From Octopus vulgaris (lineage: Eukaryota), in assembly GCA_951406725.2 (NCBI GenBank), contig OX597815.1, positions 131,316,001 through 131,380,000 on the forward strand: a stretch of DNA of 64,000 bases, read 5' to 3'. The notes under the pieces were generated by a model. The model worked only from the letters and a program-made list of their open reading frames with translations, was not told the origin of the DNA and ran no database searches. Numbering within the stretch: the first letter of the stretch is position 1; each line of letters begins with the position of its first letter. This document shows, piece after piece, positions 1 through 64,000 of the stretch. Made by a program: the position numbers and the translations under genes.

Positions 1-1112
1 ACATGAAAACAAGAAAGCATCATACTCAGTAACAAAACAGGCAAAGGAATACAACAAATTTCGGAATTAGAGAGACATACAAGAAACAGGCACAGAAAAA
101 GCTAAGCGCATGAAAACCCGTGCCAAAACTGCGGCCTTAGATATTCTAAATGATAAATGGCAAGAAAAACCTCTGTATGGCAAATACCCAAAGAGAGCGA
201 ATAATGCAGATGTTGACAAACCCCTGACCCATCAATGGCTAATGGCCTCTGGCTTAAAATCTGAAACAGAGGGGTTTATCATAGCAGCTCAAGATCAATG
301 CCTACCAACAAGAAACTACCAGGCCAACATATTAAAGATCGGCAGTAGCCCAACATGTTGTGTATGTCAGCAACAAAATGAAACCATTGATCATGTGGTC
401 TCCAAGTGCAGTCTTCTAGCGCCTACAGAGTATCTCAACAGGCATGATAGAGCTGCACAATATATTCACTGGGTAATCTTCAAAAACCTGGATTTGCTCC
501 ATGAAAAAACTGGTGGGAACACAAACCACCCCCAGTCCTTGAAAATGACCACATCCCACTCCTCTGGAACTTCACCATTGAAACTGACAGAAAGATAGAT
601 GCAAATATGCCAGACATCATATTGAAAGACTTCAGACAAAGAACATGCCTCTTCATTGATATGACTGTCCCAATCGATATAAACGTATCTGTCAAGACCT
701 ACCAAAAACTGAGCAAATATAAAGATCTTGAATTAGAAATCAGCAAAATGTGGAACCTGAAGACTAAAACAATACCTGTTGTCATAGGTGCCCTGGGAAT
801 GATAGCAAAAGGGGCTGTTTGCTCCCTAACTCAGATACCAGGAAACCCAAAAATGACAGAAATTCAAAAGATAGTGCTCATGGGAACTGCTCATATCCTA
901 CGCAAAATACTTTCTATGTAATCTCAAGTTTTAAAACAAACATAATTTTCGTGTTTTTTTTTTTTTGACATTCACTAGTACAACACAAAATACAAAACCA
1001 AATATATGGCACACTAGGCATAACACCATCACGAACTTCCAACCTGTTGCCACTTGAGGTCTCTGGGTGAGACTTGGAGCCAACTTGTACAAATATAAAG
1101 CAAAAGTCAAAC
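1..1112 (+). mobile_element. R4/Dong-like non-LTR retrotransposon, 3' part (CCHC finger + restriction-like endonuclease), frameshifted
   Basis: ORFs 110-598 and 607-921 carry CCVC...ETIDHVVSKC, YLNRHD, PDII, KLSKYKDLELEI and IPVVIGALG; the 3' UTR runs directly into (AAT)n. Confidence 0.85.
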
Positions 1113-1285
<173 letters not shown>

Positions 1286-1334
1286 CATCGAAAAATACCT
1301 TAAGAATGAGAACCCAGGTTCGAAATTTCTCCAA

Positions 1335-1380
1335 GACACCTGATAAAGGCTGGAGCATATATCAGTCGAAACGTTGTGTT
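1335..1380 (+). ncRNA. Minimal type I hammerhead ribozyme motif (G8>A) in PLE-like terminal remnant ~1284-1435
   Basis: GACAC CTGATAA A GGCTG-loop-CAGTC GAA ACGT T GTGTT: stems I and II pair, palindromic ACGT stem III. Confidence 0.75.
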
Positions 1381-1856
1381 AACAACAAACAAGATGAGGA
1401 CAAATATCCGTCAAATGTGAATAATGTAAATAATGTTTAATGATGTATGTAATTATAGATTCTGAAGATTCTGCGTATATTCTTTAACTAGAAATGTGTG
1501 GCCATGCTCTTATATTCCCAATTACTATAATGCGCAGGAAGTTTTCCTTTTGCTGACTACAACAAAATAAACACATGGTAGCAAAAATTAAAAGATTTAA
1601 GTACAGACCTTTTACTTTGGTAAAATTATCAAACTGTCTTCATGTAATCCTTGAAGTGGAAGATGAAGGTGGAGTGAGAAATGTTTCTTTTGCGAGACGT
1701 ATATGGAAGGTCGAGGGCAGAAACATTGGATTTTTTCAATAACTTGGAGATGGAAATGATACGTCCCTAGAAATGATGGTTGTTGCGTTAAGGGATGCAC
1801 TGAGCCTGTCTGAGTAATCCTCTCCCCCACCGAGTGCTCTTATATCTTATGTTATC

Positions 1857-2251
1857 TTTTACTTGCTTCAGTCATAGGCATGTGGCCATGCCGATGCACC
1901 ACCTACAAGGGTTTAATCGAACGAATCGACCCCTGCACATAATATTTGAAGTTTCCTACTCAATATGAATCTCTCTTTTTGATGAACCGCTAGGCTGCAG
2001 GGACATAAATAAACCAATACCGGTTCTCCAGCGGTGCAGGATACTGACACAAGCCTAAAGACACACACACATACACGCGTACACATACATTCTCATACGC
2101 ATACACATACATAAACATACACAGATTGTCTTCCACGTAACTTCTGTTAATAAATCCAGTCATTTGCAGGCCTACGCTATTGTAAAAGAGAAATTGGACC
2201 CGAAACCTCGTGTCTGAAAACTGGATTTCTAAGCCACACAGCCATCTCTGC
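1857..2251 (-). mobile_element. tRNA-derived SINE family B (head + internal microsatellite + tail), degenerate
   Basis: Reverse complement of the head and tail seen at 48448-49006 and 50005-50490. Confidence 0.7.
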
Positions 2252-3371
2252 ATCTATATAATGATTGTGCACACACATATACCTATGTCTGCCAAGTTCT
2301 TTTGTTCTTTCTTTCTTTCTTTCTTTCTTTCTCACTCTTCTCTCCTCACACGCACATGGATAGAGAGATGCGAGAAAAAACTCTGTACAATAGCTAAGTA
2401 CAATAGCTTATTCTGGGTGATCGAGTTCACTATCATTCTGAAGTTTCCAGAAGTTTGATGGCAGGGAATAAAATGGATGGGAAAGAACATATTGCTTCAC
2501 GCAATGGTGGATAGACAAGAACTTGCAATTGCTTGTCAGATGAACATCAAAGTAAAATAAATGTGTAGTTGAACGTCCGTCAAATGTAATATTATTTCAA
2601 TACATACAGGCTTTTGCCATGTCTCAGCAGAACAAAAGTACAGAAGCAGTGAAAAGTGTGGAAAAGTATGATAGATTGTTGGGTATTGATGTGCAATAAT
2701 ATTTCAAATATAGAAAATTAAGAATTATTACAACTAGCTTGTAGTGGATTATTCCATCAATCTATACCCATTGAGACAGTGAAGTAGTGGAATAAAATGA
2801 AGGAAAGGATTTAGAATGGGAAGAAAGACGGTAAGAAAACATAGTAAGATGCTAAAAACCTGCCCAAGTCAATTATAAACATAATCAGAAACATCATAAA
2901 ATTTCATAAAAATAAAAAAAATAAAAATATCAAATACAGGAACGTAATGTCGTTCTTGCTACCGAAAGTAGATTCTGCTGTTAAGTGTTCATTTCGGTAC
3001 AGCGTAATGCATAAAGCTTACTATTTCTGCAATCAGGGAAGAATAATTGCTGACTCGATATCAAGCGTTCTTAAGCCAAAGTTGATGATGTCACCACGAA
3101 TTATATACAATATTTAAGCACTGTCTGGCGTAACTTGAGAACAACTTACTTTCAATGCGGGTCCCTAACAAAAGTATCCAGTTGATTAACTTTGGTCTCG
3201 TTGTGTATGTGGTTTGGCACGCCAGAATATGGTTATATTGTTATTCTCTGATATATTTTCTGGTGTAGGTTTATACTACTCTATGTTGATATTTTATAAT
3301 ACAAGCATAATTTCCCTTATGTAAAAGCGCCAGTTTTTCTTATGCCTATACATATTCTTTTATTCTTATAT

Positions 3372-3634
3372 TCTTTTACTTGTTTCAGTCATTTGACTGC
3401 GGCCACGCTGGAGCACCGCCTTTAGTCGACCAAGTCCACCCAGGACTTATTCTTTTGTAAGCCTAGCACTTATTCTAATTGGTATCTTTTGCAGAAAAGC
3501 TAAGTTACGGGGACGTAAACACACCAGCATCGGTTGTCAAGCGATGTTGGGGGACTAAGACAGACACACAAACATACACACATACATGCACATACACACA
3601 CACATATATATGTAGGTTAGCTGAGTTCTGTTTT

Positions 3635-3693
<59 letters not shown>

Positions 3694-3947
3694 CGGAGAC
3701 GTACTTGCATAGCAAGTGATTTGATCTGGGATCGTGTGCTGGAACGAAAATAATTGCAGCGTGGAAGGTGTTTGTAAGCCATTTAAGAAACACACAAAAA
3801 TCAGTGCTACAGTACGGATTTTTGTCAGTGAACAGGTTGTGGTCTTATAGCGACGAAAATATTTTGACAAATTAAACTTAAATGTTGAAGTGAATCGAAC
3901 TCTTTTGTGTGTTTCATAAATGGCTTACGAACACCTTCCACGCTGCA

Positions 3948-4008
<61 letters not shown>

Positions 4009-4034
4009 TCGTCGTCGTAACCGACGGAGTGCTT

Positions 4035-4072
<38 letters not shown>

Positions 4073-4217
4073 GACGGGCTTCTTTTAGTTTTCGTCTACC
4101 AACTCCACTCACAAGGTTTTGGTCGGATATAGTTGAAGACGCTCGACCAAGGTGCCACGCAGTGGGACTGAACCCAGAACCATGTGGTTGATAAGCACAG
4201 ACCCACGCCTACGCCTA
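3372..4217 (-). mobile_element. SINE family B with PLE-like insertion in its internal (TA)n
   Basis: Tail 3372-3570 and head 4070-4217 match the other copies; insert at 3690-3950. Confidence 0.8.
3821..3871 (+). ncRNA. Minimal hammerhead ribozyme, G3:C8 core variant
   Basis: TTTGTCA GTGAACA G GTTGT-loop-GCGAC GAA AATATT T TGACAAA; perfect 7-bp stem I. Confidence 0.7.
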
Positions 4218-4501
4218 TATATACATTTCTTCTTGACTTAGCTTGGACAGCTAAAGACAGAGAAGTTAATTGATTCTCCCAAACTTCATACATTCTGTAG
4301 TTACTTAAAGTATTCTGCGCCATTACCGGCGTTTGATACATTCTAGTTGCGAAGGCTTTCATCCAAGGTCAAAAACAATTCTTCAGTTTTAAATTTCACT
4401 CAGTGATAGGATTGTTCTTCTTTTATCTATTTTCACCATGTTTAATGTCAGTGTAAAGTCTTTTGTCGTTATCGCTTTACCAAAGCATTCTGTAGGCCCA
4501 T

Positions 4502-4792
4502 TCTTCTTCTTCTTCTTCTTCTTCTTCTTCTTCTTCTTCTTCTTCTTCTTCTTCTTCTTCTTCTTCTTCTTCTTCTTCTTCTTCTCCTCCTCCTCCTCCT
4601 GCTCCTCATCTACTTGTTCCTATAAAACCTTCTCCTTCTTCCCCTCCTCCTCCTCCTCCTCCTCCCCATCTAATTATTTAATTGTTGTTGTTGTTGTTGT
4701 TCTTGTTCTTCTTCTTCTTCTTCTTCTTCTTCTTATTATTATTATTATTATTATTATTATCATTATTATTATCATCATCATCATCATCATCA

Positions 4793-4858
<66 letters not shown>
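4502..4858. repeat. Compound trinucleotide microsatellite (TTC/TCC/TTG/TTA/TCA)
   Basis: Direct reading. Confidence 0.95.
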
Positions 4859-4859
<1 letters not shown>

Positions 4860-4869
4860 GATATGAAAA

Positions 4870-5215
4870 GTCATAGCTTATTTTGCTGGGTATGATGGCA
4901 AGTGTCAGCTGTTCACAGCCAGCAGACTAAGTTGACACTTGTTTACTGGTCATGCTTCAAGAACCCTGGGAAGAATTCTTGCAGTTCCAAGCAATGCTGA
5001 TTTTTTTTAGGTGTCCTACATTCACACTTGCACCCATCTTTTTCAGCCATGTGCTGATAGTTTCAAGTGCACCAACTACTGTTGGTATCACGTCTACTCT
5101 CTTCATTGACCACAAACTTCGTATTTCCCACTTTAAATCATCATAGTCGTTTATTTTTTCTTCTTTCACTTTGATCCTGTTGTCACCGGGGCATGCTATG
5201 TCGATAATCACACAT
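4870..5215 (-). mobile_element. R4/Dong-like LINE 3' fragment between (TAA)n tracts
   Basis: ORF 4957-5211: IIDIACPGD...EKINDYDDLKWEI...IPTVVGAL; flanked by (TTA)n on both sides. Confidence 0.8.
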
Positions 5216-5250
5216 TTTCTTTATTATTATTATTAGTAGTAGTATTATTA

Positions 5251-5329
<79 letters not shown>

Positions 5330-6115
5330 CGTCGTCGTCGTCATCATCATCATCATCATCATCATCATTATTGAATTATTTCTCTTTGTATGTAAACAAC
5401 TTTGTCAGAATAGAGATAATATTGTATTTTAACGAATATTCGGTTGTGGCTTTTGAAAGAAAACACGTTTAAGTCGCGGTCTACAAAGTTGTTCTGTAAA
5501 CAGATTTAGCTAATAATATAAATTACTGACAAAATTCTTTGGGGGAATATGTCCCTAATATAATGATTTCTCTGTTTATGTTTTTGGTAAAAATGAGACA
5601 AATACAACTGATTGTATCTCTTGAGACATTTTAAGTTTCATGTTAATGCACTGATTGACATTTGTTTTGAATACAGTCTGGATATGTTCTTTAAAAGTAA
5701 TATTGCTGTACTGTAGCACACCTTATATACTTTTGAAGACGTAGTGTAGCACCATTCTTAACTATTGTTAGTACATTAATCTTCCATAATAACATTTACG
5801 GAAATTAGTCTAATTTTGCTTTTGATTAAACATATCACGGCAACTTAATTTTTGTCAGAATTTTTATTCTATTAAGTCAATTTCTTTTAAGGCAATAGGT
5901 GGAGGTGGAGTCAGTGTTAATACCTGTTATATAAAAAGCTTTTAGTCTTCCTACTTACTATACTGTTTTGACAATGCTATTAAACTGATTACCGTACTCA
6001 AAGTGATAAAATTCTTTTCAATCAACTTCTTCCAATCATCAACAAATTTTAAAATTATATTTAGTATATATTTAAAATACAAAATATATTTAACCTTAAA
6101 GTATATTTAAAATTA

Positions 6116-6317
6116 GTGCACTTGGAAGTGTCAGCACTCAACTACCAGCATAGCTGAAAAAGATATGTGCCAATGTGAAGGTAGAACATCTACAAAAATC
6201 AGCATTGCTTAGAGCTGCAAGAATTCTTCGCAGGGTTCTTGAAGCATGACCAGTAAACAAGTCACCTTACTCTGCTGGCTGTGGACAGCTGACACTTTCC
6301 ATCATACCCAGCATAAC
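6116..6317 (+). mobile_element. 3' end fragment of the same R4-like family as 4870-5215
   Basis: Reverse-complement similarity to 4880-5075 (GCATGACCAGTAAACAAGT...CAGCTGACACTT). Confidence 0.75.
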
Positions 6318-6739
6318 GTTTCTTAAGCAAAAAACATAAGATGTGTTTGAAGTTTATACATAATTCGGTCTTCACCTATAAATAAAGAAAAACTCCAGCT
6401 AGATGACAAGTGGATTATAATGTCATTGTATTTCATTGCGACAAAAATAATATTTTTGCTCAATGGTCTGCAGTATTCAGTGCAATACTGTGGTCAAAAT
6501 GACTGAGATTTGGCGGTGTTCATCTGAGAGTAAATTCGTCTGTCACTTATTTATTGGCGCAGTGGATTATAGAGATCTATGAAAAGAAACCATGATTTTG
6601 GTTTTAGCTCTACGACCAAAACAATGTACAAGAGTAATTTCAATTTAAACTTTGTGAATCGCTAGAACTTATTTAAAATTTCAATGTTTTCTTGATGTAT
6701 CCAGGAGAAAGTAACTGTATTTATGACCTCCACAAACCC

Positions 6740-6990
6740 TAAGAGATTACTGTGTTGCAGAGAAGCAGAAAATGATAAGAGGGTGGAATTCCAGAGAGAT
6801 GAAACTCTGGGAAGATAGGGCTACAAGAAGGGATTAGTACAAGGTGTTTTATGATGGAGTTGGACTGGATATTATAGGTGACGAGTAGGGGAGACACGAC
6901 CGAGTCGTTAGTCTGTGAGTCCATGAGTGGTCGTAGCAATAGGCCGATCAGTTTCGAGAAACAGAGGTCAGTATAGTGTCAGAAGAAATG
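6740..6990 (-). mobile_element. Possible Penelope-like RT-EN linker fragment
   Basis: ORF 6739-6939 SPLLVTYN...SIIKHL...PIFP resembles the PLVVTY..II.K..IF..P linker of PLEs. Confidence 0.35.
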
Positions 6991-7011
6991 TGGGAAGAAA
7001 GAAAGTGAGAA

Positions 7012-7090
<79 letters not shown>

Positions 7091-8338
7091 TGTATTCTTT
7101 GTATCAAAGTTTGGAGTGTTTAGGTGGGGACGAAACTAAATTCTGCATCTCGAAGATAAACAAACAAAATTTATTATATTGTTATGATGGGTACATTAAA
7201 ACTTTAAGTTCTTTGTTCGGTCAGTAATAACCTTACCATTCGTTTGCCCATGATGAATACATCAACCCTTTTTGATGACAAAGTGTAATGTGATATAATG
7301 TAAGCAAATATCTTTAAAACTCCAAAGAGCTTATTAAGGATTGGGATAAATGTCTCCAACAGTCTATATCAGCTTATCTTTCAGATGATATAGTACTTTT
7401 TTCTGGGAACAGTTTATTACTTAAAATACATTCACTAGAGAAACGATGAGAAAAAGCCGTAAACAAATATCTGCCAAATTGCTTTTTCTTATGAATACTT
7501 CATGGTCTTCCACTGACAATTATAGCAGTGCACCATTCTTATCCGTTCAGAAAGTTTTCGAGATTGCTTTACTTTCGCAACAGTTGCGTCATTCCATTGA
7601 TAGCAACAATAACCTCTCATAATTTTTTTTTCTACTAGATTTGTTGACAAATGAAATAAAAAAAAAGATAAACGAAATATTTAAAGGTCATTAGCATCAA
7701 TCATTGAGTCTTAACTGGTTCTTCGAGCTTGCAAAATAAAACAAATTGTGGTAACTGGTAATCGCTTGATTCTTGATGCACATCGGAGAGTTCTAAGCGA
7801 AAAGTAAGAACATTTATAATAATCATGCCATTGAGATTTAGAAACTACTCTTAACTTTTCACATGCTCGGTTTTATTCCCAAATATTCTCTGGTAGTTTA
7901 TTTTTGAGAAGATCCATATATCTTTAAAACTCCTTTCAGCCATTAGAGAAAACTTGATTTTTAGAATTTTAAATAATTTGTTCTTGAATTTCTGGTCAAC
8001 TGAATTTTCTAGTTGTTAAGCAGTCAAATGAATTGCGATACGAAAATGTAAAAGAAATTCTTAATGAATAACTACCATTAAATATGAGAATAGCTTTCCA
8101 AAGACGGTTTAGTGAAAAGAGAATTAGGACCCTAAAGAAATATAATCTTGTGAGTTCAGTCTCATCCGAAGAGGTTCATAAATGTTACAATTATGGCACT
8201 TCAATTACGTGACAAAAACAAGGTGTTCGGAACATTGCAACAAATGAGTTTCTATAGATTGCTTCGCATGTCTGAAATAGCAGTTAAGTGTTTCTTTTAT
8301 TAAAAACATTCCATTATCTTTAATATTACGGGAAAAAA

Positions 8339-8530
8339 AGGCGGCGTGCTGCCAGAATTGTTAGCACGGTGGGCAAAATCAGCGGCGTTTCGCGTCCGTC
8401 TTTATTTTCTCCGTGTTCAAATTCCGTCGAGGTTGACTTTGTCTTTCATCCTTTCGGATGAGCACTAGAACTGATGTAATTGGCTTATCCCACCCTTAAA
8501 ATTACTGGCCCTGTACCAAAGTTTGAAACT
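8339..8530 (+). mobile_element. tRNA-derived SINE family A (Meta-domain-like core)
   Basis: GGCGG..CAGAATTGTTAGCAC...TTCAAATTCCG..GAGGTTGACTTTGTCTTTCATCCTTTCGG; matches 63453-63890. Confidence 0.8.
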
Positions 8531-9207
8531 AATATTAGGAGAAAAAAACATTGGATAATATAATTCGAGAAGTACAATGACTTACACAAAAATGGATGAC
8601 TATTGGCGCAGTCTTTGCTCATGTATCTGTGTACTCAAGATTGGACAAGAGTTAAACAGCAATTATAACAAGAAAGTGCTTGAAGCTTTGTGTTCGAAAG
8701 AATGGAATAGTTTATCATTCTAAAGAGGGGTATGAAGAAATCTGTTTTTTTTAATAAAAAATACATCACAACATCAATAACTCAATATAAATTCATTGCA
8801 TTTATTATAGGAAGCGTTTTCATTTGCTTTTCACTATTGTTGCGCCTCCCGTCTTTATTTACAAGCAGAATAAAATGAATTAAAAATAGAAAATAAGCGT
8901 ATATATATATATATATCTATATGTGCCTGTGACAATGGGTATATATGAATATACAAGTGTCTGTGAGAGCCGGTGATAGAATGTGTCGTAGTGTGTGTGT
9001 TTGTGTCTACTCGAAAAAATCATATAACCTATATGTATTGAAAAGATCGACATTTGAAATAATAATAATCAACCACAGAAATATTTGTATATACGTATTT
9101 ATTTATGCAGAAATGTATTTGTATATGTTCTGATATAGGCATCAGAAATGAGAGTTAGTTAGGTGATTTTTATGCTGAATCTTGTCACAATTTACTACAT
9201 ATGTATT

Positions 9208-9263
<56 letters not shown>

Positions 9264-12200
9264 TATATATATATGCATATATATATGTGTGTGTGAGTGT
9301 GTGTATACACATGTGATTGTACATACATACATGAGTACATACGCACACATATCCACACACGCACTACCTATATAAATACTATACTTTACATACATGTATA
9401 TACATACTAATTGATATATATTTAACTATATGATACGTAAATACGCACAAACACGCCCACACACGTACATGTATATTTATGTTGGTATTACACATGAATA
9501 CACCCAAACATACGCACATATGTCTGTGTGCGCGCACGCACATGTGCGTGCTTGTGTTTGCGTACATGTACGCGGGAGCTTGTGCGTAAATATGTATACA
9601 CTCACATACATTCACACTTATGAAAATAGTGCTTTTGTTATTCTTACTAGCATTAATGTAAAACATTTTTTTTTATTGTAGCTAAGATAATTTTTCAGTG
9701 AAGCGATTTATCATGAGAATGCAAATAAACTTTTATGAATTGAATTTTGCTGTAAATATGGAGGTGTTTTGATAATATATAATCGTAACCCTAATAATAC
9801 CTTCATTATTAAATACAGAACACATCAATTTTCATGAATGTTTATATACTTCAATGTTCTACTTTTGTTTGTTAATTCCTTTATTTCTGATGTAATATAT
9901 TATCAACGTTTTGTTCTTTACACAACATTCTTGTATATATTCTTCTTTGTAGCGGTGGCATGGATGAAAACATATTCGGAAAATTTTTGAGGTTTGCATA
10001 GTATGTAGAGGAAGCCTTTTTCTTTTCTAAGTCAAACTTTACCTGCGTTGTGGATCATTCAGTCTGTTTCGGTGAGGCATTTATTGACGCTGGTAATCAT
10101 TCATTGGCTTTCTTACTCGAAAGCACACTGATTTACTGCAGCTTGAAACATTGACCACGTGGGCAATAGCCTTGTGGAGTTATAGTTCTTCTATTGCAAA
10201 ATCGCCAGTTTAAATCTGTCTGAGTATATCTACAGAAGGACGGATAGTCAAGTCAGATAAAAAAAAGGAAAAGAGAAGACTGTTCTTACTTTAATATTTT
10301 AAAACAATTTAATAAATAATTTGCTACATTCTATTCCCTACAGTGCTATTTGGGGGAAAATATATTGCATGCAGTTAAGGGATATCTTATTTGATGCAAA
10401 GCGGCGAAAAGGAAATTACATTCGTCATATTGTTTTGTATTTGCTTCTTTATAATTTTTGAACGTTATATGCATTAAAAATATTAACATTAGTTTACTTA
10501 TTAGATTGAAAGCGAACGGAGTCTGTAAATTACTGACTTTCTAAATAACCCCATGATTTTGTGCCAATCAAAGTATTTTTCAAATATTTATTAATTATTC
10601 TTTCTTTTTTTGTATATTACGTTAGTCATTTTTGTGTTAGTCTGTTTCAGCAATTATGGCGCATGCTAATCTTTATTGATGAGGTGAGAATAAGGTCGAA
10701 AACATCTGTATCTGCTAAGAGCACTTCTCGGAAAATTTAAAATTAGTTATCGGTTAATATAATTTTTTCCGATAGTGCATGTTTACTTCAACATGGCATT
10801 TTAATTATTAAATACCTAACATTTTTAACATTAACTTAGCTGTTCTATTTGTTTGTTTTTAAAATAGAGATGTTAATATTTGATGGTATTAACAGAAAGT
10901 ACAAGCAAAATAAACTGGTCCAAAATTATTTTTCTCTCCATAGAATTCGCTGGATTTTACTGGTAACATAAATAATAATTTAAGCTGAGAAAAGATAATG
11001 ACATAAATATTTTGGTATGAATGTGTTTAATATGTCTTTGGATTTCCTGAGAGTAAAAGCAATAGTGTGTTTACACACTTGTTCAATTTGAAATATTTAA
11101 GCAAATATCTCTTTAAAATATCCTTACCATCTTTAAAATTGGAAACTGTGTTTGGAAATAAATTGTTAATTAGATTATAGATTATATTTGTGGAATGTAG
11201 TGTTTACAATAAAAAAAAAAAACGTCGCTACAGAAATTCATTGCAAATGATCAGATATTGCAAATCTAGGTTTGGCGTAGAGAAATTAATGTATAATAAA
11301 AAATAGATGTGTAAAAAAGAAACAAAAAAAAAACAAACAAACAAAAAGCAAGCAACAAAATAAAATAAAATCGCAATGTAAATTTTAAATATTTAGAATG
11401 CATCAAGCTTTTAATAAATTGAGAAATTGCTCGAGTTACATGATACATAATTTATTGACGCTATCAATAATGAAAACATGTAGTAGTAAAACATAGACGG
11501 TAAATGTAGAAGATCTACTGCAATTGGAGTGAAATGAGATATATGGAAGCAAACTTGTAATATAAATTAAATGTAAATACACCGTGCCAGTGATGGTGCC
11601 ATACAAATTGCCAAAAAGTTATTCTGAAACTTCAATATGAAATGGATGTTAAAAAAACACTACTAGAGATATTGGCTGATATCAAAGAAAAACAACTCCA
11701 TATACATGTGTAATTCAAATAAATGACAATCAGATGAGAACATGTTGTGTGATGAAAGTAGTGGTCATGTAGGTATTTGTATTTCTGATAACATTTTCAT
11801 TGAGATATTCAAAGTTAAAATATATTGGTGAAATAAAGTTTTGTATGGATTATTTGTGTTATTTTATTGTTATTATCATTATTTTTTTTTGCCGTTATGC
11901 ACACACCACAACTCGGCTGAACTATCATGAAAATGATACAATGCCTTTGAAGGAAAAGAGAAGTACAATGGCTGTGAGGTCATGATGCAGCATTACTGAT
12001 CACGTGGTAGTAATTCAAATTTCATTATCGTCGCCATTGTGTTGTAGCGCTGAGAAATGTTTGCGACAGTTTCTTTAACAGATAAAAACACGTTCAACTA
12101 TTATTTCGAAGTTGAAGATTCAGTAGGAGAAATGTCTTGCAAGTTCACAAAACAAAACAAAACATTCCATTCATGGGTTGCTTAGAAAATAAAGAAAAAA

Positions 12201-12510
12201 ATTGGCATATAAAATAAGAGAACAAATTTTATTTTGCCCAGTACAAATGAAATAAGCAGTAATGCTTCTTTTTTTCTGACAACAGAAAATACACATCAAG
12301 TACCAAATACACAGAATCACATAAGTTTAAAAGATTACTGAACAGCACTACTGAGTAAATTTCAACTAGACGCAGGCATGGGTGTGTGTTAAGAAGTTTA
12401 CTTCTCAACCAAATGGTTTCAAGACCAGTCTTCTAATACACCTCCGAATATTTCGTTCTTGGATATGGTTTGCAAGATTCTTTATGTCAGTTCGTATGTT
12501 TAAGCATATT

Positions 12511-12783
12511 CTGTTGTGTCTGGGGAGAGTCGTTTTCTTTTTGTGCTTTATAATTTATCACACTCACCGGCAAAATTTCCACTTATTCCTTATTTTTATT
12601 TTCCTAAAATTTCCGAGGCGTCTTGCAACATTTTTCAATAGTCTTTAAGAGTCAAGACTAACAAAAAGGTTGCAAGACGCAACGAAAATTCTAGGAAAAA
12701 TGAAAATACGGGATAAGTGGAATTTTTACCGGTGTGTTAAATTATAAGGCACGAAAAGAAAATGACTCTCTCCAGACACAACA

Positions 12784-12784
<1 letters not shown>
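12511..12784. mobile_element. Foldback of two inverted PLE-like terminal repeats, each with a degenerate HHR
   Basis: ~130-bp arms CTGTTGTGTCTGG...TAGTCTT / AAGACTA...CCAGACACAACAG; same family as 16395-16525. Confidence 0.75.
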
Positions 12785-12843
<59 letters not shown>

Positions 12844-12887
12844 TATATATACGCAGGAGTGGCTGTGTGGTATGTAGCTTGCTTACC

Positions 12888-14839
12888 TCGCTTACGCATA
12901 CGTAGGGTTTGTCAGTCACATACGAGAGTGAACACTTTCAAGATGTGCTTGGAAGCCGTCTTGAATTAAAGAACCGTTGAAGGCGCGACTGCAAAGTAGG
13001 CATTTGTCTGTTGCGGTCGCGCCGAATGATTCACTTAACTGTGAGAATTGTTGTTTTGCTGAACGTGTCTCGATACCAAAATTTGGAAAATTTATGAATT
13101 CGTGGAGAAATTTTTGTGTGCTGCGTCGGCAAACTGGAGCACCTGTATTCTTGTAGATCAGCTTAGTGGCGGAATTGTGTTGCCGTGAATTACATTGTCT
13201 TCCTTCATTCTTTTTCTCTGCTCTGTCTTTCTGTTCTTTTTTGTGTTTTCATTGGACTTTTTATTTGGAACATTTTGGATTTTGTATTGAACATTTTTCT
13301 TTATTTTATTTTATTTTATTTTTCTTTATTTTTTTCTTTCGCAAGCATGGCAGCAAAAATAAAAATAATATTGTGACCCTCAAGCAGTAGGAAAAACTTT
13401 AATGAGAGAACGGTGGTGTTGAGGACATATTCTAAGTCCCTCGACACCATCACTGTGTTCTCTCAGGCAGACATTGAATAGGAGTTGGCAGAAGTATGAG
13501 GGCTGCCACCCTGAATAGAGCCTGAATAGATAGAAGACACTATACTTCGGGGTCGGGGTGGCAGCGGAGCCAAGCAGTTTAATGTCAAAATTCTACCTGC
13601 GGCTGATTGGGTGGGGTCGAAGGAAGTTTTGACCCTGTGGACCCAATCAGCCAATAATCTGTTTTTTCCAGATTTTTTGAGGATGGCCGGGTGCAGGTAA
13701 CCGGTGATTCTTGAGGGTCACCCCCTACCCAGGTGTCATCGGTGCCTAGAGCCTGGCCATATAAAGAAAAACTGTCCTCATGAACAAAGCAAATTCCTGG
13801 AGCAGTTGATGGAGACTTCTGTAGAAGAAGGAACAAAGGCGGCCGAGGAGGTGGAGGACTCCTCAAAGAAGGGCCGCAAGATGAAGGTGAGCAATAATGG
13901 GTGCTCACCGAAGGATCCTAGGGATGAGGCGAATCTCCCGGTCACGGAAGAGACGCACCCTCTCCCAGTTAAGAAGAAAAACTGAGGAAGAGGAAGAAAA
14001 ACGGGACATTGCCGGCAGTCGGTGACATAGCACCGGAATGTCCCGGAACCTTGGCGGGAATTGTGCCGCTAACGGTAGAATTGACTACCTCGACCCTGGA
14101 GGAAGACAAAGAGGTAGAAAAGGTAGTGGGAAAACACTATAAGGGAATATCTTTAACTTTCACACAAGAACCCGAATGGCCTCCGCAGTTAGCTGTGGAG
14201 GCCATAACGTTGCCCGTGATACGTAGGCTGGAGGGACTCAATGAGGAATATCGCTTGTGGGCGGACGCCGCCGACTCGGAACCCGCCTTGGTTTTAAATA
14301 AGGCGTGGGTGATGGCGGAGTATACGGGCACAATCGATGTTGGGGAGGAAAACTGACAATAGGTTGAAAAGCCTCAGTGTTATAATGATTAAGTGTGTAA
14401 TAGGCTCAACGCCTCAATTTGTAAATGGACTATTAAGTCCAAAAATTGTAAAAAGGGAAGTAAGAGTTTCAATGCTTCGGTTTGATTTTTTGTGTAAAAA
14501 TAATGTTTTAATTTGTAAATGGACTACTGAGTCCAATAATTGCAAAAACGGAAGTAAGAGGTTCAAGAAATCCGTTTGTTTTTTTGTGTTAAAAATAATA
14601 ATGTTTCAATTTGTAAATGGACTATTAAGTCCAATAATTGTAAAACTAAAGTAAGCGGTTCAATAAAATGGTTTGTTTTTTGTGTAAAAAAATAATGTTT
14701 GAGAGAAGCAAAAAACCGGCGGGTGTTTTTTGTCTTCCATTAATATCATTTTATTTCATCAATCATCTCATCAATGTTTCTTTCCAGCCCACAAGCTACT
14801 CTGTATCATGCCTTTATGGCAAACTATTTTTAAATAAAT
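12888..14839 (+). mobile_element. Tx1/L1-like ORF1-only non-autonomous retroelement inserted in a family B SINE
   Basis: Disrupted ORF1 13347-14356 with CHRCLEPGHIKKNC knuckle; AATAAA at 14833; TSD TAGC(T/C)TGCTTACC at 12875-12887 and 14840-14852; SINE head 12853-12887 resumes at 14840-14977. Confidence 0.75.
14415..14700 (+). repeat. ~96-bp tandem repeat x3 in the element 3' UTR
   Basis: AATTTGTAAATGGACTA(T/C)T(A/G)AGTCCAA recurs near 14415, 14510 and 14607. Confidence 0.9.
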
Positions 14840-15012
14840 TAGCCTGCTTACCGGCCACATGGTTTCGAGTTCAGTCCCATTGCGTGGCACCTTTGGCAAG
14901 TGTCTTCTACAATAGCATTGGGTCAACCAAATCCTTGTAAGTGGATTTGGTAGATGGAAACTGAAAGAATCCCGTCACACACACACATACACACACGTAC
15001 ACACACATATAT

Positions 15013-15183
15013 AAAAGGTAGTGGGAAAACAATATAAGGGAATATCTTTAACTTTCACACAGGAACCCGAATGGCCTCCGCAGATAGCTGTGGAGGCCAT
15101 AACGTTGCCCGTGATACGTAGGCTGGAGGGACTCAATGAGGAATATCGCTTGTGGGCGGACGACGCCGACTCGGAACCCGCCT
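15013..15183 (+). repeat. Near-identical duplicate of ORF1 segment ~14118-14288
   Basis: Only about 4 mismatches over ~170 bp. Confidence 0.9.
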
Positions 15184-15899
15184 CCCTCCTTCTCCTCCTC
15201 TCTCTCCTCCTCCTCCTCTCTCATCTCCTCCCCTCGCTTCTCTCCCCCTCTCACTATCCCCTAAACCCCCACTCTACCCCAACCCCCAGCCGAACCCACA
15301 CCCCACCTGAGCTTTCCCCACTCTCGCCTCCCCCACCTCCCCACATCACACTACACTACTCCATACAACATTACACATCACATCACAACACATCACCCAC
15401 AGCACACCGCCCAGACACCCATCCCCACATCTTTACACCTACACATACATACACATATCACATCACAACACACCACCCACACACCCATCCCCACATATCC
15501 ACACCCACACATACATACACACACACGTCCAAACCACCAGCCCTCTTTCACACGCCCATACATACTCTCTTATACACACACGCACCTTTGTGTTGGGGCA
15601 CCTTTGTTTTGGAAGTCACTTGACCCTGTTATATACTAGTCTTACAAAGAATAAGTTATGGTGTCGATTTGCTAGACTAAATGCGGTACTGTAGCATAGC
15701 CGCAGTCAGATGACTGAAACAAGTAAAAGAACAAAAGTATTTGTGTGTGTGTGTGTGTTTGCGCGCGCACGCGCATGTTTGTATACCTGTGTCTGTAGAT
15801 GTGTGTGCGTGTGTATGTAGGTATAAGTATGTATGTGTGCGTGCGGGCGTGTCTGTGTATGTGTGCGCGTATGCGTATGTATCTGTGTGTGTGTGTGTG

Positions 15900-16095
15900 T
15901 GTCTTTGTGTCTGTGGTTGTCCTCACCACCGCCTGGAAACCTGTATTGAAGTGTGCAACTCCCCGTCACTCAGCGGTTCTGCAAAAGGAAGCCAATAGAA
16001 TAAGTGCCAGGCTTTAAAAAGCACTGGGGTCGACTAAAATTCTTCAAGGCAGTGCTCCAGCATGGCTGCAGTCTTATGATTGAAGTAAGCCAAAG
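15900..16095 (+). mobile_element. SINE family B tail
   Basis: AAGGCAGTGCTCCAGCATGGCTGCAGTC tail motif. Confidence 0.7.
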
Positions 16096-16484
16096 ATAGA
16101 CGATAAAAGAGCAATTTCATATACACCTATAGCTTAACTATTCGTCAGTCAAGTCATTATATTATATAATTTAATAATCGAAACTCATTAACTTCAGTAA
16201 TTTGCTAAGGCTATTTTTAATTAAACCCGAACAATATTTTATGTTTAGAGTTTAAAATATATGCAAAACGTTAAATAATAATTGGTTTAATAACTGTAGA
16301 AATTACATTAGTTTTAGAGGTTTCCTATTCTTAATCTTTATTAAAATGAATTCTAACAGTATAATATATAGCGTGTCGCATAATAATAATTTTATTGTGT
16401 CTGGAGTGAATAATTCTGTTTTAATGCCTTATTAATTAACACACCCACGGGTTCGATTTCCACTAATTTACTTGTTTATTTTTT

Positions 16485-16521
16485 CTAAAATTTTCGTTGC
16501 GTCTTACAATCTCTTCAGTAG
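16485..16521 (-). ncRNA. Minimal hammerhead ribozyme, canonical C3:G8 core
   Basis: Minus strand CTA CTGAAGA G ATTGT AAGAC GCAAC GAA AATT T TAG. Confidence 0.7.
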
Positions 16522-16669
16522 TCGTTGACTTTGTCCATTATTGGAACTGCGTTCTTTCTGATTGTTTGTTTGTGCACATGTGTTTGCGTCAGTGTGCATG
16601 TGTATACACATCCACACTGTATGTCTTCTATATTTTTAATTATTATAAACCTACCACTGAGGAGCGAGC

Positions 16670-18130
16670 CGGTTTCCAACAAGGATACAAGGCTCCATCT
16701 TTGGGATGTAGTTAACACAGACAAATTTGCATTTGGAACTTGAGAAAAGTCTTGCAAATTTTTACGGTTCCACTCACAGATTGGACTTGTGATGTACGAA
16801 TCAGATGGTCGATTTCTCTTTCTGAAAATCCCAGTTTCTCCAGATGTTCCTTTAAATATTTACTAACAAAAGTTAGAGCTCCAGTTATTGGTATGAATCT
16901 GAATTCATATTCTGGAAATATAAAAGCTGGAGGTTTCGAAACAGTTGTTCAGAAATTTTTTTCTTTGATTTTCAGAGATATTTATATCTGCAGGGTAACT
17001 AACCTCTATGATGGTACATACCTTTGCTCCTCTGTCCCAAACAATATCCAGTCTGTTATGCTTACATTTGACAGAAGTTTTGATGGGAATATTCCACCAG
17101 TATTCCTTGAGTTGGTGTTTATGAATGTATTCCATAACAGAGGGATTTTCTAAGTTTATTTCAGGACAGTCTTTCTTGAGGATGGCATTGTAAATTGTTC
17201 TCGCAACAACATCGTGCCGCATAGGGAGGTAGTACCGTGACGACATTTTAGGACAGCTGCTAATCAAATGGGTACCTTGGTATTACAAGAGCGTCACTGT
17301 CTCTCTTGTTCACCAGGTACTTTGTGGCAATCTCTTGATCTAGGATTGCAAACGCATAACCTTCAAAGTGTGATGTGATGTAGTGGTCTTGTGTCCAAAT
17401 AAGGCTGCACTTCGTGTCAATTCTATTGTCTTATTCAAGCTTCCGGGCAACATACCATGCATGGTCTTTTGTTTTTTGTATGCTGAGTGCTTTCCATCAA
17501 GGTCCTCTCTGTTTTGGAGATCACCAGGAAAAGAGTGGTGTTTCTTAAAGAGTTCACTGCCAACTCGTACAATGTTGCTAACTTCACTTTTCGGGACTGC
17601 ACTAATATATTTATTTTTGCTGTTGTTGTTTAGCAGGTACTGCTTGAGTATACTATACTGTATTCGATGGCCGTCTGCACTGATTTCAAGCCTCTACCAC
17701 CTTCATTTCTTCTTAGGTAGAGCCTGTCAACATCACTGTTTCTGTAGAAGTTCCCTGTTGTTGTCGGGATTTTGCGGGTTTTGATATCTATGAAGTGGAT
17801 TTTCTCTTCAGACCAATCAAGTATCTCAAATGTTGGGATCAGCACTGATACTGCAAATGCATTGTGGGATATTCTTTTGTTGTAAGAGGAGAGTTGTGAC
17901 TGACATATTTTCCTAAGTCTAGAGTAATATTCTCGGGTCACTATATCTTTATTCACAGTGCCTTCAAATGATACATTTTCGTCTATAACTGAATATGTGC
18001 ATTTCTTTTGGCCAAATTCCATGCCTATATCAGCTGAAAATATTATTAATACCAGATGTGTTTAGGCATTGTTTACACATTTAGCATAAATCTTCAGGTC
18101 GTCTACAAAGAAATTATGAATGACATTGGC
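16670..18130 (-). mobile_element. RLE-type (R4-like) non-LTR retrotransposon, 5'-truncated, RT C-terminus + endonuclease, degenerate
   Basis: HNFFVDDLKIYA, EFGQKKC, RLYLRRNEGGRGL, YYLPMRHDVVARTIY, HNRLDIV in minus ORFs. Confidence 0.85.
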
Positions 18131-18153
18131 ATGTATGTATGTATGTATGTATG

Positions 18154-18185
<32 letters not shown>

Positions 18186-18534
18186 TGTATGTATGTATGT
18201 ATGTATGTATATGTGCGTGTGTACGTTTGTCTATTCTGCATATTCACGTGTTTGTATGTTCCTGTTTGTGTGTTTGTATGTGTATGTACTTCTATCTCCT
18301 TTTTGTGCATGTTTGAGTTGACAATGTGTATATGGTCATGTGTTTCAGTCTTCTTTTGTGTATGTATGGGTTTATGTGTGTGTCTGTGTGTGCTTGTCTG
18401 TCCGTATTACCTGTATACCTATCTATTTGCTTATCTATCTGTATACTTAAAAATCCATTTACCTATCAATATAAATACATACGTATATACATACATACAT
18501 TCATACATACATACATACATACATACATACATAA

Positions 18535-18602
<68 letters not shown>

Positions 18603-18807
18603 GTCTCCATAATGGCCTGGGGATGTTTCATTGATGAGGACGTACTCCTATATTTGGCTGAGTGTTGGGGCCTACAACAACGAAACCATAATGATAAGCG
18701 CATATTTTATCAAGTGCGAGTAACAAGGACTGCTTGAAACATATTTATTACCAACAAACTATGATAAATGATTATGAGACAGCCTGTTTGTCTCAAATAT
18801 TATAACA

Positions 18808-19024
18808 TTGGCTTCAAATTTTGGTACAGGGCCAGCAATTCCGGCCGAGTGGGTAAGTCGATTATACTGACCCTCAGTTGAACGCTGGTACTTCTTTTAT
18901 CGATCGCGAAAGGATGAGTGGCAAAGTTGACCTGGGAGGATTTTGAACGCAAAACGTTAAGACGGCTGGAATGCCGCTAGGTATTTTGCCCGGCGAGTTA
19001 TCGACTCTGTCAGCTCGACGCCTT
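18808..19024 (-). mobile_element. SINE family A
   Basis: Reverse complement of the family A consensus. Confidence 0.8.
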
Positions 19025-19597
19025 AAGTAAACCACAAGTATTATGAATAAAATTATGTTCAAGCATTATGAGACATTCTGTATATCCCCAAAATTATAAT
19101 ATTGAGTTATATTCTAAAACTTTATTTCTATGTATAACGTGTCGCTTGGATAGATTTGAAGTCATTACACACACACGGAAATACACACACACACACACAC
19201 ACATGGAAATACACACGCCCGCGCATCAATTTAAATGTAGTCGAAAGTACGGAAAACAAGTTTAGTCATAATGCGGTTTCGGGAGATTCTCTCGGCGTCC
19301 ATGTTGTGCGCTAGTAGAAGGCTAACAGGTAAAATATTATATGAGTAAGCGTTAACAAATAGCATGATTTTTTTTTTAAATCACAGGGATAAATTGCTCA
19401 GAGGCACTATCTGCACAAACAAAAAGAGTTAAACTGGTGTGAACATAATGTAATGAGCATTAAAAAATCTCGTTATAAATACTTAAGAGGTGAGGAAAAA
19501 CAACATTCATAACATGGGGTATGTATTAATATGGAAGCTGAGTTTAACAGTCTTTAACAATATGGAAAAGATATTGTATATATATATGTATGTGTAT

Positions 19598-19662
<65 letters not shown>

Positions 19663-20722
19663 CGTGCATGTGCTTCCATGTGTGCATGTGGGGATGTGTG
19701 TGTGTTTGTGTGTGTGTGAGAGACAGAGAACGAACGGTTGGTTAGTGCTGTATTAATTTCAGGTGAGTACAAATTATGAATACTTGTACTGATATAGTAG
19801 AACGGTGATATGTTAGCTGTGTTCCACTCGCCCACTGTTGAGGGAATCGATGGAGGGGAACTAGTTCTGATATAACAATTTCTATTGATAGCTAAATAAA
19901 AACCAGGAATTCAACGATATCTTTACAATATCATGGAATAGACACATAACACCAAATACAGACCAAAGTTGCCTTAGAGTATGGAGCACCGATCTGTTGT
20001 GTGTCGCAGCAAGACAGAACAATTTATCATATAAGTTTCAATTTATTATGCATTAAATGCAGCTTACTTGAAAAAAAAACCCAGAAAGACTTCAAAATTA
20101 TAAAGATAACGTTTTATTCCCCATTTAGCAAAGGAGTTAAATGGCGGCTGTATGTGCTTAGAGTTTCCTGAAAGTATAAACCTGTAAAATACATTCATAC
20201 AGCTTCATCTCTGAGAAGAAATCCATATATTGAAGGTACATATTTAACAGTTACTTAAAAACGAAATTCTATATCGTTTTCTAAGATATTTTATTTTTGT
20301 TTCATTCCAGAAATTCGATAGTACATTATACATTACTGAGGCATCACAATCTTTTATTCAAACTGACAAATCACTGCTATGCCAGTCAGGAAAAATTTAA
20401 TATGTATATCAGAAATTTTCTTCGAAGAATTACTGAATCAGAGTTACTAATTCTCCCAAAAGTATTTTCAAAGGTTTCACTAGCTTGTTGATCGTCTTAA
20501 CTCTATCTCTAAATTATGAATGATTACGTATCAAACCCTGCAGGTTTGATAGGCGAATCTTAAGGAATATTAAAGATCTGAGTTATCTAAGTATTTCTGT
20601 TGATATATCTAAATCTAATCCTCCGTTTTACTATCAATGCACTGCCATCTTTATAAAAATAGAAACATCCACGTCAACATATAAACACACATACACACAA
20701 CTATATATGCGTGTATGTATCA

Positions 20723-20811
<89 letters not shown>

Positions 20812-20812
<1 letters not shown>

Positions 20813-22089
20813 TGGGTTGTTTGGAAAGTTCGTGCCGATTTATAGTAGCTTACATTTTGACTTATTTTAGAACATGGTTGAGTCCAGAAAATAAGATTTG
20901 ACTACACCTCCATTTAGAGCATAGTTTAAGCTATCTTTTGGTGGAAGAAGGTTTATGCTCCTATAACCTGTGTTAAGTCTGTAACCCTTTAAAATGGAAG
21001 ATAAGAAAGTTCATTTTCGGCACTTGATGCCTCACAAGCAACCAAAGGGAAAATGTCTCACAAGCAACCAAAGAAATATGCACAGTTTACGGTGATGTTG
21101 CTTTATCCGAAAGAACTGTATGGAAGTGGTTTGCGAGGTTTCGAGCTGGAGATTGTAGCCTTATTGATAAAGAGCGATCAGGCAGACTATCCACTACAGC
21201 TGACCAAATCAAGTCATTAATTGGAATTAACCCACATTGCACAACCCAAGAATTGGCAGAAAGCTTCAACCAATCAAAATCCGTCGTTCATGAGCACCTG
21301 GTAAAGCTTGGGTACACAAATTGCTACGATGTTTGGGTACCACATTAGTTGAGTGAGAAGAACCTTTTGGATCGCATTTCCATCTGTGATTCGCTTTATA
21401 AATGGAACGAAAACACGCATTTTTTAAAGCAAATTGTGACAAGTGATGAGAAATGGATTATCTAACGAAATGTTCAGAGAAAGCGATCCTGAAGTAAGCG
21501 GCATGAGCCACCCTTAGCCACCCAAAAGCGGGTCTTCACCCTAAAAATGTCTTGCTTTGTCTCTGGTGGTATTAGAAAGGAATTCTGTACTACGGGCTTC
21601 TCCCAAGTGACCAGACAATTAATTCTGAGAAGTACTGCACACAACTGGACGAGTTAAAAGCAGAAATTCAAGAGAAACGTCCAGAATTGGTCAATAGTAA
21701 GGGTGTTATTTTCCAACATGATAATGCAAGACTGTGCGTTTCTTTGGGAACCAGACAAAAATTGCTGCAGCTCGGATGGGATGTGTTACCTCACACCCCA
21801 TATTCACCAGATATTGCTCCTTCGGATTTCCACTTATACAGTTCTCTGCAGAATAGTCTTAATGGTAAACATTTCAATTACTTGGGTGACGTAAAAAGAT
21901 ACCTTGATGAATTCTTTGCCATGAAACCACCTCAGTTCTGAGAAGAGAGTATTTTCAAGTTAGAGGAAAGATGGAGATGCATTGTACAACAAAATGGTTC
22001 ATATTTGGTTGATTAAAAATGTAAAGGCAAATATTTATTGACCGTTTTCTGTCCTTTAAAAATCAGCACGAACTTTCCGGACAACCCAA
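20812..22089 (+). mobile_element. Full-length inactive mariner transposon
   Basis: TIRs TTGGGTTGTTTGGAAAGTTCGTGCCGATTT / AATCAGCACGAACTTTCCGGACAACCCAA, TA on both sides; transposase ~20994-22016 with WVPH, IVTSDEKWI, HDNAR, YSPDIAPSDFHL, broken by stops and frameshifts. Confidence 0.95.
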
Positions 22090-22249
22090 TATATATATAT
22101 AAAATAGTGTACATTTAAACACAAGAGAAAACTGCCTTCAACAGGAGTTTTTACACGCTAGAAGAAGTAGTCAAAACGACCAAAACCACATTTAAGAGAA
22201 ATCTTCAAAAGGAATGAAAAATAAAATCTTTTACCTTGTAACATTATTC

Positions 22250-22322
22250 CGGTCAGACCTAGGTTTCTAAATTGTTTTAGCAAATAAAATAATTTGCTAG
22301 GCGAACTTTTCATCAGTGACCG
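22250..22322 (-). ncRNA. Hammerhead ribozyme with extended stem II
   Basis: Minus strand CGGTCA CTGATGA [AAGTT..TAGCAAAT/ATTTGCTA..AATTT] GAA ACCTAGGT C TGACCG. Confidence 0.8.
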
Positions 22323-22334
22323 CGTCATAATGCA

Positions 22335-22840
22335 TATATAGCTACAGGACATAAAAAAAAAACGTAGAACACAATGAGAAACAAAAACATAAAAACAAAA
22401 ACATAGAAACGAACTCTTTTTCGAACAACGAAAAAAAAACAATCGAAGAGAGAAACGAGACATACACTATAAAGAATATTCCCCTTCTTCAGTTGTTCCT
22501 GTTTCATCTACTCCACGTTTTCGAAGGCAAGGACAAGACGCGACTTCCTTGTAACAATCCTTCCCGCAAAGCAAATTAAATAAAATTTGGAATCTTTTGC
22601 AGAGGGTGCAATTGGTAACAAGAACGGGACAGTGAGAACAAAATAGTAAAAAAATAACGATGAAAACAAATCAGTAAAAGCAAACGTTGAGGGTTGTTAT
22701 GCCGAGACAATAGAAACAATATTCTGAACGCGAGGACGACGAGTATATGAAGGAGACAGTATAAGCACGTCCTTTCTTTTCGAAGGTTTTGGGCAGAAAG
22801 ACAGATTATCTTTCGTCACGTGTCAGCGATGGGAGAGTCG
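22335..22840 (-). repeat. Interspersed repeat, same family as 61130-61630 (+) and 49575-49650
   Basis: Shared CCTTCGAAA(A)CGTGGAGTAGATGAAACA...CTGAAGAAGGG and flanking blocks. Confidence 0.7.
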
Positions 22841-23061
22841 AGATATGTGTGTGTATGTGTGTGCGTGAGTGAGTGTGTGAGTGTGTGTATATACATATAT
22901 CTATTGATCTATATGTATACATGTACATATATACATGTACATATACATACATAAATACATACATACAATGGCGGTACTCCAGCATGGCCACAGTCATTGG
23001 ACTGAAACATATAAAAGAATACAGACACACACACATATATGCATATATATGTATGTATATA

Positions 23062-23165
<104 letters not shown>

Positions 23166-23225
23166 CATAGATATATACATGCTTATTTATACACATAAAT
23201 ATATACGTGTGTGTGAGTGCATAAG

Positions 23226-23790
23226 GGGCATAGCTTAGTAGTCAGGGTGCTGCACTTATGATTGCGAGATCGTGGTTTCGATTCCCAGTAGAGGTATTGT
23301 TTTCAGTCGTGTTTTCTTGATTGTTTGTGCGTTTGTTTGTCCGTGGACAAGATATCTCAAGAACCGCTGAATGAAACTTTCGGAGATGTTTGGTCTTGTG
23401 ACTGGCATGAAAGGATTAGATTTTGGGACAAAGGTTCTGTATTATTTTTCTTTTTTTTTAACTTAATTTTTGAGAGCAGTCGCGGTTCAGCATTCTCGTT
23501 TGTGAGAGCAGTCGAGCTTGTATCAAATATTCTCATTTTCAAAATCATCTCATGTTAAAATAATCATCTGTATGTTAAAATACCATAGTATTTTGTAATG
23601 TTCGTTTTCCATTACTCCGTATAGCCTGTGTTCATTCCATTATTCGGCTCTTTCGAGGTTTGTTTTACCGCACAACAGCCATTGGACATATCTGGCCACA
23701 TTCTCGTGTCTCCTATATTCGTGTTGTGCGAGCTAAGAACACCCACTAACAATGTGGCTTATACTTTCTCTCTTCTCAGAGCGCATCGTA
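23226..23790. mobile_element. SINE family C head (23226-23290) followed by a DINE/Helentron-like non-autonomous repeat
   Basis: GGCATAGCTTAGTAGTCAGGG..GGTTTCGATTCCC tRNA-like boxes; then GTATTGTTTTCAGTCGTG..TTTGTCCGT..ATCTCAAGAACCGCTGAA..AAACTTT. Confidence 0.45.
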
Positions 23791-23825
23791 CGTTATTATT
23801 ATTGTTATTATTATTATTATTATTA

Positions 23826-23944
<119 letters not shown>

Positions 23945-23945
23945 T

Positions 23946-24141
23946 AGGTTGTGATCTTGCCGTATCGCTAGTTACCTTTTGTCCGCCCTTACGTTCTGAG
24001 TCCAAATTTCGCCGAGGTCGACTTTGCTTTTCATCCTTTCGAGGTTGATAAAATAAATAAGTATCATTCAAGTGTTGAGATCGTTGTAACTAACTTACTC
24101 TCTTACCTCAGAAATTGGTAGCACTGTGCCAAAATTTGAAA
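23946..24141 (+). mobile_element. SINE family A
   Basis: CGCCGAGGTCGACTTTGCTTTTCATCCTTTCGAGG core. Confidence 0.8.
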
Positions 24142-24663
24142 TCATTTGAAATCCTCCTTGTTGCTGTTGTTGTTGTAACCATTCTTATTCCATCGAAGTG
24201 CTTTTTTTTTGTTCTCATTATAACAAATGTGAATGGTATTTTATCAATTCTCCGGGGGTCTTCTCTAATTGGAATTGAATAGAGCGGGTTGAAAAACAAC
24301 GCCTATTCAACCAGAATATGAAGATATCATTGCCACTGGATAATGACAGCTGCTGCAGCGAATTTTAGTTATCCATTTCAGTTATTTGTTTAGTGATAAA
24401 GATCAGAAATCTTTTTGCCAAAAATTGTTTCTATAACATTCGTAAAGACATTAAACTTCTCTTAATCACTATTACTCTATGTCTGAGTAAACATTCCGAA
24501 GGTTAATAATTATGAATGAATAGAAAAGACCTCTCTCAAAATGTATCTTGTAAGGAAACAGTTATCTTCATGCTTTGTTCTGGCTTTTCTAGAATACAAA
24601 TGTTTGAATCCGTAAATTTAGTATTTCTTATAAAAAAGATTATTGCATTTAAAATTACTTCCT

Positions 24664-25460
24664 ATGATTTAAGCTGAATTATCGGAGGAGACTGCAATGA
24701 TAACTAAATCATTTAAAACCAAGCAGAGGTCGATCGGAGTCGAAAAAGGGGTCAATATTGATCTCAGTGTCATCATGTGATTATCCAAAGTGTCGATGTT
24801 CCACCCGAATCAATATTTCCTGTGATTTAAGCCCAATTATCGGAGGAGACTGCAATGATAACTAAACCATTTTAAACCAATCAAAGGTCGATCGGAGCCG
24901 AAAAAGTGGTCAATATTGATCTCAGTAGTTATCCAGGGTGTCGATATTCCACCCGTATCAATATATCTTGTGATTTAAGCCCAATTATCGACGGAGACTG
25001 CAGTGATAAGTAAACCATTTTAAACCAATCAGAGGTCGATCGGGTTGGTTTAAAATCTTTATCGACCAATTAGAGGTCGATCGGAGCCGATAAAGTGGTC
25101 AATTTTGATCTCAGTAGTTATCCATGGTGTCGATATTCCACCTGTATCAATATATCTTGTGATTTAAGCCCAATTATCGAAGGACACTGCAGTGATAAGT
25201 AAACCATTTTAAACCAATCAGAGGTCGATCGGAGCCGATAAAGTGGTCAATATTGATCTCAGTGGTTATCCATGGTGTCGATATTCCACCTATATCAATA
25301 TATCTTGTGATTTAAGCCCAATTATCGACGGAGACTGCAGTGATAACTAAACTATTTTAAACCAATCAGAGGACGATCGGAGTCGACAAAATGGTCAATA
25401 TTGATCTCAGTATTATCATGTGGCTATCCAAGTTTTTGATATTCCACCCGTATCAATATA
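24664..25460. repeat. Tandem repeat, 5 units of ~148-189 bp
   Basis: TGATTTAAGC restarts at 24664, 24823, 24971, 25160 and 25308. Confidence 0.95.
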
Positions 25461-25529
25461 ATATTCATGAATTTTTATAGATATTTTTTAAATCTCCCTT
25501 AACATTTATCGGTTATGTTCTATTCCGTT

Positions 25530-25740
25530 CAGTCATTAGACCTCAGCCGTGCTGTGGCACAGCCTTGACGGCTTAAGTCGGACAACGCGACCTTAGTACT
25601 TATTTGTTAAGCCCCATAATTATTTTGTTGATCTCTATTGCCGCACCGCTTGGTTACAGAGACATAAACTAACTAACAACGATTGTCAAGCGGTGGTGGG
25701 AAACATGCATTCTTATATATACATATAGATATAGATATAG

Positions 25741-25813
<73 letters not shown>

Positions 25814-26450
25814 CATACATACATACATACATACATACATACATACATACATACATACATACATACATTTCCTGAGCGTCAAACTAATACACCAGCTTGT
25901 TGTTCATACACCTGTATTCGTCTCTGTTTTTCTATAAATTTCCTCTCTTTCTCTCTCTCCCTCTCTCTATTTGTCTCTCTCCCCCTCTCTCTCTCTCTAT
26001 ATATATATATTTATATAATTGTTAAAGAGGACAACAAGCGTTGAGGTAAGGCAAATATCTCAAGTCATATATATTCTTATTATTGGAAATAAATTCAGTC
26101 TTACATCTGTTCTTGGGATATCCCAGAATATTCCGTCATCAGAGACAAATAGGAAAAATAAGAAGGCTGTAGATTAATGAAATGACGACATAGAGGACAG
26201 GAGTAAAGGAATAAGGAGATGAAGACAGAGAAAAAAAGAATCATAAAATTTCACAGTTCAACTTTCTAATGCTGAAGAAATAAATCCATATGCAATCCGC
26301 ATATGTGACTGGGTTCTTTCAGCTTCTATCTACTAAATCTATTCATGAAGTTTGATCGGACCGGGGCTGTAGTACTGTGGTAGAAGACACCCAAGGTGCT
26401 ACGAAATGAGACTGGGATGGAAGGTTCTTAATCACACAAGTGCCCCTGTA
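25530..26450 (-). mobile_element. SINE family B with PLE-like remnants nested in its internal microsatellite
   Basis: Tail 25530-25705, head 26305-26450; inserts at ~25868-25945 and ~26015-26285. Confidence 0.65.
26098..26146 (-). ncRNA. Degenerate hammerhead motif
   Basis: Minus strand GTCT CTGATGA CGGAATAT-loop-ATATCCCA AGA ACAGATGT A AGAC. Confidence 0.6.
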
Positions 26451-26920
26451 AAATGTCTTCATAATTCTTTTTTTTTTTTAATAGCATTCAAACGCGGTAA
26501 TGACACAATAGTACGAAATAATTATTGTTTTTAGAAAAATGTCCTTAATTATAATTTTAATGATTTCATGAAAGGGTCAAGAGTTTGGCTGGCCCCTACT
26601 CAGCTAATTCTCGGTCAAATCATTTCTTAACCCGTTTTAAAAAGAAAGTAACGTTGGTTAACGTTACCCTAGATACACTATGCCTCAATGTGAAACGAAA
26701 TAATCACAACTGGAATTCCTATTATTGTATTTTTAACCGATCAATGCAGACTCGGATCTGCAACTGGAGAAACAATTATTGTTAATTTATTAATTTAAGA
26801 TATTAACTCAGCAAAAGTTTAAAATTTAATTAAAAAAGAAAACGGACGTTTAAGTAAATATTATTTGACGCCTTTCTAAATATGTGTAAGCGCGCGCTTT
26901 TGTGTTAGATGAGTGATGTG

Positions 26921-26987
<67 letters not shown>

Positions 26988-27085
26988 GTAATTAATATTC
27001 CAGCTCTACTTTAGGTCAAGGCCTGAAATTTGGGCGGGAGACATGTTGATTACATAGACAGGCAGACAGACAGACGGATAGACAA

Positions 27086-27153
<68 letters not shown>

Positions 27154-27676
27154 CGAGTGAGTGATGAGTGAGTGAGTGAGTGAGAAAGAGAGAGAGAGAG
27201 ACTGAACATAAAATATACATAATTTAAAATGCTTTCTTCGGTGAAAAGGAAAAAGATTGCAAGAAAAGAGCACTTCGTATGATTGGTCAGAAAATAAAAC
27301 TGAATTGACTTCCAACGTATAAGCTACGAGACAGTTTATGAGGTAAGATGAGAAAAAGAAAGAGGACCCAATTAGAGAATAATTTTGAGAGTGAAGAGGG
27401 AGGAAGGAAGGGAGTGAGAAAGAAAGAGCAATGCAAGTTTGGATTTAGAATAAGAATGAATATTTATGCTGATGGCTCCTATCATTAACTGCTGATTACT
27501 GGAAGTCAAAGTAGCCGTAAATCTCTGCAGATTTAGAGTTGAGGTTGCTGGTTACATTCATCTTAGTTTTAATGAGGATAAATAAATTATGTATTGGTAA
27601 AATTCAACTACAATGTTATGCCCAGTGAGATATAAATATATGTGAAATACTATAATAAATATAAAATATTTATGCC

Positions 27677-27842
27677 TGACGCAGGCATGGCTATGTGATA
27701 AGAAGGTTGCCTCTCAATTACATGTTCTGGGTTCAGTCCCACCGTATGGCACCTTGAGCAACTGTCTTTTGCTATAGACTTGGACTGCACAAAGCCTTGT
27801 AAGTGGATTTGGTAGAAAGAAACTGAAAGAAGCTCGTCGTAC
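27677..27842 (+). mobile_element. SINE family B head
   Basis: GCAGGCATGGCTATGTG..GGGTTCAGTCCCAC..GGCACCTTGAGCAA..GTGGATTTGGTAG. Confidence 0.8.
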
Positions 27843-27919
27843 CTTTGTCCAACCAGTCGCCATGATTGACCGCTAACTCCATATTTTTCATTCTCTCTCT
27901 GTTTATTTCCTTGTGTTCC

Positions 27920-27953
27920 TTTCTGTTGAAGAGCGTAGGCTGGAAACGTAAAA
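27920..27953 (+). ncRNA. Minimal hammerhead motif, A6>U variant/degenerate
   Basis: TTT CTGTTGA A GAGC GTAG GCTG GAA ACGT A AAA; related to the 52204 motif. Confidence 0.55.
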
Positions 27954-28009
27954 TACTTTCTCACCTTTCCGAGCATCAAACTAATACACCTGCTTGTTGT
28001 TTATACACT

Positions 28010-29419
<1,410 letters not shown>

Positions 29420-29529
29420 GTGCTTTCACTGCACTACCAAGCGTAGCAATGTGTGTCTTGGGTATGTGCTGTGGTTTGTTGTGGTGCTCTTATTTTCACT
29501 GTATTGAAAGTGTTTTACGTAGGATGTGT
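29420..29529 (-). mobile_element. Inverted 3' end copy of the same R4-like family
   Basis: Reverse complement of 29167-29275. Confidence 0.85.
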
Positions 29530-29534
29530 TCGGT

Positions 29535-30095
29535 GCCAGGTAGCGAAAGTGTTATATTCGAAACTGTACGAAAAGTGTGGGCTAGAGAGAGGCAAGATGT
29601 GGTATGAGCACAAACCGCAGAATGTGGCAGAGTCGGAGACTAGCAAAATTTTCTGGAATTTCCCAATCCAAACAGATCAGATGCTAGAGTATAACTGATT
29701 GGACATAGTGGTGGTGGTCAAGGTGCACCATGTATGCTATATAGTTGATGTTCCATGCCCCTTTGACCCACAAGTAGTCAAGAAGGAAGGCGAAAAGACA
29801 GATAGATACAGCCTTCTTAAGTACGAAATAGCCCGGCAATGGAAAATGAAGAAGGTGAAGATAATGCCAATTCTTGTTGGTTCCTTGGGAACAGTATAAG
29901 AAGGCATCAAGAAGAAAATAAGGGAAATAGGAGTAGAGTGCCCAGTAGAACTGTTACAAAAGTTTTGGCATGGCCAGAATAATCAGAAAAGTATTAGACA
30001 GGTGAAAAGAACGGACAGCATGGTACTGTCGGCTGCAGGTCGTAAGCCTGCTACGCATGCAAGACTCCAGGAGTTCCAACAAAATCTGTAATAAA
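29535..30095 (+). mobile_element. RLE-type LINE 3' fragment
   Basis: WYEHKPQNV..IFWNFPIQTD; DIVVV..IVDVPCPFD..EKTDRYSLLKYEIARQWKMK..PILVGSLG. Confidence 0.8.
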
Positions 30096-30606
30096 GAGAA
30101 ATATTATTAACTTTATTTTATTAGCCGCACGTGCTCGAGGAAATAACCAACAAAATTTTCATTTAGTGGTAACAAAGAAAAAGTGAAGTGTGAAAGACAA
30201 GTTTATAAAGATGACAACGTTATAGAGCATTTGACTGAATGTATTAATGGTACTAATCCCGCACGTTTTCGTGGCTTTCAAAGACCATTTGCACAATTGT
30301 TTGACAACCCCAACCACATTTCTCCTCTCTCCAGCTCAGATGACATCACCCAACATTCAAAATTGAAGACTAAGCTCAAGTCTACATCGTTTTGTCATTG
30401 TTATATTACTTAATTCTGGTTGTAGTGAGACACAAATCTAGAGCAGAGATAGTTCTAGCAAATCTTGTGTTTTGTTTTAGTTGAGTCTTCAGCTTTGAAA
30501 GAACAGAAGATGGTGCCGTGTCTTTTGCATTTTTGAGTAAAATTTCCCCACCGAGATACCCTAAAATGCTTCCTTTACGTCTGGTCACAAGGCCAGATAC
30601 AGTGCT

Positions 30607-30742
30607 TTCTTCTTCTTCTTCTTCTTCTTCTTCTTCTTCTTCTTCTTCTTCTTCTTCTTCTTCTTCTTCTTCTTCTTCTTCTTCTTCTTCTTCTTCTTCT
30701 TCTTCTTCTTCTTCTTCTTCTTCTTCTTCTTCTTCTTCTTCC
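30607..30742. repeat. (TTC)n microsatellite
   Basis: Direct reading. Confidence 0.98.
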
Positions 30743-31749
30743 TCTCTCCACTTCTTCTTCTACTTCCTCTTCCTCCTCCTCTTCTTCTTCATATTCTTAT
30801 CCTTATTCTTCTTGTTCTTCATCTCCTTCTTCATCTTCTTCTCTCCTCCTAACCTCCTCTTCTTCCTTCTCGTCCTCGTCCCTTACTCCTACTCACCATC
30901 ATCTAATTTTTACTCTTCGTCTTTTGTTTGGACTTCTTCCTCTTTTTATATTTAATGATATCATCATCGTGGTCGCTACCACCACCACCACCACCACCAC
31001 CACCACCACTACCACCACAATCATCATTGCTATCCTCGTCGTCACCGTCGTCGTCATTATTATCATTCTCATCATCAAAAGTATAATGTCAAATAATAAA
31101 AAAAACTTGACCCAATTATTATTCCATATTTCCAACGTAGTTTCTTGTATAAAATGTCAATCTGCAATTTCACAATAATTTTGAATTCTATATCTTCAAA
31201 AAATACCTAGAAATGTCAATAAAGAAAATTCTGAAGGGTACAAATATTGCTGTATTCAATGTTATTGCGTACACAATAAAACACTGCATTCAGTTCTCAT
31301 CCTGAAATATAATATTAAACTTTAGAATTCTTAATCAACATGTTTTAGGTGAATCTATTGATTGGAAAAGATTTCATTGTTCTTATGCTTAATTGAAACG
31401 GAAATGAATTATCATTAAAATCCTTACTGAAAGGAAGACAATTCTGCTATATTTGCAGGAAAAATCACTATAAACTTGTAGCAATAAGAAATGGACAATG
31501 GAAAATAATTGAAAAATCTGTCAATGAGCTTGCCTCTGTGAACATGCTTTATTTTATATGTAAGACAGCTTGCAATGAACTGTGATATTTGCACGTGTAA
31601 GAAAACATATTTCATTCTTTTTTTTTACCTTTTTCTTTTGACATTTAAGATTTTGCTATTAATGTTCTTGAAATCGCATCCGGAAATAACCTCAGCAAAC
31701 AGCTATATATGTATATTATAAATATTACCTTCTTGTCTATACAATACTA

Positions 31750-31787
<38 letters not shown>

Positions 31788-31860
31788 TCTGTGTGTGTGT
31801 AATATCTCTATAGGCACAGGAGTTGCTGCGTGGTAAGTAGATCGCTTACTTCCCACTGCG

Positions 31861-34570
31861 CATGAGTTGTTTGTTGTCAGTGTGCGCATGCTTTGTTGTG
31901 TGTATCACTCACGGAGATAGCCGGGTAGCCGGTGAAAAAGTTGCCCAGCTGTAAGGTAAGGCTTTTGTTTTTTTGGGGTCCAGTGGGGGGTTTGTTGTTT
32001 GTGGTAAAATTTTTACAAGCAAGGAGTCCTCACTGGATTCTGGACTCTGGCCTGCCTGCAGTTGGGATAAGACTGTTCACATTAAGTGAATATTTTTCTC
32101 ATTGTAAGAAGTGTTGTTTGGTGGGCGTGTCTAGCCACCAAAATTTGTGAAAATTTTATAAAATTCGTTTGAAGGATTTTCCTGTGTTCCTGCTTCTGGA
32201 CCCTGAGTACATCATTGGAGTACCAAGTTGTGGAAAACCTGTCGGCCAGGATTACCAGAGGCCGGAAGAGTATTAGCCGTGATTTGAATCGTCTTCCTTC
32301 GCTCTTTTTCTCTGCTCAGTCTTTCTGTTCTTTTTGTTTTGTGTTTTTGACTCTGTTTAGACTTTTTGGTTGAGCATTTTTTGGACTGTCCTTTCTTTTC
32401 TGCAAGCATGGAAAAAAAAGCTAAACACTGCGTCGGAGTGGGAGATTGTAGTTTCCAAGCAGTGGGTAAAAGAGTTCAACGAGAGAACGGTGGTGTTGAG
32501 GACGTATTCCAAGTCTCTCGACACTATCACTGTGTTCTCTCAAATTGAAATTGAGAAAGAGTTAGCAGAATATCTGCTAGCTATTAAGTTTATTGCAAGG
32601 GGTGTCAAATATGCAACGGTGTGCTTGCTATTTGACACCCCTGAGGAGGCTCCCAATTTTGCGAGTCAGCCCTTAGAAGGGAAAAAAATTCTGTTTCTTC
32701 CCCCATATGGTAGGAAGAATTTAACAAGATCTTGGGTATGTGGGCTGCTACCCGGCATAGAACCCGAGTGGATAGAAGACACCATCCGCCGGAGTCTAGG
32801 TGGCAGCGGAGCCAAGCTCCTTATGTTAAAATTCTGACTGCGGCTGATTGGGTGAGGTCGAAAACAGTTTTGACTCTGTGGACCAATCAGCCAATGATCT
32901 GGTTTTTCCAGATTTTTTGAGGACGGCCTGTTCTAAATATCCGGGGATTCTTGAGGGACGACCCCCCCCCCCCAAGTGTCACCTATGCCTGGAAACAGGC
33001 CACATTAAAAAGAACTGTCTCCAGGACCAAGGTAAGGTCCTGGAGCTGTTAATAAAAGTGGCGCACCCCACTCCCCCATTGGAAGGAGAGATGGATGGAG
33101 TTAAGGAGGTGGAGACCTCATCGAAAAAAGGAAAGAAAAGAAAGAAGATGGTAACAATGGTTGCCCACCGAACGGCCCTAACGCTGCAGGAGGGGAGGAA
33201 GATCCTCCGGATAAAGCGAAGGTACCACATCCTCCCGTAGCAAAGGAGAGAAAAAGAAAAAAGAAAAATAACGGGACATTTTCGGCGGTTGATTGTTCAC
33301 TGCCGGCATGCCCTGAAACTTTGTCGGTGGTAAGTGTGCCACTGACAGAGAAAACTGTGGCCCCTCCCAGAGCGATGAGAGATGATTTTGTTATCTTCTC
33401 CTATAAAGGAGGGGCAATACAGAGTTTCTTAAGGAGGCTAGAGGGCCGGAGGGAAAAGCCCATTCCCTGGACTGAAGACCCGGATTGGCCTCCACAGGTG
33501 ACTACTTGGAAGTCGATATGTTCAGGGTGATGGACTCCTTCCCGAAGAACCAGTTTAAGTTCGCCTTCTAGGGCGTCGTCAGAGCTAGGATGCTTGCTCT
33601 GAAGAACAAAGGAGTTGGAACCGCCCGAGAGGCCCGAGTGGTGGAGGTGCAACGGGGCAACAAAGCCACGATTAGGTCTCTGAAAGATGAACAAGGGCGT
33701 TAATTACTTGAACTCGAAGGGATGTGTGAGGACTTTCAACAACACTTTGCCCGGCAATGTTCTCAAGGAGAATCTGTGCGTCGACGAGGAACACTTGACC
33801 CACCTGTTCAGGACAACTTTCGGGCTGGAACCTATGGAAATTCACTAGAAATCCCTGGCCTGGCAGTGCTATCGGGAAGCATTTCCCGTTTGGGATAAGC
33901 TCTACAAGCACGGTTCGAGATATTTGCCTGAGATGCGTGTCAGAGCGACGAAACTGTTCTGCATGCATAAGTGGACCTGTGGGCTTATGCCGCACTGCTG
34001 CTGTCACGTGTGAGGCGAATTCGGTTGTCGACCGACTCTATCGTAAAAATTGCTCTGCCACCATCCCTTAGCCGAGAAGGCAAGGCAATTTTCGTCGTAC
34101 TAGTGGCTATGGTGAAAGAATGTGCGTGGTGGACTCGAGCGAAAGGTTTAGAGACAAACACTTTCCTCTCTGGCCATTCGTTCATCAACTTTTTCAAGTA
34201 CCACTTGAAAAGGAAGGTGAAAATAGAAAGGAAAGTTTTGTCTCATGAAAGATTCAATAAAAGGTGGGTGAATGTAGCAAAGGTGGTATGCGCGAATGAC
34301 GAAACCACTTTGAGTATGATCTTGTAAATCCAAAAAAGAGGGAGAGAGTACTTTGCTCTCATGTGTTTTTTTTCCTCTCTGCCTGAGGTTACCGAGATCT
34401 TTTTTCGAAGGCTTTCCTTTCCACGGATAAACCTAATCTGTTTTTTACATTTTTACTTTGTTCTGTGATACATGATACCTTTTGATCGGATTTTTTTCTT
34501 TTTCTTTCGAAAAGACAAGCTCTACATTGTATTTTGTCCTCTCTGTGTTCAGCCCTGTGTGGCTAATAAA
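31861..34570 (+). mobile_element. Tx1/L1-like element: ORF1 (CCHC) + ORF2 C-terminal remnant, no EN/RT detected
   Basis: ORF1 from 32408 homologous to 13347 (EFNERTVVLRTYSKSLDTITVFSQ; CHLCLETGHIKKNC); 33971-34327 resembles Tx1 ORF2 C-terminus; AATAAA at 34565 then (TATC)n; preceded by SINE B head 31812-31860. Confidence 0.75.
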
Positions 34571-34575
34571 GATAT

Positions 34576-34635
<60 letters not shown>

Positions 34636-36069
34636 ATATTTATCTATCTATCTCTCTATCTGTCTGTCTGTCTGTCTGTCCGTCCATCTATCTGTCTGTC
34701 TGTCTGTCTGTCTATCTGTACACATGTACATACGTACTCACGAACATCAGTTATGTCGCTCCACGTTTCACATACAACCAAAGTCTATAACAAAAACACC
34801 ATATAATTCGCTTGCAACTGCGCTACAGTACAGTACTACAGAGGAAGATCGTTACCCATAAGATCCATAGAAATTTACTGAGCCGTTACTGCTGGGTGGC
34901 TTCCACCAAACACCAAATTGTTATGTAACATTGCCACCCAAAACCAATCGATACCGTCAGCGATGAAGCACTACACCACCTGATATACTGCAACCAGTTT
35001 TGTTGGATACTTACTTAGAGAATCTCTAACAATTTGTAGCAGATTTTTTGTCCAACCAAAATGGCTTCTCAGGCAGTTTCCGGAACAAAAATTCATATAC
35101 TTTCTCCATCAGTTACTTCCATTTTCTCAATAAACACAGTCGACACAATTCCTCTTAAACTTTCTCCGTTACTCTCCTTACATATGCACACATGCCGAGT
35201 TTAAAAACGACTTATAATTGATTCCCACCAATCCAGTCACATGCTTTGACACGTTTGCGTTTATCAATCTTCCTCTCCAGAGAATCCTTCTTCTGAAATT
35301 ACCTGTCCGTCATGTTTAAAACCTCATATGACTTATGAATGTTTAAACGACACAACATCCGTCTATGAAGGGCAATGACTCAAGCCTCCTAAACAACACA
35401 CACACACATAGATGCACACGTATTTACATACAAGAACACAAACAAGTGAACAAGCTAAATGTACTCTTATCCACATATAGACACACAGACACAAACTCAC
35501 ACACATACATGATACATGCTATGAGAGGCCTAATTTAGGACCTTAGTGTGTTTCGGCACTGGGAAAGAGATACACGTATGAACATTAAAATACGAAGTAA
35601 TAGAATAGAAGTGTGGGCATACATATACATACACACAAATACACACACATAAGAATATATACACATATATACACACAATTGTACATATACTCATGGGGAT
35701 GCAGACATACACACACACACATACACACACACACATACACACACACACATACACACACTCACCTTCAAACAGAAACACAGACACAAACATACTCACACAC
35801 ATACACTCACATACGCACCCGCACACAGACCCAAATTACATGTATTTATATACACATACATATTTGTGTGTATACGTGCGTACATATATATATATATATA
35901 TATATATATCGAGTATGGTCATTGCACGAAGCTTAACTGTTATTGGTGCTGTGATCGAATGTGACTTTATTTGCTTTTTAAGGCTACAGCCAGCCATTCA
36001 GTTGAGACTCACAGCACTATCAACAATCATGAACAATGTTGTTATCGTGCAATACCTGTACAAGAAGTG

Positions 36070-36543
36070 AGGAAAGTGAGGAAAGGCTGTGCACTGAGTT
36101 AATCCCACTCACTAAGCAACAGCAGCCATAATCCGAAAAGAAGAACAAGGCAACATCATCGGTAGCCACTGAGCCGCAGGAGTTATCCCAGTTACCTGAG
36201 TTACCTTCTTCTAGAAGGATGCCCTAACAAAGGCTTGGAGTCCTTCACTCCCAATGGTTTAACCGCGCAATCGGGTATTCAGTCGGATTATTTCTATGTC
36301 CCCGCGCATGATACAGCCTTAAACCTTAAGAGAAAAAAAATACACATTTATTGGATGGCCGTTGACTCTCAAGAGTTCCTCCGCTCTTTGACGGGTTTTG
36401 TTTTTCATCCCGCAGTGTGTCCAATAAACACCCTCCTCACCAAGCAAGCTTGGTGGGGTTGCCAGTTTAGTCGCCGACGGCCCGACCATGCAACAGGTTG
36501 TACTGGGTTACATGTTACCAGTAGCACTCGAAAGTGACCTGAC

Positions 36544-36544
<1 letters not shown>
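36070..36544 (-). mobile_element. Probable RTE-type LINE 5' UTR
   Basis: GC-richer block starting at a (TA)n edge with an HDV-like fold at its 5' end and GGGCATCCTTCTAGAAGAAGGTAACTC; no ORF retained. Confidence 0.45.
36460..36544 (-). ncRNA. HDV-like ribozyme candidate lacking the 5' P1 strand
   Basis: Minus strand TGTCAG(P2) GT CAC TTTCGA GTG(P3) CTACT GG TAACATGTAAC..GTTGCATG(P4)..GA CTAA A CTGGCA(P2'). Confidence 0.5.
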
Positions 36545-36584
<40 letters not shown>

Positions 36585-36677
36585 ACCCACACGATTCTAT
36601 GTGTAAATCAGACCATCCATACAGACACGTACATACGTACATACATACACATGTACATACACACCCACAAACACACC

Positions 36678-36717
<40 letters not shown>

Positions 36718-36911
36718 CATACAAACATATACATATACCCACAGATATACATAAACACGTGGGTACATATACAAGCATATGCATACTCTCACATGCAAAC
36801 ACATACACATACACATATATATACACCCATATATATAACTGCATATATATTTGTACACACATTAGTGGTAATTTAATTGCAGAGTGAACAGAGTAATTCC
36901 AAATTATATAA

Positions 36912-38300
36912 AACTAGCAGGTAAGCCCGGTTTCACCCGGTCTGTTTGGATGATGTGGCTGTGCTCGTTTTTGGTTAGGAATAGTCTATAACAGCGTTTC
37001 TCAAGCTTAGCATTTCGGGTCCCCCTGTTCCGATTGGAGCCTCCAGCTGTATGAACATTTCCTGACTACCCCCAACCCTTGTCAGAAAACAGCTTCAGGA
37101 GTTGTGAAGAACGAATTTGTACGTAGTCTGTATCTGAGAGCTTTTCTATTGGACCTCTGTCTAATCATTAAAACATTGATTTAATTATGAACATAGAAAT
37201 TGTACATTATTTGCAGAGTGCGGAAATTGAAAGAAGATAATGAAATGGACGTGTGTGTGCGTGTATGTGTGTGTGTGTGTGTGCGTGCGCGTGCGTGCAT
37301 GCTTGCGCGTGTGTATGTGAGTGAAGGTTTGTGTCGTGATGATTGATGTATTTGTACGTAGTCTGTTTCTGAGAGCTATTCTATTGCACCTCTGTCTAAT
37401 CATTAAAACATTGATTGAATTATGAACATAGAGAGAAATTATACATTAATCCCTATTTTTGTAAGCAGTTGTATCCGTAAAATATTTTATTTGCAGAGAG
37501 CAGAAATTGAAGAGCAGAGAGCAGATATATGAAATGGATGTATGTGTGTGTATGTGTGTGTATGTGTATGCGTGTGTGTGTGTGTGTGTCTGTGTATGTG
37601 CGTGCGTGCTTGCGCGTGTGCACATGAGAAAGAGAGAGAGAGAGAGAGGGTGAGTAAGAGAGACAGAGTGAGTCAGTGAAGGTGTGTGTCGTGATGATTG
37701 ACGTCTTTTAAGGTACACACAGATACATAGAAAATGTGAGGTCATCGTATAAATTTTTACGATAGTTGATCTATGAAAGGAATTATGTTAAATTTTTGAA
37801 ATGCAAATATGTGAATGAAAATTAAGTTCAGACCTCTATATGGTAGCTAGACTTGGTAGAAATAGCAGCCAAATCTCCCTCAAAACACCCTGCTGTCTTA
37901 ATCCGACAATTATACCTATTATATAGTTTGAAAGAGAAACTAACTAAAGATTAAGATTATTAACCCCACGAAGAAGTGAAAGAAGTGAGACAGCATGGCG
38001 AAAGTTTTGGCTGACTGTCATCCTGTACTCCCCTCGTTGCTAGTGAACTGGTATATGCCGGCTGTGTGACTAACTGGCTGTTTTAATGGAGGATCAAATA
38101 GGGGAATTCTATTAGAAAAGTTTTAATCGATTTTCTCGGTAACTATAGGGGCAAGGAAAAAATACAAACCGCATTCCAATCTATGCACCCGTCTCCACAT
38201 GTGTGCCATTTTTCACGCGATTCCACCCACCCGTTTGGCTGTGAAACTCAAGACAAGAAAGAATACAACGACCGTCCAAGTCCAATTTATATTATAGACT
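36912..38300 (+). mobile_element. Non-autonomous Helitron/Helentron-like element with internal ~235-bp duplication
   Basis: Starts AACTAGC..CCCGGTTTCACCCGG; ends TGTGTGCCATTTTTCAC..CGTTTGGCTGTGAAA..TTTATATTATAGA; 37116-37196 repeated at 37351-37431. Confidence 0.5.
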
Positions 38301-38433
38301 ACACAGTTAAGTTTAAATTAAGTGAAAAAACCCACAAAAAATCGAAAGTATAGGCGATACATATATATCTACCCATACACACATATACAGAAGCGCACAT
38401 ACGCATACATACATACATACATACATACATACA

Positions 38434-38467
<34 letters not shown>

Positions 38468-38496
38468 CTTACATACATACATACATACATATATAC

Positions 38497-38527
<31 letters not shown>

Positions 38528-38959
38528 CATACATACATACATACATACACACACACATACATACATACACACATACATATATACATACACAGAAACACAC
38601 ACATACATTTAAGACCCATTGAATGAACATGTATAACACAACATCTAATGATGATCTCACTCTCATGTTGCTTCCCACTCACTACCTACGTTGAGAATAC
38701 CTTATACATGCGTAATCCGTGTCGTTAATCTTAATTTAACTACAGTTAATAGTATAATTCAAAATAATTAAGCACTTTCTTACTTATGTAGGCTACTGAG
38801 GTAGCGGAAAGCTCAGCGCGGCCCACTCCATTTCATCCTTCCTTAACAGTTCGCTTTGGAACATTAAGATATAGCTTCTCAAAAAACTAATGAGCTGTAC
38901 GACACGAAATTATTTAAAAACTTTTCAATCTTTGTACTTATCGAGACACGCATACACGC

Positions 38960-39028
<69 letters not shown>

Positions 39029-39142
39029 TACATACATACATATACATAGATACGTATACATACATACATATATATTTAAAGAATAAAGAGAAAATGAAGA
39101 GGTATTCAATAAAATTATTTATTAATCATAAAATATGACAAT

Positions 39143-39228
39143 ATCTCTGACCTGTTTCGATTCAGAAATCTTTAGATAATTTAATTATAAAACTTAAAAG
39201 CATTAGCAGATCAATGTCTTCAGAGGTA
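39143..39228 (-). ncRNA. Hammerhead-like motif with long stem II region
   Basis: Minus strand CT CTGAAGA...GAATC GAA ACAGGT C AG; stems imperfect. Confidence 0.45.
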
Positions 39229-39321
39229 GTTAGGATATACCGATTAGAAATACATGTTGAGATAACGGCTATAAAACCGTCATAGATATAGTCATATTTT
39301 ATAATCAATAAATAATTGATA

Positions 39322-39362
<41 letters not shown>

Positions 39363-39564
39363 GAACCACGGTTTTCATGGTTACCTTATAGTTGAACTTT
39401 TTATAGATTGGTAACTAGCAGTATTTTCATTGGATTTACGATCTCTTAATTAGGTTTATTACCTTTATTTGGCACAGTATATATATATATATATATATAT
39501 TGATAAAACGGTAAGATAACAAAAGAAAGAAAGAGACCTCAATATTATGTAAATAGAGGAAATT

Positions 39565-39629
39565 TATCTATACAATATGTTACATTACTCGGTAGTCAAG
39601 ATACTACCGAGTAATGTAACATATTGTAT

Positions 39630-39634
<5 letters not shown>
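39565..39634. repeat. Perfect 32-bp inverted repeat with 6-nt spacer
   Basis: TATCTATACAATATGTTACATTACTCGGTAGT caagat ACTACCGAGTAATGTAACATATTGTATAGATA. Confidence 0.95.
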
Positions 39635-39670
<36 letters not shown>

Positions 39671-39970
39671 TAAATAAATGCAAATACCCATGCAGACGTT
39701 ATTGTTAGAGTTTTACAACTCTTTGCATCCATCATTTGTCCATTTATATATAAATTTATACATATATACGTATATATACATACATATATATGCAAATGTA
39801 TATATATGGAACTCACACACAAGGTACAAGAAACCTACATATACACCATTCTGCTTAAATAATAGAACTGCAAATACAATATCCTTACGTATCTCGTCTG
39901 CTTTCATTCCTCCACTTGCCTCTGTATTTCATATTTTCCCTATAACAACTATTAAACATTTTCTTGCACC

Positions 39971-40019
39971 GTTTCTGATTAAGGGATATATAAAATATCC
40001 CGGAAACATCTGGAAGAAC
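39971..40019 (+). ncRNA. Degenerate hammerhead motif, same family as 26098-26146
   Basis: GTTT CTGATTA AGGGATAT ATAAA ATATCCCG GAA ACATCTGG A AGAAC. Confidence 0.55.
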
Positions 40020-40072
40020 TCTTCATATATGTTCCGAAAACTTTCACAGCCTTGGTTTTTTTCTGTCATTCT

Positions 40073-40106
<34 letters not shown>

Positions 40107-40119
40107 TTTATACACACAC

Positions 40120-40196
<77 letters not shown>

Positions 40197-40237
40197 CATA
40201 CATATATATATATACATATCTAAAATTGTAGCGTAGT

Positions 40238-40550
40238 AAGGTGTTTATAGGCCATTTAAGAAACACAAAACCCGTTAAATTCACTTCAACGTTTAAATTT
40301 AGTTTCTCCAAATATTTTCGTCGCGATCTGTTCACCGACAAGATACCGTGGTGCAGTGGAATTTTATCAGTGAACAGGTCGCGGTCTCAAAGCGACGAAA
40401 ATATTTTGAAAATTAAATTTAGATATTGAAGTGAATCTAACGGTTTTTGTGTTTCTTAAATGGCTTATTAACACCTTCCACGCTGCTATTGTTTTCGTTC
40501 CAGCACACGCTCTCAGGTCAGTTCACTTGCTATGCAAGTACATCTCCACA
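40238..40550. mobile_element. Inverted pair of PLE-like termini (same family as 3690-3950) with G3:C8 hammerheads
   Basis: Arms 40238-40342 and 40360-40479; + motif 40363-40412 TTTATCA GTGAACA G GTCGC-loop-GCGAC GAA AATATT T TGAAAA. Confidence 0.75.
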
Positions 40551-40577
40551 ATATATATATATATGTATATATATACA

Positions 40578-40609
<32 letters not shown>

Positions 40610-40613
40610 CATA

Positions 40614-40697
<84 letters not shown>

Positions 40698-41381
40698 ATT
40701 CGTTGAGGTTATATCCTCATTAGGGATTAAATAATCCAAGGTATTCCACTGGTTCATCCGTATCATATAATGCGAATGTCATTGGTACATGTTAGTTATT
40801 ATTGAAGTTATATATTATCAATATTGAGGGGAAAAAAGAGAAAAGGGAGAAATAACTGATATAGGAATAATTTATTTGTATGCTATGAAATGATGAAATC
40901 TTTTTAAAAACACAACAGTACAAATAAGTTGATTACAAGTTGTAAAACTTAACAATAAAGTAAAGGAACCTACATATATGTTTCCGTCCTATCATGTGGT
41001 TGATTGGAAGTTCTAAGCATTTGAATAAATGAGTAAGAAAAGATGCACTAGGTGGTTAATTCATTAAAGGAGTCGTTTGAAACGGTCGTAATGAATTGAC
41101 ACCTGTACATCTTCGTTACTTATTCACACACACACACACCTTTCTTAGATGGAACCAACCATATATGTAGGTTCCTTTATGTCATCGTTAGAGTTTTACA
41201 ACTCTTCACATCCATTATTGAGTCGTTTTTCTACCTATTATATACATTTTATTATTTTTGTAATTTACTTAATCTTTACTTTTATTTTTATTTTAATTTT
41301 AACTTTTCTATTATATGTCATTTTTTAGATGGTGTAATTTAATTATTCATTTTGAATTGATAAAAGGTGTTTTTTTAAAAA

Positions 41382-41420
<39 letters not shown>

Positions 41421-41560
41421 GTATAAATATCAACACAATTATTTCTCCTTCCTTAGGGGAATAAAATATAAATGAGTAACAAAGATGCACAGGTGTTAAT
41501 TCATTAAAGGAGTCGCTTGAAACGGTCGTAATGAATTGACACCTGTACATCTTCGTTACT

Positions 41561-41604
<44 letters not shown>

Positions 41605-41609
<5 letters not shown>

Positions 41610-42940
41610 TGTGTCCAGAAAGTCTCTTTACAATTTCCAAAATTTATTACAATGGCAATTGATGGAATATGTTTATGAGATTTGTTCTATGTTCATCAAA
41701 GTTTTTAAGCACATTGCATTTGTGTTTTTCAGGTACCTTGTTGATGGAAAAGGGGTTTAGTTAATTGAAACCCTAAGAAAGTGGCTATTCATCAAGTAAA
41801 GGCACAATGTCTTCGTGGCTATCGTGGTTTATTGATAGAAAATCGGACACGCAGAATTAACAAAACTACAGGATTAAGTATGAGAGACGTACACCATCAA
41901 GTCAGTCAATTCGTTCATAGCACAAGAAATTTATAGAAACAGGAAAAGTGTTGGGTAAAGGGAGGGGTGGACGACCAAAATTGTATGAGAAAAACATCGA
42001 TCGTGAAGAACTAGCCTTTACTAGTTCTTCTATAAATTCATACTTACTGCTGCCAGACAGTTACAACTACCATGTTCAACAGTGCATAAAGTCCTACACA
42101 AGAACTTGCAACTGCACGCTTACAAAGTGTAACACTTATAGGCATTCGAACCAAATGATAAACAAAAACGGAAAGACTTTGTAGTCAACATACTGGAACA
42201 AATTTCTGAGGATGCAGTGTTCTTCAGCCGAGTTTGTTTAGGTGATGAGGCAACTTGCATGTTTCAGGAAAACTGAATACATGTAATGTGGGATTTGGGG
42301 ATCAGAATAATCCATGTGACTAGAGAACCTCATCGGGATAGTCCAAATTGGAATGTCTGGTGTGGGATGATGTGCAATCGAATCATTGGTCCATTTTTCT
42401 TCACATAGAGATCAAATTCTGCAAATGTTCACCTTGAACTTTTGACTGAATATGCGGTGTCACAACTGGATGACCTTTAATCAGCCATGGTTTTCCAGCA
42501 GGATTGTGCACCACCGCATTGGGGACTGCGTGTTGGCGACTTCCTCAATCAAACGTTTCCAGACCGGTGGAGTGGAAGGAATGAACCAGTTCCCTGGCCA
42601 CCTCGTTGCCCGGATATCACTCCCCTGGACATTTTTCTATGGGGTTATGTTAAACACATTATGTATCGAACTAAGACACATGACATCGAACGACCTGAGT
42701 CAAAGGATCACTCATGCCATTGCCACCATTGATAAAACTATGCTACAGCGAACATGGCAAGAAACTGATTATCGTTTTGATGTGCTTCGTGCAACTAATA
42801 GTACCCATATAGCGAGCTATTAAATGAGGAAAAACAGACTTCAATATCTTCTCATTTTGTAATAATTTTTATAGATTTATCTACTTATCTGTTTTAGTAA
42901 ATAACTTTTTTAAATTGCAAAATGACTTTGTATGTATATA
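41605..42940 (+). mobile_element. Tc1/mariner-superfamily (DUF4817-type) transposon, degenerate
   Basis: FQQDCAPPH, WPPRCPDITPLDIFLWGYVK; decayed TIRs AAAGTCTCTTTACAATTT / AAATTGCAAAATGACTTT. Confidence 0.85.
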
Positions 42941-42974
42941 TGTGCAGATGTTTATGCTTCTTGTACGTATTCTA

Positions 42975-43192
42975 ATGCATATAGTTACATAACTAGACAT
43001 GCTCATATATATATTTAAATGATAAACTTCTGGAAAGTTTTACAAATTTTTACAGTTCCAGCGATGGATTGGATCTGTAGTCTTCGAATTAGCTTTCTCC
43101 TTTCTGGTTTTGAGAAACCTAATTTCTCATAATTGGTATTTAGGCAGTGTGTTATATATCCCAGACCCCCAATAATTACAGGTATAAACCTG
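42975..43192 (-). mobile_element. 3' fragment of the RLE LINE family at 16670-18130
   Basis: YRFIPVIIGGLG...QIQSIAGTVKICKTF; similar to 16740-16900. Confidence 0.75.
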
Positions 43193-43672
43193 TATGTATG
43201 TATGTATGTATGTATGTATGTATGTATGTATGTATGTATGTATGTATGTATGTATGTATGTATGTATATATGTATGCATGCGTGTATATATCTATATGTA
43301 TATGTGTGGGGGAGTGTAATTGATATACAAAAGTGCATGAGTTAAATCTTAGACTTGGAAAATGTAAAACCTAGCTTACTCCTCGGGAATGCAGGAGGAA
43401 CTCTGGTAAAAATGAGTTGGCACGTTTAAATGATGAGAAGGCAGTATAAAGGATATTAAACCAAAGAAAGGCATTGGGTGGGATGTCCCTCGCGTAAAGA
43501 CTAATAAGGTACCAACGCACTTAAAACTTTCGTAGACATTGCTTCCATGATGAGACTCGGACCATAAAAGAGATTAATATTCATTATGTTATGGTTGGTT
43601 GATATAGTGAACAAAAATAGAAATACAAAGCTGCAAGAATTAATAGTTAATCTACAGTAATCAGCAATTAAA

Positions 43673-43820
43673 AGTGGTTAGCTGGCAGAATCGATAGCGC
43701 GCCGGGAAGAATGCTTAGCGGCATTTTGGTCGTCTTTATGTTTTGAGTTCGTCTTTGCCTTTGAGGTTGACTTTGTCTTTGCAAGACTTGGCCTCAAGGT
43801 CGACTTTGCTTTGCATTCTG
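43673..43820 (+). mobile_element. SINE family A
   Basis: AGCTGGCAGAATCGATAGCGCGCCGGG..AATGCTTAGCGG. Confidence 0.75.
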
Positions 43821-44194
43821 ATCTCAAAAAAGATTCAGGAGGGCAATGGAACCTCCACGTGAACGCTCAACTGCCCAAAATAAGATAGGATGGAGAAAAC
43901 ATCTCTGCATTTGATCAAAGGTCAGCTTAATCTGAAGTAACTTGCAATGTTAAGCAACAGCAATATTAGAGAATGTAATGTTCTAGGTAATAAACAGCAA
44001 TTCACTCAAGCAAGTCTTACAAATAATACCACGCTAAACAGGGAAAAGAAGTAGCACGACGTCAACGTTTGCAAGAGAAAGCCAAGATTTATAGAAGCCC
44101 CTCCGGGATAATTAGTCACACGCGTGTCCCTTTCATTGGAAATAATATAAATCTTCACATCAGAAAAAAATTAAAGCCAATTTTTTCTTCATAG

Positions 44195-44272
44195 AATTTT
44201 GAAGTAACTGCCACTACCAAAAACCCGATTAGTCCACAAATACCAAACGATCTTACACCAAGAATACTCGAG
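44195..44272 (+). CDS. Candidate 78-nt phase-0 internal exon (NFEVTATTKNPISPQIPNDLTPRILE), host gene unknown
   Basis: Acceptor TTTTTTCTTCATAG, open frame, GAG|GTCTGA donor, in non-repetitive DNA. Confidence 0.25.
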
Positions 44273-44662
44273 GTCTGATATTTTAACCATAGATTCTATG
44301 ATGATAATACTGCATTCACAAACCGGCAATCGTAACTTCGTTGTCAAATTATCAATTTCCAGTGAAGGCGCTAACAAAATCGTTAACAAAATCTAATTAT
44401 TTAGTCTATATTCTACTTCCAAATCATTGGAAGAATGTTTCTTGATAGACTAAAAGACAGTTACTTAGTTCAAAAGTAATAAGTAATAACTACTTGAATT
44501 CAAATGAACAAAGAAAAACAAAGATTAAACGCACAGCTGTCATGGTTAAGACCTCATAATCATTGGTACTTTTGGATAATGTACTAAATGACATCGGTGT
44601 CTATAAATCCAAGATTAAATCAATAGGTTCGTTTCTGTCTGTCTGTATGTATGCATGTATGC

Positions 44663-44746
<84 letters not shown>

Positions 44747-44787
44747 GTCTGTCTGTATGTCTGTCTATCTATCTATCTACCTATCTA

Positions 44788-44824
<37 letters not shown>

Positions 44825-44894
44825 CTAGCTAGCTAGCTAACTACCTGCCTACATATGTGTATTCATGTATGCTATATATACATAACTATGTATG

Positions 44895-44966
<72 letters not shown>

Positions 44967-44991
44967 CATATATATGTGTGTAAGTATGTAA

Positions 44992-45236
44992 TATTCAATT
45001 ATCACTAATAGTAACTGAAGTTAGGTGCATAGTTTCACCTACGGTGCTAGAAATAGGCGTCAAAACCCTTATAGCCACAAATATAGCACACGTCTATGTA
45101 CTGATAGGGGAATTAACCGCTCCACAGCTGTTAACTCCCCTATAAGTACATAGGCTTGTACTATATTTGTGGCTATAAGAGACTTTGACTCCTATTTCTA
45201 GCAATGTAGGTGCTACCATTAGTGACAATTGAATTT
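44992..45236. repeat. ~245-bp foldback element between (TA)n tracts
   Basis: ATTCAATTATCACTAAT...GGGGAATTAAC / GTTAACTCCCC...ATTAGTGACAATTGAAT. Confidence 0.85.
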
Positions 45237-45275
45237 TTACTTTTTTGTTTTATATTGCGTTTAGCCACTTTTATC

Positions 45276-45319
<44 letters not shown>

Positions 45320-45353
45320 TACATGTATATATAATGTATGCTTGTTTGTTTGT

Positions 45354-45397
<44 letters not shown>

Positions 45398-45794
45398 TTG
45401 TCTTTGTGTGAATAGTCTTTATGTATTCGTAAGTGCGTGTAGGCGTATATGTTCTGCTGCCGCTGATGGTGATGAAATAAGGATGGTGAGAAATAATGGT
45501 GAAAAACACCGAAAATAATAACGGTTTACGGGGAAAAAAATTACGTTCGTAATATTTATCGAACGATATCGTAGCGTTTTCAATTTTTATCTACAAATGG
45601 GCCTTTTATGATATAATCTTTTGACGAAATTTTGCTTTGTAAGTAGTAGCATTATACACCACTACTATATAAACAAATACACAACACTAGAGTTTCATTC
45701 TGTTCTATAGTTGATGATTTTTTATTCAAAAAAACGTTGAGATACTATTTACGTTGAGATATTATTTACATAATTTTAGTTTATTTACTGCAAT

Positions 45795-46320
45795 GGCGCA
45801 TGGTTTAGTGGTCAAGGTGTTGGGCGCGTAATCATAAGATTCTTGTTTCGATTCCTGGACCGGGCAATGCGTTGTTTTCATGAGCAAAACACTTCATTTG
45901 ACGTTACTCCTGTCCGTCTAACTGGCAAAAACCAGTAACCCTCGAGTGACCGGTCAGTCGCAGGATTACAGAAAATTATGAGTCAACACGACTCGAGAAG
46001 GAGCTGAAAAAAAGTAATATTTATTCATCATATCTACACGGGAATGACTGTGGTTTGATCCCAAAAAGTGGCATCGTGGACAAGTGTCTTCTACTATGGC
46101 CTTAGGCCGGCCAATGTTTTGTGAGTAAGTTTGGTAGACCGAAACTGTATGGAAACAAGTCGTATTCACGTATGTGTGTATGTCAATGTGTGTCTTTATG
46201 CTTGTCCCTTCACTGTTTGAAAGTGTGGTTTTATTACAGCCCCGGTAATTTAGCGGATCGACAGAACAAGTACCTGACGTGATAAGTACTGAGTTCTTTT
46301 TATCAACTAAATATTTCAAG
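45795..46320 (+). mobile_element. SINE family C (45795-45960) and degenerate SINE family B (46050-46320)
   Basis: GGCGCATGGTTTAGTGGTCAAGG..TTCGATTCC; then family B head and tail motifs. Confidence 0.7.
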
Positions 46321-48353
46321 GACACACAGACACGAGCGCCTGAGAAATGAAAGGGAAAAGATAAATTTGTGTTTTATTTTTATGCCAAGAAGTAGAATAA
46401 ATGGCGAAGTAAAACACTTTATGTTTACAGCTTTAATACATTCTACATCTTTACTTGTGATTTGAACCATTATATTTAATTTCACATGCCTTAATTCACC
46501 TAGGTGTTTTCGATAGATAAGTAAATCATCTGAGAATGTTACCTGTTATACACAGATGTCCTATTAAAATGGAGATTTATCTTTCACCTGATTAATGCCA
46601 GAGAACCAGAGCTAACCAGCGAGCCTTAAATGTGTTTTAATGCTTTGGAGTGATTTCCATGTCATATATATTATTTCATTTTATGGTTTGAGTGGAAAAT
46701 GCAACTGCAACGCAATCACGCCGATGAAATATGTCAGCATCCATTGTTATCTGAAGTAGATTTATTAGAAACATTTTGTAGAATTTTAGCATCGTATTTT
46801 AACCCTCAACCGTCAGGTCTTTTTCAGTTAATTTTTTTTTTCTATTCTGAAATGACTTGCATTAAGATGTTACAGTTGATAGCGAAAGCGATTCTATAGC
46901 TAATTCACGTCATTATTTTGGTTCAGTGAGTCTCAGAATCTATAACATAATTACTTCATATATTCTCAACAAGAATTCTCCATTCTTTAATAGTATACGT
47001 ATTCGTATTCTGCAGCATTCTGGATGGAATTTTGTGGTTAACTTACGAAAATAAATCTTACGTTCCTAGAATTTTTAACAAAACGATTTCAACACTTACC
47101 GTGCTGCAAAGCTGTTGGCATGCTTGAATCAATTTACTCTGGCACACACAGGTATTTGGTTCTTTGCAAAAAATTATCATTAAATCATTGTTAGTCGCGA
47201 GTGGATTTGGTATTCCCTGCACATTTCATATTAGAATACAAATTTCCGAATGTGTTGTTGAATAAACGGTTCAACATGAATACAGAGCATGAGATGAATT
47301 TACTCAGCATTTTTTAAAGTTTGTTTTTGCTTTTTGCTTATTGAAAAAAAAAATGTGTTTGGGTGGATGGAAACTTGGACTATAACAATTATTAAATAAC
47401 TATTTGAATATATTGCTATATTTGTAAAGCAGGAAATAAATCTAACATAATTTTAGGGTTAGCGAGACTTGAATATAGAAATAATTCGATGAACTAAGTA
47501 CCGTTAATTCACTATTTGAAATGATTGTCGTTTTCCCTTTGAGAAGAAACAAATAAGAAGGTATGGTCAGAACGATGCATTTTTAAGATTATGATAACGG
47601 TGAGACAGTGGAAATAAGGAGGTGACAGTGATGATAATATCTAATAGATATTTGTAGGGGGCGGTGTAAATTAAACTATTTCGAAGGTAAATGCATTGTT
47701 TTAGAGGACAATATGAAAATGCAACTCAACGGTGAGCGTTGACTCATAGATATCAATGAAGAACTGAAATTTTGATCTCCAACAGAAAGATTCATGCGCA
47801 CCACGAAGTGTATCAAATATACCATGTTAATATAAATTGCAGCCTGTGCCATTGTATGGTCTGATGAGGAATCTACAAATTCAATTTCATTTCAGCGTTA
47901 AGATTTTTTTTCCATTTGGAAATTAATGGCTGTTCAACATTAAAAAGAAATCTAATTTGGTATTCACGTCAAGTTAGCTTAATATACATTCTCTTCTATT
48001 TTGTTTTTCTTTGTAAGAACTGCATAAAACATGGTTGTTTACCTAGTTAGACTTGACTGATAACCAAATTGATAAATTACACTATTACACTACTCACAGT
48101 GCCTCTAGGGCCAGGGAAAGTTATGTTTAACCAACTTTACTTTTATCAAGTATTTATGAAATAGTCAAAGGACAAACATAAAATATAAATTCGATCATGC
48201 TAATGGTAGTAAGTTGACTAGGTTGTGTCCATGCCTTGCATAGAAGTATGTGCATCTACATGCGTGAGTGTATATAAAATTATGTCTACCAGCATTCTAT
48301 CTGTCTACTCTACGAGATATATATAAGTATATTTATGAATTCATATGTATGCA

Positions 48354-48427
<74 letters not shown>

Positions 48428-48447
48428 GTATATATATATATATATAT

Positions 48448-48684
48448 AGGAGTATAGGATCGGCTGTGTGGAAAGTAGTTTGCTTACCAACCACATGGTT
48501 CCAAGAACAGTCCCACTGCGTGGAACCTTGGGCAAGTATCTTCTACTATAGTCTTGAGTCGACCAAAGCCTTCTGAGTAGATTTGGTAGATGGAAATTGA
48601 AAGAAGCCCGTCGTATATATATGACTGCTATTTCTAAATTCGGTGTGTGGTGAGGCAAATCGTTGCTAAACCCTTAATTACTTA

Positions 48685-48771
<87 letters not shown>

Positions 48772-49006
48772 TGTATGTATGTATGTATGTATGTATGCAT
48801 ATGTATATGTTTGTGTGTCTGAGTTTGTCCCGCTTCATCGCTTGGCAAGCGATGTTGGTGTGTTTGCGTCTCCGTAACATAGCGGTTCGGCAAAAAGAGA
48901 CTGATAGAATATATGCTTACAAAGAATACGTCCCTGGTCGAGTTGTTCGACCAAAGGCAGTGCTCCACCATGGCCGCACTCAAATGACTGAAAAAATAAA
49001 AGAGTA
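48448..49006 (+). mobile_element. SINE family B
   Basis: Head 48448-48614, microsatellites, tail 48820-49006. Confidence 0.85.
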
Positions 49007-49051
49007 ATAAAAGAATACATCTATATCTCTATACATATGTATGTTTACATG

Positions 49052-49091
<40 letters not shown>

Positions 49092-49259
49092 TATGTTGGT
49101 GCAAACAGGAAAAACAGAACTCAAAATATGGGTACATGCATATTTTTATTAATATTTCCTAGAAACGGCATTGACTCAATGTCTGAGAATTTCGTGTGTT
49201 GGCACTTATAAGTGTCAACGCTCAAAACTCTCAGGCTTTCAGTTACATTCTTACTTCTT

Positions 49260-49320
<61 letters not shown>

Positions 49321-49338
49321 GTGTGTGAGAGTTGCATC

Positions 49339-49386
<48 letters not shown>

Positions 49387-49501
49387 GGAGTAAACACATA
49401 AATGTGAAACAAGGTGGAAAAAAAATCTGTTACTCTGAGTACTCAAATACCAGTGGTAGAGTAATATGCTTTATTTAAAGCAGCAGAAAATTCAACAAAA
49501 T

Positions 49502-49539
49502 CTGTTACTCTGAGTTTCTAGTTGCCGTTCATCAGACAG
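49502..49539 (-). ncRNA. Hammerhead motif in PLE-like remnant 49386-49680, with inverted partial copy at 49555-49572
   Basis: Minus strand CTGT CTGATGA ACGGCAACTA GAA ACTCAGAGT A ACAG. Confidence 0.65.
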
Positions 49540-49680
49540 TTTTTTTTAACTAACAAAAACTGTCTGATGAACTCAAGGATAAAGCGAGACGTATCTTCGA
49601 CAAACTTCCTTCCGCGAAAAGCAAATCAATTAAAATTCTGAGATTTTGTTGGTAATTTTCTGCTGCTTATATAAATAAAG

Positions 49681-49721
<41 letters not shown>

Positions 49722-50004
49722 GGAGAGAGAAAAGTCAGACGGAAAAAGACAGATGTGACTGGTCTATGGGATAACCCTGGGTTTCACGTCCATAAAATGC
49801 TTAGCCAAGCGCTATGTGGATGTGCAACCGTGTGTCATCCTATAGACTGACCGTATCTATCTTTATCTATACACTATCGCTCTATAACTTATATATATAT
49901 ATATATACAAGCACACGTTATTTCATGCTCTTCCAATTTGGAATGTAGCTAATAGAATGCTATATTATATTTTGAATTTTAGAAAATCTTGCATATTTTT
50001 ATAG

Positions 50005-50490
<486 letters not shown>

Positions 50491-50769
50491 ATTTTACTCC
50501 ATCGCCTAAGATTATGTTTATAATGTGCGTGTTCGCTAACAGATTTCTTTTCAGTTTTTCTTAATATTTTTGTTTTAACCTTAGCTTTTCCAGATTATTA
50601 TTTGGGCATTTACTAACAACATAAAGTGCACTAATTACTATTAGCATAAATGCAAATTAACAATCTCGGAATAGAAGCTGAAGATTTCGAAGCTGCTGTC
50701 TGTACTTATCATCTTTGTCTTTGATATGCGTAAAGATATTCGTATCAGCGTGTATGTATGTCTGTATGT

Positions 50770-51086
50770 GAAGGCGCGTGCTTAGTGGTTAGGGCATTCG
50801 GCTCACGATAGTAAGGTCGTGAGTACGATTCCCGGCGATGCGTTGTGTCCTTGAGCAAGACATTTTATTTCACGTTGCTCCAGTCCTCTAAGCTGGGAAA
50901 AGGAGTAGTACCTGTATTTCAAAGGGCCAGCCTTGTAATACTCTGTGTCACGCTGAATCTCACTGAGAAATAAGTTAAAGGTACACCTGTCTGTGGAATG
51001 CTCAGCCACTTGCACGTTAATTCCAGGAGCAAGCTGTTCCGTTGATCGTATCAGCTGAGACCCTCGTCGTAACCGACGGAGTGCCC
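50770..51086 (+). mobile_element. tRNA-derived SINE family C (V-domain-like)
   Basis: A/B-box head GGCGCGTGCTTAGTGGTTAGG..GAGTACGATTCCC; GTGTCCTTGAGCAAGAC; end CGTAACCGACGGAGTGC also at 4008-4033. Confidence 0.8.
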
Positions 51087-52203
51087 CTTTTATGTATGTA
51101 TGCATCATGTATGTCTGTTAGTACGTTTGTTTGTAGGAATAAATCTATGTGTATTTACACTTGCAGATGTGTGTCTGTACACTTGCATCTATGCCTGTAC
51201 GTTTACATGTATGGCGTTCCTTTTATGTATTTGTGTTCTTTCTTGAAGTGGACCCATTTTCTAACAAAACTTCTATCTCTAAAATTTGGATAACAACAAT
51301 GATTATTGCTGCATACTGATCCTTATGTATGTATGAAAGTTTGTAAATATGTGTGCAACTATGTGACAATGTAGGAATGTTTGTATGTTGTGTATGTATA
51401 TGTGCAAATATTATGCATGAAGATTTATATGTGTATATGTATGTGAATGTGAGTGTGGGTGTATGCGTGTGTACTTATGTGTGTGTGTAGCGTTATAGGT
51501 GAATAAATTGATGTAAGGAGGTTATATACAATGGCATTACTTTTTGCGTAGCAGTTTCAACATTAAGTGTTATTTAGAATTGTATACATCACCAAATCTG
51601 TTTGATCGATCAACCTTGCTTTTAGGAGTAAACACATGCTAACATTTGTCTGTTTCCTATGTAGATTGTGACAATAGAATGATAATCTAGCTACAGTGTA
51701 TGGATTTTGTACAAATAGTTGTAAATGGCATGTTTTCAGACAAAAACCCTGTAAGCTATAGGAAACTAGGTATCTGTAATTTTAGATTTAAACTGGATCA
51801 ATAATTTGACCGTTAGTTGAGAAAGAGAGTTTATACATTCGAGTGTAACTCATGTATGTGGAACATGACAAGAATGACGGAAAACATGGTTACTTTTGAA
51901 TAAGCTTCTGGGTTACTTCGTAAAACTAAAATCTTATATTATCACAGAGTATTGACAGATGACTTCAACATATTGAAGAATTATTGTTCTTGTCCACAGA
52001 AACGTTGAAAAGTACGAATGTGAATAAAGATCTATGTATGTATGTATGTATGTATGTATGTATGTATGTATGTATGTATGTATGTATGTATGTATGTATG
52101 TATGTATGTATGTATGTATGTCATTCCAAAATGTAACTACATGTGGATTGTTGGCGATTTTTTCCCTCCGTTTTCCTTTTCTCTTGGACTTACCCTTGTC
52201 TCC

Positions 52204-52240
52204 TGTTTCTGAAGAGGAGCTTTGCTCGAAACGTAAAACA
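52204..52240 (+). ncRNA. Intact minimal type I hammerhead ribozyme
   Basis: TGTTT CTGAAGA G GAGC TTT GCTC GAA ACGT A AAACA; all core nucleotides and stems present; inside insert ~52121-52356 between (TATG)n. Confidence 0.9.
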
Positions 52241-53289
52241 ACTTTTCTGTTCTTCCCTGAGCGTCTGTTAATACTTTGCATGTACCACGTAGTCGCATTT
52301 TTGTTGTTTTCTTCTTGTGTTTTTCCCTCGTCTTTTTTTTGTGTGGAGGCATTAGGTATGTATGTATGTATGTAACAGAAAGGAACTTAAAATTCAGGGC
52401 TGACTGCATTTGCTAAATCTGACTTTCCCCTCGCAAAAAATTAATTTGAGAGCTTATTTTAAAATTTGGTAGAAGAAAGTGACAGTAAATGATATACATA
52501 GGTCTTAGCCTTTCTAAATTATTTACCGAATTTAACCGAGTTCTGAGTAACAGAGATTAAATGACACAAGTGAATTTGTCCAGTGTTGTAGATATAGTTT
52601 GCGGAAAGTTTACTATTTATGCAGCGTAAAGTACAAACGGATATCTACTTTTGTTGTACGTATGTCTGTGTAAGTGGATGTGATTTTCTCAAGTTATAAA
52701 GATGATTAATATCATCTATATCAGTTTGTACACGTGTGCGCACTCATACACATACGCGTACAAACACATACACGCCTACAAACACAGACAGACAGACATA
52801 CACACACACATACAAAGATACTTAGGTAAGATTCGTCCAGAATTGGTCCAGGTATCGCCCAACTAAATAGCACTATTTAATGATGTTTCATATAACAGTC
52901 ATACTTTCAGTACCATAGCCCATTAGAATATAGAGTTATGATTTGCAGAGGTATATTCGAGGGTAGGTGATTTATCTGAAATTTCTTGGAGATATTAATC
53001 CAGGGCCAGAGTGAATGCTCTATCGTTCCCTTCTTTTATGTGTGTTGGCATTGACGTTAAAAAGAGAAGAGTCAGATGAGATGAAATAGCTTCCTCTTCG
53101 TATTGCGGTGTGATGAGAGCATCATTTCTGTGTGGGTCTGCGTGCCCGTGTGTACATACCTGGAGTATAATATCAAGAACTGACGAACTAATGATTGTTT
53201 TACTTTATTCTGATCTCAATACTAAATACCCAGCCAGTCCCGCCGTCCTACCTCTTGAATATGCCTAGATTCTAACGAATCCTGTAATT

Positions 53290-53644
53290 TAGCGTTTCTC
53301 AACCGGGGTTCCCCGGAACCGTAAGGTTCCGCGAGAAAGAGTGGTATAGGTTAATGCTAATTTCGTGATTGTAATATTACTATATCTGCACAACATGTTG
53401 TTGGTTACTGTAATATTGTAATATAGATATCATCCTATCTAACCTATTATGTTATCAAAAATGTATAACCATATATATATAACCTCTTTTACTTATTTCA
53501 GTTTCTGTCTACTAAATCCACTCACAGAGATTTGGTCGGTCCGAGACTATAGTAGAAGACACTTGCCCAAGTGCCACGCAGTGGGAATGAACCCGGAACC
53601 ATGTGGTTGGTAAGCAAGCTACTTACCACACAACCACTTCTGCG

Positions 53645-53694
<50 letters not shown>

Positions 53695-53749
53695 GTATAC
53701 ATATGTATGTATGTATGTGTGCATATATATATCTATATATATATATATA

Positions 53750-53821
<72 letters not shown>

Positions 53822-53943
53822 TATTTGCCACATGAACTGCGATGAAAAAATACGAGAAAGATATAGTATATCGTTTTTTGTGTGTGCAGGGGTTCTTTGA
53901 GACATGTAATCTATTTTAAGGGTAAAATGGTTGAGAAACACTG
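53290..53943. mobile_element. hAT (Charlie/Buster-like) MITE with a nested SINE B head (53495-53647, -)
   Basis: TIRs TAGCGTTTCTCAACC / GGTTGAGAAACACTG; 8-bp TSD CTGTAATT / CTGTAACT. Confidence 0.85.
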
Positions 53944-53997
53944 CTGTAACTCGCCAATACACATACATACATACATGTATATATATATACATACATG

Positions 53998-54111
<114 letters not shown>

Positions 54112-54150
54112 TGGTAGAATAGTAAAAAGGAAATTATTGGTACAGTATTG

Positions 54151-54241
54151 AAAAAATGAGTAGAGATGGCATTTTTTACGTGGGGGGAGGTAATCTTTAT
54201 TTAAAATTTATCCCCACAAAAGGCCATTCTACTCATTTTTT
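54151..54241. repeat. Imperfect foldback between (TA)n tracts
   Basis: AAAAAATGAGTAGAGATGGC..GTGGGG / CCCCAC..GCCATTCTACTCATTTTTT. Confidence 0.8.
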
Positions 54242-55509
54242 GATATATATATATATATGTGTGTGTGTTGCAATTAATGTGGGCATAGATAAGCGACAAG
54301 CTACAAGTATTTTCCCCTTATTTCATGACGTTTTAAGCTCTGCCGTTCCCTACAATGATATATATTGATTAAATTCTAGTTCCTGTCTTTTAATCTAGAT
54401 CTGTTGCTATGCCGAAATATTTTTTCTCTTTTTTAAGGTTGCAATATCTATGTTACAATAGAAGTTCCTGATTCAATCTGCATTAAATATTATATATTCT
54501 AGTTTCCTGTTTTTAATGTTCTGGAATTATTTCTTGATAGACGAGAATAGCAACCAAAATGATAAAATTATTTTGTATGACTAAATTAGCTCTATTTTCC
54601 TTTTTTCCTTTTACATATGTATATTTATATCGCATAATTTTTCCCCACTAGTTGTACAACGTTAAACACATTCATGTTATACCACTGGGTTATACGGGAA
54701 TTTCCCTGTCATAATAAAGTTAATATACATAGCAGTAAAGGAGCCTGCCAGAGTCGATACTTTGTGGCGTCTTCCCACTTCTGACTCTAAATTCCATTCT
54801 GATTCGAAATTCCGCCGAGGTGGAAAACATAATTGCTAGTTCAGCATTGGGGTCTTTATAATCGATTTTCACCCTCCACTTAAATTGCTGGCTTCGTGCT
54901 AAAATTTGAAGTGACATGTAAGTAGCAGTTGTTGCTATGCAAATTGACGAAACAGAGGCCTACAAACTTAAGGAGTCAAGAGTTTTATGTTATCCTTTTG
55001 AAATATGGTATCACAATGCTAATGTGCAAATAAGTGTATACCTCTTTGACGAATCTACTTTACACCCATACACAACACACACACATATATACAGTGATAC
55101 AGATTTTGTCATAAATAATGAATAAATATTTTGTTTCACCTGAAGGCACATCAGGGACTTAATTTGTTGTAAGGGTAAAGTTATTTATATAACGATATCC
55201 ACAGCGAAGAACATATACAGAAGGGGAGTTGGGTAAGAATGGTAGATAAGGAGAGGGTATTGATTGATTATGGTGGTAAATATGGAGGTGGTGAGTGCAC
55301 GAAAGTTAAAATCTCTAATAATAATTTACCAGTCCATTCTTTGACGCTGCCCGTCCATCTTTTCCTCTATCAACCGCTCCTGTTGATCTCTCACACGGAT
55401 TATTAAAGAATGTCCTTTCTAACGCCACTGCAAAAATAAAAGCATAGACACTCAGTCATACATACAGATACATAAGCACACATATGAATGTGCGTGTAGC
55501 TATAAGCAT

Positions 55510-55900
55510 AAATGGCAATTTCTGTCTGTTTGTGGGTCTGTGTGTGTGTGTTTGTGAATTTGTTACTTTAATTTCTCCGAAACTATCCAACCGGTCTTGG
55601 TGAAACTTGACACGTGCGTGGAATTATGCCCATACGGTCACTAACGCACTTGGAATTTTAAAAACAATCGATAATTTTTAATCAGCATTGATTTTTCAAA
55701 AATCAGTAGGGCATTTCAAGGCAAATACTCATATGAATGTTATTTTCTGCCATAACTTTTAAAGTTTTCAACCGATTTTATTGATATTTTATACACAGAT
55801 GGAATATGTGCTAAGGATGGGTCGAGACGAATAAATTCTTTTACGCACTTGCACAAAAATGATGATAACACTCGTTCACTACCAGGCACTGGTAATTTTT
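55510..55900. mobile_element. DINE/Helentron-like non-autonomous repeat remnant
   Basis: TCTGTCTGTTTGT..TTTCTCCGAAACTATCCAACCG..GAAACTTGACAC; CCATAACTTTT..CAACCGATTTT. Confidence 0.4.
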
Positions 55901-56199
55901 TCGTCAAATTGGTCCTACCCATTGATAGATATTTCAAATTGATGAAAAATGCCAAAATTCGACGAAAAATGTTTCATGGGTATAAACAGACCTCTTATTA
56001 ACGGTAATCTCATTAGCATATGCTAATTCAGCGTTTCAATATGAATCGTTTTCATTTGCTAAAACTCATTATTTCAATTCGTTGATTTAATTATCCAGCG
56101 TTTCAGGTTTTAAATAGTTAAGTACATTTTATTTCTCAAGCATTTTCAGTATCTCATGCATAACCATAAATATATAGACAATCAAACTACATTTATACA

Positions 56200-56740
56200 A
56201 ACCACTAATTATATACAAGGTTTAACTTATCAGTATACCCCCTCTTAATTTGCGAATACTTTTTGAGTTCAAATTTGCGTTAAGTTACTACATGAACCTT
56301 AACTCTTATAAAAGTTCAGGATCGTATATGAGTCTTTTAAGACAGAGAATATTCTCATATCACAGTATCCAAGTGTAATGATAATAGATGTGGAACGTGT
56401 CAATACAGGCATACCGGTAGATTCATTAGAACACAAAATGGACAGATTTTCACAAATGCAGATATGAACTGCAAAAGCAAAATTTGATCTACTGCATTAA
56501 ATGCCCTAATTGCGAGAAACTATAGATTAGCGAGACAGGGGATGCATTATCGGAACGCTCGCGAGTTCTAAGACAACAAATCCGGAACACTAATGTTCGC
56601 CAAATTCCATTGAGCGTACATACAGAAATATCTGGTCAGAAAATGTTTCTAATTTTTCCTTTCCAGAAACTACATGACACAAGCGAGGTTAGAAGAAAGA
56701 CATTTCATTAAAATGTCCAGACCTGTTCTGAACGGAAATA
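56200..56740 (+). pseudogene. Penelope-like element (Neptune-type) GIY-YIG endonuclease remnant
   Basis: From 56371, KCNDNRCGTCQY...MNCKSK/NLIYCIKCPNCEKL*ISETGDALSER...EERHFIKMSRPVLN, with a frameshift and a stop. Confidence 0.85.
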
Positions 56741-57104
56741 ACAATAATAATATAACAACCAATTAATGATGTGGATTTTAAAATATCATTAACATACGAA
56801 TATAAAATATTACAGAAGACTCCCACCGAATGAAATAAAAACGATCGAAGCCAATTAGGTTTGCTCACTCATAAAACCATTACATGTAAACCACAAGCTA
56901 ATCGGTTAAAATAAAGGTAGAATCTATGCCAGTATTATTATTGCAACCGCAAACCGTGACGTTTAAGCTGTATGTTAATGGGTAAAAACCATATCCAAAA
57001 TATTCAGCTTGTCGGAGTCTTCTAAAAGTATAAAAAGGAAGAAGTCAGTCGTTTTACTACAGTTGTCAAGTACTCAACTCATCTGTCAGTTAAATACATT
57101 TTGA

Positions 57105-57143
57105 AATCTGATGATTACTTCGAACAGTATGACAGCGCTAATT
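57105..57143 (+). ncRNA. Hammerhead motif in the 3' terminal repeat of the PLE
   Basis: AAT CTGATGA TTACT TCGAAC AGTAT GAC AGCGCT A ATT (GAA>GAC). Confidence 0.7.
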
Positions 57144-57287
57144 GAACTTTATGAGCATTACTAAATGTCTTTTTTTAATGTTTGACAGCCTTCAACATTG
57201 CAAAAAATATTTAAATACATGAATAAAAAACGTGAAAACCAGACCATGCTGTATCTTTATTCCAATGATATATTTATGTATTTATAT

Positions 57288-57370
<83 letters not shown>

Positions 57371-57371
57371 C

Positions 57372-57443
<72 letters not shown>

Positions 57444-57747
57444 AATACAAAATGGGACAAAAACGCAAAACATTCAAATAGACGACACAAAAAACGGACG
57501 GTTCATTTGAAGCCTCTAATCTTCAGTCAAGAACCGGATCATCCTCGCAATTTCGGCTGATTAATATATATATATATGAGGCGCTTCAAAAAATAAACAC
57601 ACACATAAAAGCATAGAGATATTTACATATATATTTAAAGATAAACTTACTTTTAGATGGTACATAAAAAATACAGAAAACAAAAGGAGGATGCATACCA
57701 TTTTTAACTCGATCTTTAAATCTTTCGCACCACGATAAGAACTGCTA

Positions 57748-59035
57748 CGAGGGACGTTCAATAAGTAATGCGTCTGACCCACTTGCAGTTGTTTGATCTA
57801 GCTGAAATTTTGCATGTGCAATCATTTATATCTCTATAGAGTAAGTGGCAAATTACAGCTCTGAATTAATTGTGGTTTCTTGATTTACAGGTGTTTGAAC
57901 CGAGTCAAGTGTGAAATGGAGCCTGTTGAGTGTCGAGCAGTGATCCGGTTTTTGTATTTGAAAGGACGCACACCACGGGAGACTTTTGATGAAATGAAAG
58001 TAACTTATGGTGATGATGCCCCATCATATGACCCTGTAAAACGCTGGCATCGTGAATCCAAACATGGTCGGAACTCTGTGGAAACAGCTCCCAGATCTGG
58101 TCGCCCCCTTCTGCCATTGATGAGGCATCTGTCCGTGAAGTTGAGGCTGCCATTTTGGAAGATCGACGCATAATTATTCGCCAAATAGCCCATGAGGTCA
58201 AGATTAGTACCGCGTCTGTGGAAACTATCATTCATGACCATTTGCATATGCAAAAGGTGTCTGCCAGATGGATTCCCAGGCTGCTCACGCCTTTCCAGAA
58301 GCAAGAACGCGTCGAGTGCTCGAGGGTGAATTTGCAGATGTGACAAGATGAGTCAAAATTTTTCAAAAGACTGATTACACAGGATGAAACCTGGGTCCAT
58401 CACGATGATCCAGAGACCAAATCCCAGTCAATGTAGTGGAAGCACCGTGACTCACCCCCTCCAAAGAAGGCAAGGGTGCAGCCCTCCGCTGGCAAGGTCA
58501 TGCTCACAGTCTTCTGGGACCTGGACGGAGTAGTGATGACAGATTTCCTGGCAAAGGGTACCACAATTGCAGGAGCCTATTATGCTTCACTTTTGAGGAA
58601 ATTAAGAGAAGTTATCAAAATCAAGAGGCGGGGCAAGATCAGCAAAGGCATCCTCCTCCTGCAGGACAACGCTCCGGTCCACAACTCGCTTGTCGCCAGA
58701 TCAGAAGCACAGGCATATGGCTATGAACTCCTCCCCATCCCCCTACTTTCCTGACCTTGCACCCTCTGATTTTCACCTCTTCCCAATCATGAAGTTGTTT
58801 TTGAAAGGAAAGCGTTTCCCAGATGATGTAGCCTTGATTTCTGAAGTCACGTTGAGGTTGGAGGACCAAGCTGGTTTCTTCTACAAAAACGGTCTCCAGA
58901 GCCGCATTAAACGATGGGAGAAATGCGTAACTCTGGGTGGTTCCTATGTAAAAAAAGACTAATAACTGTGCCAAGTTTCGTTGCTCTACTGCTATGGGAA
59001 GTGGGTCAGGGGCATTACTTATTGAACGCCCCTCG
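57748..59035 (+). mobile_element. Full-length inactive mariner (irritans/Himar1-like)
   Basis: TIRs CGAGGGACGTTCAATAAGTAATGCGTCTGACCCACTT / AAGTGGGTCAGGGGCATTACTTATTGAACGCCCCTCG, TA TSD; transposase 57916-58962 with RSGRP, WIPRLL, DETWVH, QDNAPVH, PDLAPSDFHLF. Confidence 0.95.
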
Positions 59036-59334
59036 TAGTTGCCAGTTTTCCCTTGTTGGCGAAGGAAGCCGGTATGACAATAATATATCTGTCTCCATCT
59101 ACTGGTTGCATATCCATGAGGTTTTGTAAATTCCATTTTGTTAATTGTATACATTACAACTATTACATAATTGCGACCTCCCATAAACAGCTGTCGAGTT
59201 AAAAAAAAATACATATTTTCCCTTTAGTTTTCTGTATTTTTTGTACTCTTTGTCAAAACAAATCTATTTGTGAATATATAAATGTATCTATGATTGTACA
59301 TGTGTGGTTATCTTCTGGATGTATTTAGTCTCTG

Positions 59335-59425
<91 letters not shown>

Positions 59426-59723
59426 ACGTATACACACACACGCCCCCACACACACGCACACATACACACACACAGTCACACACACACACATACGCACACA
59501 CACAAAGGCAACAAGTACAGTTGTCACTAAAGTGACAGAGGGTACGAAGGAGCACCATAGGAAACATCGACTGATGTCGAAAATGGTGAAGTGAGAATTA
59601 TAAAATATTACAGTGGTTATTCGCAATTTAGAACCAATAGGCAGTAAGTACATCTGTACTAGAAATAAGAAGCAAAACAACTCTTAGCTACGTGAGAGTA
59701 CTTTTCTGACGGCTGATAAGGCA

Positions 59724-60200
59724 GGTTCCCTCTCTACGACAAGCGAGATGCAACTGTGTATCGTTAACCAGCTAGAGGAGATGTCCTCTTCGGGTTAAAA
59801 AACCGCAGTAGAGGCCGCTGGAGCAGACAACCATGTTAATGTGGCTACAAATATTTCTTGTCAGTCCATCTGCTGCTTCGATATCTTAGAGAGATGTTAG
59901 AACTAGCATTTTTGCTTGTTGCAAAATGAGCAACTGTTTGTTGGCTTGAAACATATATATTGCCTGCAGAGGCTCGCGGCTTTCATTTCTGGCACTGAGG
60001 AGTGTCAGAAATAACCCGAAACCAGTACTGGTCTACTGGTCCCGTCGTTAGGAAATAGTAGGGGTTCGCTCCCCTGCTCGCAATTTTATCGGATGCAACT
60101 GCGCATCATTAACCAGCTAGAAGGGATGTCCTCTTGGGGTTAAAATATCGCTGTAGAGTCCGCTCGAACGGACAGCTATGTTAAAGTGGCTACGAATATT
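59724..60200 (+). repeat. Diverged direct duplication (~130 bp shared, period ~340 bp)
   Basis: GATGCAACTG..TTAACCAGCTAGA..GATGTCCTCTT..GTGGCTAC at ~59747-59850 and ~60092-60193. Confidence 0.85.
59990..60039 (+). ncRNA. Hammerhead ribozyme motif with 12-nt palindromic stem III
   Basis: TGGCA CTGAGGA GTGT-loop-ACCC GAA ACCAGTACTGGT C TACTG. Confidence 0.7.
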
Positions 60201-60506
60201 ACTTATGTATATGTATGTATATGTATTTATTTATTTCTGTGTATCTATGTATATATCCAGATGCTTGCCTGTCTATCTATCTGACTGTTTGACTCTGTCT
60301 CTCTCTCTCTTTCTCTCTCTCTATCAATCTATCTATTTATCGATTTATATAGATATATACATAGATACAGAGTAAGAAAAAGCAAGAGAGAGAGGAAAGG
60401 ATATATATGTGTATATATATATATATATGTACCCATATATGCATGTATATATACATGTAGAGGTAGGTAAGTACATATATGTATATATACATTTGGCATT
60501 GTAAGC

Positions 60507-60875
60507 TACACCAATGCTAGAACGGGACGACACTGCATAGTGCCAAAGATCCCAGCAATGCCATCACGCTTCAGGACCAGCTTCTGCAACAGCCTGGGTT
60601 TCAAGGGCCCACATCTTTTTAATATTCTCCCAAAGAGTCTGAGGAACTTGCACAAAGTAGATATAGCGATTTTTAAATCAAAGCTGGACATCTTCCTGTC
60701 GAGAGTCCCAGATGAACCTACCTCACAGCAAGAGGTGCAACTGAGAGTAGCTATATCAAACTCCATTCTTCACCAAGTGCCACATATTAGACGAGGTTCT
60801 TCGCAATAACAGTGTAGCACAAAACGGCGGTGCATCAGCATGACCGCAGCTCTGAGCTAAAACTAGAATTTAAAA
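60507..60875 (+). mobile_element. CR1-type LINE 3' end
   Basis: SFCNSLGFKGPHLFNILPKSLRNL..FKSKLDIFLSRVPDEP..SNSI. Confidence 0.8.
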
Positions 60876-60879
60876 GAAA

Positions 60880-61742
60880 ATGTTTTGTTTATCTATTAAT
60901 TTATTATATGACGGAACGCACGCATCCATTTCTAAGTAAGATTGTTCTTAATATTAATAATGATGCGCACTCTTAACATTTCTCTCCTCCTCCCTTTCTC
61001 AGCCTTCATTCTTTTGGCTTTCCTTTTCTTCTACCTTACTGTCTCTCCCTTTCTCTCTCTCATTCTTCATTCTTTTCTCTACAACCATTCCCTTTTTCTC
61101 TCCCTTTCTCTTACTCCTCCTCCTCCCTCCCGTCGAGGACACGTGATGAGAAGGCTACTACTGTCTTTCTTCTCCTGGCTACCTTCAAGTAGAGACGGCA
61201 AATCTGTTGCTCCCTCGCCGTTCTCAAAAAATAGCGTTCGTAAACATTTTTATCTCGTTCGGCTTAACAGCCCTTCTTGTTTGTGTTACTGTTATTCTCC
61301 GTGTCCTGTCTTTTACTGTTTATATTTTGTACTGTCGTTTCTGTCCTGTTTTTGTTACCATTTTTACCCCTCCGCAAAAACATCTCAAATTTTATTTAAT
61401 TTGATTTTCGCGGGAAGGAAAGTTTCATTAAAGTCATGTATCGACTTGACCTTCGAAACGTGGAGTAGATGAAACAAAGACGACTGAAGAAGGGTAATTC
61501 TCCTTGTTTTGTATGTCCTGTACTCTATTTTTTCGTTGTTTAAGGAAAATGTCCATTTCCTTGGTTTTGTGTTTATGTTTTTATTTCTCATTGTGTTCGA
61601 CGTTTTTTTGGTGTCCTGTACCCATATATGCATGTAGAGGTAGGTACGTACATATATGTATGTATATATGCATATGTTTTATTTATTTATTAATTTATTA
61701 TATGACGGAACGCACGCATCCATTTCTAAGTAAGATTGTTCT
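60880..61742 (+). repeat. Repeat bounded by ~70-bp direct repeats (60880-60949, 61674-61742)
   Basis: ATTAATTTATTATATGACGGAACGCACGCATCCATTTCTAAGTAAGATTGTTCTT occurs twice. Confidence 0.8.
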
Positions 61743-61769
61743 TTATATATATATATATATATATATATA

Positions 61770-61822
<53 letters not shown>

Positions 61823-62170
61823 GAATGTATGTGTGCCTGTATGCACTGTAGTACTCAGTGTGTATCGGAAAGATATACACAGCTATAAATTTAAAAAAAT
61901 TGTTTCCTCTATTTGTGAATACAGAATTTCATTTCCCAAATAATTTGTAGAGGAGATTTGATTGGAAGATTTCAATTTCCAGTATGAGCATCTGGGTTTC
62001 CAAAAGGTAATAATACATTTTCTGTCTTGCATATCTAAAATAATCCTTTGAAAAAATCTACAAACCACCAGAGCCATGATATTAGAGCTGAATTTATAAT
62101 CATGACTCAACTACTAAAATGAATTTATCAGCGGAGCGGATTTAGACAAATTCGCCAAGTTATAGGAATG

Positions 62171-62205
<35 letters not shown>

Positions 62206-62216
62206 GTATATACATA

Positions 62217-62286
<70 letters not shown>

Positions 62287-63452
62287 CATATATATGTATA
62301 TATATACATATATATATGTAAATATATACATATATACATATCCATGAATATATATATATATTTATATACATATATTCATGCACACACGCTTACATACATG
62401 ATAACAACAAATAGAAAATCTGAAAATATTGATATAGTTCCATCATGTAAACATATCAATGTCATGTTTGATGTTATTGTTTATATTTTATACATAATTT
62501 TTTTTTCATTCTAGTCTTTTGAGAATAACTGCCGTTCTTAATTAGTTACCTTTCTGATAATGTTGTTGCAAGTGTTATTGTTTTGTGTTACCATAAACAA
62601 TAAGTTTACCTCTGTGGAAACAGAATATAATGATGTTTTCTTTTGTGCTTTTCTACTGATGTTTATGTATCGAATTTTCAATTAAACCAGCTACCGTTCA
62701 TTTTTGTTCTTTCTTCTTGCAGTTCTGACTATAACTATCAGCGCTTACAGCCAGTGCTTTAACATATTCATATTCTATACACTATTGCTCTAATTCTATA
62801 TTTTATTGTAGCTGGCTTTTATTTTAGTTTTGTTACTAATCTATATGAACAGTTTCAGTCGTAATATTTTCAGGAACATATGTAAAAGGAATTTTCAAAT
62901 ATTTATATGAATTTCTACGTATTAACTTGATACTTGTGATTTTAAACTAGAAGTCAAATATAAATCAGTCTTCACCGTTTTCGACGATGAGTATTCATTC
63001 ACAGACATATATCCTAACTTAAACTAATTTTGTGGCTGAGTCAGTGGGACATGGGATGTGACAATACTGGTACAAGCAATACTTTATAATGCAGACACAA
63101 TCCAATCGCTGGACATACGTATTTTTCACGCAAAAAGCTTAAGTCGAACCGAAGCTATTGTAAATACAAATTTACCCAAAATGCTACGCAGTGGGACTGA
63201 ACCAGGGACGTGTGATTGCGAAACAAAATTGTTATGCATTTAGCTATGTATTTTGCAAGATCAGTGCTATGATCTTTGAGCTATGGTGGCTTATACTTTT
63301 AATTAGATCATGATTTTAACGCTGTTCACGTCGCTGGATTGAATGCTACCGCCTTGGTGTCGAAACTGTTATAATATGCGCGAGGCAGTCTATAATGGAT
63401 GTTTGTTCTTGATCAACTTGTTATCAGTAATTTTTAAATATATTATTCTAGG

Positions 63453-63890
63453 AAGGTGGTCAGCTGGCAGAATCGTTAGCACGCCAGGCGAAATGCTTAG
63501 CAGTGTTTCATCTGTCATTATGTTCTGAGTTCAAATTCCGCCGAGGTCGACTTTGCCTTTTATCCTTTCGGGGTCGATTAAATAAGTACCACTTACACAT
63601 TGGGGTCGATGTAATCGGCTTAATCCCTTTATCTGTGCTTCTTTTCGCCCTCTATGTTTAGCCCCCTGTGGGCAATAAAGAAATATATTACTTAAAGACT
63701 CGTTAGCTCGCCGATCGAAATGCTTAGCGGTATTTCGTCTCTCTTTATGTCCTGAGTTCAAATTCCGCCGAGGTCGACTTTGCCTGTTATCCCTTCGGGG
63801 TCGATAAATTAAATGCCAGTTACGTACTGGGGTCGATCTAATCAACTGCTCCCCTCCCCCAAAATTTGAGGCCTTGTTCCTAGAATAGAA
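63453..63890 (+). mobile_element. Two tandem SINE family A copies
   Basis: GTTCAAATTCCGCCGAGGTCGACTTTGCCT..CCTTTCGGGGTCGAT at ~63530 and ~63757. Confidence 0.9.
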
Positions 63891-64000
63891 AAGAATATAT
63901 TGTTCTAGGCCCTTCATTCTCGTCCAGTTGAAATTGTTAAAGGTTGTATGGTTTATGGGGGTTTTGGTGTTTATATCATACCGTACATCGATATTGTGTG

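Follow-up and report, generated by a model that had tools for sequence, protein, structure and literature searches.

In the hammerhead ribozyme, the base pair between positions 3 and 8 of the catalytic core is made when the ribozyme adopts its active conformation, and it holds the general acid in position. An engineered C3G/G8C rescue mutant made by Martick and Scott in 2006 reportedly has partial activity. Minimal hammerheads with an extra nucleotide are carried by metazoan Penelope-like elements, and a variant having a U3:A8 pair has also been published (Cervera and de la Pena 2014, PMC4209133; PMC3088659; PMC6765202). Natural U3:A8 hammerheads were described by Perreault 2011 (PMC3088659) and occur in the Cercyon elements of Schistosoma (PMC4209133). 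The 56 rows of Fig. S3 in PMC4209133 comprise two U3:A8 hammerheads and one with U3-G8, the rest being C3:G8; none is G3:C8. The double substitution C3G/G8C brings back part of the cleavage of a Penelope-like hammerhead (PMC11167929), partial rescue by the same change appears in PMC8495972, and an exhaustive mutagenesis that included all double mutants of that region of the core yielded a single strong rescue, the G:C swap (PMC9901934). In the literature covered, mostly as listings of reports, the swap was met only as a laboratory mutant, and neither a natural G3:C8 hammerhead nor an octopus hammerhead was found; this core may already figure among the Penelope-associated variants described by Lunse, Weinberg and Breaker (PMC5785218) or in the motif lists that accompany PMC3088659 and PMC8557442. 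In viral contigs, none of the 97 distinct matches to a G3:C8 pattern folds fully, as compared with 104 of 133 canonical matches (one stem II pattern without the extra nucleotide; 51 and 3 of 64 parts scanned).

Penelope-type hammerheads cut poorly in vitro and are dispensable in one reconstituted system. The lizard ribozyme cut only with protein, ribozyme mutants left insertion in vitro unaffected, and two internal reverse transcriptase (RT) start sites define the tail of the lizard element (PMC11167929).

The window analyzed here is a 64,000-nucleotide stretch of Octopus vulgaris DNA. It contains two insertions that carry a hammerhead-like motif with the core GTGAACA; the extra G, stem II, GAA, and N17 are given as read in the window copy at 3821-3871.

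3695..3798, minus strand: inverted, 5'-truncated arm of the first insertion, with an optional tail of ~58 nt, as read from the window sequence
3809..3953, plus strand: sense arm of the same short Penelope-like insertion, with the element RNA's 5' end, the hammerhead, and 11 initial ORF codons (ATG at 3920); 85% identical to the copy at 40348-40492, the ORF start being read in locus L136
3821..3871, plus strand: type I minimal hammerhead fold, with cleavage predicted after U3864
3821-3827 with 3865-3871, plus strand: stem I, 7 Watson-Crick pairs
3828..3834, plus strand: swapped core GTGAACA (G3-U4-G5-A6-A7-C8-A9), with G3 at 3828 and C8 at 3833; the swap is family-wide
3835, plus strand: extra G between A9 and G10.1
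3836-3840 with 3850-3854, plus strand: stem II, 5 bp
3855-3857, plus strand: G12-A13-A14 (GAA)
3858-3863, plus strand: palindromic stem III, AATATT, 2 bp in the monomer and a 6-bp palindrome in the dimer
3864, plus strand: N17, a U
40216..40347, minus strand: inverted arm of the second insertion, core at 40335-40329, with the loop and a single arm of stem II deleted
40348..40547, plus strand: sense arm of the second insertion, core at 40370-40376, with a perfect stem II, a mismatched stem I, and the tail present

Both insertions are short Penelope-like copies that include an inverted arm and lie in (TA)n runs, and such runs bound the first one (3695-3953) on both sides. The initial annotation of this DNA had proposed a hammerhead fold with a G3:C8 core at 3821-3871, and a re-reading of the window together with a pattern scan bears this out. 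The three helices around the core are present, as in a canonical hammerhead, and G12-A13-A14, A15.1:U16.1, H17, and G10.1:C11.1 are all in place. Also present are the two traits of minimal Penelope-type hammerheads, the extra nucleotide 9/10.1 (G3835), which the earlier fold had overlooked, and a palindromic helix III. The literal core C3-U4-G5-A6-N7-G8-A9 is departed from at G3 and C8, and the motif is therefore filed as a hammerhead variant rather than as a canonical member, one that derives from a hammerhead and probably functions in the same way.

Not all of the parts previously described as intact are so. Stem I, GAA, and AATATT are, but stem II has two C-to-T changes, which produce two extra wobbles, and its canonical register is predicted to pair with a probability of only 0.11, as compared with 1.0 in a young full-length element (L136). 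The window copy itself is a decaying one. The recurrence of GTGAACA at 40370-40376 (plus strand) and in the inverted arm at 40335-40329 (minus strand) was correctly noted; these two copies share the core, but neither keeps the entire fold. The folding z-scores of the motif are ordinary (-1.3 and -0.9). Searches with the Rfam hammerhead models come up empty both for the whole window (E<=1) and for 3780-3920 (E<=10), as anticipated by the suggestion that standard searches miss the swapped family; the test is a weak one, since two canonical-type minimal hammerheads in the window are missed at E<=1 as well. These two, each with the extra nucleotide and both belonging to other repeat families, lie on the plus strand at 52209 (canonical C3:G8 core) and 1340 (decayed C3:A8 core).

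The swap is a trait of the family, as had been claimed, and not the decay of a single copy. An exact-match pattern search of the genome (2.8 Gb), with positions 3, 7, and 8 left free and the reversed pattern as a control, provided the copy count that the initial annotation had proposed: 6,138 matches as against 0 for the control, 5,671 of them being G3:C8. The swap is also found in both pseudo-LTRs of L136, and contigs of three other organisms (X5, X7, and X11; 39, 31, and 36 contigs, respectively) have the same swapped core in a loose-end table, which makes the trait common to several species. A C3 consensus in one presumed-RNA run was set aside as too thin (only 6 contigs, agreement 0.81). 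Among the genomic matches, C3 occurs in 19, all of which are C3:C8, and G3:A8 or G3:U8 in 142. G8 occurs in 175; among the 100 of these listed, 97 are G3:G8, and a single contig bears 33 of the G3:G8 copies listed. No C3:G8 was found in the 6,138 matches, 0.5 being expected from independent decay. Independent variation of positions 3 and 8 had been named beforehand as evidence against the swap being functional; the positions do vary singly, as is expected of decay after insertion, and the observation is not diagnostic. As this copy-level variation is mostly such decay, it provides no test of 3:8 covariation. A cluster of G3:G8 copies on G000 contig C16 (1.3-10.6 Mb; L146, L147, L160, and L161) has one common stem II loop and could be a local source element or a segmental duplication.

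Covariation can be examined through a sister family, whose protein is 55% identical to that of the swapped family and which has a homologous motif at the same place, in its 3' region. The sister pattern has 3,762 matches in the genome, and among the 100 listed, position 3 is C in 97 and G in none, while position 8 is G in all 100. The Watson-Crick pair between positions 3 and 8 is therefore kept in both families, as G:C in the swapped one and C:G in the sister. We aligned four rows per family (8 rows in total), 98.9% of the cells of which pair. Four of 11 pairs change on both sides between the families, one each in stems I, II, and III in addition to 3:8; with only two lineages these amount to four events, and the shuffle controls ignore relatedness. 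By comparison with the canonical sister form in L163, positions 3 and 8 are the only ones to differ among 13 conserved core positions, for which the chance is 0.4-1.3% (a post hoc sum). These comparisons agree with the compensatory behavior initially ascribed to the swap, and G3:C8 is likely to be a compensatory change relative to the sister C3:G8. Position 17 is C in 9 of the 12 sister copies read and U in the swapped family, which would remove a G3-C17 trap; a G3-C8 variant has been found to be less active with C17 than with G17 (PMC3884650). The sister ORFs are 99-100% identical to one another (L142:4671, minus-strand count, and L162-L167), making this the youngest expansion, and one is 99% identical to an Octopus vulgaris protein.

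The host of the swapped motif was located by a search with the DNA common to L028 and L034 upstream of the motif. This gave 30 loci, of which 29 have the motif pattern (28 G3:C8 and 1 C3:C8), and in many of them one ORF ends ~1 kb upstream of the motif. The best copies of this ORF are 97-99% identical. A full unit of motif, ORF, and motif is found in L136, where the motifs at 2242 and 6503 mark both pseudo-LTRs; the ORF there starts 56 nt past the predicted cut and is interrupted by one stop and one frameshift. Within the element, the motif has the 3' UTR on one side and the start of the ORF on the other. A different ORF, also Penelope-like and located upstream of the motif in L028, was rejected as the parent, the element being present in only 6 of 44 loci (L062-L105; 4 genomic places); that ORF family has a 3' end of its own, which lies in (TA)n, and its neighbors are nested insertions.

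The host ORF has a match to GIY-YIG (PF01541, E=1.8e-5) in Pfam and none to an RT in the same search. Its best database homologue is annotated as an RT-domain protein. By eye, we take several of its motifs to be those of an RT. The endonuclease is preceded by a CX3CxxC linker, and the element also has a C-terminal CCHH, partial tandem and inverted copies, an optional tail, and (TA)n targets. A CX2-5CxxC linker before the endonuclease defines the Neptune/Nematis type (PMC8557442), and by the feature list of that report the host, a young Penelope-like element, is assigned to this type. In a 15-row ORF tree, G3:C8 appears in both main branches. The summed depth of contigs on the 200-nt pseudo-LTR end in L136:2185-3200 is hundreds to thousands of times that on the ORF start in 4 of 4 runs; this is not a copy number, but it fits short copies being in vast excess. 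Another young Penelope-like family (L092:4026-4900; L063-L105), with open frames of 784 residues, ends in a degenerate hammerhead-like motif having U3:A8 and a C replacing A13; in a family 72% identical to it, a hammerhead scan gave none.

The ends of short copies were read from 170 distinct arms at the 3' side and 167 at the 5' side, a sample biased to motif-holding arms, 51 of which were chosen for their upstream DNA. The 3' ends fall into two groups, ~30 and ~90 nt past the ORF start (72 and 86 of the 170 arms), which match the internal RT start sites described in PMC11167929. The 5' ends concentrate at four positions located 19-22 nt before G3 (36 of 167 arms); a second peak of 28 arms is an artefact of the alignment where three bases vary. 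The base before the 5' end position is C or T in the genomic element, and a non-templated G stands there in 89 of the 100 purine cases listed (655 matches in total). No shared upstream exon precedes this G in any of 20 fetched copies, and a spliced upstream exon is accordingly rejected as its source; in five of the 20 the G directly follows (TA)n. We infer from this pattern that the 5' G is cap-derived and that transcription starts at that site, whose equivalent in the window lies immediately ahead of 3809.

The putative start site resembles a 3' splice site as well, perhaps one used in a longer read-through RNA: a branch-point, a pyrimidine tract, and a YAG-like sequence end 20 nt upstream of G3, older copies having CAG and the youngest TAG. 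No splice joint was seen in the contigs, the stretch compared containing no candidate donor. In Drosophila virilis Penelope, the end of an intron abuts helix I (PMC4209133), and the element has an internal promoter (PMC2377424). Copies that start at the cut site account for 1 of 167 arms and, in a separate search, for about 7-10 of the 100 matches listed (597 in total), as judged by eye. The pile-up that would have signaled cleavage in vivo is thus not present, which indicates that genomic copies derive from uncut RNA. Their template RNA was probably capped, and such capped 5' ends together with the two 3' ends support the internal-initiation model of the lizard element in a second phylum.

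On balance, we favor the explanation that the hammerhead in which C3:G8 became fixed as G3:C8 is a slow, still-selected self-cleaving variant, whose activity is predicted to depend on dimer formation or on the protein of the element. Transcription would start 22 nt before G3 and yield a capped RNA; the element's RT would start inside the ORF, within its first 30-95 nt, and copy back to the cap, giving rise to thousands of copies of 150-200 nt in (TA)n, often with an inverted arm, including both window insertions. Cleavage is predicted 58 nt after the start of transcription and 56 nt before the ATG, ahead of both RT starts, and would decap the mRNA and sever the template. Slow cleavage would for this reason suit a successful master element, in which a slow ribozyme may be tolerated or favored while the geometry of the active site is still kept. 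Folding counts against activity: G3 is predicted to form a wobble with U17 (probability 0.66-0.8). A dimer containing two hammerheads can be drawn but is predicted to be 2-5 kcal/mol less stable than two monomers, by models that ignore tertiary contacts and help from protein.

Several signs of loose constraint in these families would instead fit a dead relic, in which a C3-to-G change killed the ribozyme, drift followed, C8 arose by chance, and the motif persists because it lies in the obligatorily copied 5' end. Copies with G8 outnumber those with G3:A8 and G3:U8 together, and G8 is in both arms at 7 loci as compared with 3 loci with mixed arms, so that templates with a broken pair were also copied. 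A marker of young copies is present in 2 of 19 G8 copies versus 17 of 28 C8 copies (p=0.0007; p=0.08 against 5 of 12 in a control of C3 point mutants), which places G8 mostly on older backgrounds. The youngest sister expansion has an uncompensated A9C (C in 91 and A in 8 of the 100 sister matches listed), a second natural core variant, here with C for the invariant A9, indicating that core constraint is loose in this lineage; and, as noted, copies come from uncut RNA. However, the remaining 11 positions of the core, like all three stems, have been kept across 45% protein divergence with three compensations in the stems, and the double change is the very one singled out by exhaustive mutagenesis (PMC9901934). 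The G8-linked ORFs L146 and L147 nest among C8-linked ORFs and are not basal in the 15-row tree, although the fork is unstarred; G3:G8 as a basal intermediate thus has no support in that tree, and background age suggests it weakly. We consider a relic unlikely on this evidence.

The fold and the 3:8 pair might also be kept for a non-catalytic job, such as protein binding or the translation, splicing, or stability of the leader. The fold occupies most of the leader from the presumed start to the ATG, and a role in splicing would suit the 3' splice-like sequence before G3 and the Drosophila virilis arrangement (PMC4209133), just as the dispensability of catalysis in vitro would suit any such job (PMC11167929). 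In the lizard system, however, the protein-binding region is the ORF start and not the ribozyme (PMC11167929). Moreover, the 3:8 pair belongs to the active conformation, where it positions the general acid, and its retention is best explained by catalysis; we regard a purely structural role as improbable. Chance resemblance or the decay of a single copy, to which the weak z-scores and the silence of Rfam might point, is already refuted by the 6,138 matches against none in the control, by the motif in both pseudo-LTRs, and by the canonical homologue in the sister family, and can hardly be entertained.

A bolder version of the slow-ribozyme explanation is possible, and we put it forward with some doubt. 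The octopus motif would be the first natural G3:C8 hammerhead, active, and would have crossed an inactive valley by two transversions and a C17-to-U change. It would act as a deliberately slow switch, decapping mRNA and cutting the template only upon an encounter of two RNAs or the binding of the element's protein, and successful octopus lineages would have been tuned down independently, by G3:C8 in one and A9C in the sister. If true, a tuned-down slow switch would account for the persistence in Penelope-like elements of hammerheads that are not required for transposition. The two-transversion core swap, along with covariation in three stems, constitutes evolutionary evidence of selection on active-site geometry, and if slow cleavage has been retained, the swap would show that selection keeps these ribozymes. 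The octopus families offer natural molecules for such tests, namely the G3:C8 and G3:G8 forms and the canonical and A9C forms of the sister, and descriptors fixed on CUGANGA or UUGANAA overlook whole high-copy families.

The octopus hammerheads resemble those of PMC4209133 in being type I with a short palindromic helix III, an extra nucleotide 9/10.1, and G10.1-C11.1. The elements are similar as well, with the hammerhead in the pseudo-LTR, thousands of truncated copies, and inverted pairs 100-700 bp apart (PMC4209133). The extra nucleotide is G in the octopus family, whereas the consensus in PMC4209133 is H, with G in 1 of 56; and helix I has 7 bp, as compared with 4-5 bp in the hammerheads of that report. 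Like the Neptune/Nematis elements (PMC8557442), the octopus element has an RT followed by a CX3CxxC linker and GIY-YIG with CCHH, pseudo-LTRs, inverted 5'-truncated arms, an optional tail, and (TA)n targets; its tail is ~58 nt, longer than the 30-40 nt usual for that type (PMC8557442). Both the U3:A8 variants (PMC3088659; PMC4209133) and the octopus G3:C8 are instances of natural covariation of the 3:8 pair. However, U3:A8 is reached by two transitions via a U-G wobble and keeps a pyrimidine at position 3 and a purine at position 8, whereas G3:C8 takes two transversions via a mismatch. Unlike U3:A8, it alters the base carrying the general acid. Engineered C3G/G8C mutants have the same substitution; the octopus version is natural and fixed in a multi-species family, where it is accompanied by U17 and the extra G.

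Follow-up and report, generated by a model that had tools for sequence, protein, structure and literature searches.

Insertion of a LINE-derived sequence into a SINE head

Is the LINE-derived sequence that interrupts a SINE in this 64-kb window of octopus DNA (the window being the whole stretch analysed) a mobile unit in its own right, and was the SINE its preferred target? Two related sequences bear on this question: an insert at 12888-14839, hereafter copy 1, and a second family member in the same window at 31851-34572, hereafter copy 2. Copy 1 measures 1,952 bp and interrupts its SINE after nt 38, leaving a 5' portion (nt 1-38) at 12850-12887 and the remaining portion (nt 39 onward), followed by a (CA)n tail, at 14853-14976, both on the plus strand. 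The initial annotation of this locus gave the insert length correctly as about 1.95 kb but started the SINE at 12853, whereas our alignment begins it at about 12850. The best duplication between the two ends of copy 1 is 13 bp long with one mismatch: TAGCTTGCTTACC at 12875-12887, corresponding to SINE nt 26-38, vs TAGCCTGCTTACC at 14840-14852, both on the plus strand. This is the target-site duplication (TSD) that had been proposed to split the SINE head, and its right half does begin just after the AATAAA at 14833-14838, as had been noted. Removing 12888-14852 restores a SINE that aligns over its full length to five other copies in the window (73-84%), and the 13-mer of the TSD occurs at five places in the window when up to two mismatches are allowed, every one of them inside a SINE copy. 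Copy 1 therefore has both a TSD and a restorable empty site, the marks of a non-LTR insertion.

Judged from the letters at the two ends, the TSD may instead span 16 bp (12872-12887 and 14837-14852). This longer version has three mismatches between its halves, and one and two mismatches against an intact SINE copy. Copy 1 also starts with eight bases that look like the last part of its TSD. The window contains 11 SINE loci in total, and raw pairwise divergence among SINE copies ranges from 0.16 to 0.29 (15 pairs). Matched against general box patterns, an A-box-like motif lies at nt 11 in two of four copies, including the 5' portion upstream of copy 1, and a B-box-like motif near nt 54 in two of four. 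Neither Rfam nor ARAGORN reported a tRNA or other RNA family at threshold, the SINE included. A further SINE at 4072-4222 seemed headless and was considered as a third insertion; it proved to be a complete SINE with a 12-nt deletion.

A decayed type I ORF1 is the sole gene of the insert

Copy 1 opens with a 5' UTR (12888-13346, plus strand), which has a T-rich tract ahead of the ATG, shows homology to copy 2 (blocks at 13040-13103, 81%, and 13170-13493, 68%) and is covered by contigs of all four sequencing runs described below. ORF1 follows at 13347-14356 on the plus strand and is a dead gene. It contains six in-frame stops (13374, 13479, 13497, 13512, 13527, and 13698), a frameshift near 13975, and, relative to its homologues, a 165-bp deletion at 13493/13494 that corresponds to residues 55-109 of the related protein P0001 and takes out most of the RNA recognition motif (RRM). 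The CCHC ORF1 reported earlier was thus right as to its zinc knuckle, found at 13731-13781 on the plus strand (Pfam PF00098, E 4.7e-4; 20.6 bits, just below the curated cut-off of 20.8), but the frame that carries it is not open.

The domain make-up of ORF1 was read from P0001, an uncharacterised Octopus sinensis protein that is 65% identical to copy 1 and 77% identical to copy 2, and the sole match under E 1e-10 of ten matches among 1.84 billion representative proteins. Its structural model is confident at about residues 20-100 only (mean pLDDT 53), and residues 14-109 match RRM domains, the best being the RRM of La (Foldseek E 8e-4; VIA Z 8.6, rmsd 2.8, 81 aligned, all for the predicted structure). 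The Atlas neighbours of ORF1 are likewise RRM/CCHC proteins. By this model, ORF1 is of type I, combining an RRM with a CCHC knuckle. The fold matches listed for P0001 include no L1 ORF1p chain, a result that excludes nothing. No homologues of copy 1 ORF1 turned up among proteins 372-2000 aa long, and sequence searches of the PDB had no match with E below 0.5. Searches with P0001 returned no related loci in metagenome, genome, and viral contigs, and DNA patterns of the family had 0 matches in each of these three contig sets. A separate Octopus sinensis protein model, the K02A2.6-like P0005, contains a 40-aa piece of copy 1-type ORF1, which suggests, from the sequence, a copy of the ORF1 family nested in another element.

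Downstream of ORF1, the 3' UTR contains three tandem units of about 94 bp (14414-14700, plus strand; copy number 3.0 for a 94-bp unit). A TGGACT/AGTCCA hairpin occurs in every unit. Folding z-scores of these hairpins (-0.5 to -1.4) are not significant against shuffles, and, since two of the three units have an identical stem-loop, the repeats provide no covariation evidence. The 3' terminus (14810-14838, plus strand) was identified by reading the sequence and consists of a GCC...GGC mini-hairpin at 14810-14820 and the AATAAA; the poly(A) tail is gone. No stop-free stretch longer than 98 aa exists in this 3' region in the three plus frames, and copy 1 has neither ORF2 nor a reverse transcriptase (RT). 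The earlier description of an insert with ORF1 as its sole gene and a repeat-bearing 3' UTR is therefore borne out.

Between the SINE tail and a CT/CA-rich low-complexity stretch, and directly adjoining the tail, lies a 174-bp duplicate of ORF1 14115-14288 (15010-15183, plus strand; 97% identical). It is far closer to the ORF1 of copy 1 than other family copies are, and represents either a local duplication or an assembly artefact.

The ORF1-to-repeat junction recurs in other copies

We looked for further copies in contigs of sequencing runs. Parts of the copy 1/SINE stretch were present in 12 of the 24 runs listed, from four organisms, with no run containing more than 26% of its words. Contigs of four of those 12 runs (X1, X4, X5, and X7, representing three organisms, A, B, and C) were aligned at 80% likeness, and in all four, contigs covered all 30 bins of the stretch. 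The aligned pieces listed are other copies, given that roughly 10-20% of their letters differ from copy 1. Five of the 32 contig pieces listed cross from the end of ORF1 into the 3' repeats, extending 31 nt or more to either side of the stop: three come from X1, one from X5, one from X7, and none from X4 (records 5, 6, 7, 22, and 30; organisms A, B, and C). They are 12-17% different from copy 1, and none has ORF2 at the junction. Since contigs join the ORF1 stop directly to the 3' repeats, the ORF1-only layout is common to other copies. A search for exactly such a shared junction had been suggested in the initial annotation, and its outcome supports the proposal made there of a non-autonomous, ORF1-only, multi-copy element.

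Other contig data extend this picture. Between 50 and 60 contigs per run cover position 14360; records 6, 23, and 8/24/31 tile 14270-14823, and further pieces extend from the 3' repeats to 14823, where three leave the alignment with 27-55 nt more. At the position of the first ORF1 stop, other copies in runs X1 and X7 have a sense codon. No piece among the 32 listed spans the whole element. One of the nine pieces that reach the end of ORF1 (record 16) departs at 14350 and continues for 61 nt that do not align, and the summed depth at 14388 is about one-sixth of that at 14360 in three of the four runs and one-quarter in X5; together, these two observations indicate that other 3' forms may exist. 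At the outer ends of the insert, the reference included the SINE halves, so that the tables of joints and loose ends were dominated by SINE contigs. Two indirect signs of SINE flanks in other copies nevertheless come from these ends. In X1 and X7, contigs that differ from copy 1 at 12900-12906 terminate after a further 48-55 nt, close to where the SINE begins. The letter at 14839 differs in six to eight contigs per run, which have the G of the SINE at 97-100% of depth, a signal that SINE-only contigs could give equally.

A diverged relative adjoins a second SINE head

The initial account of the family in this window missed its second member, copy 2. Its plus-strand layout begins with a SINE head at 31813-31850, colinear in sequence alignment with the SINE to nt 37-38, followed by a 5' UTR and a frameshifted ORF1 (31851-33530; ATG at 32408) in which the RRM region is intact. 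Compared with copy 1, ORF1 is 79% identical in the best block and the 5' UTR blocks are 68-81% identical. The next stretch, 33540-34327, holds a linker-like piece and a C-terminal piece of the form C-x2-C...ET..H, which, judged by L1/Tx1 ORF2 motifs, look like remnants of an ORF2 linker and cysteine-rich C-terminus. These pieces matched no zf-RVT or RT in Pfam, only unnamed Atlas clusters, and nothing in the PDB, and the C-terminal piece had no homologues among proteins of 208-2000 aa. Neither an endonuclease (EN) nor an RT was seen in copy 2, which may be a member of a second non-autonomous family. Several large internal deletions are apparent at 33530-33800, from the end of ORF1 to the ORF2 linker and from the linker to the C-terminus.

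The 3' UTR of copy 2 (34328-34717, plus strand) closes with a GCC...GGC hairpin plus AATAAA, after which comes (TATC)n. This end resembles its counterpart in copy 1 (a score as high in 8 of 2000 shuffles), and the first 48 nt of the two copies are weakly alike (52 of 5000 shuffles score equally). On the 3' side of copy 2, neither a SINE body nor a TSD was found; the body was possibly lost between two microsatellites. The 10 nt after the head break equal SINE nt 61-70 exactly, so the junction may be at nt 70 after a 22-nt deletion, or these 10 nt may be filler copied from the target.

How long the two copies have been separate can be read from ORF1. Over the 132 aligned codons that remain once the initial 13, those with gaps, and stops are excluded, dS is 0.56 (0.36-0.91) and dN is 0.13, giving a dN/dS of 0.23 (bootstrap 0.13-0.37). 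These values suggest that copies 1 and 2 come from long-separate, separately active lineages. The dN/dS includes time spent as autonomous ancestors and is thus no proof of selection on ORF1 in an ORF1-only line. The SINE heads of the two copies differ at 9 of 38 positions, which is within the range for pairs of SINE copies and also similar to the difference between their 5' UTRs (101 of 409 aligned columns); by eye, the heads share no substitution relative to the majority of the other SINE copies.

Candidate targeting of the SINE head

Each of the two family members in the window is preceded by a SINE head in the same orientation, and each head is broken at nt 37-38, in copy 2 on the 5' side only. 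By simple arithmetic on the 11 SINE loci, the chance that a second insertion falls at the same nucleotide is about 1e-4, and the chance of a hit at any position within nt 1-70 is about 6e-3. SINE targeting, which the initial annotation raised as a possibility from copy 1, is thus more likely than its author could know, since a second relative adjoins a SINE head at nt 37-38. It falls short of proof, because copy 2 has no SINE body on its 3' side and flanks are readable for two copies only. On balance, we favour the reading that copy 1 is a dead copy of a multi-copy ORF1-only family, probably placed in the SINE head by a related LINE that presumably prefers this site.

Under this reading, the family would descend from an L1/Tx1-type LINE that lost ORF2 but retained its 5' UTR and ORF1 along with the terminal ~70 nt at the 3' end, and a related full LINE would supply the enzymes that mobilise the ORF1-only element in trans. 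The transcript would begin within the element's 5' UTR or further upstream and would not be a Pol III product; Pol III transcription from the SINE head seems unlikely, given that the A- and B-box-like motifs now lie on either side of the insert, in which runs of four or more T occur 25 times. Reverse transcription would start at a nick made by the partner's endonuclease in the bottom strand, at SINE nt ~22-25, and a top-strand cut after SINE nt 38 would yield a duplication of 13-16 bp. Copy 1 would then have decayed after insertion. A broader scheme, which we offer tentatively and hold to be somewhat doubtful, would posit an old octopod L1/Tx1-type LINE with an endonuclease directed at the A-box-to-B-box interval of a highly abundant SINE, and alongside it an ORF1-only satellite that has a selected ORF1 and shares the target. 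Such a three-level parasitism would split the Pol III promoter of the SINE with each insertion.

The most serious competing explanation, unlikely in our judgement though it deserves weight, is that one ancestral LINE landed in a SINE head, or template-switched onto one, and that its descendants either carry the head along or move as a SINE-insert-SINE composite, so that the junction records one event. The presence of a head in copy 2 without a SINE body would follow naturally from carriage of the head, and heads derived from U1/U2 are described for crocodilian Tx1 families (accessible text of PMC4494074). A single ancient capture is also compatible with the divergence between the two heads, which equals that between the 5' UTRs. 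Set against this are the true two-sided TSD of copy 1 within a complete SINE, the ORF1 dS, which at 0.56 exceeds the pairwise divergence of the SINEs, and the lack of a common derived change in the heads. The composite version, in addition, leaves copy 2 unexplained, because the SINE body is missing there.

We consider it improbable that the family has no target, inserting widely among abundant SINEs so that the two matches to a SINE head reflect chance or a weak, T/AA-like preference at the nick site. SINEs are the largest class of transposable elements (TEs) in octopus genomes according to the accessible part of PMC8967140, 11 loci lie in the window, and the junction of copy 2 is ambiguous; what argues against it is that both known members (2/2) sit in a SINE head in the same orientation, at the chance levels given above. 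Very unlikely, finally, is a one-off copy in which a full LINE lost ORF2 by a post-insertion deletion, with no ORF1-only family behind it: large deletions do occur here (165 bp in the ORF1 of copy 1, several in copy 2) and record 16 departs at 14350, but five contig pieces from three organisms, 12-17% from copy 1, have the ORF1-to-repeat junction in common, and copies in X1 and X7 read a sense codon where copy 1 has its first stop.

Relation to known elements

Tx1L of Xenopus inserts into Tx1D by means of a sequence-specific endonuclease and generates a TSD. The octopus insertion resembles it in being an insertion into a non-autonomous element with a TSD; Tx1L, in contrast, is an autonomous element that targets a DNA transposon. 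Tx1 membership of the octopus family is plausible from its RRM and CCHC ORF1, with no RT surviving and no APE-type endonuclease region seen in either copy. An ORF1 of this type I, though not unique to Tx1, is consistent with Tx1 in non-mammalian animals, as stated in the accessible text of PMC5203782.

The initial annotation called the element HAL1-like, which holds as an analogy but not in the strict sense. HAL1 (half-L1) of mammals is a non-autonomous LINE derivative that encodes ORF1p alone and has several independent origins (PMC5753468, in the part available), so that both are ORF1-only and non-autonomous. HAL1 originated from the L1 of mammals, in which ORF1 is typically of the Transposase_22 type (PMC5203782, same excerpt), whereas the octopus ORF1 combines an RRM with CCHC, has its closest named relative in an Octopus sinensis protein, and sits at a candidate fixed target.

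Closer parallels for the target come from crocodilians. Within the accessible text of PMC4494074, Tx1-Mar is found in Mariner-N4_AMi, Tx1-9_AMi in Harbinger, and Tx1-8_Crp and Tx1-4_AMi in LTR elements, and Tx1 families with microsatellite preference and with snRNA-derived heads are also described. The likeness lies in the use of an abundant mobile element as preferred target, in non-autonomous partners (SINEU) that use the same target, and in the small-RNA-derived heads of some families. In octopus, by contrast, the target is a SINE head and the passenger a 2-kb ORF1-only element, and the crocodilian clade rests on RT phylogeny (same text). Dada DNA transposons insert into tRNA genes, where their targets cluster around the A box and the anticodon arm (PMC8869645, available part), which recalls the octopus insertion site between A- and B-box-like motifs; they differ in their DDE transposase mechanism and in targeting true RNA genes.

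LINE targets on record in the accessible part of PMC4640811 are rRNA, spliced-leader, tRNA, transposon, microsatellite, and telomere sequences. For octopus, the available portion of PMC8967140 gives SINEs as ~40% of TEs and L1-Tx1 among the old coleoid families, and does not mention targets. A literature search, mostly by titles and the starts of abstracts, found no SINE-targeting or ORF1-only Tx1 element in octopus; Repbase, Dfam, subscription papers, or supplements may contain one. ORF1-only LINE derivatives and transposon-targeting Tx1 elements are thus known separately, and we did not find their combination with a SINE target in print.

If confirmed, the SINE head would join the known targets of Tx1-type LINEs, and an ORF1-only LINE derivative would be on record for a mollusc, where the literature searched has such elements for mammals. 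Many copies across at least three organisms would permit a direct test, through within-family dN/dS, of why half-LINEs keep ORF1. It would also become possible to test whether a LINE that disables SINE promoters affects SINE expansion in octopus genomes. The system is of interest to transposon specialists and is not of a new kind.

Other features of the window

Upstream of the split SINE, at 12495-12800, lies a long nested inverted repeat, MITE-like, with arms 84-86% complementary and a partial relative at 16395-16530. About 65 bp ahead of it, at 12370-12430, a SINE head of another subfamily stops near nt 60. A fragment of a LINE ORF2 occupies 71-598; it matches zf-RVT (E 1.8e-6) and is unrelated by blastn to the family of copies 1 and 2. 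A tandem array of 148-189-bp units, 93-95% alike, extends over 24656-25460. On the minus strand, a 194-aa stop-free stretch in a GC-richer region (58639-59223) is possibly part of a DNA transposon.

Follow-up and report, generated by a model that had tools for sequence, protein, structure and literature searches.

The window analysed here, a 64-kb stretch of the Octopus vulgaris genome, carries at 52204-52240 of the plus strand a motif reading TGTTT CTGAAGA G GAGC TTT GCTC GAAA CG TA AAACA, whose parts follow the canonical order of a type I hammerhead (Table 1). The conserved core bases, the GUA site with its predicted cut after 52235, the 4-bp stem II and the ACGT palindrome listed by the first-pass annotation are all found in the sequence, and its assignment to the minimal hammerheads, here of type I, is borne out by the core, the stems, the order of the parts and a shuffle test. 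The 5-bp stem I that it described holds for this copy, but the fifth pair is polymorphic across the family. The extra base G52216 and the setting in a terminal repeat of a Penelope-like element (PLE) were missed.

Table 1. Features of the hammerhead-bearing repeat, in positions of the window.
Feature	Position	Strand	Basis
(TATG)n run, 5′ side, likely insertion target	52033..52121		Tandem Repeats Finder, sequence
5′ boundary motif (TCATTCCAAAATGT), where most subfamily copies begin; putative RNA 5′ end/transcription start	52120..52135	+	
Solo pseudo-LTR (pLTR; 3′ end piece) of a Neptune-type Penelope-like retroelement, ~235 bp; probable assignment	52122..52356	+	Extensions of sibling copies
Type I minimal hammerhead motif	52204..52240	+	Sequence; descriptor against shuffles; stem covariation across the genome's hammerhead families
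Stem I, TGTTT/AAACA, 5 bp	52204-52208/52236-52240	+	Sequence
Core C3-A9, CTGAAGA	52209-52215	+	Sequence
Extra unpaired base between A9 and G10.1; G here, A in most family copies	52216	+	
Stem II GAGC/GCTC, 4 bp, with 3-nt loop TTT	52217-52227	+	Sequence
G12-A15.1, GAAA	52228-52231	+	Sequence
ACGT palindrome, predicted intermolecular stem III	52231-52234	+	Sequence; same architecture described for PLE min-HHRs in PMC4209133
GUA triplet	predicted cut after 52235	+	Sequence
About 120 nt kept past the cut, with decayed GGATTAA-type terminus; putative internal RT initiation site	52236..52356	+	
Shorter (TATG)n run, 3′ side	52357-52373		Sequence

The genome around the motif (2.8 Gb in 227 contigs) is rich in microsatellites, which swamped repeat finding within the window. 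Several other repeats can nevertheless be recognized. Fragments of non-LTR retrotransposons lie at 71-921 (+), where a zf-RVT match covers 71-595 (E 1.8e-6) and an (ATA)n run follows at 1115-1283, and at 16905-18061 (-); we take both fragments to resemble R4/Dong-type elements. Mariner/Tc1-type transposase fragments occur at 21576-21941 (Pfam Transposase_1, E 3e-11), 42446-42823 (no Pfam match) and 58639-59223. There is also a tandem repeat at 24780-25440, with a unit of about 148 bp and one internal inverted piece, in which no hammerhead or Rfam match was found. Finally, related gag-like ORF1 fragments are seen at 13973-14356, 15015-15200 and 32361-33530, with a CxxC-H-C knuckle at 32848-33240; the three pieces scanned gave no Pfam match.

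Within the window, 52204-52240 is the sole match to a minimal-hammerhead descriptor, and any match at all was obtained in only 1 of 300 dinucleotide-block shuffles. No second or partner hammerhead was found by the descriptor in the 64 kb. Ten further loose CTGAnGA...GAAA matches in the window failed the stem tests and were rejected, as was a rewired (non-circularly permuted) hammerhead, given the canonical type I order of the parts. The Rfam hammerhead families gave no match in the whole window at the gathering score and none over 51900-52600 at E<=10. The minimum-energy fold of the isolated 37-mer is not the hammerhead (z = -0.31), as expected for a monomer that lacks an intramolecular stem III.

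Genome-wide, the motif is far from isolated. Exact copies of core and stem II number about 13,900, of which 4609 are of the CTGA type and 9261 of the CCGA type; the search pattern comprised the core, the GAGC/GCTC stem, the palindrome and NUH, and reversed-pattern controls gave 0. A pattern barring A at stem II position 2 yielded 1059 more matches, compared to 15 in controls. For covariation we aligned 16 motifs, namely the window copy, two young elements and 13 of 30 loci from the barred-A pattern, picked by eye as distinct families; the other 17, which resemble mutated GAGC-family copies, were omitted. Stem II is 86% paired in this alignment and three of its four pairs change on both sides. 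The covariation score was reached by none of 500 shuffles and by no slid register, a control that is inflated by the relatedness of the motifs and their selection by hand. G10.1-C11.1 is GC in all 16 motifs, although for 13 of these the search pattern allowed nothing else. In stem I, decayed copies included, pairing reaches just 61%, and the fifth pair (AAACA after the cut) is found in 14 of 30 aligned copies, young copies having 4 bp. A chance match to a short consensus, in whose favour one could cite the silence of Rfam and a monomer fold no better than that of shuffles, has practically no probability left, for besides the rarity of descriptor matches in shuffles it is already refuted by the copy counts and the covariation.

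The motif has all the sequence features of the min-HHR class that Cervera and de la Peña described in the pLTRs of metazoan PLEs (PMC4209133), and by its sequence context it is itself located in a PLE pLTR. As far as that paper describes them, these ribozymes share with ours the type I order and a helix I of 4-5 bp, the extra base between positions 9 and 10.1 followed by G10.1-C11.1, the palindromic 15.2-16.2 (CG) without loop 3, and an occurrence mostly as solitary copies from truncated PLEs. The tick, limpet and sea urchin rows of its supplement have the same layout. There are also differences: helix II consists of 4 bp and a 3-nt loop, compared to 7-8 bp in the Schistosoma min-HHRs (PMC4209133), and, relative to the published min-HHRs, the window copy has G at the extra position and its most abundant sister subfamilies carry U4C. 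Secondary matches (L014, L037) reveal in addition a related pLTR family whose core is CTGTAGA (A6U) and whose stem II loop has 4 nt.

The U4C core (CCGACGA) is carried by the young subfamilies and by the most abundant ones, in which the ORF is intact (for example L086, L088, L089, L093 and L095), and L088-type elements, also with an intact ORF, have a U-U mismatch in stem I besides. In a viroid, U4C is reported to lower activity in vitro and yet to suffice in vivo (PMC3088659). The two changes would fit a tolerance of low ribozyme activity. The U4 of the window copy does not look like CpG decay of a CCGA ancestor: we rejected this origin for the window subfamily because T is found in 54 of 59 copies (C in 4) and the neighbouring CpGs are mostly kept. 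Among the genomic copies, core columns are as variable as non-core columns, which fits neutral decay after insertion.

A DNA search of the genome with the unit returned 4973 first-look candidates, indicating a high-copy dispersed repeat, whose copies related to that of the window mostly adjoin (TA)n-type runs. Sequence further upstream is common to 5 of 30 sibling loci. Some siblings (L036, L038, L055/L058) run on through a CA-rich tract into fragments of a GIY-YIG endonuclease and of RT; on L058 the GIY-YIG match (PF01541) has an E of 3.4e-5, above the cut-off. A search with the RT piece gave 6095 candidates, and among the 150 that were scored some have frames of 800-1009 aa. The longer siblings are 39-86% identical to the intact 1009-aa frame (tblastn). 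At 5 of 20 long loci hammerhead repeats flank the ORF on both sides, and the direct repeats around the ORF in those five measure 245-1495 bp.

The relatives L085-L093 have a single ORF with RT (DKG, YIDD) and GIY-YIG at the C terminus. Pfam sees little of it: on L089 the matches to RT (E 7e-4) and GIY-YIG are weak and below the curated cut-off, and the whole 1009-aa frame matches no Pfam family at E 0.001. A PDB sequence search with the RT-EN region gave 0 matches at E 0.1, and a homologue search returned 797 relatives, the best 42-56% identical, without clade names. The frame does contain a CX2-5CxxC linker, a feature shared with Nematis, as CSRSRCNTC at residue 877 of the L089 frame. By eye it is closer to the Neptune1_Ap row than to the Nematis rows in the supplement of Craig et al.; the placement in the Neptune clade thus relies on motifs and a comparison by eye rather than on a tree. 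Neptune-clade PLEs, with Neptune1_Ap the nearest, are described by Craig et al. (2021, PMC8557442) with an RT bearing DKG, the CX2-5CxxC linker, a C-terminal GIY-YIG, partial tandems and microsatellite targets, as here, while the long CA-rich 3′ UTR sets our elements apart from those described there. In intact copies (L085-L104) this 3′ UTR measures about 2.5-3 kb from the end of the ORF to the hammerhead. Pieces of it occur in the window near 15775-15890 and 36625-36837, and tblastn found no ORF pieces of the element in the window.

The continuity of the siblings into GIY-YIG and RT, the two-repeat loci and the likeness to Neptune1_Ap lead us to read the window copy as the solo pLTR of a Neptune-type PLE. 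A Naiad PLE, which has an N-terminal endonuclease, DKA and no canonical hammerhead, was rejected on account of the C-terminal endonuclease, the DKG and the canonical order. A non-LTR retrozyme in the form of a tandem array was likewise rejected, as there is a single unit and no second hammerhead in the window. A broader version of the same idea, that the unit of about 220 bp represents a non-autonomous element, SINE- or retrozyme-like, that has master copies of its own, would account for the uniform length and for the common 5′ boundary in two subfamilies. Animal non-LTR retrozymes, as reported in bioRxiv 10.64898/2026.07.22.740005, resemble our unit in being short and non-coding, with a type I hammerhead related to those of PLE pLTRs, from which they are said there to derive. 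These retrozymes, though, form tandem arrays, while here a single dispersed end piece is found, contiguous with PLE coding sequence in longer copies. The sequence continues unbroken into the 3′ UTR, endonuclease and RT in those copies, and within each subfamily one terminal sequence is common to short and long copies. We therefore regard an independent element as quite improbable and keep to the solo pLTR of a PLE.

The first-pass annotation called the motif fully intact and the best experimental entry point. Neither description survives comparison with its siblings. Among the 40 scored of the 4973 candidates, the window copy is 83-89% identical to its best siblings, a divergence from which we conclude that it is an old insertion. 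It would have decayed neutrally since it inserted, its core looking complete because it would not yet have been struck there. More importantly, the extra position is A in 29 of the 29 best-matching siblings, and exact matches genome-wide comprise 317 copies of the A form and 10 of the G form. Out of 70 copies sampled by a downstream pattern, the 59 with an ungapped motif have A in 51, G in 4 (the window copy among them) and T in 4. Three natural copies (L006, L012, L029) differ from the 37-mer solely by A at this base.

Stem II of the 37-mer is predicted to form with a probability of 0.88 in the A-form siblings compared to 0.37 in the G form of the window. With 12-nt flanks the values are 0.85-0.86 and 0.07, as the G lengthens a competing hairpin with the upstream CUCCU; with 30-nt flanks the gap is lost in flank variation (0.52 for the G form; 0.35, 0.66 and 0.43 for siblings). 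Downstream, the sequence CTGAGC at 52257-52262, about 20 nt past the cut, is conserved at the homologous place in all three subfamilies. Its TGAGC is able to form pairs with stem II's 3′ strand, with probabilities of 0.01-0.82 across six units, and no covarying partner was seen by eye in families with other stem II sequences. Without such a partner we make no claim that TGAGC is an off-switch of the ribozyme.

The need for dimers that had been expected of this motif agrees with what is published on the class. A Schistosoma min-HHR on its own did not cleave, and only weak cleavage was obtained from constructs with a dimer or trimer (Cervera and de la Peña 2014, PMC4209133), and a review also expects dimer dependence (PMC6765202); by analogy the same would apply here. 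In our calculations, which take no account of tertiary contacts, the best alternative dimer is more stable than the active one by about 9 kcal/mol, in the G form as well as in the A form. Small PLE hammerheads reportedly cleave as dimers, a result ascribed to Lunse et al. in 2016.

Could the window copy still be a competent, dimer-dependent ribozyme that suffers little harm from its G? No canonical core base is missing, the G10.1-C11.1 pair, the palindrome and the GUA are in place, the computed active dimer (-10.3 kcal/mol) compares well with that of the A-form siblings (-9.9), and other bases are found at the extra position in a few published min-HHRs and in one local motif. The preference for alternative dimers in either form, the lowered stem II probability of the monomer and the lack of a second hammerhead in the 64-kb window argue against it, as does the CChMVd hammerhead, in which A-to-G at the extra position is strongly detrimental according to a review (PMC3705267). 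We consider full competence rather unlikely; on the predicted folds, the rare A-to-G change likely makes this copy a poorer cutter than its siblings. Judged by its sequence, then, the copy is complete by consensus and not the best test substrate. Taken together, 52204-52240 is very probably a minimal type I hammerhead in a Neptune-type solo pLTR of about 235 bp, a decayed copy predicted to be at best a weak cutter, and if it does cut, likely only through RNA pairing at the ACGU palindrome or with a protein of the element.

Next, we investigated where copies of the repeat begin and end relative to the cut. Copies were sampled by patterns 3′ of the cut, with no hammerhead required, from the window's (old) subfamily (70 of 78), a young subfamily (90 of 531) and a third subfamily (30 of 1238); leaving one reference copy out of each of the first two gives n = 69, 89 and 30. 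On the 3′ side, copies stretch about 100-120 nt beyond the cut and terminate in a GGATTAA-type end that is joined to TA-type repeats, the first microsatellite after the cut coming at a median of about 101 nt in young and 109 nt in old copies. Tandem junctions have the same 3′ end point. Ends past the cut imply a template that was uncut at that hammerhead, or circular.

On the 5′ side, 39 of 69 copies of the window subfamily and 45 of 89 of the young one have their end 101-116 nt upstream of the cut, counts that are lower bounds, with several internal deletions scored as ends. The window copy begins at -116. Of the copies that reach this cluster, 39 of 42 (window) and 45 of 54 (young) stop within its 16 nt, compared to 0 of 3 and 2 of 9 over the 64 nt that follow (Fisher p = 1e-3 and 5e-4, respectively, with bins that were set once the data had been seen). 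The third subfamily shows the cluster weakly: just 3 of its 30 copies stop at the corresponding motif (-122), and 18 run on past -350. Starts within 2 nt of the cut are rare in all three (1 of 69, 3 of 89 and 0 of 30; about 2% overall), and TA microhomology there could explain the few that exist. A conserved TTTCAnnATGT is seen at the 5′-end cluster, 101-122 nt before the cut (L135-L224, L105-L134, L225-L264, L295-L324). At the start proposed for the window subfamily the sequence TCATTY resembles the initiator consensus TCAKTY. An intron or splice-site origin of the boundary was rejected, there being no AG acceptor at it. In four young copies and one old copy (L179, L190, L145, L139, L111) an end fragment has been copied again, as if RT had hit the end of its template and re-primed; a fifth young match in this repeat test looks incidental.

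These ends suggest that the solo pLTRs may be run-off copies of uncut RNA. The parent RNA would be transcribed from a promoter within the repeat, with its start about 110 nt before the cut (near -113), and RT, with a nick in a TA-rich microsatellite as its primer, would start internally on the uncut RNA, some 100 nt past the hammerhead. Where it began on the first repeat, RT would run off the RNA 5′ end and leave a solo repeat of about 215-235 bp. Such a scheme fits the spread of subfamilies with a weakened hammerhead (U4C, the stem I U-U mismatch).

There are partial precedents. For the green anole's Poseidon element PAc, Frangieh et al. (2024, PMC11167929) describe genomic ends downstream of the hammerhead cut and AT-rich targets, as found here, and the likeness of the ends past the cut is consistent with internal RT initiation on uncut RNA. 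In PAc, RT starts internally and uses mainly uncut RNA as its substrate, and the hammerhead does not cut unless protein is present (PMC11167929). PAc is, however, of a different clade, and its ORF starts inside the hammerhead, compared to several hundred nt downstream here. In Penelope of D. virilis, the transcription start lies within the pLTR (Schostak et al. 2008, PMC2377424), upstream of the hammerhead and separated from it by a distance comparable in order to that of our 5′-end cluster; that start was mapped and is followed by an intron, while ours is deduced from copy ends alone.

The serious rival is that the clustered 5′ ends reflect ordinary 5′ truncation guided by TA/TG microhomology, or a pause of RT, with no fixed RNA end. 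The exact 5′ ends do coincide with AT/TG microhomology to the flanking microsatellites, lying on ATGT, ATAT and ATCT words beside (TA)n, and the third subfamily mostly continues through the motif. Neither truncation nor a pause sits easily with the concentration of stops within 16 nt and their scarcity in the following 64 nt, which in the young subfamily also contain a CATG word, or with the re-copied end fragments in the five copies. We give this rival a real but minority chance. Run-off has its own difficulties, as its generality is weakened by the third subfamily, which mostly reads through, and by the upstream repeats of full-length elements, which at 410-1495 bp reach well beyond the proposed start. 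It is accordingly a tentative reading, to which we give slightly less than an even chance, that run-off cDNAs account for most copies of these Neptune elements, made on a transcript that starts about 113 nt before the cut and stays uncut, with RT initiating internally on its first pLTR.

Neither the hammerhead of this family nor the run-off model was found described in the literature on octopus and Penelope-like elements that we searched, which included few subscription papers. In itself the motif is nothing unusual, belonging as it does to a published class of ribozymes and having many thousands of fellow copies. The natural pair of A and G forms that differ at one base nonetheless has a practical use in tests of the extra nucleotide in PLE hammerheads. 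Should solo pLTRs indeed be products of run-off on uncut RNA, copy ends would read out the RNA starts of PLEs genome-wide. In that case the octopus genome would record an RNA 5′ end thousands of times, cleavage would seldom precede copying, and the run-off reading would bear on the purpose of the hammerheads in PLEs.
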